Source: Octopus bimaculoides
Lineage: Eukaryota
Length of the DNA stretch: 64,000 nt
Assembly (NCBI RefSeq): GCF_001194135.2
Contig: NC_068992.1
Location: 31,727,257 to 31,791,256 of the forward strand
Reading direction: 5' to 3'
This document shows positions 1-64,000 of the stretch, in pieces (within the stretch, counting starts at the first letter, position 1; each line of letters begins with the position of its first letter). Both the position numbers and the translations under genes were made by a program. The notes under the pieces are model-generated. The model saw only the letters and a list, made by a program, of their open reading frames with translations. It ran no database searches and was not told where the DNA came from.

Positions 1-1755
1 ATTACGTCCTCTCTCATAATCTTTTGCATCAGAAATGCAGAATGTATATATCATAGTGATACATACAGTGTATGGCGAATACCAGATTTTCAATAATATA
101 AAGCTTTCGCTGACTTATTGAGTTGATGAAGGCTGGCACTTATCTAAATTTTAACACATATTATGGAATATAGAAACAGAATGATTCCATTTTTTGGTAT
201 ATGTCTACTTCACCGAAGTAGACAACTCCTAAACAATCCTCACGGTTAGTACACAATTTGTTCTGAGAAATTAACATTGGGGAGATAAAATTTATTTATG
301 TTAGCTCGTATAAAATCAGCAGTAGACACGAGTTGAGGCTGGAAAAGTAATAGAAACAAAACATAATTTCAAATGAAAAATATACTTTGAAAATATACAT
401 GCGAGTAGGGTACTTGGCAGAGAGAGTGGATACTTCGCAAGCTTCAGAACGTCTTTTCTGAATTGATACTCGTAGCCTAAAGTATACTATGCGAGCAATA
501 GCTAGTTGGTGGTAGAGAAAAGGAAAGTAAATAGTGCCGTGTTGTTTAATAATATATGTTTGTTGAAATGTTGTATGCGGAATCCACAGTGTAGAGACTT
601 TTAATGAAAAATACCAATGTGATTAATATTTGTATTTTCTTCACTTTTAAATGGTCTGTATTTAATACTTTGCTCGTCTTAGAGATAAAGAATGATTCAA
701 CATTTATGCAAGACATGGCAGTTGGTGCACTATGTAGGGAATGTGCACGTTTAACATGGATGCATGGTAATATTCAGATCACTGCGTAGTTTTCAAGATA
801 ATGAACAACGAGATAACATAGAGAAATGGAACAAGGTGATATAAATTACCTAATTATATCTTTTTATGCTCTTAAATATATTCAAGAACTATTCCTTTTA
901 CTTGTAATAATTACGAATGATATTATTTTATAGTAATATTTTAATATATTTGGTGAAATATGTAATATTTCTAGCACATTTAATCTATAATGAATTTGGA
1001 AATTAGTTGTAGTAGATGCAAATGACGCCCTTTTATAGTAATATTACACGCATACATTTGCTGAAACGCGTATTATTTGTAACATATCTCTAAAATATTT
1101 TGAAATTATTTCAAATCTAAATGAAAGCTATTATACTATGTTCATTTTTAATCTATTCTTACACCTTTCCGCACAATATTTTTTTCACTTTTGCATAACA
1201 GCACTAAAACAATATGCCTGCTCAATTTGTTGATATGTCATATTCCTATGCAACTGGGTTTCCATAAATGCGGATCATGTTTTCTATTTGTATTTTTACA
1301 CTTTCCAAATTTTTACTTAGTGTAATATATATTAACAATTACGATAATATATATACTTCCATTTTCCCCCATTTGCTTAAATATATTCCTTTCCATAAAA
1401 TACATAAATGCATGTAGTCCTTTTATGTTGTTTATAAATAAATACTTCTGTCATATTATAGCACTGTTATAAAGAAGGTAAACGTGTTACAAATGGATAA
1501 CAAACATAGCAGCATCTTTCGAATTTAACTTTTGAAAATGTGCATTCATAACACGTTTTATTAATCTGCAACTTTAAATATATTTTTGTATATTCATGAA
1601 CATTGATGATAGCTTTTTAACACCTAAGCTATTCTATGTGGAACAATTAGCATTTATTATCTTTTCTCCACAAGTCTGTTTGCTTTGGCATGGCCTACCT
1701 AAAAATGACTTCCACTAGCGACAAGGCAATTTTATTTTCATTGACATTTTATATA

Positions 1756-2609
1756 CAGAGTGGATTCAGACTAAATATAATGATATTTTATCTCTATATT
1801 TTTCAGAAACCACGTTGGAGAGCATAGACATTAAAGTTGTAGTTGAGAAAAAGGTCGCTGGCATTGTGTACCGGACACCATTTGAATATTGGAAGAGAAT
1901 TGTATCTATCATGTGGATTCACACTGGGTATAAAAAACCGGCATTATCAGTGTTGCCCAATGCTCTGTGAACATTGTAAAGCTGTCAGAAGTGACATGGA
2001 CAGCTGCATCGGAGACAACGAAGCTGTGGAGAACAGGAAGGTACACAGGAAGCAGTCTCACGGCGTCTTCCCACTGGAATTCGTCAACAGGACGAGTACA
2101 TCCGTTCAGTTTAGACAGCTATGTGAAGCTGCTGGTTACTGTAGGCAATACCTGGCTAGAAGGAATTACAGTTGGAAGGTCATACTTGAGGTAGAAGGAT
2201 TCGACACATTTCCATATCTCCAGAAGTGTTTGTCGGAGAATTTTTCCTGCTCCACCAGACAAAATTTTGAGACCACTTATGTCTCCTGATTGTAATCACA
2301 TAGATTACTCTGTGGTGCGCATTTGAGAAAGATACCAACAGCTCTGCCTGCTACACGAAAGCCGAACTAGAGCCCAAAATCAAGGAGGTGTTCGGTGATC
2401 TTCTCAAACACACTGTTATGAGCGCTTGTGCGAGGTTTCTGATCTGTCTATTACTCGTAATAGAAACTGAGTGCAGGTACATAGAGTAAACGCTTATCTC
2501 CCACTCATAATCTGGTTGTAATAATTGATTCTTTTAAATATTTCTTTTGGGCACATGATATTATGTATTCTCTTAACGCAAACTGTCAAAAGTTCGCTCC
2601 ACCATTTTG
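1756..2609 (+). mobile_element. Decayed mariner-type (DD37D/maT-like) DNA transposon
   Basis: Frameshifted pieces SLDSYVKLLVTVGNTWLEGITVGRSYLR*KDSTHFH, SPDCNHIDYSV and FEKDTNSSACYTKAELEPKIKEVFGDLLKHTVMSACARFLICL resemble the QQDSAP..SPDxNPLDY..C-terminus of this transposase group; TA-CAGAGTGG at 1754 and imperfect CCATTTTG-TA at about 2602-2611. Confidence 0.75.
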
Positions 2610-2664
2610 TAATTTTATTGCAGTATCATATGCATACATTTTGTTACAAGATTAGTGTGTAAAA

Positions 2665-2798
2665 TATTCTTTACTTCTCTTGGCACTAGGGCCGAATTTT
2701 GAGGAAGGTAGGCCGTCGATTAGATCGACACCAGTACGCAACTGGTACTTAATTTATCGACCCACGTGCTAAGGTTTCGCCCAGTGTGCTAACGTTCC
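2665..2798 (-). mobile_element. tRNA-derived SINE, tail type 2, head-truncated and internally deleted
   Basis: Minus strand reads GGAACGTTAGCACACTGGGCGAAA..GTCGATAAATTAAGTACCAG..CTAATCGAC..GGCCCTAGTGCC; same family as 45830-46050 and 57205-57393. Confidence 0.75.
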
Positions 2799-2984
2799 TT
2801 ATTTCTTTATTGCCCACAAGGGGCTAAACATAGAGGGGACTAACAACGACAGACAAAAGGATTAAGTCGATTACATCGTCCCCAGTGCGTGACTGGTACT
2901 TAATTTATCGACACCGAAAGGATGAAAGGCAAAGTCGACCTCGGCGGAATTTGAACTCAGAACGTAACGGCAGACGAAATACCA
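2799..2984 (-). mobile_element. tRNA-derived SINE, tail type 1, 5'-truncated
   Basis: B-box-like GAGTTCAAATTCC, core CCTTTCATCCTTTCGGTGTCGATAAATTAAGTACCAG and tail ATGTTTAGCCCCTTGTGGGCAATAAAGAAATAA; homologous to 56965-57197. Confidence 0.85.
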
Positions 2985-5010
2985 ATTTCTTTATTGCCCA
3001 CCGGGGGCTAAACATAAAAATAAACAGAACAACTGATGGGATCAGTAATGCGGTATGATTTTACATTAAATGTGACTTTTAAAAATTAACTAAAATATAA
3101 AAAATCGAATGAAATTAACAATACAGTGACATTACAAATGAAGCGATCATCAGGCCACACTCCGAACCTACAAGGCCCGATCTATCGCTGGTACCTTTTT
3201 TTTTGTCCTTTTTTGTTTCGTCTATTCATACAGTCCCTTGCACGCACAGCACTCGTGCAACATGCTTCCATCTCTTTTGGAACATTCTCTCCGACAGACA
3301 CCTCTTCTCCAGCCACACCTTCCTATTCAAATGAGAAGTAAAAACTGATCGTAAATTGTGGCCAGAGATAAAGTTACCTGTCTTAATTCTTTTTATTCTA
3401 GTCTTCCATACTGCCTCTTTCGCTATTGCCACAACCATGAGAAAACAAATATTACCTTCGTTTGTTAAAATTCCCGGTGGGTCAATTTTTATAATTGACT
3501 CAGTCGACAGGTGCACTCTTCCTTCGCCGGACAACAGGTGTTCAGCATAAGCCCACATTTCAGATACATCCGAAAACTGAACAATAGCGTGGGGGACGGG
3601 TTCCCTGTCTCCCCCGAATCTTGGACAGGTCGGCAACTGACNNNNNNNNNNNNNNNNNNNNNNNNNNNNNNNNNNNNNNNNNNNNNNNNNNNNNNNNNNN
3701 NNNNNNNNNNNNNNNNNNNNNNNNNNNNNNNNNNNNNNNNNNNNNNNNNNNNNNNNNNNNNNNNNNNNNNNNNNNNNNNNNNNNNNNNNNNNNNNNNNNN
3801 NNNNNNNNNNNNNNNNNNNNNNNNNNNNNNNNNNNNNNNNNNNNNNNNNNNNNNNNNNNNNNNNNNNNNNNNNNNNNNNNNNNNNNNNNNNNNNNNNNNN
3901 NNNNNNNNNNNNNNNNNNNNNNNNNNNNNNNNNNNNNNNNNNNNNNNNNNNNNNNNNNNNNNNNNNNNNNNNNNNNNNNNNNNNNNNNNNNNNNNNNNNN
4001 NNNNNNNNNNNNNNNNNNNNNNNNNNNNNNNNNNNNNNNNNNNNNNNNNNNNNNNNNNNNNNNGTTCGGAAAAACCTCTGAACTCGTGGAACATTTGTCT
4101 GGCCAGCGGAGGCCACACCCGTTCACTATCCAGGAGAATTCAGAGCCACCTCAACCTCAACGCATGCCGGCGCATCATTAACCAAGGCATCCCTAAACCT
4201 CCCTTTAAAGGCTTTTGACAGCAGACAGAGCGTTTCACAAGTGGCGACCTGCCCTTCCAAAAAAAGCGAAAGAGCTGTCTCTCCAACATGATCAACCACG
4301 AATCCGGACAAGGCACGACGGTCAGGTGGTATGTAATGCCCGATGCGATAAACACATTGGCCACCTCCACCCTCCCTTTCAGGGATAGCCATCGCCAAGA
4401 CCAGGTCTTGACTACTGCAGCCACCCTGCTCAATACCTCCGTCCGATTCCTCTCGATCTAGAGGCCTGGTCCGAACCAAACTCCCAGCATTGACTTACCA
4501 ACCCAGGTGCCGATCTGCAAGCCGACCGACTTTTCCTGGTTAATCTTTGCTCCTGCCACATCCTCGTAAACCACAATAGTCTTACCCACTTCACGTAGGC
4601 GTGCTACTGAGGTTACGCTGATAGTGATATCATCCGCGTAAGCCGTAACAAACCCCTCTAGACCTGGTTCTCTCGGGATGCCACTCAACCTTCGCAGCAG
4701 GTGCTCGAGAGCCACCGTATACAAAAGTGGTGAGAGCGAACATCCTTGACGAACCGAGCGTCTGATGCAGAACGGATTCGAAAGGAAACCGTTCACCAGA
4801 ACTATCGAGTCAATGTTGAGGTACAAAGCGATAAACCACTTGAGGAAGCCAAGGCCCAGGCCGAAGCGCGCAAGCACAGTCACCAGGTATCGATGGCCAA
4901 CACTATTAAAAGCTTTAGACTGGTCCAAATGTACCAATGCCCCACCTTTGCCAGACTGGCGGAGATTTCCACACGTGGAATTTGCTTCATTCTCAGGCGA
5001 TAACATGACA
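2985..5010 (-). mobile_element. Tx1/L1-clade LINE 'A', 5'-truncated: RT, C-terminal region and 3'UTR; gap at 3642-4063
   Basis: RT motifs LDQSKAF, RQGCSLSPLLY, AYADD; downstream LSLKGRVEVAN..KGGLG; degenerate C-terminal Zn-knuckle region TCPRFGGDREPVPHAIVQF; stop at 3226; tail ends GGGCAATAAAGAAAT at 2985. Confidence 0.9.
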
Positions 5011-5689
5011 GAGTATGCAACTCTCTGAAAGTAACGTACGATAGAAAATTAGCATGTAGTAAATATAGAAACTGAAGTCCAGTAACATATACAGAAGAGG
5101 ATGATGCAAATATGGACAACATTATAATCGATAGGTAGGATGATGGTGTTATTTGCTCATAGGAAGTATTGTAACCATGAAATAGTGCGAGAAAATGAAA
5201 TGAATATATATTTTACACTTCAGAAATACATAGATATTTAAGAAAACTAGATAAGTAACAGAAAAAATTACGGGGACATTTTATTGTCTAAAATAGTATT
5301 CAGGAGCAAAACTGCCAATGGTAATATGGCAGTAAAACATATTGCTCTGTTTAATATGTCAGATGTATATATTCTGATATACATTGCCAGATATTTTGTA
5401 ATAATGAGCCTTCAAGTGAAGTGCGTTTGGGAAAACGTCGATACCGGCTAAATTCTTGTTGATAAGAATGCAAGGCTCTTTGCAAACGAATGCACAAGAA
5501 CTTCGTCGTTATAAAACGCGGAGCACTAAGATCGTTGAAGCGTTCAGATATAGAAAGGGATTTTAGAAAGGTTTTGTGCTTGAAACAATAATGAATTCAA
5601 AATGCTGGTTCAGGAAATAACGCACCATATTACACTCTGTGCACTCCAGTTTCGAGATAAGTTATAATGTGGATCTTCGTCCACTTCTA

Positions 5690-7510
5690 TGTTACTGTCC
5701 GCATGGTAATATTCTTGTCACCACTATTATGTTGTGGCAGTATTCTACACAGGTTAGTATTTTTTACTTTATATATACTGTCGGAGCTGCCCAGTGTGAA
5801 TGTTCGACTTTTTCAATTATAGCTAGAGTTCCAAATCATTCCAGCACTTTATTAACGTGGTCTAAGTCCGCGAACGGCACGTTCCTTTGGAGCCTAAAGA
5901 CGGGTCTCTTATCTTTTACCTCGAACTTCGCTTTTGTCTAAGTGTAACATGATAATCCTTCCAAAAACACATTTGGAAACATTTTTAAAGAATGTTTTAT
6001 CTCAGTTGTTCGACTTTATTCGCGACTTTTAACCGTGCCGGCAACATTTTCACAGAGGACGCTAATGGGGTTATCCCATATTTTAAATAACTCCATACAT
6101 TCTGTGCCAAATAGATTTTGTGATTTTTTCAACATAAATAATTGTTCTTTTCGTTTCACCTCGAAAAGTTACATTGCAAATACTGTCACCGATGAAATAT
6201 AATTTCTTTCCTGGAACCATATGCTACTTTATTTGTTTTAAATAATTTCGGCTTACCGATTTGTCACTATGTTTCTTCATTTATGATAGTGATGTCACTA
6301 CCTGTGTCTCATTGCATTTTGACACTAGTTATTTCGTTTCTCACCTTGATGAATTCTCTGTTCACTGTGCAATCTTTCTTTTCTGATGAAAAACTATTTA
6401 TTATTTCTCTTTTGTTTCAATTTTTGGTCATCTTAGTCCTGCAGTGCGATTTAATGTGTCTTGTGTTCCCACTACAAAAGCACTTTGCTTTTTTGAACGA
6501 ACACTCTTTTCTCAGGCACCTATCACTGCATACCATATGTAGGTATCTACTGTTATATATCGTGATTTTAGTGGAACACTTTATTCGTCATCCGACTTTT
6601 CCATACTGGTTTTATCTGTAAAGAATCTCTGCTTCGATTTCTTCTTCGTTGTACCTTACTTTTGATATATCGCACTCTTCTAACAGTTTCTGGAAAGTTA
6701 TATCCTTGTTCATTTCCAGCTCTGCGAGAAATTTCGTTCTGATTTCTGCGTTCTCTTTAGCAGTAAGACCCTGAACAAAACTAAGGTACTTGAACGAGTC
6801 TGGATGTAGTTTATCCAATTTAAATCTCTTACACTCGCTGTTCACTGTACCCGAATATATGGTAAATTCTTCATGATCGCCTTTCTCAATATTCAAACAC
6901 ATCCAATGTGTTGAACAACGATGTTTTCTCACTAAACATCCTACATAAATTGTCAGTAGTGTCCGGGAAATTTATGTCAGAAATTTGTTTAGGTAATATA
7001 AAGTCACATTATTTTTCATGCTCTTTTATTGCCAGTTTCCTCATAATTAGATACGTTTGCATTTCGTCGGTCTGGTCTTCGCATTATTTTTCCAAAATTA
7101 GTTCAAATCTTCGGTAATATGCCTCAAACGTGATACCTTCTTCCGGGTCATATTTAAACTCATTTATCCAATTTGTTACGCGGGCTGGCGAAAATGTATT
7201 TTCTGTTTTTTTTTTTTTTGGTTTTTTGTTTTTTTAAACGAACTTCATTATTTGTAGCATCTGTTGATGAAACATTTGTTGATATTGCTGTTTTTGCAAC
7301 ACAGCTAGAGCCTCAAATAAGTTTTCCATAATTTTCCGGACTTTTCGTAAAATAAGTACAACAAAAATGTTTGTTACTACTCTGTCGAGTTTTTAATTTC
7401 TGCACTTGAAAATTTTTTCAACGTCGTCCCCGCGAATTTTTTTATTTTCTCATGAAAAATAAATTGTTTTCAACGCTGTCCGCATGAATTGTTTATAACC
7501 CCGTGGCCAT
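5690..7510 (-). mobile_element. Ty3/Gypsy LTR retrotransposon internal region (gag, protease, start of RT), decayed and 3'-truncated
   Basis: gag FSPARVTNWINEFKYDPEEGITFEAYYRRF and FKYLSFVQGLTAKENAEIR; Zn-knuckle KCFCSGNTRHIKSHC; protease DTGSDITIINEET; RT start SHWAAPTV; PBS-like TGGCCACGGGG one base after the LTR. Confidence 0.85.
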
Positions 7511-7864
7511 TGTTATAGCGTGGATCGTCGTTCACTTGTTTATTATTGTCGGCACTGTAATATTTTTTCACCACTATTACGTTGTAGCGGTATTACGTTG
7601 TAGCGGTATTACGTTGTAGCGGTATTACGTTGTAGCGGTATTACGTTGTAGCGGTATTACGTTGTAGCGGTATTACGTTGTAGCGGTATTCCGCGTATTA
7701 TTGTTTTTGACTCGTCTGATAATTCCACAAGACGATGACTTTGAAACGTCTGCCTTGACGATAGATCGAATTCGTATATATCATGTAACTAACACTGACT
7801 CCAGCTGAGAACTCGTACAACGACTCTACTACTACTGATTTCCTACAACAGCTGACTCTCTACA
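7511..7864 (-). mobile_element. 5' LTR of the Gypsy element
   Basis: TG...CA ends (minus strand TGTAGAGAG...TATAACA) directly upstream of the PBS-like sequence; no second LTR seen. Confidence 0.65.
7575..7690. repeat. Perfect 16-bp tandem repeat (TATTACGTTGTAGCGG) x7 inside the LTR
   Basis: Seven identical units plus TATT, read directly. Confidence 0.95.
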
Positions 7865-9769
7865 ACTTTGTCATTTGGGAAGAGTTTACCATTTCCAATA
7901 CAACATTATCAAAAAAGTGTATAAGAAAATCCTGGCAGGTTAAAACTAACCGAACATAAAATGATAGAAAATTCATTGGAGAAATTAGGGCCATATTATC
8001 GTTAGGAGTAATCGGTACTTGAAAGTTTTGGACAGATATTTGATGGGTCTCTGTCAAATATTGATATTTCGATCTAAGAAAGAAAATGAAAGAAAAATCT
8101 AAAAGTAATAAATTTAAGAAAATGAAAGTAGTAAGGCAGACACCCGATTCTATAGCTTATAATTCGGAACGGATGTTATGAATAATATGACGTCTCGCAT
8201 GTCACGTTGAAGAACAAGGCTTCAAAGAAATTATCTGCAATTTTTCTCCATTAAACGTGTACGTTCTTGTCACCGTTATATTCAGTGTTTATCATTTTTA
8301 GAACACAAAGCGTTTTATAGGGAAAAGATTTTGAATATAAATTGGATAGTAGTCACAGTTTATAATCCCCGTTCATTTATTGATGACAAAAATCTATTCT
8401 GTAATATGGAGTAAAACCCATATGTAATAAGTAAGAGGACACTCAAAATGGCTACGCCATCTAAACAAACGCTGTTAATTTGAACGACGGGTATATACTA
8501 AAGTATGTAGCTATTGTATATAAAGAGCATTGTGTTCCTGAAAGTGATTGCCATACATATCAAGGCACACAAGAATTAAATAAACTTTCCTGCCATTGTA
8601 GTTACACTGACTTGAAGAAAGGATGGAAACACGTTTCCATGGCATCCTTTTAAACTAACATCTGTTTACCGACTGATATGCTGTTACAATCGTGTTAATT
8701 TTTGAGAAAATGCGTTACGAAATCTAGTGCATCAAGTAAATTTTGATTGGTCATGAAAAACACATAAACAATTTCCCCATTTCTCTGGATGAATAAGAAG
8801 CGAAATCTGTACAATACACTTTTTTCAACTGCTGCTGTTAGGTTAGATGTTGGATGTCATAAAATCTAGAAGCTGAAAAGAAAAAAAAAATCCGATATTT
8901 TATACACTGCCCGTCACTATTTTCTATAATCAATATGCGGAGAAATATTATAGTTATCTTTACAGAATTTTCACTCGTCACCGCTTCAAAGACTATATAT
9001 ACATGTGTACACACATACACGTGTGTGCGTGTATACCTACGCACATACGGACACAAACAAACACACACAGATATATATATATACTCATACAACTTATGAT
9101 GTATCACAGCATGTATCAAACGCTTCATTGTCTATTTTCTATTGAATTTTACTACACTTATAGGAAAGTATGCCTAAGCAATGTATTATTTCATCCCCAA
9201 CCCCATTCATTGTTGAATGATTCGTAGTTGTCCCAAATATCAGCTGCTTAAATATATATTATAATTTTGTTTTCAAAATTCATGCATTGATTCGGTAGTT
9301 ATTTAGGATAATCTATTCGTATACAGTAATAACTCACATTGATGTTTCATAGTTTAGAGCAACCACTTCCCTTCACAACTATCTCTATTAAGACATTTTG
9401 TAACTGATTTTCATAAATGTCAGACAATAAATTTTGCAACAGCTTGCAGCAACATAAAGAAGACTTTAAAACTCTGCAGCAAAATTTGAAAGTTGTCAAA
9501 ACCGCTCACCTAAGAGTATAAATATTTATATGAAAGCATGAAAGACAATAAAGAAACATACCTGTTACACTTTTCCCTCGCAAGCACATTAAAGTGAGTG
9601 ACAGCTTTCATGCTAAATATGGATTTTCGCACCAAGAATATATTTTACATACTCTGTGAAATGATATTATTATATTTATTGTCACTTTTGGTAATTCCAG
9701 TGCAAGGCCTTGTTAAGGACTAAATTCTCGTTAATTTTATATGAACTATTTCTTCTACTTCTCTTGTAC

Positions 9770-10100
9770 GTGTTATTCGGTAAATACCCAACGGCAAACG
9801 ACATCGAAGAGCCCCGAAAATCAGATGTAAAAGCCAATATAAATTTTTCCTACTTGAAGCTGGAATCGATCCTAAACACATGGGAAAAGAAGCTGCCGAC
9901 CATCCATCTTGTCCAAGAATATTTCATTTCGGTTGTTCCACATTCGCGGAAAGGAGAAAGACTGGAGAAGAAGCAAAAACAAAGCAATGCTGCATACCTG
10001 CTATACGATCAATACTCGAGACGGTTCTCTTATGACCTGACCTTCTGAGCTATGTCAGGTTTCAGCATCATGTACGTACGGAATGAACTAAACTCGGACA
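9770..10100 (+). mobile_element. RTE-clade LINE 3' fragment
   Basis: PNGKRHRRAPKIRCKSQYKFFLLEAGIDPKHMGKEAADHPSCPRIFHFGCSTFAERRK resembles the RTE ORF C-terminus (GxRxxGRPKxRxKD..GID..W). Confidence 0.7.
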
Positions 10101-10256
10101 CGAGTGATGTTGGTGACATTATATATGTGTGTGTGTAAATATATACATATATGTATNNNNNNNNNNNNNNNNNNNNNNNNNNNNNNNNNNNNNNNNNNNN
10201 NNNNNNNNNNNNNNNNNNNNNNNNNNNNNNNNNNNNNNNNNNNNNNNNNNNNNNNN

Positions 10257-10288
<32 letters not shown>

Positions 10289-11324
10289 CTCTAATTTTTT
10301 GTATAATTACATATTGTTAATATGACAATACATAAAAACGGGCTAGAGTTGAAGTGCTCACCTTGAACTAGAATTTACATTATAGTAATTCTCCAATCGA
10401 GGTAAAAAGAACCATGTATTAGATCCATTTGTTTTTAGATGCATGTTGACATATTGTATTATGTCACTGTAACCTTTCATATTTTTGTTTTTCCTCTCTT
10501 TCTGTACAATGGACATCCTGATGTAGGGAGTGTCTAATTTCTTATACGAGTACTACACCATATTAATATACACATCTCAGAAATGGTCCATAGATGAATA
10601 TTTCTAATATAACCTATGTATTTTACGGTTTGTTGATATAGTACATATACATATCCTTTTCTAACGTACATGTTTTTAATATAATACATGTAAATATATA
10701 ACATAATATCAAATTGTATCATATCGTATATATATTTACCCATTATATGTTGAATCATACTGTACGTTTATATATCGTAATGTATTATCTTAAATTGTCA
10801 AATATTTTTATACAACTTGGAAACTATGCATTTTTATAAACATTTTTATATAAATATTTTAAACATTCATGATATTTCTGAAGTTTATATCGTTGTATGT
10901 GCCTGTATACTTTACTTTACCTTACCTTTTAGATATTTTAGAGACTTAAAACTATATATTTATTGATTCTAGAATGAATTGAACACACACACACAGATAT
11001 TAAATCTTGCGTTGGATATACGGTATTGTTCCTGTGGTCTTCCACCCTTATGTATCCATTCTTACTATAATATATATATATATACATAAATATACGTACA
11101 TACATATATATGTTTGTATGCATTTCACCCAATGTACATATCCTTACTTTACTTCATTGATTTATAAAACGTTTACTGAGTGAATATGACACTTAATTCT
11201 AAACACCTATTCTTAAATTTAACCATGATTCTATCCGGATGTAGATGAAGAAACCGGATGCAAAGAAGAAGTGCATTAGAGCAAAAACATATATTAGACA
11301 GATATATGAACTTAATATACTGTG

Positions 11325-11505
11325 GGCACAAGGCCTGAAATGTGGGTGGAAAAGACTAATCAGTTACATCGTGCCCAGTGCTTCACTAGTACTTAATTTA
11401 TCGATCCCAAAAGGATGAAAGGCAAAGAAAGTCGACCTGGATGGAATTTGAAATCAGAACTTAAGGACGGACGAAATTCCGCTTAGCATTTTGTCCGGCA
11501 CGCTA
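11325..11505 (-). mobile_element. tRNA-derived SINE, tail type 2
   Basis: Reverse complement of the SINE core (AATTTATCGATCCCAAAAGGATGAAAGGCAAAG..GTCGACC..GAATTTGAAATCAGAAC) and type-2 tail GGCACAAGGCCTG. Confidence 0.8.
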
Positions 11506-14500
11506 AAAATTTTGTAAGAAAAAGCTTTGTAGTTGAACCATTTTCCTTATTTATTTGAATTGCATATATATGCACGCGCACGCGCACATACAATCATGTA
11601 TGTATATGTGATATCATTCTGTAACTTTCCCACAACATGTTTTCTTCAATCTGGTAGCTTGCTGTTGCCTAACAATTATTTAATTATTTCACATATATTT
11701 ATTTGAAATTCGCATGATTCAAATGCATAATGTACCAACGCGGATTAGAATAAACGGAATGTAATAGAAAACAATAAGCATTGATTTACTCTCCTGCTCT
11801 AAATAACCATGCACTTTATTCTACGAGTGTAGAATATAGGGCGTATTAGATTTTCCGATTGATATGTGACAGGCATAATTCAACGAGTGAAAATATAGTT
11901 ATAAAGAACACTGTTTCAATTCATTCACAAGGTTACGATATGATAGAGGAATTTGCATAACGCATTTTACACAGCTGTGACGAAATAATGATTATCATGT
12001 TTTTCGTATAAATGTTTTGTTTCTTTTCGTAGAACAGTAACGGATATTTTCAGTTGAACTTCCTAATGAACTATGGTAGTGATCTCGTGTCGGCCTAATA
12101 GTTTACTTGCATGTTACTACGTATTATCATTCTAGACATAACATGTTTTTATTCAAGTATTTTCTTAATGGATACAGATTGGCTGCGTGCTGCATATATT
12201 ATGTAGCCAGTGCAATTTTGCTTAAATAAGAAAACAATTTCATATAATTCACTTGTCATATGTCCTAGCATGATATGCATATAATAAAATGCATGTATAC
12301 AAATTTGAACATATCAACTTCCATTACAGCTCCCTGCTAAAGAAGTGCCTAAATTATTGAAGAAAAATCGCATTTAAAGTTAAGAAATGCAAACGTAATA
12401 TATTTTAACTTCTTAAGAAACACTTATTGTTGTGACTTACGAAGGGGACAAACTTATCATCTCATCCGGTGTATTAATTTAAATATGATATGGACTGCAT
12501 TGCCTTAGTTTCGCCATGCTAACGTGATTGATACTGATTATATTTTACTTTAATTTTGAGGAGCAACTTGATATGTTAATACACATCAACACTTCATTTA
12601 TGTATATTACGGTAATAAAGAATAAAATAGAAACTCGAAATGTGAAATAGAAATGTATTGAATAATTTGATATTTTCTTACAATCTAGCGTTTCTATACA
12701 TATAGTTTTATATCAGTCAGAATATCTTGAATATCCAATAGAATTTTTTATCATTGTCTGCATTTAAAAGAATGCTTCATGACTCTAATCCTCCTAGTAG
12801 TTTCCAGCTGAATTATATTTATTTGTAAATTAACATAATGACAATAATATTTTCTACGTATTTTAGAGACTATTCCCAGTATGTTGTGTAACAATACAAA
12901 TACTCTCTTCAACGTAAGCTATCGGACTACTTGATATCAGTTTGAGTTTCTCATTACAGAAAAGGCTATACAGCGTAAAAACGGTCATATTTTATTTAAA
13001 ATTATATATTTGAAAATGTGTTTAATATTTTCAAAATGATACCAATGGTCCTTATTAATATGGAGATATTAGGTTTTTCTATATATGCCATTATTTAAGA
13101 TATTTCGTTTCTTATATGTATGTATCACAAGCTTTATGTAACACAATATTATCTGTGTGTTTCATAGATTATTAATTCCCATGCAGTGTGAGAGAATTTT
13201 CTTTATATTAAACATGTACAATAGATGTCATTAACAATTACATATACTCGTTTCTTTTCATGGTTGAAAAGGGGCCACATGAGACGTAAACAGTAATTTT
13301 ATTTTTATATTGCCCTTTTGTAATATATTCACTAATAATTAAGCAATAATATTCTTAAATATATTTTCCGTAGTATGGAATTAGTCTTTTTTTTTAACTC
13401 CTTGAGAAATGTTGGTCCGTATTTATTTTGCGTTCAAAGGTCAATTATTCTACATGCGTTTTCTATTTCGCTGCCTAACGGATATACTATCACGAGATTT
13501 TAGTTTTAGAATTTCTTTACAGGTTGGTGGACTTTGGAAGTCCACCAAGTGGTGGATACATGCATTTGGCAGTGGATGGCGGACATAATATCTGATAATC
13601 AATTATAAAGGCAAGAAACCGGCAGAGCAGTACGGTAGAGGATATAGTGCCTTAAGAAATTTACGGAGTGCGGATAGGAGACTGATATCTACAAGGGCAC
13701 TAACAATACTTGGAATTACATCATTAATGGAAATTGAGTAACGTGAAAAAAAAAAAACTGAATTCAAGATAAGTTTTCTGATCTGTTGAGACAATGTGTC
13801 ATATGAAGCCAGTTGTCGATAGCTGTACCTGTTAAGTGCTTCGGAATGCCTTTATCTATTTAAAGTCTGACTCAGGTTTAAGAGTCCTGGTTTCGAATTA
13901 AACGCAAGCCTGCTATCGAATTAAATGCAACATAATAGAAGACAAAAAGCTCTTAATCTTAACACTTCCTATATATTTCAACAATGAATGTGTAGAACAT
14001 TGAAAAAAATTTAACTAGAAAACACATAATCAGATACAGAGATGAAATACATTATGCCACATGTATGAAGAAGTATATCAAGCTTCTATTACATTAACTA
14101 TGAGAAAATGAAGTAAAAGACTTTGAAACTGTGATGTCCATTTAATGAATACTTTTGAGGAGAGGACTTCCTTCTCCTCCTCATCTTCATTTACCTGCTG
14201 TTAAATATGTAACGTTATATTTAAGAAAAAGAAAATCACTACGATTATTTTGAGGCTAAACTAATGGAAGTATATGATATGCTGACCAACGCAATTAAGA
14301 TTCTCCTGAGATAATAAGGCGTATATGACAGGTTTTATCAAACAATATAAGTTGATGTGCATTCAAAATGTCACACTTTTAGAATCCATAACATAATACA
14401 CAGTATAATGACGAAACATCTGCACTTATGTATGCCTATGTGTATAATAGCATATGTTTGCATGAGTGTTTGTATGTGCGCCAGATGTCATCCAATTCGT

Positions 14501-17500
14501 CTGTTTTAAGGGATTAATGAGTATATATTCGGTGATGTCACGGCTGCGTCACTAGTAGTTTTCCTTGTTTAGTGTTGGCTTTCCGCAGTCATAGATTTGG
14601 TAAAAGATAGCTCACACGTAGCACTGAAAACATAAACTATAGAATATAAACGAATAATAAACAAACGAGTGTGCATTTCACAGTTAAGCATTTCATATGT
14701 AGAGGAGGGTTTGTTCAGTACTGCTTCATAGCTAACATATAAATTATGCACTGCGAAATCACTGATGAGTAAATAATTCATTCTTAATAATTTCCTGGAA
14801 TTCATGGATTTTAACAATAGAAAAATATATATATTCAAGTTGTAAAATATATGTTTAGCACCAAGCGAAGTCATCGTAGCTTGCATTAATGTTACACGAT
14901 TGGAAAGTGTAACCGCTCATCATTCGGCAATTGTCTGAAATACAGCTATGGAAAATAGATATAGAATAAACATGATTATATAATTTTCATGGAAAGCTAT
15001 TTCAAAAATAAAGGAGTATAAATATCCAGGGTGTGGAGGAGTAGCGTTCACATACTGGATAATAACAGAAATATATGACATTTAATAGTAATAACGTATT
15101 GATCAAAACATAGATTATCAGAGTAAGTGTGTGGTTAACGTCTTTTGAAACAGAGAGGTTACGAATAAGAGCAAATGGCGAATGGATAGCGTAGAGGATT
15201 GGTAGAATAAAATATCGAATAAAAAAGATGAAATGTCTGAGCAAACTAGGTTGACATAGAATTTGAAAATTTGAAACTAGAAAATACTAAGCATTTGATG
15301 GAATAACATACTGTTCGTTTAACTATGGACAAACCAGTAAGTCGTTAATATTGCAAAGACGAAAACCGATATATTTATTTTGATGGGATTAAATAAAATA
15401 CGTTATAATAAAGAAACGAAATAAATACATCACACTTTCTGGGTTGTTTGGACCGCAAGAACTAATGTTACATTATATAACAAAATTGATGAATATATAT
15501 TGTTAATATGTATTTCTTCTGGACTTAATTTCAGATACAGAAGCAGACCTGTTATGCATTCTGTTAACTGTACTACTACCGTTCACAGTGAAGCATTCAT
15601 ATACCATTGGCGAACCTTTTACTCTTCTGACTAACCTGTAGAGTTTCATGAATAATTTATTACTCTAAATCTATCTCCCGGGAGGTGTCACGGATAAAAT
15701 ACCGTCTCAAATATTGGCGTCTACTGAATATACGCATTTAATTTATAAATCTAACATTATTGAATATTTTCTGGGCTCAATTTTCGCCGAGATCGACAGT
15801 TGTTTTCATTCTTTTGCGGTCGATGAAATAATAACCAGTTGAACAAAGGTATGGATGTATTCGACTTAACCGATCCACCGAAGTTGCTGCAGGTCTACCA
15901 AAATTTGAAAGCAATATATAAAGTTTCAGATTATCAAATACACTGGTAGTCACAAACCTGTTGTTTGAAAGGTCGTATATTGTTTTTAGTATACTTGGAT
16001 TGGAATTTTCATTTGTATTCTTTTTACATTAGAACAATAGTACGCATGTGGATTAAACTAATAAGGAAAACTGAAAGTTAGACTTAAAAAAAAAACACGT
16101 CTTCCCATTGAATGATGTGAACAAAATATTGAGGCATTTATTCAAAACTGTTTACTCTTTGATGTACAGTCGAAACTCTCGAATCTTACCTAACTTAAAT
16201 AATTCTAGAAAGGATTGTCATCTATAAGAAACTTGAGCACAAGGGATAAGATCATATGTTCGAACTGCTCTAGTTGCGTTTTTTTTTAATATCCACTAAA
16301 CATGGGCAACATTACTCGCGTTGAAATAGAATTTTAAAAAAATATCTATTGTAACTCATCTCTCCGGATACAACAATATGAAATACCAGTTCACTACTTC
16401 TATCTGCAGTCATAAGAGTATACAAAACCGGCTTGTAAATTTTTTCGTAGAGATCATTGTAATTGAATCTATATAATGAGAGCTTTTGAAAGACTTGATC
16501 TTAAATTATTAGCCTGCTGTTAATAAACTCTATCCGTTCTCTCTCTGGCTCTCACTCTCCATCAGGCTATCTATCTGTCTATGTATCTCTGCCTCTCTCA
16601 TTCTTTCTTTCTTTCTTATTGGTGAACAATTGACGATCTGACACGAAAAAACTGAAAATCGGGAACGCCTTTCAAATAAACACTTTTCTATTTATATGGC
16701 ATGTCTAATATCATAAGATACAGAAGTTTGCGAAGTTTAGCTTGCCTCAAATTAATAAGTGCGGGTGATTCTAGAAAGGGATGAAATAGCTGTAAACATA
16801 GCTATCAACAAGAAACTACAATCTTATAGATTGTAGTAAAAAATATAAATGCTATCACTCCATAAAACATCCTTGCTCTTTGATGAACATTCCAGTCATT
16901 TTAGTTCATATCACATCGATTTAACTTAAGATAGGAATTGCGTGCACTATGATACTTGATCACCAGGATTATACCATATGATTATACTAATACCAAAGTT
17001 TTGGTAAAAGGAAAATATATTTCAAATATAAAGTAGCAAGAAGATGTGAGCACTTACTGATTTTCTTATCTATGAATCTTCCCAATTCAAAATTCTTAAT
17101 TATTGCTTCAATAAAAGCGATCCATATGTGCACTGAAGACCATAGAGAGAAAACAGCATAAAATCTATTCCTAAATCGGTTCAGAGACCATTAATAAAAT
17201 AACATACTGTTACGTATGGAATTGTAAGTACCTGATGCTTATATAAATGGACTTGTTTGAAAACTATTTATAAACTGCCTACAGGTTCCTATCGAGACAT
17301 AGGTACAGAAGAGAGACGAATGTTTATTTTTTTCATTCAACACATTATTTGTGTACCTAATACACGCACATTAGATATAAAGAATATATTTTAAATGCAA
17401 AACGCTTTGAAAAAAGAAGCATCTTTGAATTTGCATAAATCTAAAAATGAATTGTACGAGAAATAAATGCAAAAAAGACAAGTAAAATAAATGAATTTGT

Positions 17501-17633
17501 TTCTGAAGTAAATCATTATATATACATGTGTGTAATATAGGATGTCCGTGCAACATGCCAGGTCCTCCAAAAGAATCAAATTTAAATGAATAATAAAGAT
17601 AATAATTCAAAAATTGAACGATGTGAACATCAG

Positions 17634-17676
<43 letters not shown>

Positions 17677-17698
17677 CAGTAGCAGCTCGGTTTTCGAA

Positions 17699-19451
17699 AA
17701 GCTTGTTTATTTATTGCCCACACTGGGCCAACGTAGAGGCGACACTACAGCCTGATTTGGGGTCAGACACAAAATGACGTTTAAAAAATTACAATATCGA
17801 ATGGAAAATCGGATAGAAACACAAATTACAAAACAAATTGACAAACATAAAAACGAGGCAAGACAACAGGTTTTAGCTCCGACCCCACGAGCCCTGTTCC
17901 ACTACCGACACCTTTTGGTAATCCTTATGACATGTTTACGCAGTGTCTTTCACACATAACATTCGTGCTACACGTGTCCATCTGTCTTTGTACGTTCTCG
18001 CTGACAGGCATCCCCTCTCTAGCCCCCTTTCATTTTCAGGTGAAAAATCTCACCAAAGTGAGGCCAGAGATGAAGCTGCTTGTCACCAATCCTTTCATTC
18101 TCGACCTCTATATCACCTCTTTCGTGATTGTTACGACGACGAGAAACCAATTCTTACCTTCTTTCATAAGGAAATCCGTGACTCAGACGACAGCTGTACT
18201 ACTCTTGCATCTAACAGAGGTGTTCTGCAAAAACCTACACTTCTCACACTTCCGGACACTGAAAAATCGCGTCCAGAATGTTTTCGCTGTCCTGCTTGCA
18301 TCTTGCACAGGCCGATGAGCCGGGATGGCTTTGTCTAGTGGGCTTATTCCGAACGGCTAAGGCTCCTTGGTAGCACAGCTAGGCCAGAGACTTTTGGAAG
18401 TTATCCAGTGTCTTCTGCCCGAATGTCCTTTGAAACAGACTATCTAACTGATTATTATCGAGACCCAGGGTCTGCCCAAGGGTGTTGTCACATCCAGCCT
18501 CTACCGACCTGCTATAAAAAATGAGGTTGTACCATAACTGCTGGCATTGCCCGTGTAATGGCACACCATATACCAAGTACCAAACCTCGAACTTCGACGA
18601 AACTAGCTTTTACGTCCACCAAAACTAATGAACCTGGGAAACAACCGTTTCACGAGCGGAGACCACACCTGTTCACCATCAAGTTAAAGCCATAGTTACC
18701 TCAACCTCAACACCTGTTTGCGCATCAACAGCCACAGCATCCTTAGTCCACCCTTTAACGGTTTTTGACAGCAGGTAGAACATCTCACAAGTGGAGTCAA
18801 GCCCTTCCACAAGAAGTAGATCTATCTCTCCAAATTGCTCAATCACGAATCTGGACTAGGAACGACGGTTACGCAGTAAATGATGACAGATACGGTGAAC
18901 ACATTGGCCACCTCCACCCTCCCATTCAATGATAGCCATTATTTTATGGTCTTCCTGCATTTCTGTTAATTTTTTTTTTAACCTTTCCTCCCGCTGCTGC
19001 TGCGAAATCTACCTTTCTTGAGGTCTCTTCATTGCCAGGATTGCTACCCCAATATTTCTTATACTGTGCAGTTTTTCTAGTGAGTTTTCTCTTTTGTTTC
19101 CTTACAACTAGTGTACGTCTTTCTTGTGAGTCGTCTTCCGACAGACACAACTCTGGAGTATTTAGGTTTTCCATTTTCAAAAAATGGCGCAAACAATATT
19201 TTTCAAAGCAGTTTTTTGGCTTACGCCGCACAAAAATATTCTGCTTCCACAGAAAAAGAATACTTATTTCCCCGCGCGGGGTAATTTCCAATAACTTACT
19301 TTTAAACAAAGCAACAACCAGTCTGTTTTTTTTCTTTGTTTTTTTTTACAATTCAACAATTCTCCTAACAATGAACAACAAACTTCCTCCTTGCACAACT
19401 CAACAGCCATACAGTAAATAATTCACATAGAAGGACGAGACAAACTAGTAA
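17699..19451 (-). mobile_element. Tx1/L1-clade LINE 'B', internally deleted: putative 5'UTR and ORF1 N-terminus joined to the 3' part of ORF2 and the 3'UTR
   Basis: 18700-18945 resembles element A (LSLNGRVEVANVF); ORF2 remnant at 18379-18576; tail GCCCAGTGTGGGCAATAAATAAAC; flanked by CGGTTTTCGAA at 17688-98 and 19452-62; ORF1 assignment of 18944-19174 (KVDFAAAAGGK) is tentative. Confidence 0.75.
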
Positions 19452-19468
19452 CGGTTTTCGAACAACTC

Positions 19469-20965
19469 ATTCTTTTTTATTCTCCAGAGTGGGCTATATA
19501 AAGACTTGTTTTACAGCACAAATATAAAATCGGGGAATTAAATACACAAGTAGGAAATCGAGTAAAGAAGATAAAATAAAAGAAACGAATGAAAGTATGA
19601 AAAGTGATATAATGAAACGCAATTCTCACTTTACCTCCCATGTCGAGTGGTTACATCTACAGACGTTCACATTTTTTCCATTTTTTTAAAAGAAAATGTT
19701 CAAATTTTTATCATCTTTTTTTAAAATTGTTCATGTTATATTTAATATTCCATGTCTGAAGTTTTAAAACTTTGAAAGTGCCAGCACAGGCGGCATTGCA
19801 TTAAACAACACCGGCCCGATAGTCATCGTAACCAATCTACGATAAGAACTTTAAAACAATGTCGTACCTTTCGTCGTTTAACAGCACACATCTCTCATTT
19901 TCCCCGAACTTCTCTTTGGGCAGTTTCACCCTTATAAAATCCTTCCACTTAGATATATGTTTCTCCACCACTACACACTTCTTGTAATAAATCATGAATC
20001 CCTTATTCTTGTAATCCTCCTCCTCTTCCGGTTACTTCTCTACTTCCCGCGCAAGCTTAGACGGCTCTTCATTTCTTTTGGTACTCTTCTCAACTTCTAC
20101 TGCCGATCCTTGTGAGTGTTCTCTAGATCTTCCTATTTTTTCTTCTTTTGGGGCTGACAAACTCGTTACTTCCCCTCCTTTGCCGCTTTTTTTCTACCTT
20201 CCTTCTCTTTTGTTTTACTTCGTTTCAGTTTCTTCCTCCATCTTCATTTTTCGTTCTTTATCTTCTACCTTATCACCCTCCTTCGTATGCTCACTCTGCG
20301 TATACTCGTACATGGAGCATTTTGTCTTCATATGATCCCTCACACCACAAATGTAGCAATCGGGTCTATGTCCTTCCACAATCACCTACAGAGAACTCTC
20401 CCCAACAAACTCAATCTGGTAGGTAACCCTTTCTGTATCTTCAAATGTGGCAAAAAGCCGCATCCTCATCAGTTCAGCATATTTGACCTTCCTACAGGTC
20501 TAAGTTCCAGCTTGTCCTCAGTGGAAGCCAGAAGAGCTGACACCAGCAACTCTGTTTTAATTTCGGGTGGCACTCTCACTACCCTGATCCAAACACTGCG
20601 CCTTCCCCTATACGTGGGTAGCAGCGTCACCTTGTCCGACCACAGGATGGTGGTGGAGCGTGAGGCCGCCTCCTCGTTGGTGGCAAATCTCACCTCTACA
20701 GTGTCATACCTCCTCCCTCTGCTAACAAATGTCGCATTCTTCATTCTGTCTCGTACATATTCCTCAACATCTTCGCCAGACAGCTTCTCCATTTTGTTTG
20801 TGGAGATCGCTTGTGTGGAGAAAAGAGTACTTAACAATAACAGCAGCAAATAACAATACGCACAAGTCAATTCGACAGTAACAATAACAGTAATAGCAAC
20901 AGCAAGTCGCAAAGACACAACGTTCCTTTATCGCACCATGGTCAAAAATTACTAACTCCTCACTT
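19469..20965 (-). mobile_element. Tx1/L1-clade LINE 'C': 5'UTR, ORF1 and 3' end, ORF2 almost absent
   Basis: ORF1-like FVSRGRRYDTVEVRF..RVVRVPPEI and gag-type knuckle VEGHRPDCYICGVRDHMKTKC; tail ATAGCCCACTCTGGAGAATAAA; flanked by GGTTTTCGAA at 19453-62 and 20966-75. Confidence 0.75.
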
Positions 20966-21132
20966 GGTTTTCGAACGCCTCTAATCACGAGTAAATCGTG
21001 CTTTTCACACACACCATATATGTGTGTGGTATATATATATATACATAAATAAAGCACGATTTATTCGTGATCAGAGGCGTCGGAAGCCGAGGTGCTACTG
21101 TATTAAATGAATATTGAGAAAGACAGGGGGAT

Positions 21133-21182
21133 AAAGTACGATTAATTCGTGATGAGAGTTGTTCGAAAACCGAGATTCTACT
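21133..21182. repeat. Orphan variant copy of the MITE terminal inverted repeat
   Basis: AAAGTACGATTAATTCGTGATGAGAGTTGTTCGAAAACCGAGATTCTACT aligns to 21051-21100. Confidence 0.75.
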
Positions 21183-21203
21183 CTCTCTCTCTCTCTCTCT
21201 CTC

Positions 21204-21249
<46 letters not shown>

Positions 21250-21619
21250 GTTTTCTATCAGTAATTAGAAATAGGACAAGGTGAATTGGTTCTTTTCATG
21301 GCCAAGGTCAGCGCACTCATTGATCGCTAGTAGTAGTAAACACATTTGACCTCTGCTGACTCCAATGGTGTGAGGCGGCTTTTGTTTCTTCTGCCACATT
21401 ATCGCACAGGAATAACCATTTCTGATCGCTTCACCATCTGCCGAATATATCTACAGAGCTGTTGAATTTAATCTCGTCACCAAGTTGTATCGCTTGCTAA
21501 TACTATTCCCTTAAACACTCACATATTTATGATCATCTCAAGCACATGTGAAAAGTTGAAACTAAACAACAATCAATAATGCTTTTTAATAATAAATGGA
21601 AATAATAATAATAATAATA

Positions 21620-21930
21620 AATTCGTTTTATTGGCCACAAGGGCTAATATCAATTAAAAACATATAAGGACAAAGACAGGACGAAGGTTACAAAAGGTTT
21701 TGTCCGAAAAGGTAGGAAAGTTCGTCTAAACAGAGGAAGAAAACGGAGAAAGATATAATGAATAAATAGATAAATAAATAGATAAATAAATAAGTAGAAA
21801 TCCCCGAAGGGGGAGGCGCTTCGAAAAAGTAAAGGTTACACGTGGAAAAACCCATAAAACCACGGGTGCCTGGTCAGAAAAAAAAATAAGAAAGGGGTAT
21901 AGAGCCCTTTCTCCTTTTACATTACCTTCT
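21620..21930 (-). mobile_element. Putative LINE 3'UTR fragment 'D' (Tx1-like tail) in a degenerate (AAT)n tract
   Basis: Minus-strand end TATTAGCCCTTGTGGCCAATAAAACGAA resembles the A, B and SINE tails; no coding sequence, so family assignment is inferred. Confidence 0.5.
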
Positions 21931-22129
21931 TTTTTTTTCAATAATGATGGTAATAATGATAATAGCAATAATTTAACCAAACTCATGTCGGATCAGAGAA
22001 AATATTAACGATGACAAATGGTAGTAAATAAATGAAAATAATAATATCGGTGATGATGATGACGATGATGATGATGTGGATAATGATTGGAAACGGTTTG
22101 AATCACCCTATGCTATTATTGATAATATA

Positions 22130-24689
22130 TCTAGTGATGGTGTCACAATAAGAACACTGGTAATTGCGCAACATGACAATTGCTACCTCATATGGCTGAC
22201 AATGAAAAAAACAAAATATTGTGAATAAAGGTGGTAATGAAACTGAAGCACTTGATGGTGACAATGTTACACCCGGCAGTCTGAGAGATACTGGTCCAAC
22301 TCCAGTCTGTCATTATCCAAAAAGGGTCCAGCACACATGACATGGATGGCACAAACGAATCAATTCTGTGTTCATGAAGTGTTACTACTTGCGCAATCCT
22401 GTAGACGAAAATGGTGTTCATCTTAGGGGATACCCGTAACGTATGTATGATCAATAGAGAAAAAAAGGATTGTTTCGACTCGCGGAACAGAGATTATGTG
22501 ATCAAGTAGGAGCAATAAAAAAAAATATCGTTGTTTCACGGATGTAGAGCTCCAAGCTATCAAAAGACGGGTATTTGACAACAGCACCGGGGGAAACGAT
22601 GAAAATACAGTTCCTACTGATAAAAGTAATCTCATCTCAGAAAGCAGAGGTAAAATCTTTAATAAATCACATGAAAGAAACGGTGAAAGCTCGCTCGATG
22701 GGAGACATAGAGATGGTTTGGAAGAAGACAGTAAAACTAATGGCGACATGACACATGGGCAAAAATCGATCTACGACAAAATAAAGACAAGGCTACAGGA
22801 GAACGATAGCGACATTATTTGAAAACTTAAAGAAGTCAATCGGTGGAAATTGAACTAAGAAACGGAAAATGTCAATGAAATTCTGAAATACATCAGAACA
22901 AAAAACATCACAGGTACAATTAATTTGTCAAGGCAGCAAGTATTGTCGTAACAGAAAGTGTGAGTGTTGATATCAAGAAAAAGAAATCAACTGGATGAAA
23001 AAAATTGGTAAATGTCATGCATGGATAGGTGCAAAGCACAACACCCTGTTAAATGCCGACCAAGTAATACCAGAGCAGTTGACAAGGAGCAGGACAATGC
23101 TGTGATTGGAAAACATCGGAAAATGCAAAACGGTATCCTGCTTGAAAATATTTTGGAAATTATTGACTGGAATAGTCGCAGAGTCAATTTACGAACATCT
23201 GGAAAAAAATGGAGTCCTGCCACATGAGCAGAAAGATTGCATGTGTAAGTCCAAAAGTACCAACGATCAACTCTTGGTAGACGATAGGGATTTAGAGTTT
23301 GCAAGTGGAGGAAAACTAACTTAGCCATGTCATGGACAGATTATCGTAAGGCGTACGATATAATCCCACGTTCTTGGATTATGGAATGTATGAACCTGTT
23401 TGGTATTGCATCGAATGTTGAGCGATTGCTTGGAAAATGCATGGCGAAGTGGACGAGGGAACTTACAGCATATGGAAGAAGTTTATGGAAAATAGAATCC
23501 AAGAGATGCATCTTCCAAGGAGATTGTTTGTCCCCACTATTCTTTGTACTGTGTATGATACAACTGACAAAAACCTGAGGATATCGAAGACTGGGCATCT
23601 ATTCAAGAGTCGTCAACAAAAAGTCAATCACTTCTTATTCATAGATGACCTCAACCGTTATGGTAAAAATGAATTCAAAGTCAATTGCCTCGTTGATACG
23701 GTGTATACTTCAATGGTGATATCAGAATGCATTTCGGATTGAAAATGTGTGATGTGTTAGTCTTGAAGTGAGGCAAAACCAAACGTAGAAACGGGTTAGC
23801 GATCCCGTCAGTGGGGATGATGTACAAGATAGAAGAAACGGACTGTAAGTACTTGAAAATATTTGGAAATGATAAATTGATGGAGAAAGAAATGGCATAA
23901 AAAGTTAAGGTAGTTTACTTGCGCAAACGGTCAATGTACTTAAATCGAAATTAAACGGACGGAATACGATTGAAGCTATCAACACCTGGGCGGTTTCATG
24001 CTTTAGATATGTAGCAAGAGTAACTGTATGGACAGCAGAGGAACGTAACAGCTTAGACAAAAAGACAAGAAAGTTTCTGACTAGATTACTCAAGCCAAGA
24101 GTGATACAGACAGATTGCATGTACAAGAAAAAGATGGGCAGAGGATTGATTCGATGCGAACACATGATTAGAGCAAAGAAAACAACATAGCATGGTATGT
24201 AAAAAATGTCACAGAACCACTATTGTTGCAAGCAAAAATGTCTGGCGTGTGTAGGATGGAAGATTGCACAGATAATGCCCTGTAAAAGCACTTGGGAATG
24301 ACTGACACTGAAAATAGGTGGGTAAAGAAAAGAATGCATGGACTATTGAAAAAGAAAGCATACGATGCGGGATTATAGATATAGCATGCCCAGCTGGAGG
24401 AAAGAAAGTCGAACAATATGATAGGTTAGCGAGAGAGATGAAGCAGTTGTGTTCAATGAAAAGGTGGTAGAAGTAGCAATAATTGTCGGGGCCCTGGGAA
24501 AAATGAGTACAAATCTTGAGAAGCACATGGAACAAAAAGGGGCTGCAATATGGGTGGAGCACTTGCAGAAAACAGCACTCCTTAGAACTGCTCGCATACT
24601 CCGGATGGTGCTCGAAAAATAAGAGGTGTTTCCTTAGTTCACTGGTAGTAGACAGCTTGCACCGTAGTACATCTCCAGCGTGAACAGAC

Positions 24690-24690
<1 letters not shown>
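22130..24690 (+). mobile_element. R4/Dong-like RLE non-LTR retrotransposon, decayed, with (AAT)n tail
   Basis: N-terminal MKCYYLRNPVDENG and AEQRLCDQVGAIKK; RT MSWTDYRKAYD, IFQGDCLSPLFF, FLFIDD; C-terminal IIVGALG..LQKTALLRTARILRMVLEK*; (AAT)n follows at about 24688-24760. Confidence 0.85.
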
Positions 24691-24759
<69 letters not shown>

Positions 24760-24796
24760 GGAGGAGGAGGAGGAAGAGCAGTAGTAGTAGTAGTAA

Positions 24797-25075
24797 TACA
24801 GTTCTATATTTAAGAGATGAGGAATTATGTACATTATTTACCTTATTTACAATTGACGGATACTTGTCCTCATCTTGTTTATTCTTAACACAACGTTTCG
24901 GCTGATATATCCTCCAGCCTTCACCAGGAGTATTGGGGGAAGTTTCGAGGTATTTTTTATGTTGTTGTTGTTGTTATCATTATTATTATTATTATTATTC
25001 AGGTCACTGCCTGGAATCGAACTCGGAATCTTGGGGCTAGTAGCCCACGCTCTTAACCACTACGCCATATGCCCG
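24797..25075 (-). mobile_element. Composite SINE: tRNA-like head, (AAT/AAC)n linker and hammerhead-like tail
   Basis: Head GGGCATATGGCGTAGTGGTTAAGAGCGTGGG..GAGTTCGATTCCAGGC with A- and B-box-like motifs (24999-25074); tail contains CTGGTGA-A-GGCTG..CAGCC-GAAAC-GTT. Confidence 0.75.
24891..24927 (-). ncRNA. Degenerate minimal type I hammerhead ribozyme motif
   Basis: CUGgUGA, extra A, 5-bp stem II GGCUG/CAGCC with 10-nt loop, GAAAC GUU; core A6 is G here, so probably inactive. Confidence 0.55.
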
Positions 25076-25078
25076 TGG

Positions 25079-25112
<34 letters not shown>

Positions 25113-25124
25113 ACTAATAATAAT

Positions 25125-25960
25125 AAAACGGAAAACAAAGGAGGAAGTAGAAAATGGATATAAAGAAGAATTACGCAAGAAGGGACTACACAATCAATTT
25201 TATGTAGCAGCAACAGAAGTTGCTGGAAAAAATAGGCGGGGTTGACTGATGAGAAGGACCCTAAAAAGAAGACCGAAAGCACTATACTAGCAGCGCAGAA
25301 CCAAGTTTGGCCACGAACTGGAGGTTCAGCCTTAGGAATGAGCTAGTGTCTCTGCTGTGTCGCATCTGCAAGGGACTGGGTGAAATCATTGCACATATCA
25401 CAAACAAATGCCCTAGTCTTGCCCAAAACAATTACAAGTTGCAGCGACACGACCAGGTAGCGAAAGTGTTATATTGGGGGCTAGAGAGAAGCAAGTCGTG
25501 GTATGAACACAGACCGCAGACAGTGGCAGAGTCGGAGAGTAGGAAAATCCTGTGGAATTTCCCAATCCAAACAGATCCGGTGCTAGTCCGGACCTAGTGG
25601 TACCCCACTTATGCTATATGTTGATGCTGCAGGCCCGTTTGACCCACGAATAGTCCGGGAGGAAGACGAAAAGATAGATAGACACAACCCCCTTAAGTAC
25701 GAAATAGCCAGGCTATGGAAAATGAAGTAGGTGAAGATAGCGCTGATTATTGGGTCATTGAAAACTGTATCAGAAGTAATGAAGAAGAATGTAAAGGGAA
25801 TAGGAATAGAGTGCCCAGTAGAACTGTTACAAAACGTTTGCCTCCTTGGAACGGCTAGAATAATCAGGAATGTATTAGAGAGCTGAAAAAACGGATACCA
25901 TGGTACCGTAAACTGCATGTAATAAGTCCGTTAAGCATGTACGACTCCAGATAGAGAGAT

Positions 25961-25965
<5 letters not shown>
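25125..25965 (+). mobile_element. R4/Dong-like element 3' fragment (CCHC and RLE endonuclease), (AAT)n on both sides
   Basis: CRICKGLGEIIAHITNKCPSLAQNNYKLQRHDQVAKVL, KILWNFPIQTD, PDLVV, LLQNVCLLGTARIIRNVLES*. Confidence 0.85.
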
Positions 25966-26005
<40 letters not shown>

Positions 26006-26006
26006 T

Positions 26007-26092
26007 AATTCGTTTTATTGGCTACAAGGGCTAATATCAATTAAAAACATATAAGGACAAAGACAGGACGAAGGTTACAAAAGGTTTTGTCC
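26007..26092 (-). mobile_element. Second, shorter copy of tail 'D' within (AAT)n
   Basis: 86 nt matching 21620-21705 with one mismatch. Confidence 0.7.
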
Positions 26093-26131
<39 letters not shown>

Positions 26132-27045
26132 NNNNNNNNNNNNNNNNNNNNNNNNNNNNNNNNNNNNNNNNNNNNNNNNNNNNNNNNNNNNNNNNNNNNN
26201 NNNNNNNNNNNNNNNNNNNNNNNNNNNNNNNNNNNNNNNNNNNNNNNNNNNNNNNNNNNNNNNNNNNNNNNNNNNNNNNNNNNNNNNNNNNNNNNNNNNN
26301 NNNNNNNNNNNNNNNNNNNNNNNNNNNNNNNNNNNNNNNNNNNNNNNNNNNNNNNNNNNNNNNNNNNNNNNNNNNNNNNNNNNNNNNNNNNNNNNNNNNN
26401 NNNNNNNNNNNNNNNNNNNNNNNNNNNNNNNNNNNNNNNNNNNNNNNNNNNNNNNNNNNNNNNNNNNNNNNNNNNNNNNNNNNNNNNNNNNNNNNNNNNN
26501 NNNNNNNNNNNNNNNNNNNNNNNNNNNNNNNNNNNNNNNNNNNNNNNNNNNNNNNNNNNNNNNNNNNNNNNNNNNNNNNNNNNNNNNNNNNNNNNNNNNN
26601 NNNNNNNNNNNNNNNNNNNNNNNNNNNNNNNNNNNNNNNNNNNNNNNNNNNNNNNNNNNNNNNNNNNNNNNNNNNNNNNNNNNNNNNNNNNNNNNNNNNN
26701 NNNNNNNNNNNNNNNNNNNNNNNNNNNNNNNNNNNNNNNNNNNNNNNNNNNNNNNNNNNNNNNNNNNNNNNNNNNNNNNNNNNNNNNNNNNNNNNNNNNN
26801 NNNNNNNNNNNNNNNNNNNNNNNNNNNNNNNNNNNNNNNNNNNNNNNNNNNNNNNNNNNNNNNNNNNNNNNNNNNNNNNNNNNNNNNNNNNNNNNNNNNN
26901 NNNNNNNNNNNNNNNNNNNNNNNNNNNNNNNNNNNNNNNNNNNNNNNNNNNNNNNNNNNNNNNNNNNNNNNNNNNNNNNNNNNNNNNNNNNNNNNNNNNN
27001 NNNNNNNNNNNNNNNNNNNNNNNNNNNNNNNNNNNNNNNNNNNNC

Positions 27046-27083
<38 letters not shown>

Positions 27084-27439
27084 AAATATATTTATATGTG
27101 TGGGGTGGGGTGTCTGCAGTAGTGGTTTTGCGAATGAATGTATAGTCGTATTTTAACTGATATACAATTCTCGTTTTTCAGAAAAACAGGAACACACAAG
27201 CAACATGAATATAACCTTTTTGGCAGATAATAACATCATAAATGAATTTATGTGTCTATTCATTATTTCTGCCTCCAATAAAATAATCATTCTTTCACAC
27301 GCAATCTATTTGATAACATTTAATATCTCCAAATATTTGAATTTAGACATGTTACGCGTTTTTCTCCTCATTTTCTCTTCATGATTTTTTCTAGACACCT
27401 GTCACTAATCAGTAATTCCATCACATTAACTTCATTAGC

Positions 27440-27720
27440 CACCTTCTTCTTCATCTTCTTCTTCTTCTTCTTCTTCTTCTTCTTCTTCTTCTTCTTCTTC
27501 TTCTTCTTCTGCTTCCTTTTCTCAATCTTCCTCCTCCACCTCCTCTTCCTTCTTCTTCTCTTCCTTCATTTTCTCCCTTCTCCTCCACCTCCTCTTCCTT
27601 CTTCTACTCCTTCCTTTTCTCTCTTCTCCTCCTCCCCATCTTCCTTCTTCTCCTTCCTTTTCTTCCTTTCTTTTTCCGATACTTTTCTTCCCCTCACCAC
27701 TTCCTCTTTTTCTACTGACT
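27440..27720. repeat. (TTC)n and pyrimidine-rich low-complexity tract
   Basis: Read directly. Confidence 0.9.
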
Positions 27721-28959
27721 CCCGTAATTTTTCTTATATCGTATATTCCCTCTTAACCTTGTTTTTCATCGTCTTGATTTTCAATTCTGCAATCAATATT
27801 ATCAACATCATGACGTATCTATCACAACATTGCAAATATTACGAATATAGGTACTGACTTTATTTACAGGAATTCATGGAACATATAAGTTTTTCGAAGT
27901 GTTGTAAATCGTAGGTCATATCTGGGTGTAATTACGTTACAAAAACAGTGTATTAATGACCTAAATATAAAGGAATGTACATCAATTTCGAATGTTCCCG
28001 TTGAAATATTTATAACAACAGAAAATATCCTTACAGGTAAAAATGTGTAGATTCTGGAATATGTCATGGATTCGTTCGTTGCTAGAAATAAATGGTGGAT
28101 ATACTTGTTTTCAGTTGTCGACACTTCAATGTGCATGGCTGGAGAATGGAATAGAATTCCTTTTTCTAATCATGTGGCATATTCTTAAGCATTCTGTGGT
28201 GGTTACTTTCTCAAGACAACACCTCTCTTGTTTACCAGAATCTTCCCCATAATTCCACTTATAATTTGTCAGTGAACACAACGTTACATCAGCTGCTCTT
28301 TATTGTACAGCATGAACACCGCGTGGCTTGAACTATCAACATCTACACAGCATCTTGGGTGTATTCAATTATCTCACTCTTTCTCTTAGAGCTGTTCAGA
28401 TCGACGCTTCCCAATCATTGCACCATCACGTAACTCTGGTTCATGTATGCCCGTGAGACAAACATATCGATATAGATGTTTGAAAGTCTATGAGGATTAC
28501 TTAATGCAACTGTAAAATGTGATTTCTTAAATTATTGTTTTTTTTTAAATGCTATGAAATCTTTTATGGGGAGGTTACTAAACATTTTGGGGGAAGAAGA
28601 GTTTTTCACGTATGTGAGCGCTTTCGTTACGTCTTTTTAAACATACGTGCTCTTAATTATTTTCGTGTTAGTGGTAGAATTATTTCTAGTTTATTTTTGA
28701 ACTTTTGTTTTGGTCATAAATATACTTTCACCATTGTTTATTATATGGAGTGGTGACTTTAGAATTCTTATAAAGTGGTGACTTAGAATTAATATAAAGT
28801 ATTCATCTCTTGCCTTTTGTAGTTGGACATATTTATCGTTTAATTTGTAAAATGAGAATACTTTAAATTTCCATTTGCACAAATATATAGATATTCACTG
28901 CGTGGGACATTCCTAAGAGATGAAACCCTAAATTGTTGTTTATACACATTTACACGGTT

Positions 28960-29350
28960 AGTCAGTTTCCGTCATGTCCCCTCCATGTAGATTTCATTAC
29001 ATTGTGGGCATGTGATGCAGTTGATGAGGGTTTTTTTTTTTTTTGAAATTCGTGTTTCCATTCACTTTTCATTCCTTCCCAATCTTGGGTCTTTGGTTTT
29101 CCCTTGCTTAATAAAGTTGCGTTTCCCACAACGGGGATCTCCACAGTTGGTTCCTAGCATCGTTTCTTTTCCAAATGTGAATCACTTGAGGTTAGGTGTT
29201 TGTCTTCGACTGTTTATAATTCGTGATCTTTTAACTATTCGTTGGAGACCTGGTGATAGACATATAATTGGGATGTATCGTTTGGCTGAGTGGAGAATGT
29301 TGTTTCTAGGATTGTGGGTGACTACAAAAGAAATATGTTTTTCTTATTTT
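28960..29350 (-). mobile_element. Penelope-like element fragment (linker and GIY-YIG remnant)
   Basis: VVTHNPRNNIL..IINSRRQTPNLK, NCGDPRCG and TLINCITCPQCNEIYMEGT. Confidence 0.65.
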
Positions 29351-29897
29351 CATTTTCACACCTAGCTAAAATATACACCCAGCTAAATTAAACACCCTAC
29401 TTACATTCTTTTGTAAACCCTTACAAAATTCCATTGCACAATTTTGACGCACGGAATTGCTAAGATTTGAACTAGTGGACTAAACATTGAACCTTTGACA
29501 TTTACATTGTTATAGCAAATGACTAAATCCATTAAAGTGAAAAAGAACTATAACTACTCGCCATCCTAGATATACCTACATCCTTTCCGTGAACAGCTAA
29601 AAGCAATGGGATGATCTGAAATATACACACCGACTTGCAAATTTCTACATACGTGAATAAATTCAAAACCATGATATAACCCCAAATTACATCAAAAAAT
29701 ATTTCCCCAAAACTCAACTCTGTCATAACCGAGACTACGAACTAATTATCATTCCACACAAGCCACTGTACTAAAGGAAGGTTTTAACTCAACAGACTAT
29801 ACAGGCAAGATGAACTTTAGTGTCTCGCAGTCCGACGATACCTTAGCTGGTTCAAACTTCAAAATCACTGTCAATAATATTCTTGTTTATATATATC

Positions 29898-29966
<69 letters not shown>

Positions 29967-30730
29967 NNNNNNNNNNNNNNNNNNNNNNNNNNNNNNNNNN
30001 NNNNNNNNNNNNNNNNNNNNNNNNNNNNNNNNNNNNNNNNNNNNNNNNNNNNNNNNNNNNNNNNNNNNNNNNNNNNNNNNNNNNNNNNNNNNNNNNNNNN
30101 NNNNNNNNNNNNNNNNNNNNNNNNNNNNNNNNNNNNNNNNNNNNNNNNNNNNNNNNNNNNNNNNNNNNNNNNNNNNNNNNNNNNNNNNNNNNNNNNNNNN
30201 NNNNNNNNNNNNNNNNNNNNNNNNNNNNNNNNNNNNNNNNNNNNNNNNNNNNNNNNNNNNNNNNNNNNNNNNNNNNNNNNNNNNNNNNNNNNNNNNNNNN
30301 NNNNNNNNNNNNNNNNNNNNNNNNNNNNNNNNNNNNNNNNNNNNNNNNNNNNNNNNNNNNNNNNNNNNNNNNNNNNNNNNNNNNNNNNNNNNNNNNNNNN
30401 NNNNNNNNNNNNNNNNNNNNNNNNNNNNNNNNNNNNNNNNNNNNNNNNNNNNNNNNNNNNNNNNNNNNNNNNNNNNNNNNNNNNNNNNNNNNNNNNNNNN
30501 NNNNNNNNNNNNNNNNNNNNNNNNNNNNNNNNNNNNNNNNNNNNNNNNNNNNNNNNNNNNNNNNNNNNNNNNNNNNNNNNNNNNNNNNNNNNNNNNNNNN
30601 NNNNNNNNNNNNNNNNNNNNNNNNNNNNNNNNNNNNNNNNNNNNNNNNNNNNNNNNNNNNNNNNNNNNNNNNNNNNNNNNNNNNNNNNNNNNNNNNNNNN
30701 NNNNNNNNNNNNNNNNNNNNNNNNNNNNNN

Positions 30731-30764
<34 letters not shown>

Positions 30765-31049
30765 GTATTATAATGCAGTTGTTGTTAGTAACATGTAAAT
30801 CTCAGATTGTAAAATACTTATCCATAAAAAATCGCTAAGGAATGGCCATGAGACACGATCCGACAATTTCTGATAAAGAATGGTCTGTGTTTTTCTGTTC
30901 AAAAGCGTTTTGTAAACAATTTTTATTCGCTATCATCTATAGCAAAAGAAAAAAAGTTTTCACGTTCTCTCACCACTTTGTAAATATGTATGACGTCTAG
31001 AATATGTATTGTTGTGTGTTTTCTTGCGTGTCGTTGTGTAATACTATCT

Positions 31050-31232
31050 CGCCCTAACCGCTTGACATCCGGTATTTGTTCTTATATCACCATAAGTTAC
31101 AGGTTCGGCAAAAGTGACCAATAAAATAGTTACCAGGCTTCACAAATCTGTGTACTAGGCGTCGATTTCTTTGATTAAACACTTCAAAGCAGAACACCTC
31201 AACGCGTTTCCGCAGTCTAATGACTGAAATAC
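31050..31232 (+). mobile_element. SINE family 3, 3' part, diverged
   Basis: AACCGCTTGACATCCGG..GGTTCGGCAAAAGTGACC..GCAGTCTAATGACTGAAA; reverse-strand relatives at 38705-38830 and 50620-50760. Confidence 0.6.
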
Positions 31233-32967
31233 GTAGATGTATATATGTATGTATATGTGTTCATATATATATATATATATANNNNNNNNNNNNNNNNNNN
31301 NNNTATATGTTTATACATGCATGCATGAATATAGTCATATAGATAAATGTGTCCTGTATTAATATACATACAAACACGCACACACACCCACAGAAACAGG
31401 CATGCAAACACACATATACTTCATTGTTGTATAGTGAAGGCTAAACTGTTGTCGGTACCGCAGCCGGCGCTGCAATGCTCACTAACAAGCTTGCATGTGT
31501 TACATAGTTTTCTACCAACATCCTAAGCAACGACCGATTTGTCTTACTTTTGGAATCAGTCTTGATTTGGAGATTCTGGATAGAATTTTACCTACTGCCT
31601 AGCCTTTTCTCCACAATTTCCTTATTTAATAGTCGTTATTGTGTTCAAAATTCTTAGATTTACACGAGTACACTCATGAAATATGAAAGTTTTCACGCAT
31701 GGCGTAGTTGAACCATTTACGTTCACGTGTACTTCTGGATTTCCGAACCACGGGTAAATAAGTGCTACTCACTGACATTCATTTTTACTTGATGTGTGTA
31801 GCTTTATAGAAGCGTAATTCAGGCGTCTCCTTCCACAGATGTCCGTTCTCCGGAGTTCTTTATGCACCAAAGGATTTTCTGGAAGTGGCATGTGATTCTG
31901 ATATATATTGCAATGTTCTTCTTAAGATGCATTACAATTTGAAGTGGGAATTCTGACAAATATCGGATGATTTTTCGAAATATTCTAATGTAAAATTACT
32001 GTTAATATGTCGAGAATTCCTCCGTGTAGCATGATAAGCTATATTAGCTCCTAGTCATATTATGGGATCAGAAGCTATTTTGAAGATATGCATGCGATAT
32101 CCTCGTAACAGAACATTTTTTATAATTACAGCCTTTTCCATGGTACGTGAGTATTTAATAATATGCGGGGTAAGCCTTGTTAGCCCAGATTAGCGAGCTA
32201 CTTAAACTATTTATCAATGGCAAACATCTCGTTAAATAGTAAAATCAAGACAGAATCTAAGAAATAGAGTAGATGCTATTAGATAAGGGAAATATATTGT
32301 AATTTGACAGAAGATAGAATACTAGATAAACAAGTGGTTGAACATTGTATGATGCATTCTACTTGAATAATTATTCGATTTATAGTGTGAAGTTTCAGAT
32401 GTCTTACATGAATCCTTCATTTGAAAAGGAAGAAACTATAGATATTCAATGTATGATAAAGATAGGCAAAGTTGTTATAGTTTTGGTCATTGACTCGTAT
32501 CAGAAGTCGGAATATAGTCCTTCTTTCCAAGGGTAACGAATAGAGTAATATATACTTTTAGAAAACTTTTATTCATAAAACTGTTGGAAACCATGGATTG
32601 TGATTCTAACTGCACCTTCGAAAACAATTGTCCCCGAGAGACTAAAAACTTCGTAAAGCGTTAATTTTGCAACTAAAATATGTGATGGGTAACCAGACAT
32701 AAACTTTAAACTCTGCGCTTCACAACTCATTCTTTAATATCTGTAAAACGAAAAGGTTATAATATCTATGAGATCAAAAATATTAAAAAGACTGAGTAAA
32801 CGGACACAACAGTTTAGTCCTATGGAAGACATTAGAGCAAAAATGATATTAGGCAATTCAGAGATCGTGAGTAACTATAATGCTTATGAAAGAAGGTCTG
32901 AACATAGGGGATTGGCCAACAATAGGTGATGCATGCCAATGCAGAGGTCGATGTATACACCCCCCTG

Positions 32968-32999
<32 letters not shown>

Positions 33000-33233
33000 T
33001 GTATGTATGTATGTATGTGTATATATATATANNNNNNNNNNNNNNNNNNNNNNNNNNNNNNNNNNNNNNNNNNNNNNNNNNNNNNNNNNNNNNNNNNNNN
33101 NNNNNNNNNNNNNNNNNNNNNNNNNNNNNNNNNNNNNNNNNNNNNNNNNNNNNNNNNNNNNNNNNNNNNNNNNNNNNNNNNNNNNNNNNNNNNNNNNNNN
33201 NNNNNNNNNNNNNNNNNNNNNNNNNNNNNNNNN

Positions 33234-33268
<35 letters not shown>

Positions 33269-33369
33269 TAGATAGATAGATAGATAGATACACGCATGTG
33301 TGGGTAAAGCAGATATAATATAAGAAAGATTCAAAACAGATTGTGTGACTATAGGAGATCACCTTTAAA

Positions 33370-34600
33370 CTTGGTGCTAAAAATATTTACAACTAATGGA
33401 CACAGCTACGGGATGACATTTGCACTCTCATACGCTATTTTCATATGGCTTTTTTAGAAGAAAAACTGTAGACGGAGTATAGAAAATTTCTGACCAAAAT
33501 TTTAACAAACGTATCATTAAACAGTTAAAATGCTTTAATCAAAAAATGATCTACAAGTATTCAATGAAATTTTGAACACCCTTCACACGTTTATCAAATT
33601 CACGACAGAAACCAGTTATAATGATATAATATTCTTAGTTGTTCACGTAAACATACGGGATACCTCAGTAACAGTGGATGTATTTTACAAAATGGGACGC
33701 ATCCATTTTTTAAAATTCTACGCTTGTCATCCCTCACACATTAAATGGAACACTCCATACAGTATGGCAAGGTGTATCAATGGAATTGCAGTAGATCCGA
33801 AAAGATATCAAATTCGACTCAGATGCTTCCTAAATAAACAATAGCAAACGTTAAAATGAGTTAAGTAATAGATTTATAAAGACTATAGCTCTGAACACCA
33901 TGTACCTGAAGACATCTAAGAAGCATATTAGAGAAAATACTATTTCACCTATCAATACACATATTCCAGGAGTGATCTATACATTTTTCACACTATAAAA
34001 ATACCCTAAAAAACACTTACAAAGCCCCAAAATCAAAACAAATATGTTTGATGAAAGCCTTGTAGGAAACAGTAAACGTCAGGCAAAAAAATATATAAAC
34101 ATCACAAGAGAACAAAATTGAACACCAGAGGATAATTCAATATTCTCTTTGAAGGACTACGGAGATAACAGATGTGGAATATGTAACAACAACAATTATG
34201 GAACACTGGTTCCCATTCCAAGCTTAGAAGTGGATTTTCGTTCCAGGTAAATGCAAATGTGAACTGAAAGACACAGAATATCATACACGACATAACCTAC
34301 CCCAATGCTACGGAAAGCAACGGAATTGCATTTTATCTTCCCATTACTGGAACAAAAATAACTGGAAACATTCGACACACAATATACACATAGTCATTCA
34401 CACCATACACACACACACACATCACAACCTTCTATCCAAAACAATTTTGATAGAATCTATTTTCTATAGCTAACATGACAACCGACAAAATAGTAACTAA
34501 ATCAAAATTGACATCTTGAATAGTTATGAACTTCGACAATCCTCAAAGAGACCCATTTTATACAACTGGGTAACATTCAACTGAACATAAGAATACAATA
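33370..34600 (+). mobile_element. Penelope-like element, heavily decayed
   Basis: LNTLHTFIKFTTETS..IIFL..VDVFYK..FYACHPSHIKWNTPYSMARCI resembles the Penelope RT C-terminus and thumb; possible GIY-YIG remnant near 34250. Confidence 0.7.
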
Positions 34601-34628
34601 CAGTTTCAATCATTCTAGAACAGAGTCA

Positions 34629-34742
<114 letters not shown>

Positions 34743-34744
34743 AC

Positions 34745-34784
<40 letters not shown>

Positions 34785-36459
34785 ATTCATTTTTATTTCT
34801 CTTACGTGTGTTTCTTTTTCTTCATTTCTCCCCTTAACGAAGACTCAAAACGTTTATCAGATATATACATACACACGCATAAAATCACACACACATATAT
34901 GTACACACACTCAAAATAACACAGAACATTCTCTTCTCCATTGAACACCAAATTTGTTTCAACTAATTCAAATATATATCAAAGGCATAGATTTTCTGTA
35001 AAGATGTCATTCCTCATGATTCAACGAAATCATCCAAAATTCTGACTACCTCCTTTTATTAATATATATCTGTACACTAATTCAAACAAATTGTATTCTA
35101 TTTTCCTGTTCACGCCTTCTGCGTAAGTACTTATTTTCTGTCGCCCCCAATTTTCAGCACGTTTTGCTGTCTGTTGTGCTTGTTTCTATTCCTTCTGACG
35201 TTAAAAATATTTCTGTCTCCTGCCTGGCCCTGAGTCCTTATTTTATTTATTTTAGTTCGTATGTGTACATTTTGTCTTGTCTGTTTCATCTTTCTCCCTC
35301 GTCTGCCCACTAATGATTTCGTCTTTAATCACATTTATTTCACGTTTGGTTACTCTTTGGTTAAAACAATTGAGTTATCTCCCCACGTTTTATGAGAAAT
35401 ATCAGTACTTTAGCTATCTCCCTCAACTAAAAAAAAGAAAAAGATTTTAACACTTTATCAGAAAAAAGTGAAAAGATCAAATATTCTTATTGAATCTGAT
35501 AATATTTCTATAACAAATCATACAAAACTGAAAAGATTAATAAACATGAAAACTGAAAAAACTTGAACATCTTATTGAATCTTCTTTTTGTAGTTTCAGA
35601 TCAAAGCTGTGACCATGCTGGGGCACCGCCATTCGGATAACACTTTTATAGCAAATCATACTATGTCTATGGATGACAAATGACAAAAATGTATTTAAGT
35701 ATTGAATCAAAAGGATCTAACTCTTTTAATCCAATCTCTAGTCACAAACTCATATTTTTTAGTCGAGAGATAACCCAGTTTTTTATGGCAATTTTTTAAT
35801 GGGGCGTGAGATAACCAAAAATACCCATGTTTGTATGATTACTTTCTGTATAGCATGGTTCTTTATTTCTTGTTTGTTCATTGGCGTTCTGTAGTGTTTC
35901 GTCCCTTGTTCGTTGGCCCACAATCCATCAGTGAGGATCAATATTATCGTCTGAAGGCGCTAAATTGTAGGGAATCTTTGGCCGATAACTGATGAGTACT
36001 TGGCAACACACAGCGTCTGTTTTCCGTTTGTTTGTACATCTATTATATGTTTTTCTTAAACACCCTGTTTATTCACGTTCATTTCATTTTATATTATTTT
36101 ATTGTTTATTTGTTTTTATCTACTTAATTTTCCCTTTTTGTAGTAATTTCTTCTATTTTATCTGTCTTTAATTACTTAATTCCATTTATATATCTATCTA
36201 TTATATTAGTTTAATACTATTATCATCTAATTGGGTCTAATTGTCATCAGGTTGTGGTGTGTGGGGGGGTGCTAGTGTTCCATTCTAGTTTACTATTTAG
36301 GTTAAGTTTATTTTTTATTACACTGGCGAACACAATTTTTGGTGCCAAGAAACAAAGCACGTTTTTAGCTGATTTGATGGTCCATATTCCGAAAAAAAAA
36401 ATTTCATGGTTAGCTATCGTTTTTGCTGTACTAAAATTGCTCATTTTTGGAAAATGATT

Positions 36460-36900
36460 TACCAGGGTGCCAAGAATTCTTTCGTATCCCAGTTACGAAG
36501 AAACCGGATATTATAATATGGGGGGAAAGAAAGTGGTAAATCTAGTCGAGTTAGCAGTTTCTCATGAAGATAAAATGGACGCTACTCGAGGTCCAAAGTT
36601 TGACCGTCATGTAAACCTCTTCGAGGAATGTGAAAACGTAGGACGAAAGGCGGAGCATTTCGAATTGAAGTCGGATTTAGCGGATTTGTTAGGCACAGTG
36701 TGAGGTGACTGTTGTTATCGATAGGCCCAACTCATCGTAAAGCAAATACCACTATGAGTGATATCGAAATTACAGTGGAAAAGGTTAGCCACTGGATTTG
36801 GTTAACAGACGATGAGTGATGGCTAGAAGAATATTGAGTGATATCTGATAACCCCTTGATTTAGCAAGCGCGGCCTCATTTCAGTGAAGTGGGTGGTTTG
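36460..36900 (+). mobile_element. HERO-like RLE non-LTR retrotransposon 3' remnant
   Basis: KKVVNLVELAVSHEDKMDATRGPKFDRHVNLFEECENVGRKAEHFE resembles ELTVPWE..ERK..Y..L.EEC..GW.A; then SHWIWL. Confidence 0.55.
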
Positions 36901-38704
36901 CAAAGTTGCCATCGAGAGGTAGGATACGAAATGGCGCGCATTTTCTCATGATGACTCCATACACTTGATGGCTTTCGGTGTGTGGAGCTTTCGACTGATA
37001 ACACTTGCATGTGCAAGTCGTTTGCAAAATAACATTCAGATAATTTTAACTAAAGAATAACTTTTCTGTCCTTTTAATAATTTATATCACACGAAAATTG
37101 TTATTCATAAACGTAATGTCCCAACTAATCTGACTATATATACCTATATTTGTAAACTAGAAGTGCTCTTAAGGGAAGATTATATAACAATACTCACATC
37201 TCAAGTGACGTGACATAGCTAAAATTATGTCACTGGATGAAAAAAGTTTGTGAGGCATGAATAATTAAGAAGTTTATTTCTAAAAATTACACAAGTGAGG
37301 AGGTCGATGAGCATTATTATTAACTATATTATCATCAGGAATATTAATCTGCTGTTCATATGCAGATGCATGAGACCAGTATTTATCATTAAATGTATTA
37401 GATCCATTCCCATTATCCAGGATTAAACAGGGGTTGACGCAGTCTTTGTTATTCTAGATAATAATCTTATTCGCCGGGGTGATTATTAATACATGGATTG
37501 GTAACACTGTTGCTCCAATCAACTTGCATTTTCTCATTATTCAAGTCCTACATCATCGTCATTTATATTTAAAACGCTACAGGCACCTTGGGAGTAGGAT
37601 CTACTATTATCCAACTTAAGGATAACGGCCCTATGGATAATGTAAGCACAACTCTGTCGTCATAACTGCTGGTACATGCTTAAACAGCAGTTATACGTTG
37701 TAGCAGCAACCTGTTGAACAATCTCATGGCAGCTGTTGCCTCTGACCTGATTACCCTTAACACTGGTAGAGATAGTAGCAGTCATAATTATATAGGCAAT
37801 CACGCTGACAGTACCCTTATATTGATAGCTTTATATTATGATGTACTCATTTTTGAGTACATGAAATAAAATGCTACTGAAACAGCTGCCGCAAATTTTC
37901 AATGTCATTTTTTAGTACATCCATTATAACTACTCAACATTAACGACTCTCTTGGTGAGACGAATCTATGCTTTAAAATAAGATATGTGTCTACTTTACC
38001 ATCACTTCAACCTTCAAAGTTGTATTATTTCAATGTGATTTCTACTTGAACGTCCATCGGCATTAAAGGTGTGATGCAGATTTATAGACCTTGTTTCTTG
38101 ATAGTAATATACATACATACACACACATCATGAACTAACTCTCTCTATATGTATATTACTTATAAATTATTTATAAAAATAATTACTTATAAAATATAAC
38201 TACAGATTTTTCAGCTCCTTTATGCCTAGCTAGATTCTCAACTCATATTGTAATCTTTGATATGTAACATAGTCAACCTACCAAATATAGAAACGTACAA
38301 TTTTTCAAAGAAACTTTATTAACGACTTTGTCTCATCCTTATCTCCTCTACACTGTTATTTTTTTCTCAACCGCTCAATAACACTTCTTTATAATCGAAC
38401 GGTTTTTCAGTATTCTTAGCCGCAGAAAATAATTACTTTCTTAATTCTGTAATATTAACAACTATTCTTATATCTTTATTTCTTTATCTTATATTTTTCC
38501 CCATTAGTTTAAGCTATTAAGTACTCGCTCACAATACCGTATCTTCTTTTCGTTTGAAATCCAAGTAACTTAAATAAAACCATATTAACTATTTTCTATT
38601 TCTTCTTCTCGAAAAGGAATTTTTGCTTTAATAATTTCTTTAACTGTACACCATACTTACTATTACTTAGTCATAAATCAGGATTTATTCTTTGTAGAGC
38701 ACGT

Positions 38705-38830
38705 ACTTATTCTATCAGTCTCTTTTGCCGAACCGATAAGTTAATGGGACGTAGAACACTAGCATCAATTGTCAAACGATATCGGGTGGGGGACAAACAT
38801 AGACACACAAACACACACATAGACACACAC
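38705..38830 (-). mobile_element. SINE family 3 fragment
   Basis: TCTCTTTTGCCGAACCGATAAGTTAATGGGACGTAG is a reverse-complement match to 31050-31232. Confidence 0.6.
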
Positions 38831-38879
38831 ACAGACACACACACACACACACATATTTATATATACATATATATTATAC

Positions 38880-39056
38880 ATGTATTTCGCCACGATAGAT
38901 CGCTAACCACTACACACATTTTTTTCTATCCATGTTTCTTTTTGTGTTCCTTTCTGTGGAAGAGCGTAGTCTCGAAAAGTTAAGCACTTTTTCTGTTTGT
39001 TTTCAACACCACCTGTCTTCGTCTGTTGTTTTTTGTGTATTTTCCCTATATATATA
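38880..39056 (+). mobile_element. Non-autonomous repeat family 'H' with hammerhead-like fold
   Basis: CACGATAGATCGCTAACC..CTGTGGAAGAGCGTAGTCTCGAAAAGTT..ACACCACCTGTCTTCGTC; homologues at 41640-41910 and 48620-48900. Confidence 0.6.
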
Positions 39057-39479
39057 NNNNNNNNNNNNNNNNNNNNNNNNNNNNNNNNNNNNNNNNNNNN
39101 NNNNNNNNNNNNNNNNNNNNNNNNNNNNNNNNNNNNNNNNNNNNNNNNNNNNNNNNNNNNNNNNNNNNNNNNNNNNNNNNNNNNNNNNNNNNNNNNNNNN
39201 NNNNNNNNNNNNNNNNNNNNNNNNNNNNNNNNNNNNNNNNNNNNNNNNNNNNNNNNNNNNNNNNNNNNNNNNNNNNNNNNNNNNNNNNNNNNNNNNNNNN
39301 NNNNNNNNNNNNNCAAAAAAAAAATATATATACTGTGTTATCAGGTACTTTGTCATTGACGTATACAATCCAAAACAATCAAAAGTTACATGTGCGTTCT
39401 ACCACAAAAAAAAGGCCAGTCTATTATTTTGCTATATAAGGTGATTTAACTGCCTACAATATCATTCACCACATGGTTT

Positions 39480-40545
39480 TTTGGTATGTTGGCCTTTGGA
39501 CTCTGACTGTAAACACAAGGAGTCCAACTAGGGAAAGAAGATCGGTAAGCCTCTGTCTCAGGAACTTAAAAACCTTATTACTGAAAAGTACAATGGAAAT
39601 AATGGCTATAAAAAGATTGCAAAAACTTCAGAATTGCCCCTAAACACTGTTAAAACTGTAGTTAAGAAGTGGTAAGTGCACAAAATCACTTCTACCCTAC
39701 CAAGATCTGGGAGACCGAGCAAACTTACCAGTAGAGCAAAGTCAAAACAGGTCCAGGAGGTAACCTCCAACATTAGTGCAACATTGGAAGACTTGAAAGC
39801 TTCAGTTTCCATTACTGGGACAGATGTCCATGCATCTACAATTTCTAGAGTATTGCAGCGGTCTGGCCTGCAAGGAAGGGTAGTTACAAAAAAACCTATA
39901 CACAAGCAAGCTAGGCTAAACTTTACCAAAAGTCACATTAATGATTCCTTGAACATGTGGCGAAAGATTTAGAGGTCAGATGGGACCAAAGTCGAGTTAT
40001 TTGCAAAACCTACGAAACGCTACGTGCGGCGGAAATAGGCACTACGCACCAACCTCGTTACACCGTCCCCACAGTAAAGAATGACGGTGGCTCGATCATG
40101 CTTTGGGGCTGTTTTTCAGCTGCAGGGCCTGGAGAGTTGGTATCCATCCAAGGTAACATGTACAGTGTCAAGTACCAAGAAATATTGGATGCAAACCTGC
40201 TGAAGTTTCGTAGAGCTCTGCGCATGGGTTGCAATTACAAGTTTCAACAAGATAACGACCCCAAGCATGTGTCAAAAAGCACTAGAGCTTGGTTTGCTAG
40301 CAAGAAAATCACTGTTTTGGAGTGGCCCAGCCAATCTCCAGACCTCAATCCTATAGAAAATCTATGGCGAGATCTAAAGCTGGCTGTGCACCGACGTTCC
40401 CCATCCAATCTGACACAGCTCGCAAGTTCTGCCATGAAGAATGGCGAAAACTGTCAGCGGACCACTGCAGCAAGCACGTGGAAGGCTACACATGGCGTCT
40501 GCAGGCTGTAATTGACACAGCAGGATCATCCGCGAAGCATTAGCT
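39480..40545 (+). mobile_element. Tc1 (DD34E) transposase pseudogene
   Basis: GYKKIAK HTH, LPRSGRPSKLT, SDGTKVELF, GGSIMLWGCF, FQQDNDPKH, WPSQSPDLNPIENLW; several stops and frameshifts; TIRs not identified. Confidence 0.92.
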
Positions 40546-41639
40546 GAAGACATTCCAAATCATATAAACATGTGATCTTAGTGAACTGCACCTTCGAAAT
40601 AGTGTGAAATTTAAAGACAGTTACCTTAAAATTAAGAAGATGAGAGTTCGAGTAGGAATTTAACTTAGTAAATGACTGATATAGAATATAGTATGCTTCG
40701 TGCTTATTTTAGGTGATATAAATGATTATCGCTTGGACAGGTCATGACATTTGAAAACTTGTAATATTCAAAAATACATATGTACTTCAGTTCCAATGTT
40801 TATTTTCAACCATTAATTATAAGGTTCAATAACGCGTGTGACTCATCGTGTTTAGGAACAATGTTCTATAATTTAAGCAATCGTATATAGCATAGGCATT
40901 TGAAAATGTGTCTCTTTTCTTGGCAGCACTTCAATCGGATTTGTTTGAATTAAATCAGCATTTTTCTGTGTTCTTTGTATAAATATCGTGGATATTAAAT
41001 AAGCATAATTTTTCTTCTAGTCAACCTTTTGATGTTTTGTTAGCTTCACAAAATAAAAGTAAAGTAAATTTGGCATCCATTGGTTTTTATATTTCTCATT
41101 TGGCGCGTACATCATTTTTTTTCTTTTTAAATTTCCATTTGAAATCTAGCGTTGTTTACATTGCCATTACCCTTCCTACTTAATCATCGTAATATACATT
41201 CACCAACATTAATTTCACTTAAGAAAATAGTAGTATAATTTTATTCAGCACAAACATTATTATGTAAATCAATATAAATAATTTCTTTTTTATTAACATA
41301 CCTCTCTCTGGTTGTAGTCCAAATGTTATATTGTCCCATCTTATTCTTAATGACTCGGATAAATTCTTTATAACCTATCGTGTATGCATGTATATATTTT
41401 TCCGATTCATTGCAAAATATATGTTAATCACTGAACAATAATGCAAATCTGTTGTAAAGACGAATCGCATTCGTATCATCTAATTATTGTCGTTATTCTT
41501 ATATATGTATATTTTTTTCCTATCATCATCTTAATAAGTGTAAAGAAAGCCTGCGGGACATATATTAAAATATCTCAACTACAGTATGCATTAGTTTTAA
41601 TCTTAAACATATATATGCGACAAATAAGCGGAATGCTTT

Positions 41640-41910
41640 AACCAAGCGTAGCTGTGTTACGTTTTATGAAATCCTATCAAAGCAAACAAAGCAATCATTT
41701 TTTCCCAATGATTCGCCATGCTGGATCACTGAAATGTACACGTTTTATTTTATTCTTTCTCTGATCATTTTCTCTTATGCCTTTCTGGGGAAGAGTTCAG
41801 GTTCGAAACGTAAAATACTTTTCTTTCATTTTTCCCGAGCGTCAAACTAATAACTTGCTTGTAGTTCGTACGCGTGTCTTCGTCTTTTGCTTTTCGTTAC
41901 TTTTCAACTA
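41640..41910 (+). mobile_element. Family 'H' copy
   Basis: CTGGGGAAGAGTTCAGGTTCGAAACGTAAAA..TTCCCGAGCGTCAAACTAATA. Confidence 0.6.
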
Positions 41911-42257
41911 TATATAAATTATTAATTTTCTATAGAAAATTATTCATGGAGACTCTCTCTCGCTGGTGAAAAACTGCATAAATAATTCTAACTTAAATCC
42001 TTAAAATTTCCTTTCTCTCTCTCTCTCTCTNNNNNNNNNNNNNNNNNNNNNNNNNNNNNNNNNNNNNNNNNNNNNNNNNNNNNNNNNNNNNNNNNNNNNN
42101 NNNNNNNNNNNNNNNNNNNNNNNNNNNNNNNNNNNNNNNNNNNNNNNNNNNNNNNNNNNNNNNNNNNNNNNNNNNNNNNNNNNNNNNNNNNNNNNNNNNN
42201 NNNNNNNNNNNNNNNNNNNNNNNNNNNNNNNNNNNNNNNNNNNNNNNNNNNNNNNNN

Positions 42258-42550
42258 ATATATCCATACATATATATGTATACATACACGCCTATGTGGG
42301 TACAGGACATCAAAACAAACGTTGAAAACAATGAGAAACGAAAACATAAAAACGAAAATGCATGCATGGCGTTCGGTCATATAATAATATAAATAATATA
42401 TACATATATGCATATATCCATACATATATATGTATACATACACGCCTATGTGGGTACAGGACATCAAAACAAACGTTGAAAACAATGAGAAACGAAAACA
42501 TAAAAACGAAAATGCATGCATGGCGTTCGGTCATATAATAATATAAATAA
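42258..42550. repeat. Tandem duplication with a 154-bp period next to a gap
   Basis: ATATATCCATAC.. starts at 42258 and again at 42412; a diverged inverted copy lies at about 43010-43170. Confidence 0.8.
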
Positions 42551-43565
42551 AATATAAATATATGCACCCTTTCCCTATTCTTCTCTCCCTTTCACCGTCC
42601 CCTCTCTCTCACTCTTCCTCCTTGATGATTCTCTCGTCGCCGACACGTGACGAAAGGGGATCTCTCTTTCTGTCCACTTCCTGACTCTAAGAAAAGACGT
42701 GTCTCTTCCTGTTTTCTCTAAGGGCTCGTATATCTAGCGTTCATAATAATTTTTCTATCGTCTTGGATCAACAGCCCTGACCATTTGTTTTTATTGTCTT
42801 GTTCTCACTGTCCAGTTCTTGTTAACACATTCACCCTCCGCAAGAAATCCAAAATTTTTATTTAATTTACTTTGCGGGAAGGACTGTTTCAACGAAGTCG
42901 CGTATTGCCCTTGCCATCGAACGCGGAGTAGATGAAACAGGGACAACTGACGAAGGGGTATACTCTTTATGTTGCATGTCTCGTTTCTCTGTTTGTCTTT
43001 TTCGTTGTTCGAAAAAACGTGCGTTTTCTATGTTTATGTTTCTCATTGTGTTCAACGTTTTATCTTTATGTTCTGCACCCATATATGCATGTATATATAC
43101 ATATATATGTAGGTAGTACATATATGTATGGATATATGCATATATTTATATATTATTTATATTATTACGTATATGCATATGCATACATACATACATATAT
43201 ANNNNNNNNNNNNNNNNNNNNNNNNNNNNNNNNNNNNNNNNNNNNNNNNNNNNNNNNNNNNNNNNNNNNNNNNNNNNNNNNNNNNNNNNNNNNNNNNNNN
43301 NNNNNNNNNNNNNNNNNNNNNNNNNNNNNNNNNNNNNNNNNNNNNNNNNNNNNNNNNNNNNNNNNNNNNNNNNNNNNNNNNNNNNNNNNNNNNNNNNNNN
43401 NNNNNNNNNNNNNNNNNNNNNNNNNNNNNNNNNNNNNNNNNNNNNNNNNNNNNNNNNNNNNNNNNNNNNNNNNNNNNNNNNNNNNNNNNNNNNNNNNNNN
43501 NNNNNNNNNNNNNNNNNNNNNNNNNNNNNNNNNNNNNNNNNNNNNNNNNNNNNNNNNNNNNNNNN

Positions 43566-43596
<31 letters not shown>

Positions 43597-44949
43597 TATA
43601 CAAAAAAAATAATAATTCTATATATAATTATAACAAGGGATTGGCTATATGTCTCCCCACACGCGAAATAAATAGACACCTAAAGACGCTGTTACCACCA
43701 TAAAACCTCCGAAAAATATAGGCTGTAGTCAGGCAAAAGAAAGATAACAAATTAAACTTTTGGTTAACCGTGTACAAGATTCTATTTCAAGCATATGGTA
43801 AAAAATATTATGCCTATTGCTCTCATCAGCAACGATATTCCATATATATTCCTGTACATATTCCAATGATATTCCTGTTCTTCGTACAGCAATATAGATA
43901 CACACTCGTAGAAGTATCCAGTAAAGTAGAATTTTGATCTCTCTTTTCATCCACTTGTAGTATATCAAATCAAAACTCTGCAGTGAATGCTATTTTGATC
44001 AAGGAGTAAATTTTTCAAATATTAATTATAATAAGGGGTAAAAACCATTAATGATTTTTACCAAGGGATCAGTGAGGAAATATAACCTTATAGGTAAATT
44101 TTACAAATATTTTAATAATTATATACATAATTATAACAAGATATTGGCTATAAGCCTCTGAACGCGCTTGAAATATAGACGTCTAAAGACGCTGTTACCA
44201 CCTTAAAAACTCCGAAAAATAAGAAAGGGAGATAGTTAGATAGACAGATAGATAAATGAAATAGAATAAGAGGCATACAGGTATGTCGGTGAATTGTGTC
44301 ACCTTTCTAGAATAGGGAACGCCTCTGTTTAACTTCAATTCACACGTGAAAGAAAACTGGAGCATTAGTATATATCTTTGTAACAACAATGTAATAGCGC
44401 TAATGAGCACAGTGCCAATATTGCAATTTTTCAAGATTCCGATCAATTTCGTGACGCTAAATTTCTTTATTTAAACTGGAATTCGTTAATTATTTAACAG
44501 GATAGAGATCGTATAGGAATCTGTCATGAAATATTACTTTATAAAAAATATACATATCGATATTTTCGTCCAAAGTTGATGTTACTTAAATATAAGTGCA
44601 ACTATTCTGCACATGTTTTATTCCTTCATACATTGTGTTTATTTATTGCTCTTTCGCTTCAAAATATTTTATACATTAATTCTCTTACAAATACTTGGTT
44701 ATTTATTCCAGTTGTAAACTAGGTTCTGTAATATATCGGCTGCTAACCTATAAGCTCAATTGCTGCAGTTCAATTAAATTCATTTTCATCATTTTAATAA
44801 CACATCAAAAATGGTGCTATGAGATACATGATGGACCTTATCTCATCACCTTAAGATGCAGTTCGATAGACAAAATTTATTTCTAAAAGAAGTGAAGATG
44901 AGGCAAACTGCATGCTAGTATTTATTTCTCAATATCGTGCTCTAAGAAA

Positions 44950-45060
44950 GGTGGCGAGCTGGCAGAAACGTTAGCATGCCGGGCGAAATGTTTAGTAATA
45001 TTTCGTCAGTCTTTACGTTCTGAGTTCGGATTCCACCGAGGTCGGCTTTCCCTTTTATCG
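44950..45060 (+). mobile_element. tRNA-derived SINE head, uninterrupted, 3'-truncated
   Basis: GGTGGCGAGCTGGCAGAAACGTTAGCATGCCGGGCGAAATG..GAGTTCGGATTCC. Confidence 0.8.
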
Positions 45061-45408
45061 GATCTTGTTGAAAACGGGGGCACCAGTATTTTCTTAACGA
45101 AACACATTGAAACTTGGGACACTGGTAGAATGTGTCATATAAAAATCTTTTTCTCTTAGTCTTCTTAACAAAAAAACGTACATCGCAAGTTATTTCACGT
45201 TAAAATTGTCGTATTTCTGTAATTTCAACCAATGACTGACGTCCATTCAGCCGAATAACAGTAAGTACTGACTACGTAAACAAACGATTCTCGCGGTGAT
45301 AAAATTATTATTTCCTTGTCAAAAAATGGCTGAAGAATATTGTCAGTAGCTAATAAACCTTTCTATTATAGGCACAAAGCATGGTTTTTGAGGGAAGGAG
45401 CAAGTCAA

Positions 45409-45426
45409 TTAGGGTTAGGGTTAGGG
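45409..45426 (+). repeat. (TTAGGG)3 interstitial motif within interspersed repeats
   Basis: Read directly. Confidence 0.85.
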
Positions 45427-45714
45427 AAAACGAACACACGTATGTTGCCTCTGCAAAATGTCAGAATTAATGGAGATTAAATACGCTTTACACTGCTTAA
45501 ACTGCCAAAGGAGTAAGTGTAAACAACTGAATGCTTGTCAGTGATTGGTTGAAATTATCGAAATTAGACAATTTTTTACATGAAATAAATTCGAATACAA
45601 ATTTTTTTCTGTTCTATAACACAAAATAGATAAGTATACGAAGTTTGAAAGTTTTTCGGTACCAAAAACACTACATAAAACATAAATGAACAAGATCCCT
45701 TTTATCATTTGGGG

Positions 45715-46050
45715 CGGGGGTCGATAAATTAAGTACCAGTTACCTACTGGGATCCATCTAATCAACTGGCCCACTCCCCCATAATGTCATGCCTTGTGCC
45801 TAGAGTAGGAAAGAATATTATGTTTTAATGAAGGCGGTGAGCAACCAGAAACTTTTGCACTCCGGGCGAAATGCGTAGCGGTATTTCGTCTATCTTTACG
45901 TTGAGTTCAAATTGCGGCTGGTTCGACTTTGCCTTTCATCCTTTCGGGGGTCGATAATTTAAGTACCAGTTGCCTACTGGGGTCGATCCAATCGACGGGC
46001 CTCCTCCCCCAAAATTTCGGGCCTTGTACCTGAAGTAGAAAGGGATATTG
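45715..46050 (+). mobile_element. Type-2 SINE tail fragment (45715-45810) followed by a near-complete type-2 SINE (45830-46050)
   Basis: GTCGATAA(A/T)TTAAGTACCAGTT core twice; tails GCCTTGT(G/A)CCT..AGTAG. Confidence 0.8.
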
Positions 46051-47049
46051 TGTACGAACGTCAATGCTCGCTTCTTTAACATATTTTTTATATATCAAAA
46101 TGCATTAATCTTAGGTGACAGACTGACAACATTTTTTCTTCGTCTTTGATTCTTCTCGTTACACATCCTGCTGTCGAAATATGTTAAGAATTGAGGTGAA
46201 CGTACCTGCTGTTTATAAATAATTGCCAATCATTTGTTGAGTTTAGCAGAGATCCACCCTTTGCGATAGTTGTATCTCTCTCTCTTCTCTCTCTTTCTCT
46301 TTGTTTCTCCACTCTCTTTGCTCCTTCCTTCTCTTTCTCTCTCTGTATCTCTTTCTTCCTCTCTCTATATACTTCCTCTACCCTACCACGTGACCAGTGT
46401 CCAGTGAATGCGGAGTTGTTCTTTTTCCCCGTGCGTTTGACCAGACTGCTCATGCTGGTCTGAGCTCCTACTACGTCCATTAGGACTTATTCCATTGCAT
46501 ACTCCGCTACCCCACTAATTTCGTTTGAAAGCTGCAAAGCTTTTTTCTGTTGTATTAATGGTATTTTTATAATAATAACGGGTATAGCATCTATTTTTTA
46601 CAAATAACAGAATATCGAAATATGGTCTTTTTAAATTATATGTTGCAAAAGTGAGGCTAAATTAAGGTTATGTATTGACAAAAAGTCTGTTGATTGCGTT
46701 GATCCAAGTCATAACGTTAATTAGTGTAGGTCTAATAATTTATTGCAAAGATAGACACGATATTAGCGTTAGGAACGATTTGTGTATAAGAATCTGGCAT
46801 CTTTTAATCATTTTAATCATCACGTTAGTTGATAATAGTACATAGCGCTTAACAACCACTGCCACACTTATATGATTGTGAACTATATATAATGGACCAA
46901 GCAATATCATATACAATGATATCATCAGTAACTGGAGAGGTACTGTTAGCATAAACTTTATGCGAAAATGTACTTGAATTGTGGTTATAAGCATAGTGAC
47001 ACGTGCTCCGATGAGTGCCATTATTTTATCTGCATTAATTTATGATTAT

Positions 47050-47775
47050 AAAATGGGACTGGATAATCCCAAGCATACATACCAAAGCGAACATTTAAGT
47101 ATTCATTATTGTACATTGAGATTAATCATTGGATGAAACGGTTTGCAAAACGGCCATAAATGTAAGGATTTTATGTGGTTAAAGAAATATATATTCACCT
47201 CTAATATCTCCGAATTTTTAAAGTTTATATGTATGTACTTGCACTTATACGCACACACACACGTTCATATATATCATATATATGATGTATAAAAATGTCT
47301 GTATATATATATATATATACTTTCTTCTTCCAACTATTAAGTACGGAGGATGATCTGTGATGATCGGGTGGGTGGGGTTGCAATATTTTGGAAATCCGCT
47401 GTCCCAATGGTTTCCCTTCGTGGTCCAACAAATAATCAAGGCTATTTAAGCATTCTATCTGATCGAATTCATACTATAGGAACATTCAAGCTAAGTTATC
47501 TGTCCACCACAGCCCCTAGATCTTAGTAATATGGAACATTTATTGTGAATTTTAGAAAAAAAGTACGGAGTCGATGTCATCCACCATTATCAGTACAAGA
47601 ACTGGAGATTGATTTAGCTGAATAGTGGACAAAAATACCTTTGGAAATAATTCAGACTTTGTACGAGTCCATACCACGAAGAATTCAAGCTATAATTACT
47701 AACAAAGGCGGTCCTATCCATATTAAAATAAATCTGTTGAAAATTTTAAGGTGCTTCCATTATTTTGTCCAACCC

Positions 47776-47778
<3 letters not shown>
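47050..47778 (+). mobile_element. Tc1 transposon 3' remnant with right TIR
   Basis: PLEIIQTLYESIPRRIQAIITNKGG C-terminus; TIR-like GGTGCTTCCATTATTTTGTCCAACCCCTG at 47750-47778. Confidence 0.8.
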
Positions 47779-47820
<42 letters not shown>

Positions 47821-48619
47821 CTTATATATATATATGTATGTATTTATTTATGTATGTATGTATGTATGTATGTAAAGATATTACTATCGTTATTAATAAA
47901 TAATAACAACAATAATATAAGTAGCCAGCAAGCATTAAAGACAAAAAGGCGAATTTATAAATTCATAATTCATCATTAATTATACATTTATAAATCTGCG
48001 TTTTTGGGCTGTAATTCTTCTGGTCACTTATATTATTGTTGTTATTATATATTAATGGTATTAGTAATATATTCAGGTATGATTATACGCTAATATCGTT
48101 TGAATTTGCAGCTGGTTTATAAATGATTTTGTGAAGCATGACGAACAGAGCATAATGTTAACACTTGGCCAAACGCAAGACATAATGATGAGAACAAAGG
48201 GGAATATCTCAACGGTTGAATTCACGTGAGATACGTATATCTGTGATACTTATTTGCGAGATACAGTCGCAACCGTAACTTAAAATTTGATCGCGCCGGG
48301 AGTTTTGACAGCCTGTTGTATTTTCAGTGAAATGATAGCTTATTTGAGTATTTTTGTACTCTAATTTCTAGCAACGCTGGTACTTTGTGTACCCTCAATT
48401 ATAAGTCAGGGCTGAAACATATAAACGAATAAAAAAAAAAATATATAAAATGAAAGACAGAAGATGGAAAATGTGAGAACATATTATTAATCACAGCAAT
48501 TACTTCGACACATCTAACATCAACTCTTCTTGTGGGACACACAAAAACTGGTTCAGGAGTATCCTGTAGTGTGGCGCAGACGTATCTCGTCGGGTGAAAA
48601 ATAAAATAAATCTCGTTAC

Positions 48620-48900
48620 AATGACTGTTCTATATATATGGGAGAATGTACGAAAAAAACAACAACAAACGAGGACAGGTGGTGTAAACAATAAAAGGAT
48701 GTATTAGTTTGACGCTCGGGAATACAGAAAGTCTTTAACGCTTCGAGCTACGCTCTTCAACAGTATAAGAATACGGAGGAAACAAGGAGAAAAACACGGA
48801 GAAAAAAAATTGAATGGCGTTTGGTCAGCGATCTATCATGGCGTCTGCGGACAGAAAGTTCAGAAAGTTCACTCAGGAGCGCTAAGGAAAAAGGAAGATA
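48620..48900 (-). mobile_element. Family 'H' copy
   Basis: Minus strand CATGATAGATCGCTGACC..CTGTTGAAGAGCGTAGCTCGAAGCGTTAAAGAC..CCCGAGCGTCAAACTAATAC..ACACCACCTGTCCTCG. Confidence 0.65.
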
Positions 48901-49079
48901 ACAAAAATTGGAAGAAAGAACGGTGACCCAAGAACGAGGAGCTGTGTGTGTGTGTGTGTGTNNNNNNNNNNNNNNNNNNNNNNNNNNNNNNNNNNNNNNN
49001 NNNNNNNNNNNNNNNNNNNNNNNNNNNNNNNNNNNNNNNNNNNNNNNNNNNNNNNNNNNNNNNNNNNNNNNNNNNNNNN

Positions 49080-49119
<40 letters not shown>

Positions 49120-49521
49120 CTGGTGATCTTGACGTATGGATGTGTGAAAAAATGGGGAAGAGAGAAGGAGTTGGTCAGTTGCAGTGTGTGCGTGGTGTGT
49201 GTTGTGAAGTGATGTGTGGTGTGATGTGAGGGTGTTGAGAGGTGGGGAAAGCGAAGGCGGGTGAGACGAGATATACAGAGAGAGTGAGAGAGAGGGAGAG
49301 AGAGAGAGTGAGAGAGAGAGAGGGTGCATGACACATGTCGCGTGATACCCAGTTCATTAGTTCACGCAGTATCGGTTTGCTAATGTACAGCACGAACATT
49401 TGAATCACCCTAAATAAATCATCTCTCCAAGTCATTCGGTGCAAAAGCCGAACGCTCATGCGTCTGCTTCGACGGGACAGCCCATCATATGTTTCTGTGT
49501 GTATGTGTGTGTGTGTGAGTG

Positions 49522-49561
<40 letters not shown>

Positions 49562-50879
49562 AGCATTTCATGTCGTTTCCTGATTGAAAACACAGATTTA
49601 AAATATTACTATCGTTGTTTGAGTTGTATCGACCTCATAACATTAAAGTATCAACTTTTGGTTGATATATTAATTTCGAGGTGCTCCTTTATAAATTTTA
49701 TGTTGCTAAAGTTATTTTAGAGTACAATGCACATTGGCTTGAATCGATGCGCCAACAAAATATGTAAAGGGTGCAAAAGCTTAAAATTCTTTCGTCTCAA
49801 GAGGAAAATTAACAATAAGTAATTAGCCATATGAAGTAAATTTCAGCGAAAATTGGAGGAATGTGCTGGTGGTAATTGTTTCTACTTTTTGCAAAATGTC
49901 CTAATTTTGATGGGAGTATGCGAATTGAAAGCATTGATCTCAGTACATTCAATACCTGACAATTATTCATTTCATCGAACCTGAATTCAATATCCAGCTT
50001 GGTAGAAGTTGTACTGAGAGCGTAAAAAAGCGGAATAATTATTCAAAATCCCTTTGGCAGACGTGCAAAGGTTTCTGCGAAAAACACAGCCTAGAAATAA
50101 TGATACCAATGTCGTAGATGATTTAGCTGCCTCAGACATATTCCACTGGGCTCTTTAATAATAGATTTTGACAGGAGTGACGGAGTGACTTTAAAGAATA
50201 TAAGTTAACTTCTACCATATCGCCCGAGACTTAGTGTCTTGCCATCATCGAGGAAAATGAAAAGTTAAAGCACATATTGAAATAATTACAGTGTGATCCA
50301 CACAATGAGAAACATAATGAAGCAGCTGCATGTATATATATATGTGTGTGTGTGTGTATACATATGTAGGTATATACATATATATACACGCACATATATA
50401 TATTCAGTTATGAAATACAAGCAGCGTAATGTAATAAAAATTATCAAGCACACACTTTAAGTATAGGCTTTGTGTAGTTACTGTTAAGCTGCGAAATGTT
50501 GTGCTGGAGAATACTCACTCTAAGTCTCCATGCACCTGATGTTAAAACACCTGAAAGTCGGGGAAAGACGAGAAATTCACCACTTATATATACATATTAC
50601 CTGTTACCTTTTGCTTTTTTCAGTCATTAGACTGTGGGCATCCTGTGGAAAGAATCGACCGCTGTATTTACATTCATTTATTTTTCTTTAAACCTAGTAG
50701 ATATTCTATCATTCTCTTTGCGAATCGCTAAATTGCATAAACACAACAACATGGGTAGATATATATATGGAAAAAAGTTCAAGGTAGAAAATGCTAAAAT
50801 AGTTTTATAAAAAAACATTTCAGTATCGGTTTCGATCCTTGAGATCTTTTCAACTGCAGATATGGATAACACATTTTGC

Positions 50880-52200
50880 AAAAATTAAATTTTGGCAAAT
50901 TTAAATGAAAAGTCTTTTTAAAAACAAATTTATCTTGGAGAACAACTACTTTGTCTTCAACGATATCTTCTACCGACAAAAATCGGGGACTCCGATGGGT
51001 ACGAGAATGGCCTCCTCCTTTGCTAACCTACTCATAGGATATCCAGAAATTAGTATTTATAATAGGGTTCTACAAAAATACGGCAGCCCATTCTCCCTAT
51101 ACATAGAAAATAACTGGAAGAGATACCTGAATGATTGTTTCATTCTTTGGCATGAAGGTATAGAGAGACTTAAAGAATTTCAAGCATTTCTAAATGGACT
51201 TGACGTAAACATTCAATTCACAATGGAATATAGCCATCAACAACTTCCCTTCCTCGACATCCTTATTAAAAAATATAACAACGTGACAGAAACAGATATA
51301 TACTATAAACCCACGGACTCAAAGCAATATCTATCGTTCAGCTCATGCCACTCCAGAAAAACCAGCATGAATATCCCCTTCAACCTAGCAAACTGGATAT
51401 GTACTATAGTTTCTAATGCAAGTACCAGGGACACTCGACTACACGAACTAAAGGATACTCTCACCACCAGAAACTACCCATCTACACTAATTGACACATG
51501 CTTTCAACGAGCCCTTCAACTCAGCATGCACGAACTCAGACATCCCAAATTAAAGAAGGTCTTACAACCAAAAGCCCTACCATACGTTTCCAGATACAAC
51601 CCTCTTACCAATGAAGCCTTCAACATCATCCTCCAAAACATTCCCCTGCTAAAAATGAACCACAGAATGAACTTAAAACTCCAGACACACACCATCATAA
51701 AAAGCAAGAGAGAGCCTAAATCTATGAAAAGTCTCCTAACACAAGCTTGAATACGCTCAACAACAACACTGAAGCCATCAGTAAAAAAATGCGGTAGACC
51801 CAACTGCGGGATATGCGTCAATTTAATTGAGGGATCAGAGTTCCCCTTCAAACAGGGACACAATTTTACAGTGAAAAGTAACTTCACATGTACTTCGGAG
51901 AACCTGATATACGCACTAACATACTCTGGGTGTCAAGAGCAGAACATAGGCGAAACAGAAAGCAGTCTGTGTCAACGGATGGCTTTGCACAAATCCCAGA
52001 TCAAAATTTCGAAAAAACAGGAAAGTAACATTCAGCCAACACATCGATATTTGCGCCAATAACAAAAATCCAAGTTTCAGAATGTTTCCCCTCTATCAAT
52101 TCAGAGATGATACACCTTACATCCAAAGAATTCGTAAAGAGTCTTTCTTTATCACAAAACACAAACCCCTTCTGAACGCATCTATAACAAATGACATATC
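50880..52200 (+). mobile_element. Penelope-like element: RT C-terminal half and GIY-YIG endonuclease, decayed
   Basis: FYRQKSGTPMGTRMASSFANL, WKRYLNDCF, IQFTMEYS..LPFLD, DIYYKPTDSKQYL..SCH; KCGRPNCGIC; FTCTSENLIYALTYSGCQEQNIGET. Confidence 0.92.
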
Positions 52201-54281
52201 CACCATGACCTTAGAATAACACACACGCAAATATTACAAATGATAAACTCCAAAGAGATACTCAAGGAATAATGAAAACATTTTTAAATATTAAAAAACA
52301 ACCCCACTCACTGCTCACTCGACTAGTTACTATCACACTATCCCGCATTCTATTATTACTCTTTCTCTTCTTCTACCCATCCTTCTTCTTCTCCGTCGTC
52401 TTCTTCGTCTTCTTCTTCTTTTCCACCACCTCCTCCCTTACTTTGTTACTACTACTGCTGTTTAGAATAACACCTACGCAAACATAATATATTCAAAAGG
52501 CATTTCTCAAGAATTCAAATCATTACTCCCGTCATCAACAGGTCATCTTCAGGACACTTAACCAATTAACACTCTGCTACTATCATAGCACTCCCACATC
52601 TTCTTCTTCTTCTTCTTCTTCTTCTTCTTCTTCTTCTTCTTCTTCTTCTTCTTCTTCTTCTTCTTCTTCTTCTTCTTCTCCTTCTCCAAGAATTCACAAC
52701 GACCGTGAACCCACAAGAGTTAACAAAAGAAACAAAGACAGACAGAAACAAGGAACATGCCCCATGGTATTCGAATGCTGTGCAAATATGTTTTTCAACA
52801 GACTTTTCATNNNNNNNNNNNNNNNNNNNNNNNNNNNNNNNNNNNNNNNNNNNNNNNNNNNNNNNNNNNNNNNNNNNNNNNNNNNNNNNNNNNNNNNNNN
52901 NNNNNNNNNNNNNNNNNNNNNNNNNNNNNNNNNNNNNNNNNNNNNNNNNNNNNNNNNNNNNNNNNNNNNNNNNNNNNNNNNNNNNNNNNNNNNNNNNNNN
53001 NNNNNNNNNNNNNNNNNNNNNNNNNNNNNNNNNNNNNNNNNNNNNNNNNNNNNNNNNNNNNNNNNNNNNNNNNNNNNNNNNNNNNNNNNNNNNNNNNNNN
53101 NNNNNNNNNNNNNNNNNNNNNNNNNNNNNNNNNNNNNNNNNNNNNNNNNNNNNNNNNNNNNNNNNNNNNNNNNNNNNNNNNNATATATATATATATATAT
53201 ATACGACGAACTTCTTTTCGTTTCCTAGTTTCCGTCAACCAAACCCACTCAGAAGGTTTTGGTCAACCCGAGGCCATAGTAGAAACATATGCCCAAGTTG
53301 CCATGTAGCAGTACTACTGAATCTAGAATAATGTGATTGTGTGTGTGTGTGTGTGTGGGGGTGTGTGTATAATCATACATGCATAAATAGGTGCATACAC
53401 ACACACACATGTTTATTTTACTATTTCCTTGAATAAGGACATTCAACTTTGAATTTTCATGCCTTTCACATACTTCTGTTTTTTTTTCTTTTTTAACATT
53501 TTCTGAGAAAGGTAATTTATACATTTTAGCAATGAAAGATTAGATGCTCTTGTTATAGTTTGTGATATTTTGTATCTATCTAAGCGGCGAATAAATCGTA
53601 ACATCTTTGATATCCATATAACTGAAAGGAAAAAGTATTTGGAGATGCTTGTTTAGAAAATCTTCAATTACACATTTATTACATCTTTGGATAAAAAGTG
53701 CATTAGCATTTATACCTTTTCTGAGTACACGTACTAAACATCTCTTTGTAATGGATTTGCTTCTTGCAATTTCGTAACAGGGCTTTCTACATACATGCAT
53801 ATATATACAGAGTGCAAGCACATAGAAGCAAATTATAAGATTATGCTGAACTAGTACGCGAAAAATTCTATGTAAACAAATTTAAGACGTTTTCCTTCAA
53901 ATAAAGTATAAGAAGCGCAGGAATAAATTTGTTTATACTTTTATAGTCACCTTTATCTAATGACTTTTTCTGTTAAAGACATTTCTGATAGGGTTATCAC
54001 TCAACGTACTTATACTTTTGTTGAAACAATTGTACTTTGTGTGTCATAGATTTTTAAACACAAAGATATGACCAGGTTGTTAGATTGTTATGAAGCAGTT
54101 TACTTTCCTATTTTAGGCAGGGGCTTATCGACAAGCGACTAAAATCGCGTAGGCATACATGTATGCACACACAATATATATACATATATACAGAGAGAGA
54201 GGAAGAGACAGAGAAAGAGAGAGACGAAAAACAGTGAGAGAGAGAACGAGACAGACGGAAGGAGAGAATGAGAGAGAGGGA

Positions 54282-54360
<79 letters not shown>

Positions 54361-55899
54361 CATTGAAAAGTTCCTCGCTTGGGTTAAAGGAAATACATGA
54401 TGATCAATTATTGATGATTTTACTCAACATTTTCCCCTCGCAGATTTACACACTTCAATTTTACTCACCCCTATAAAATGACTCAAAATGACTAGCGATA
54501 GCCTTAAAGTCAGGATATTTTCAGTGGCCCCTCGTATACTTGTTATATCTTTAAACACAGCACATCCATGAGAGATATTATCGGAGGAATAATACAGCAG
54601 GAAATACATGCCTCGTTATTTTAATTTAAAGCTGCCTTTGTAGCGTATAATGAATTTTACTCAGCCAAGCGGTAGTTGACAACACCCGTGAACATTTATT
54701 CTCTATTTTGTCATTATATACCGGTGGGGACATGTTTCGCCTAACGTTGCAGATTTCTGTGAGTAACCCTTATTGACAGTAATCAGTAGGGAGAAATGCA
54801 TTTGACGATTTCACTACCTTTTGCTTGAATGATTTTCCTTTCTTTGCGATCTATATTGAGTATCCGAACAGAGCAGGCCTTTACGAGTCATTTTCTCAAG
54901 AAGAATACCGCTATAAATTGCCGTTCACGATGTATTTACATTATGTATGATACTGAGATGAATATATATAAACATGTAACACCTCCCTCCCACACATATA
55001 TATACATTCATACACATATATCCATATACACATGCATATGTATGAGTGTGTTTGTACATGCATGAATATTCTTCGTATGCGCTGTTCGAAAATCATTTCG
55101 GGTTAGCGTTATATCTACCCCCTACAAAGAATGCATATTGACATGAGTTTGTGACATGATGACCTTTCTTTTTGCATTCAGATAATATTAATCATGTGTG
55201 AATTGATTATATCTGCTCTCACAGATGTTAGAAAGTGTTTTCTGCAATCTTAATAATCCGTGATTTTTTACCTTCAATTCATAGATTTCAGAAATCTTAT
55301 GGAACTTGAAGATGTGTACATTGATTGTAACTCATGAGTGTGAGTAAATGTATAAGCAAAAAAGTTCCCATTAACCCTGTATCACAATTGATAGACTGCA
55401 TTGTTGAATGCGGACGTTGTCAAATTAATAGTGTCGTATACCTCGGAAACTGACTTCATCGGCACTGACCTATGATTAAAAGAAGTGGTGACAGGCGGAA
55501 AGAATAACCAGGAAAATCCTTGGAAAACAAGACGCTTCGCATAGTAGGTGGTATCTTATATATTTCCAGACATTTCTAAATCCAGCTATGTGGTGGACTA
55601 TTAAAATTTTCTTTATAGTCTTTCCAGGCCATCGTCAAATTTTTGTGTCGTTTATGACAATCTTCCAAAGTCATCTTATTAATGAGTAGCTGAATGTTAC
55701 ATAGAACCACGTTTACATCCTTTTTGCACCTTAGGGAATATGTCACTTTCTATTAAAAATAAATAAATAAAAATTATAGGCATATTCTGTCAAGATGGAT
55801 GTTAGTATTTTATACATTGTTGTTAATTAGTTTATTGGTCTAATTTTTTGTTCATTTGTTTCTTCATTTTTGGAAGTAGGAATATTTCACAATTAGGTA

Positions 55900-58030
55900 G
55901 CCAAGAAGGAATCCTACTAGGTTGTTGCGAATCATTCTTATAAAGATTTGTTAGCAGTTTATGCCTCTCTGGGAAGGTATTAAACCTGAAGTTAGGAATT
56001 TTATCGTTTCCGGAAGATACCTTTTGGTTGACTTAATGACAGCTGATCTTACATACTCTACCTTGGTACCCTCCGCTTTTGCTCTTCTGTGGTGTCTCTA
56101 AGTTAGTAGATATTTTATTAATCCTACCACTCCAAGGGGCCTTTTTATTGTGTGTTTCGCCTTCTGCCCAAATTTTATTTCAACATTCCAGCACTTCTTT
56201 TGAATGGACAGGCTATACTTTAACTGTTGTTTGCTCTATCATCCTGTAAAAGATTTTTGTCTTATTTTTGAACATGTTGTTCTTGAAGAATCTAGCACTC
56301 TTTTCGTATCGTGCTATGCATCCAGCTTTAGCATATACTTTATGTTTGATAGTTCCTATGGTGGTATCGATGTGAAGTATGGTGTTCATATATTTTTTCT
56401 TTAATTTTCGGATTTTATTTTGGTTTGATAGTCTTGTCAAACTTAAAAACTTAAGGTGTTTTAAACATTCTATGTCAGACCTAAGTAACTGAATTTGGTG
56501 TTGAATACGCTCTTGCCAAGAAGGCTTTTTGTGGCAAAGTTGTCATTTTCTAATCTTTTCACCAGATAGAATCATCGAGATTTTCGCGGATGCATGTTTC
56601 ACATGGTTAAGATCACCATTAGCTGAAATGATATCCCTAAGTTCAAGGCGGACTCTACCATTTCCTTCCAGGTTTTGGTTAGAGTTCGAATTTTTGGGAG
56701 CGCGTCACATTCATTCATACTTGTGTCTTTAATTTTCAGTCATTCAATCATGATTTAATTTTTTTAGATCATCTAGTTTAGTTGGGTCAACTTCTGTGTG
56801 ACTTACTTCATGTGTTTGAATTTCATCTGCCTTGGTGCTTATGGTTATTTAAAAAGGTATTTCACTTTACTTATCAGTTACATTAACTATTTCTATCATT
56901 ACTGCATTTTCATCTGTCCTGGGCTGGTGTATAACTATTTCCTCTGTAGTATCTTCTTTAGCTTGGGCAGCAAGCTGGCAGGAACGTTAGCATGCTGGGC
57001 AAAATGCTTAGCGGTAATTCGTCTGCCATTACGTTCTGAGTTCAAATTCCGCCGAGGTCGACTTTGGCTTTCATCCTTTCAGGGTCGATAAATTAAGTAC
57101 TAGTCATGCACTGCGGTCGATGTAATCGACTTAATCGCTTTGTCTGTCCTTGCTTGTCTACTCTATGTTTAGCCTCTTGTCAGTAATAAAGAAATAAAAA
57201 AAAAGGTTAGCATGCCGGGCGAAATGCTTGGCGGCATTTAATTTGTCTTTACGTTCTGAGGTCAAATTCTGATGAAGTCGACTTTGCCTTTGATCCTTTC
57301 GGGGTTGATAGATTAATTACCAATTTCGTACTGGGGTAAATCTCATCGACTGACCCCCCCCCCCAAGTTTGGGCCCTGTGCTTAGAATAGAGAAGTATCT
57401 TCTTTAGCTGCAAATTCATTCCCTTAACTCCTTATTGATTGATTATTTTGTTTAATATCTAATTCAATTAGTAACTTCCTTTTCGTAATGTTTCTTCTTA
57501 TTTTGGCAAGTTTGTTACTGTCTATGTCGGGACATGTTTAGTTCGTTTTTTTCAGTATTAGATTTATTTGTGGGGAAATACATGGCATGAGAGAAGGCCT
57601 TAAGGACGTCTTTATTGTCTCCCCTAGACTATTTTTCATCTTGTTTCTTTTGGTTATTTGATGACGAGCGTGGATGGCCATTTGTTGGAATATTCCGGTT
57701 GTGGGGTACTTCAGGCTCCTGTGTTTCAGGAAGATTTGAACCACTAGCTGATTTTTCGTTTCGAGTCTGGTTCCTCACTGGGGTATGCAACCCTAGTTTA
57801 TACGAGTACGGTTGATCCGGTTTGGGTTTTTTTTTCTTAGTTATCATTGAGGCCGGACGAGCTTGGGCGTTGACATGACGGACATGCCTGTTTAGGTTTA
57901 ATTTTTGAGATAACACCGCCTCCGATTTCTCTGAATGAGGACATTTCTCGTAACGTAGCTTCTCAAAGATAATAGATCTGTATTCATCTGTATCTTTTTT
58001 GTTGAATGATTTATCTCCGGTTATATTATT
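55900..58030 (-). mobile_element. R4/Dong-like element, N-terminal half, decayed, interrupted by a SINE dimer
   Basis: KVYAKAGCIARYEKSARFFKNNMFKNKTKIFYRMI; KIWAEGETHNKKAPW..SGNDKIPNF. Confidence 0.7.
56964..57393 (+). mobile_element. Nested SINE dimer (type-1 SINE within the head of a type-2 SINE) with a 16-bp target-site duplication
   Basis: AGTATCTTCTTTAGCT at 56948-56963 and 57394-57409; type-1 tail ..TAATAAAGAAATAA followed by A-run and GGTTAGCATGCCGGGCG at about 57205. Confidence 0.88.
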
Positions 58031-58586
58031 TCGTGATGTTTTTCAACTAATGAATTGTTCACTCTGTGTTAGTACGAAATAGAAAAGAAAAATGTATTTG
58101 CTGCGTTAGTGATACGTGCTTTCATACGCGTGTATGTCTCCTGTAAATTTCACGTAGTTCTGTAAACATTGGGATGTATGTGTATGGGAATTAAAATTTA
58201 TATGATTGTGTAGACATTCGAGTTTTTACATTAAATTCTATAGTTTGTAAGCATTCCGATGTTGATTTAGCATGTGCATTTCGCACATGTTTCACTGAGA
58301 TCTCGCGCATGGGAGAGAATGTGCTTCATATGGCAGTAAAATTTAGTTTTTGTGATTATTTTCGTTAAAAGCCATTTCCTTCCAGTCTTCCACAGGTTCC
58401 TCTATCCCATTCCACCGATGTTATTACATTAGATTTTTAGATTTGTGTTTGACTAGAGAGCCTAGTGTAGCTCATTCATGTTGTTATTCAGCGCAGCACT
58501 GAATTTCTTCTTCTTCTTCTTCTTCTTCTTCTTCTTCTTCTTCTTCTTCTTCTTCTTCTTCTTCTTCTTCTTCTTCTTCTTCTTCT

Positions 58587-59682
58587 CATTCAATAATCTT
58601 ATTTTCATCACGCGATTTCACTGCACTACCGACCGCAGCTCTGTGTGCCTTGGACATGGGATGGCTTTTGTTGTGATGCTCTTATTTTCACTGTATTGAA
58701 AGTGTTTTACGTAGGATGTGTGCGGTCCATAATTAGTGCAATTTTCTGTATGCTATATACACTTGTAAGTATTTGGGGGTTTTGCTATGTACTTGCATGA
58801 ATTTTATTTTATCATACCTAATGCCCCTACTATAGCAGGAATACTTTGTTTTTAGACTTCACATTCACGGTACCTCTATTTCCAGATCCTTGTATTTTGA
58901 TAATTTCCCCCGTTTCTTTTAGAGAAACATTGTCATTTGTTACTATTGATACATCGATTAGAAAGCATCTTTCTTGGAGCTCTCTGACAACTATACCTGT
59001 CCTAGTGGACTTAACTTCTGTATCTCTGGGTATTGGTATATCCCACAGTATGGCTGCTTTCTCATTTCCTGTAACCTGGCCTGGCATGTGCTTATTCCAT
59101 AATTTTTTTCTGTCTTTATTCCATAGCTTTGGCATAGCCTCCAATGTATGTAGATCCCAACTTGGTCGTGTATGTGAATATATTCCTTCTTAGCTAGGAC
59201 TGAGCAACCAAAGTCAATACGATTTATTGTTTCTTCTCCATCTCCACATATTCAGCTTTTACTTCTATTTCATTTCATTGCATATTTTTGATGATTTCTG
59301 GTGGGAAGGTTTTCATATTGTGCTGTAATTAAAATTCCTTCAGTCTCTGCTTTTTCATTCCTGGGCCTCTCTGCCATTCTTGGGATTTTTCATTGTCTAT
59401 ATATTTTCTATATACAAACTACTTTGCTTCCAGAGGTGAATTATCCAAACCCCAAAGAATTCTTTTCAAGATATGGCTATGATGGTCCCCCAATACTTCT
59501 GAAAGTGATCAGAAATGCCCATGTCATCAGCCACTAAGGAACACGCTCAACAGGTTGGTCATGTAACTGACGAGCAAATCTGTGGCATGGAGCAGAATAT
59601 TTGCTAAACGATGTACATGATAGCACTTCCAATCAGTTAAGATCAGAAGCCATGAGAGCCACTACCTGGTACTCCATCTGGG
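58587..59682 (-). mobile_element. R4/Dong-like element 3' fragment flanked on both sides by (TTC)n
   Basis: LWNKHMPGQVTGNEKAAILWDIPI..CFLIDVSI..DNVSLKET; QKIAL..TAHILRKTLSIQ*; (TTC)n at about 58505-58586 and 59683-59818. Confidence 0.8.
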
Positions 59683-60325
<643 letters not shown>

Positions 60326-60867
60326 AATCGCATTTAGCTTTCATAATTTCTCACAATGTAGTTTTAACGGAGTATAGATGTCTGTTGAAATGTTAAGCAA
60401 TGTTAAATACAAATTTTCAACACTAGATTGTTCAAATTTCTTTCCCAATATTGATATTAAATGTTTGTATTTGGATTTCCTGCTTCGTTCGCATATAATT
60501 TTTCCCTTTCTGCTATTTACCTCTTTGCTTCGTATTCGTTCGCAGCTTTGTTCCTTTTGAATTTATTTTCTTCACATATATTTGAAACAAATTTTAAACT
60601 TATTGAAGTTAAACTCGAAAATATTTGCTATAAGTAAACAACAAATCCAATGTTTATTAATTTAGATAAATAAATCAGCCTATATTATTGTTGTTTAGCA
60701 ATAATTTTGCTAGGGTTTTTATTTCGATGTGTATTTACAAAATTACAAATGAATATTTTTTGAAGATTAAGAGAATATATTTTAGGTGAAATAAAAGTGT
60801 CAAAAGGTATATATATATATATATATATATATGCGTATGGTTAATTNNNNNNNNNNTATATATATAT

Positions 60868-60903
<36 letters not shown>

Positions 60904-62329
60904 ATGTCTCAACAACCTTATTGCATCGGTGGTTCCGCGGGTTAAAGAGCAATTATGACTCACCAATGTCTTGAAAATATGCTGCTTATTTCATTTGCGT
61001 TGCAAAATGTCCACCTGGATTAGACTTGTTTCTTAAACTGCGTATTATTTCAGCAGTATGAATTGATAAAAAAATTACACTATGATATATGCGTGTGAAA
61101 TATTTCCGTCACTTTTTTCAACTTGCACAGTCAATAATTTTGAATATAGTATAAAACGACATTTATTTGTACAAAACTTTACTGATTTCATTGCTTGTTT
61201 CCTTGATATACAAAATTCAAACATTTTGAAATCTTAATACAGAAACAATTTTCCTCTTTTTTAATGGAAATGCAATTATGCTTTGAATGTGAAAATCTTA
61301 TAAAACGATGTGAATTTTAAAGACTACAGGTCCCGTTTAAAGTTATTAGGATCATTGATTATAAAAATTCACATACTATTCAGGTATCGAAAATAATTGA
61401 TACTCTATTGAAATTACAGAATGAGAAAATTAATTGTTAGTAAGCGTTATTTCTTGTTGTATTCAATCTAGAATAATACGATATGATTTGTTTACAATAT
61501 TTGCAATCTAAACAACTGATCGATTGAACCGTGTATACAAAGTTAATTTTTTTACTTCAGTTTAATCAAATAAGATGTTTTGATACGACCGGAAACAACA
61601 AAATATGATTTTTAAAAAATTTAGCAGATTGTTTTAAATAAAAGAAAATCTTCAGCTGCATTCAAACATTGTCTTTATTTTCGGCTTGCAAAAAGAGTGT
61701 ATTAGCCTATCAAAACCTATTCATCAGGTCTGCAACATTAATCTCCAAGATTTTCTTCTCAATTTAGTTCATATATAAGACACTCCGATGCAATTCTAGC
61801 AAAATCAGGATGAAGGGTTGTCCCAGAAACATGAATGTTAGAAAATATGTTTATGAAAACGTATGGCTAATTTTTATATCTTTGTATGTTGGATATATAA
61901 TATAACAAAGCAGTGGTGAAGCAAATATTTACACTACTATTACAGGAGTTTCAACGTTCTCAACCTCCAATGACAGTGAACTGCTTGCAACCCGAACAGC
62001 CCATCGCTCACAGTTCTTTCTTTATAACAATGAGGCAGTCAACAGTTAGTATCTTGAGGAGTGGTCAGAATCTTTCCACAGCAATAATAAGAAAAGAGGA
62101 TTGCTCAATATTCAATGTTAAAATATTTTTTGGAGTTAATATGAAGTTCTATATAAGAAACAAATATATTATCTGGAGAAGCAGCAAGAGTTTACCTTGC
62201 CATCTCTGAGGAATTCCTATTCATCAATTGAATTATACCACTGAGAAAATTTGATAAACCCTGAGTCGATGAGGTTGCAGACTCCAGGCATAATTTCTGT
62301 CTTCACCTCGGATTATGAATGTTGACGTA

Positions 62330-62361
62330 TATACATACATACGCACGCACACATATATATG

Positions 62362-62412
<51 letters not shown>

Positions 62413-62560
62413 ATACATACACACACACATATATATATAAACACACACGCGTATATATATATTTATATATATATATACACATACATACACATACATACAT
62501 ATACACACATACATACACACACATACACACACATATATATACATAAGCATAATATACATG
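62330..62560. repeat. (TA)n/(CA)n/(TACA)n microsatellite mosaic, representative of many in the window
   Basis: Read directly; similar tracts border most N gaps. Confidence 0.95.
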
Positions 62561-64000
62561 AATATAGGCATGATTGCTAACGTGCACATTTAATGGACTC
62601 ATATCTGTGTGTCCTTGTTTGTTTTTAGAGATTAGAAAAGTCAAATCTGAATTCTCTCTGAAATAAATCTAGATTCAAATTTTCTCTGCCGTGTTATTGG
62701 AACATTCAGTATAGCTCTTCCAGTGAAGAATATATTGATTATTTCGGTGAGGAAATTTATGAAGCAGATAATTTCTGTAATTGAAGATTGTTATACAAAC
62801 AATAATAGAAACAGATATATGTCTCAAAGTGATTAATTCACAGAGATATTATTCATAAAGATTTGATTTTCTTGTAACATTGAATATTGGCGGAAATATT
62901 GCCGAGTGAACATGGAAATTATTGGCTCCCTGCAGTTAACTACTGACATCAGTGGCAAGCAAATTGAATATCTAACCTTACCAATCGATTGACTTTTCTG
63001 ACAGAAACAAGTTCGGCATTGACAAAGTTGTTGCACTAGTTTAATCCACATCACATGCTTTCTCCTACTTGAAAGCAATGTGTTCCAGGTATGCTAATTC
63101 CAGACGAGGTTGTACCACGTATGTGACAACTTATTTGGTTTGTAATTAATATTTACTTCTGGAAGAATAATATTCACTGGATTAATTGATACTTCATCCA
63201 ACTGATATGCAACCACTTTTTATTTCATGAGGGAGATCAGGTTGACAACCCTTTGTTTTCATATTTATTCCTATATACTATGGAATACATATAGTAAATA
63301 GCAGAAGATAACATTGTACACATGTTTATCCAGCAAAATGTTTATTTTAAACGTCAATGGAAAAAAAAATTGCAAACAACCATAGTATACACCTGTGCTG
63401 TCTGCAACTAAAACATTCATTATATTTCATAGAATGCCCATTTAACGATAAATTTTCTTTTATTTGATTTCGATAAAAGTGCGTATATACCGCAAATTTT
63501 TAATTAATTGGTTAGAGATATTAGAATTACTTTTTTGAAGTAATGAGACACAAATTCATTATAAACATCCAAACGAGCTACAATACAATGATAACAAGGA
63601 TAAGAACAAAAATAAACTCCGCATCACGAGTGAGTATTTTGCAGCTAATTCCAAACGGGATGTATGACGTAAAGATTATTGGACAGCATGATGCCTTCAC
63701 CTATAATCGATTAATATTGCAGTGCATTGCAGCGATTGGTCATAATTAAACAAAATAAATGTTGGCATCAGTAAGAAGATATATCGCACTTTAATCCAAC
63801 ATTTCACTGATACATTAAACACAAGGGATTAAACACACCGATACAAACATTAATAGACATCCACACATCCACACACGCGAGTGCACACAAAATGCATACT
63901 CACTAAATTATATTAATGTAAATACACCCCCACCCCCACCCCCACACACACCCCACACCCACACACATATATATACATACATATATACACACAAACGTAC

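Follow-up and report, generated by a model that had tools for sequence, protein, structure and literature searches.

The window analysed is the whole 64-kb stretch of Octopus bimaculoides DNA. At 17675-21102 it contains a short MITE interrupted in its left terminal inverted repeat (TIR) by two retroelement segments, designated B and C, with three copies of a 10-mer at their borders (Table 1). All retroelement parts of this stack are on the minus strand.

Table 1. Features of the B/C stack and of the MITE around it (positions in the window)
Feature	Position	Strand	Remarks
TA flank, left target-site duplication of the MITE	17675..17676	.	pairs with TA at 21101-21102
MITE left TIR, outer 22 nt	17677..17698	+	CAGTAGCAGCTCGGTTTTCGAA; final 10 nt (17689-17698) are 10-mer copy 1
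B 3' UTR and tail of L1/Tx1-type LINE	17699..17947	-	tail ...GCCCAGTGTGGGCAATAAATAAACAAGCTT; tail family common to B2 and tRNA-SINEs
B degraded ORF2 C-terminal part	17948..18969	-	post-palm RT region and zf-RVT-type Cys/His motif CARCKQDSENILDAIFQC
A10 run	18970..18979	-	junction of X and truncated LINE
Segment X, 5' part of B	18980..19452	-	473 nt; holds a 121-aa ORF without Pfam match
10-mer copy 2	19453..19462	+	GGTTTTCGAA; sandwiched by C and B
C 3' UTR and tail	19463..19836	-	tail ...TAGCCCACTCTGGAGAATAAAAAAGAATGAGTTG
C ORF1-like frame	19837..20792	-	ATG at 20792; CCHC knuckle CYICGVRDHMKTKC from about 20358; no ORF2
C 5' UTR	20793..20965	-	5' end adjoins 10-mer copy 3; part aligns with C-like Logan contig L016
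10-mer copy 3	20966..20975	+	GGTTTTCGAA; continuous with inner left TIR
MITE remainder	20976..21100	+	inner left TIR, about 45-bp (TA/TG)-rich spacer, right TIR
MITE right TIR	21051..21100		target motif decayed to GGCTTCCGA
Solo third TIR (TIR3), same MITE family	21133..21183	-	unoccupied intact target GAGTTGTTCGAAAACCGAG

When 17699-20975 is removed and 17677-17698 is joined to 20976-21100, a palindromic element CAGTAG...CTACTG of 147 bp is rebuilt, a cut-and-paste transposon relic set in a (TA)n microsatellite and with TA on both sides. Its TIRs are about 50 bp long, with 45 of 51 aligned positions identical. The initial annotation had described such a restored element, and the reconstruction confirms it. 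In its TIRs and TA duplication the element has the style of the TA-targeting MITEs of the Tc1/mariner-pogo superfamily; CAGTAGnACCTCG may resemble Tigger-type ends. TIR3 lies about 30 bp from the MITE; by BLAST it has 81-84% identity, and in the alignment with the left TIR 42 of 51 positions agree. Both other TIRs lie within 100 bp, and no further TIR copies of this MITE family were found elsewhere in the 64-kb window. A metagenome scan with AGTAGNNNCTCGGTTTTCGAA as query gave TIR matches at 12 loci, a number close to our own estimate for chance matches, and these were rejected. Among them, locus L012 has 22 nt in common with TIR3, but this match falls in a DGAT2-like gene (3' UTR) and is without partner TIR or TA flank.

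The 10-mer GGTTTTCGAA occurs on the plus strand in exactly three copies, at the coordinates first reported for it, and a fourth copy is on the minus strand at 21162-21171, inside TIR3. Four matches in the window compare with 0.08 expected, and none of 100 shuffles had four. All 30 positions of the three plus-strand copies are intact, unlike the adjoining hexamers, where 2 and 4 of the 6 nt depart from the host GAGGCG. A duplication of 16 bp (hexamer and 10-mer) was considered and rejected, as the hexamers diverge while the 10-mers stay intact. At the C/B junction, 17 nt (19452-19468) are identical to the TIR3 variant at 21156-21172, with GAGTTG where the host TIR has GAGGCG. This is a TIR variant other than that of the host, which hints that the source copy of C also sat in such a TIR. 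The argument from the 17-mer is weak: nhmmer gave only E = 0.06, and the tail may naturally terminate in A/G-rich sequence that accounts for part of GAGTTG.

Insertion B combines segment X with the 3'-terminal 1.27 kb of an L1/Tx1-type LINE; only 17699-18969 is LINE-derived. It is 5'-truncated and without ORF1, and its ORF2 remnant contains numerous stops and frameshifts. The zf-RVT-type motif begins near 18309, and the PF13966-bearing zf-RVT protein P0052 (locus L002) aligned to 17948-18935, including this motif, with a summed tblastn E of 2e-58. A C-terminal Cys/His region of zf-RVT type after the RT, one of the features of the Tx1 clade, is present in B. B is 77% nt identical across 288 nt to a second LINE copy in the window, its sister copy B2, and the RT of B2 has human L1 ORF2p as the closest PDB chain (3e-16; R2 8e-10). 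The classification of B as L1/Tx1-type is supported. The evidence on the Tx1 clade as such is indirect: besides the RT match of B2, tree-based surveys of molluscs (PMC10294476) list Tx1 alone from the L1 group, and L1-Tx1 has been recorded in O. vulgaris. Searches with segment X gave no LINE homology, no Pfam family, and no match within the window or the Logan loci; X is read as the template-switch chimera partner of the truncated LINE.

Insertion C is 1503 bp long and encodes ORF1 only, a CCHC knuckle protein, in a frame broken by several stops and frameshifts. No reverse transcriptase was found in it. The initial annotation described the stack as two Tx1-like LINEs, which agrees with the L1/Tx1 type of B, but B is chimeric with 473 nt of foreign sequence and C lacks an RT. 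Pfam zf-CCHC matched C with E = 0.088, and its intact relatives P0110 and P0236 were above the cut-off. The ORF1 of C has 173 homologues; beyond the knuckle, a profile search of PDB sequences gave only CCHC nucleocapsid-type matches. The ORF1-only architecture of about 1.5 kb is present also in other octopod contigs. The C-like element on Logan contig L018 is about 1.54 kb long and lies between two tails, and that on L015 is alike. HAL1 (half-L1) elements are ORF1-only L1 derivatives of mammals. C resembles them in having a 5' UTR, ORF1, a LINE-type 3' tail and no ORF2, and in recurring as a family (L015, L018), a likeness of architecture only; its ORF1 is of the CCHC-knuckle type and not of the coiled-coil/RRM/CTD L1 type. 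By its coding content, C is an ORF1-only non-autonomous element, with a clade assignment beyond the reach of its sequence. As for the enzyme, tblastn with the APE of an intact relative on L001, which carries Exo_endo_phos, RVT_1 and zf-RVT, found no match in the window, in line with the earlier statement that no endonuclease domain is present there.

B, C, B2 and the local tRNA-SINEs have one common 3'-tail family (TAGCCCnnnnTGGGCAATAAAGAAAT-like); apart from the tail motif, B and C have no nucleotide similarity. The tail stem-loop scored no better than shuffles as an RNA structure. B2 adjoins a SINE and not the GGTTTTCGAA motif, in a B2-SINE-SINE stack at 2680-4960. A fragment of the same tail family at 21620-21900 ends in (TTA)n and not at the motif, and C-like Logan contigs L015-L020 contain no TTCGAAAACC within 1 mismatch; all these relatives, compared for context, are distant (identities of at most about 50% for amino acids or 77% for nucleotides). 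Upstream of the L016 element there is a TIR-like stretch, as good as which were 23 of 2000 shuffles; it was rejected, since a SINE-head fragment and, in L020, the 5' UTR of the element itself are its homologues.

The stack was probably formed by two successive target-primed insertions into the left TIR at the same bond, with a site-preferring endonuclease. The TIR would have taken both by target-primed reverse transcription at one phosphodiester bond and in one orientation, the LINE sense being the minus strand of the window. In each event, the bottom strand would be nicked at 5'-GGTTTTCGAA^CGCC-3' and the top strand 10 nt off, and 10 bp (TTCGAAAACC in LINE sense) would be duplicated, giving after two events three copies with one sandwiched. 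In the case of B, reverse transcription would have begun at the 3' terminus of an RNA from an L1/Tx1-type LINE and, 1.27 kb on, have left it for the A-rich end of X. Both B and C probably owe their mobilisation to one ORF2 protein or to close relatives of it, with the coding copies at other places in the genome, and the endonuclease of such a protein would strongly prefer the MITE TIR sequence. The order of the events, the mobilisation in trans and a preference acting genome-wide are what we infer from this arrangement.

Evidence for this model comes from the repeat hits at one site and in one orientation with a sandwiched duplication, a pattern of the Tx1-Mar type seen here with three exact 10-mers. 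As had been proposed for the locus, B and C are co-oriented and meet at a duplicated target. Three perfect 10-mers fitting two insertions at one site imply a strongly site-preferring endonuclease. The SINE dimer at 56963-57395, an in-window control, is enclosed as a whole by one 13-bp duplication, with none between its two units, so ordinary template-switch stacking does not yield the B/C pattern. The sample is two events at one locus, with one of the three TIRs in the window occupied.

Alternatively, a single event, primed at the TIR nick, could have run from the LINE 3' end to RNA X and on to a read-through transcript of C with at least 17 nt of MITE TIR from downstream of the C master copy. 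Three templates would be required at once, and the stacks in the window are 5'-truncated at every switch, whereas C seems to reach a defined 5' end. Template-switch stacks are nevertheless common in the window (2680-4960, 56963-57395, and the X/B junction with its A10 run), and the middle 17-mer is the TIR3 variant and not the host TIR. On balance, a single event is unlikely, and the same is thought of its corollary that the middle 10-mer is a target transduced from the C master copy and not a local duplication. Even this reading puts the C master at the same TIR position, so a site preference would still be needed. A local hot spot without targeting by the lineage, where a short common motif is used or the duplication recreates the nick site and the MITE is incidental, appears quite improbable. 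That an enzyme of weak specificity should hit one bond twice in a genome of gigabase scale, each time with a 10-bp stagger, is very unlikely by our own estimate, and the 3' flank of C resembles another MITE copy. In favour of a hot spot, same-tail relatives are found in other contexts, the intact TIR3 target at 21156-21172, 200 bp off, is empty, and the MITE palindrome could structurally favour nicking.

Two further readings carry very little weight. One LINE with an internal deletion (5' UTR-ORF1...ORF2 C-terminus-3' UTR), inserted once, would likewise have ORF1 followed by the C-terminus of ORF2 on a single strand, with the middle 10-mer and the C tail coincidental. This is highly improbable: C terminates in the canonical tail motif, other C-like elements likewise have ORF1 alone and tails of this sort, X and the A10 run separate the two parts, and the chance of finding an exact 10-mer at the joint is about 0.003 in 3.3 kb (own estimate). 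That GGTTTTCGAA is a LINE terminus and not the target can be practically dismissed. Its position at the junctions alone would fit this, but B2, the SINEs and the C-like elements of the Logan contigs lack it in their tails, it is decayed in the right TIR, and it is unbroken in the solo TIR3, which assigns the motif to the MITE and not to the LINEs and bears out its initial description as a target.

Two successive insertions at a preferred site would resemble systems already described. Tx1 families target non-autonomous mariner, Harbinger and piggyBac elements, and their tandem insertions sandwich the target-site duplication (PMC4494074). In crocodilians, Tx1-Mar and SINEU target Mariner-N4_AMi, with 313 of 347 SINEU-3 copies at the target (Kojima 2015, PMC4494074). 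The octopus stack is similar in that an L1-group/Tx1 LINE and its non-autonomous passengers keep to one position and one orientation inside a TA-type DNA transposon that is itself non-autonomous. Tandems with sandwiched duplications were reported there as sequential insertions, and flank-derived extensions were used to infer master copies within the target (PMC4494074). However, the Tx1-Mar preference is seen over hundreds of copies and the octopus case is n = 2 at one locus; the Tx1-Mar targets are internal (about 240 and 830), the element hit is longer and 16 bp are duplicated, whereas here the TIR of a 147-bp MITE is hit with 10 bp; and the host is a cephalopod instead of a crocodilian. Xenopus Tx1L in Tx1D, a non-autonomous piggyBac (cited in PMC4494074), is the founding example of Tx1 LINEs residing in one particular family of DNA transposons. 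It differs in transposon superfamily and target sequence, and Tx1L is full length while B and C are both non-autonomous. The U6/L1 chimeric retrocopies cited in PMC4494074 are like B, which joins a 5'-truncated LINE 3' end to the 3' end of another RNA (A10), but the partner RNA in B is X, without Pfam, window or Logan match.

The locus suggests a sequence-targeting LINE endonuclease of the kind known in frogs and crocodilians. At best, the B/C stack is a new cephalopod example of published behaviour and opens no new mechanism class; of the novelty claimed initially, a possible first case for cephalopods stands, but targeting of DNA transposons by Tx1 had already been published (PMC4494074). 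Tentatively, a cephalopod L1/Tx1-type LINE and its ORF1-only parasite may use an endonuclease that recognises about 10-20 bp within a pogo-like MITE's TIR and nicks at GGTTTTCGAA^C; thousands of dead MITE ends would then be a safe harbour. If true genome-wide, the LINE-inside-DNA-transposon strategy would reach cephalopods from vertebrates (Xenopus Tx1/Tx1D, crocodilian Tx1-Mar), this would be the first LINE-MITE pairing of such type in molluscs, and the 3' ends of the B and C families would be expected to be followed by TTCGAAAACCGAG(N)TGCTACTG-TA. The target would be unusually short and defined (10-bp stagger in a 50-bp TIR), and handy for the biochemistry of APE-type endonuclease specificity. 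It would also aid octopus repeat annotation, where composite stacks of LINE, ORF1-only and SINE units are often split or mislabelled by automated pipelines.

The tRNA scan of 17000-22000 found no tRNA gene; GTTCGAAAACC is presumably similar to a pol III B box. None of eight window ORFs was present in a collection of 5.8 billion proteins by exact look-up, and the stitched C-terminus of B gave zero matches there. With the RT of B2 and the ORF1 of C as queries, the best matches in this collection belonged to other organisms, at 47-65% identity.

The 10-mer GGTTTTCGAA stands at all three junctions of the retrocopies B and C inside the left terminal inverted repeat (TIR) of their host MITE, as described in the initial annotation. 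When 17677-17698 and 20976-21100 are joined, a 147-bp element CAGTAG...CTACTG is rebuilt with TA at either flank, and its left and right arms are identical at 45 of 51 positions. The window is AT-rich and eukaryotic in composition, with abundant microsatellites, repeats and N gaps; the 10-mer occurs there four times against 0.08 expected, and no shuffle attained four. The motif had been read as target and not as LINE terminus, and this reading holds: it is unbroken in a solo third arm (TIR3) and decayed in the right arm (GGCTTCCGA), and is therefore part of the inverted repeat. A DDE_3 (Tc1/mariner-type) transposase fragment was also predicted at 39957-40511 (+; Pfam, 1.6e-12).

Features of the B/C locus and its host MITE
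Feature	Position	Strand	Basis or description
10-mer GGTTTTCGAA	17689-98, 19453-62, 20966-75	+	motif search of window
10-mer GGTTTTCGAA, fourth copy	21162-71	-	motif search of window
Solo third arm, same MITE family	21133-21183		42/51 match to left arm; GGTTTTCGAA uninterrupted
C	19463-20965	-	leader + ORF + trailer
B	17699-19452	-	composite
B, 3' end of L1-group LINE	17699-18969	-	alignment to zf-RVT protein, B2 similarity
A10 run in B	18970-79	-	B2 homology ends just below A10
X (5' part of B)	18980-19452	-	473 nt past A10

All retroelement-like parts of the locus are in minus-strand reading. In C, a degraded ORF of ~320 codons, containing a CCHC knuckle, lies between a 173-nt leader and a 370-nt trailer; C has no RT. 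A search of the 1.84-billion representative library gave 173 homologues of this ORF, with an intact 453-aa protein as the best one, whose C-terminal part also matches the downstream frame of C. Beyond the knuckle, nothing was recognised by Pfam or PDB-sequence search. Octopod read-assembly contigs (Logan SRR118693xx; L015, L018) carry C-like elements that are likewise ORF1-only and ~1.4-1.5 kb long, by which C is placed in a non-autonomous HAL1-like family and is not taken for a random deletion. C-related, ORF1-only CCHC-knuckle retroposons of ~1.5 kb recur on L015, L016/L017, L018/L019, and L020 (Logan SRR11869384-94); on L018, a partial C-like copy is directly followed by a full one.

In B, 17948-18935 aligns to a zf-RVT (PF13966) protein of another organism, including the CxxC...H...C motif, despite several stops and frameshifts. 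The LINE part is 66-77% nt identical to B2, a second LINE copy in the window (2976-4960). B2 has retained an RVT_1 domain (Pfam), and human L1 ORF2p is the closest solved structure to its RT (3e-16), with R2 behind (8e-10). An intact relative (L001) has the domain order Exo_endo_phos, RVT_1, zf-RVT. B2 homology is lost just below A10, and neither Pfam nor the window nor the fetched loci gave a match to X beyond it. Such a structure is characteristic of a template-switch chimera, in which synthesis of 5'-truncated LINE cDNA would have moved to a second RNA at its A-rich end. The two Tx1-like LINEs initially proposed were thus not borne out; there is one chimeric LINE 3' end (B) and one ORF1-only element (C). 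A 121-aa ORF (18944-19309) and a CCCCGCGCGGGG palindrome were noted at X on the minus strand, and a 281-aa ORF of RT-like look, with no Pfam hit, at 50905-51750 (+).

One tail motif, TCTATGTnTAGCCCCTTGTGGGCAATAAAGAAAT(AAGA), fits the retrocopies B, B2 and C as well as the local tRNA-SINEs and a 3' fragment (21620-21900); common tails usually mark common ORF2 machinery (PMC4494074). The last ~32 nt of the tRNA-SINE are common to B2 (2985-3016 vs 2796-2838; 94% identity) and B (17702-17743), so an L1/Tx1-type LINE is a likely partner of this abundant subfamily. Other SINEs of the window (11350-11480, 45880-46050, 57233-57395) have a different tail, GGGCCTTGTGCC...AGTAGAAAG. The L1-group LINE is assigned to Tx1 only by elimination, as no L1-group clade other than Tx1 is listed among those that tree-based surveys identified in molluscs (PMC10294476) and 13 L1-Tx1 families are annotated as recently active in O. 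vulgaris (PMC13282606). The 21620-21900 sequence (-) belongs to the 3' UTR of another LINE and ends in a (TTA)n microsatellite; it holds TTTTTCGAAGCGCCTC, similar to the MITE target region GGTTTTCGAACGCCTC in opposite relative orientation.

The order in LINE sense is inner TIR ...GAGGCG, TTCGAAAACC, C, TTCGAAAACC, X-A10-LINE 3' end, TTCGAAAACC, GAGCTGCTACTG-TA. If two target-primed insertions followed one another, each with a 10-bp stagger and with the bottom strand nicked at GGTTTTCGAA^CGCC, the original 10-mer and two duplicates would remain. Some strong site preference is needed for this, since a non-specific enzyme could not credibly account for two events at one bond with identical stagger. 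Sequential insertion elsewhere gave tandem insertions "sandwiching a TSD" (PMC4494074).

Alternatively, the whole C/X/B block would be a single event with serial template switches. Such stacking is common in the window, yet unlike the B/C arrangement, as both other stacks are without sandwiched repeats. The SINE dimer at 56963-57395 (control region 56950-57408) starts with a full-length unit and an A-rich tail, after which comes a 5'-truncated unit whose tail is of another type; one 13-bp duplication, TATCTTCTTTAGC, surrounds the whole (56950-62, 57396-408), with no repeat between units. The head-to-tail stack at 2680-4960 (-) comprises 5'-truncated B2 (RVT_1 and zf-RVT, N gap 3642-4063 inside) and two SINEs, one a 5'-truncated tRNA-SINE, the other partial; its joints are repeat-free, and it appears to stem from one retrotransposition event in which templates were switched serially. 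The single-event model also requires a C master copy at the same TIR position. A C master copy in another MITE copy could have given a read-through transcript: at the C/B joint, 17 nt (GAGTTGTTCGAAAACCG, 19452-19468) are exactly the TIR3 variant and not the host TIR (GAGGCG...). This trace is suggestive only, with an nhmmer E of 0.06, and the tail may itself end naturally in A/G-rich sequence that includes part of GAGTTG. Flank-derived extensions have revealed master copies in the target before (PMC4494074).

Targeting of this MITE TIR by the LINE lineage genome-wide is plausible on the basis of one locus. Protein searches returned relatives at ≤65% identity only, all from other organisms; the window ORFs were absent from the protein collection, and one metagenome scan gave chance matches only. 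All the relatives inspected lie in other contexts. B2 adjoins a 5'-truncated SINE, probably a template-switch junction and hence uninformative on targeting. The Logan C-like elements usually adjoin a SINE tail or head, or another copy of their kind, and no TTCGAAAACC was found at them. As B2, the 21620 fragment and the Logan elements are different families, they neither support nor refute the claim. On 64 kb of sequence, the MITE is no more than a candidate dispersed multicopy family. Copy counts of short repeats are lower bounds in this draft assembly, with N gaps at 3642-4063, ~26100-27050, ~29970-30740, ~43200-43560, ~49000, and ~52810-53180, several of them microsatellite-bordered.

LINE targeting of DNA transposons is an established concept. 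Many Tx1-clade elements are target-specific (Kojima 2015, PMC4494074): the non-autonomous piggyBac Tx1D is host to Xenopus Tx1; in crocodilians, the non-autonomous mariner Mariner-N4_AMi receives Tx1-Mar families and SINEU at set positions and in a set orientation; and Harbinger elements are the target of Tx1-9_AMi (PMC4494074). The B/C locus resembles these cases in miniature and is probably a further example of known Tx1-type targeting, of moderate interest for transposon specialists. No cephalopod or mollusc description of LINE-in-MITE targeting was found in literature searches.

ARAGORN predicted no tRNA in 17000-22000. The target GCGTTCGAAAACCGAG (LINE sense) resembles the SINE's own B-box region, GAGTTCAAATTCCGCCGAG, and the pol III B box, GGTTCGAAnCC; this likeness is a possible clue to endonuclease recognition.
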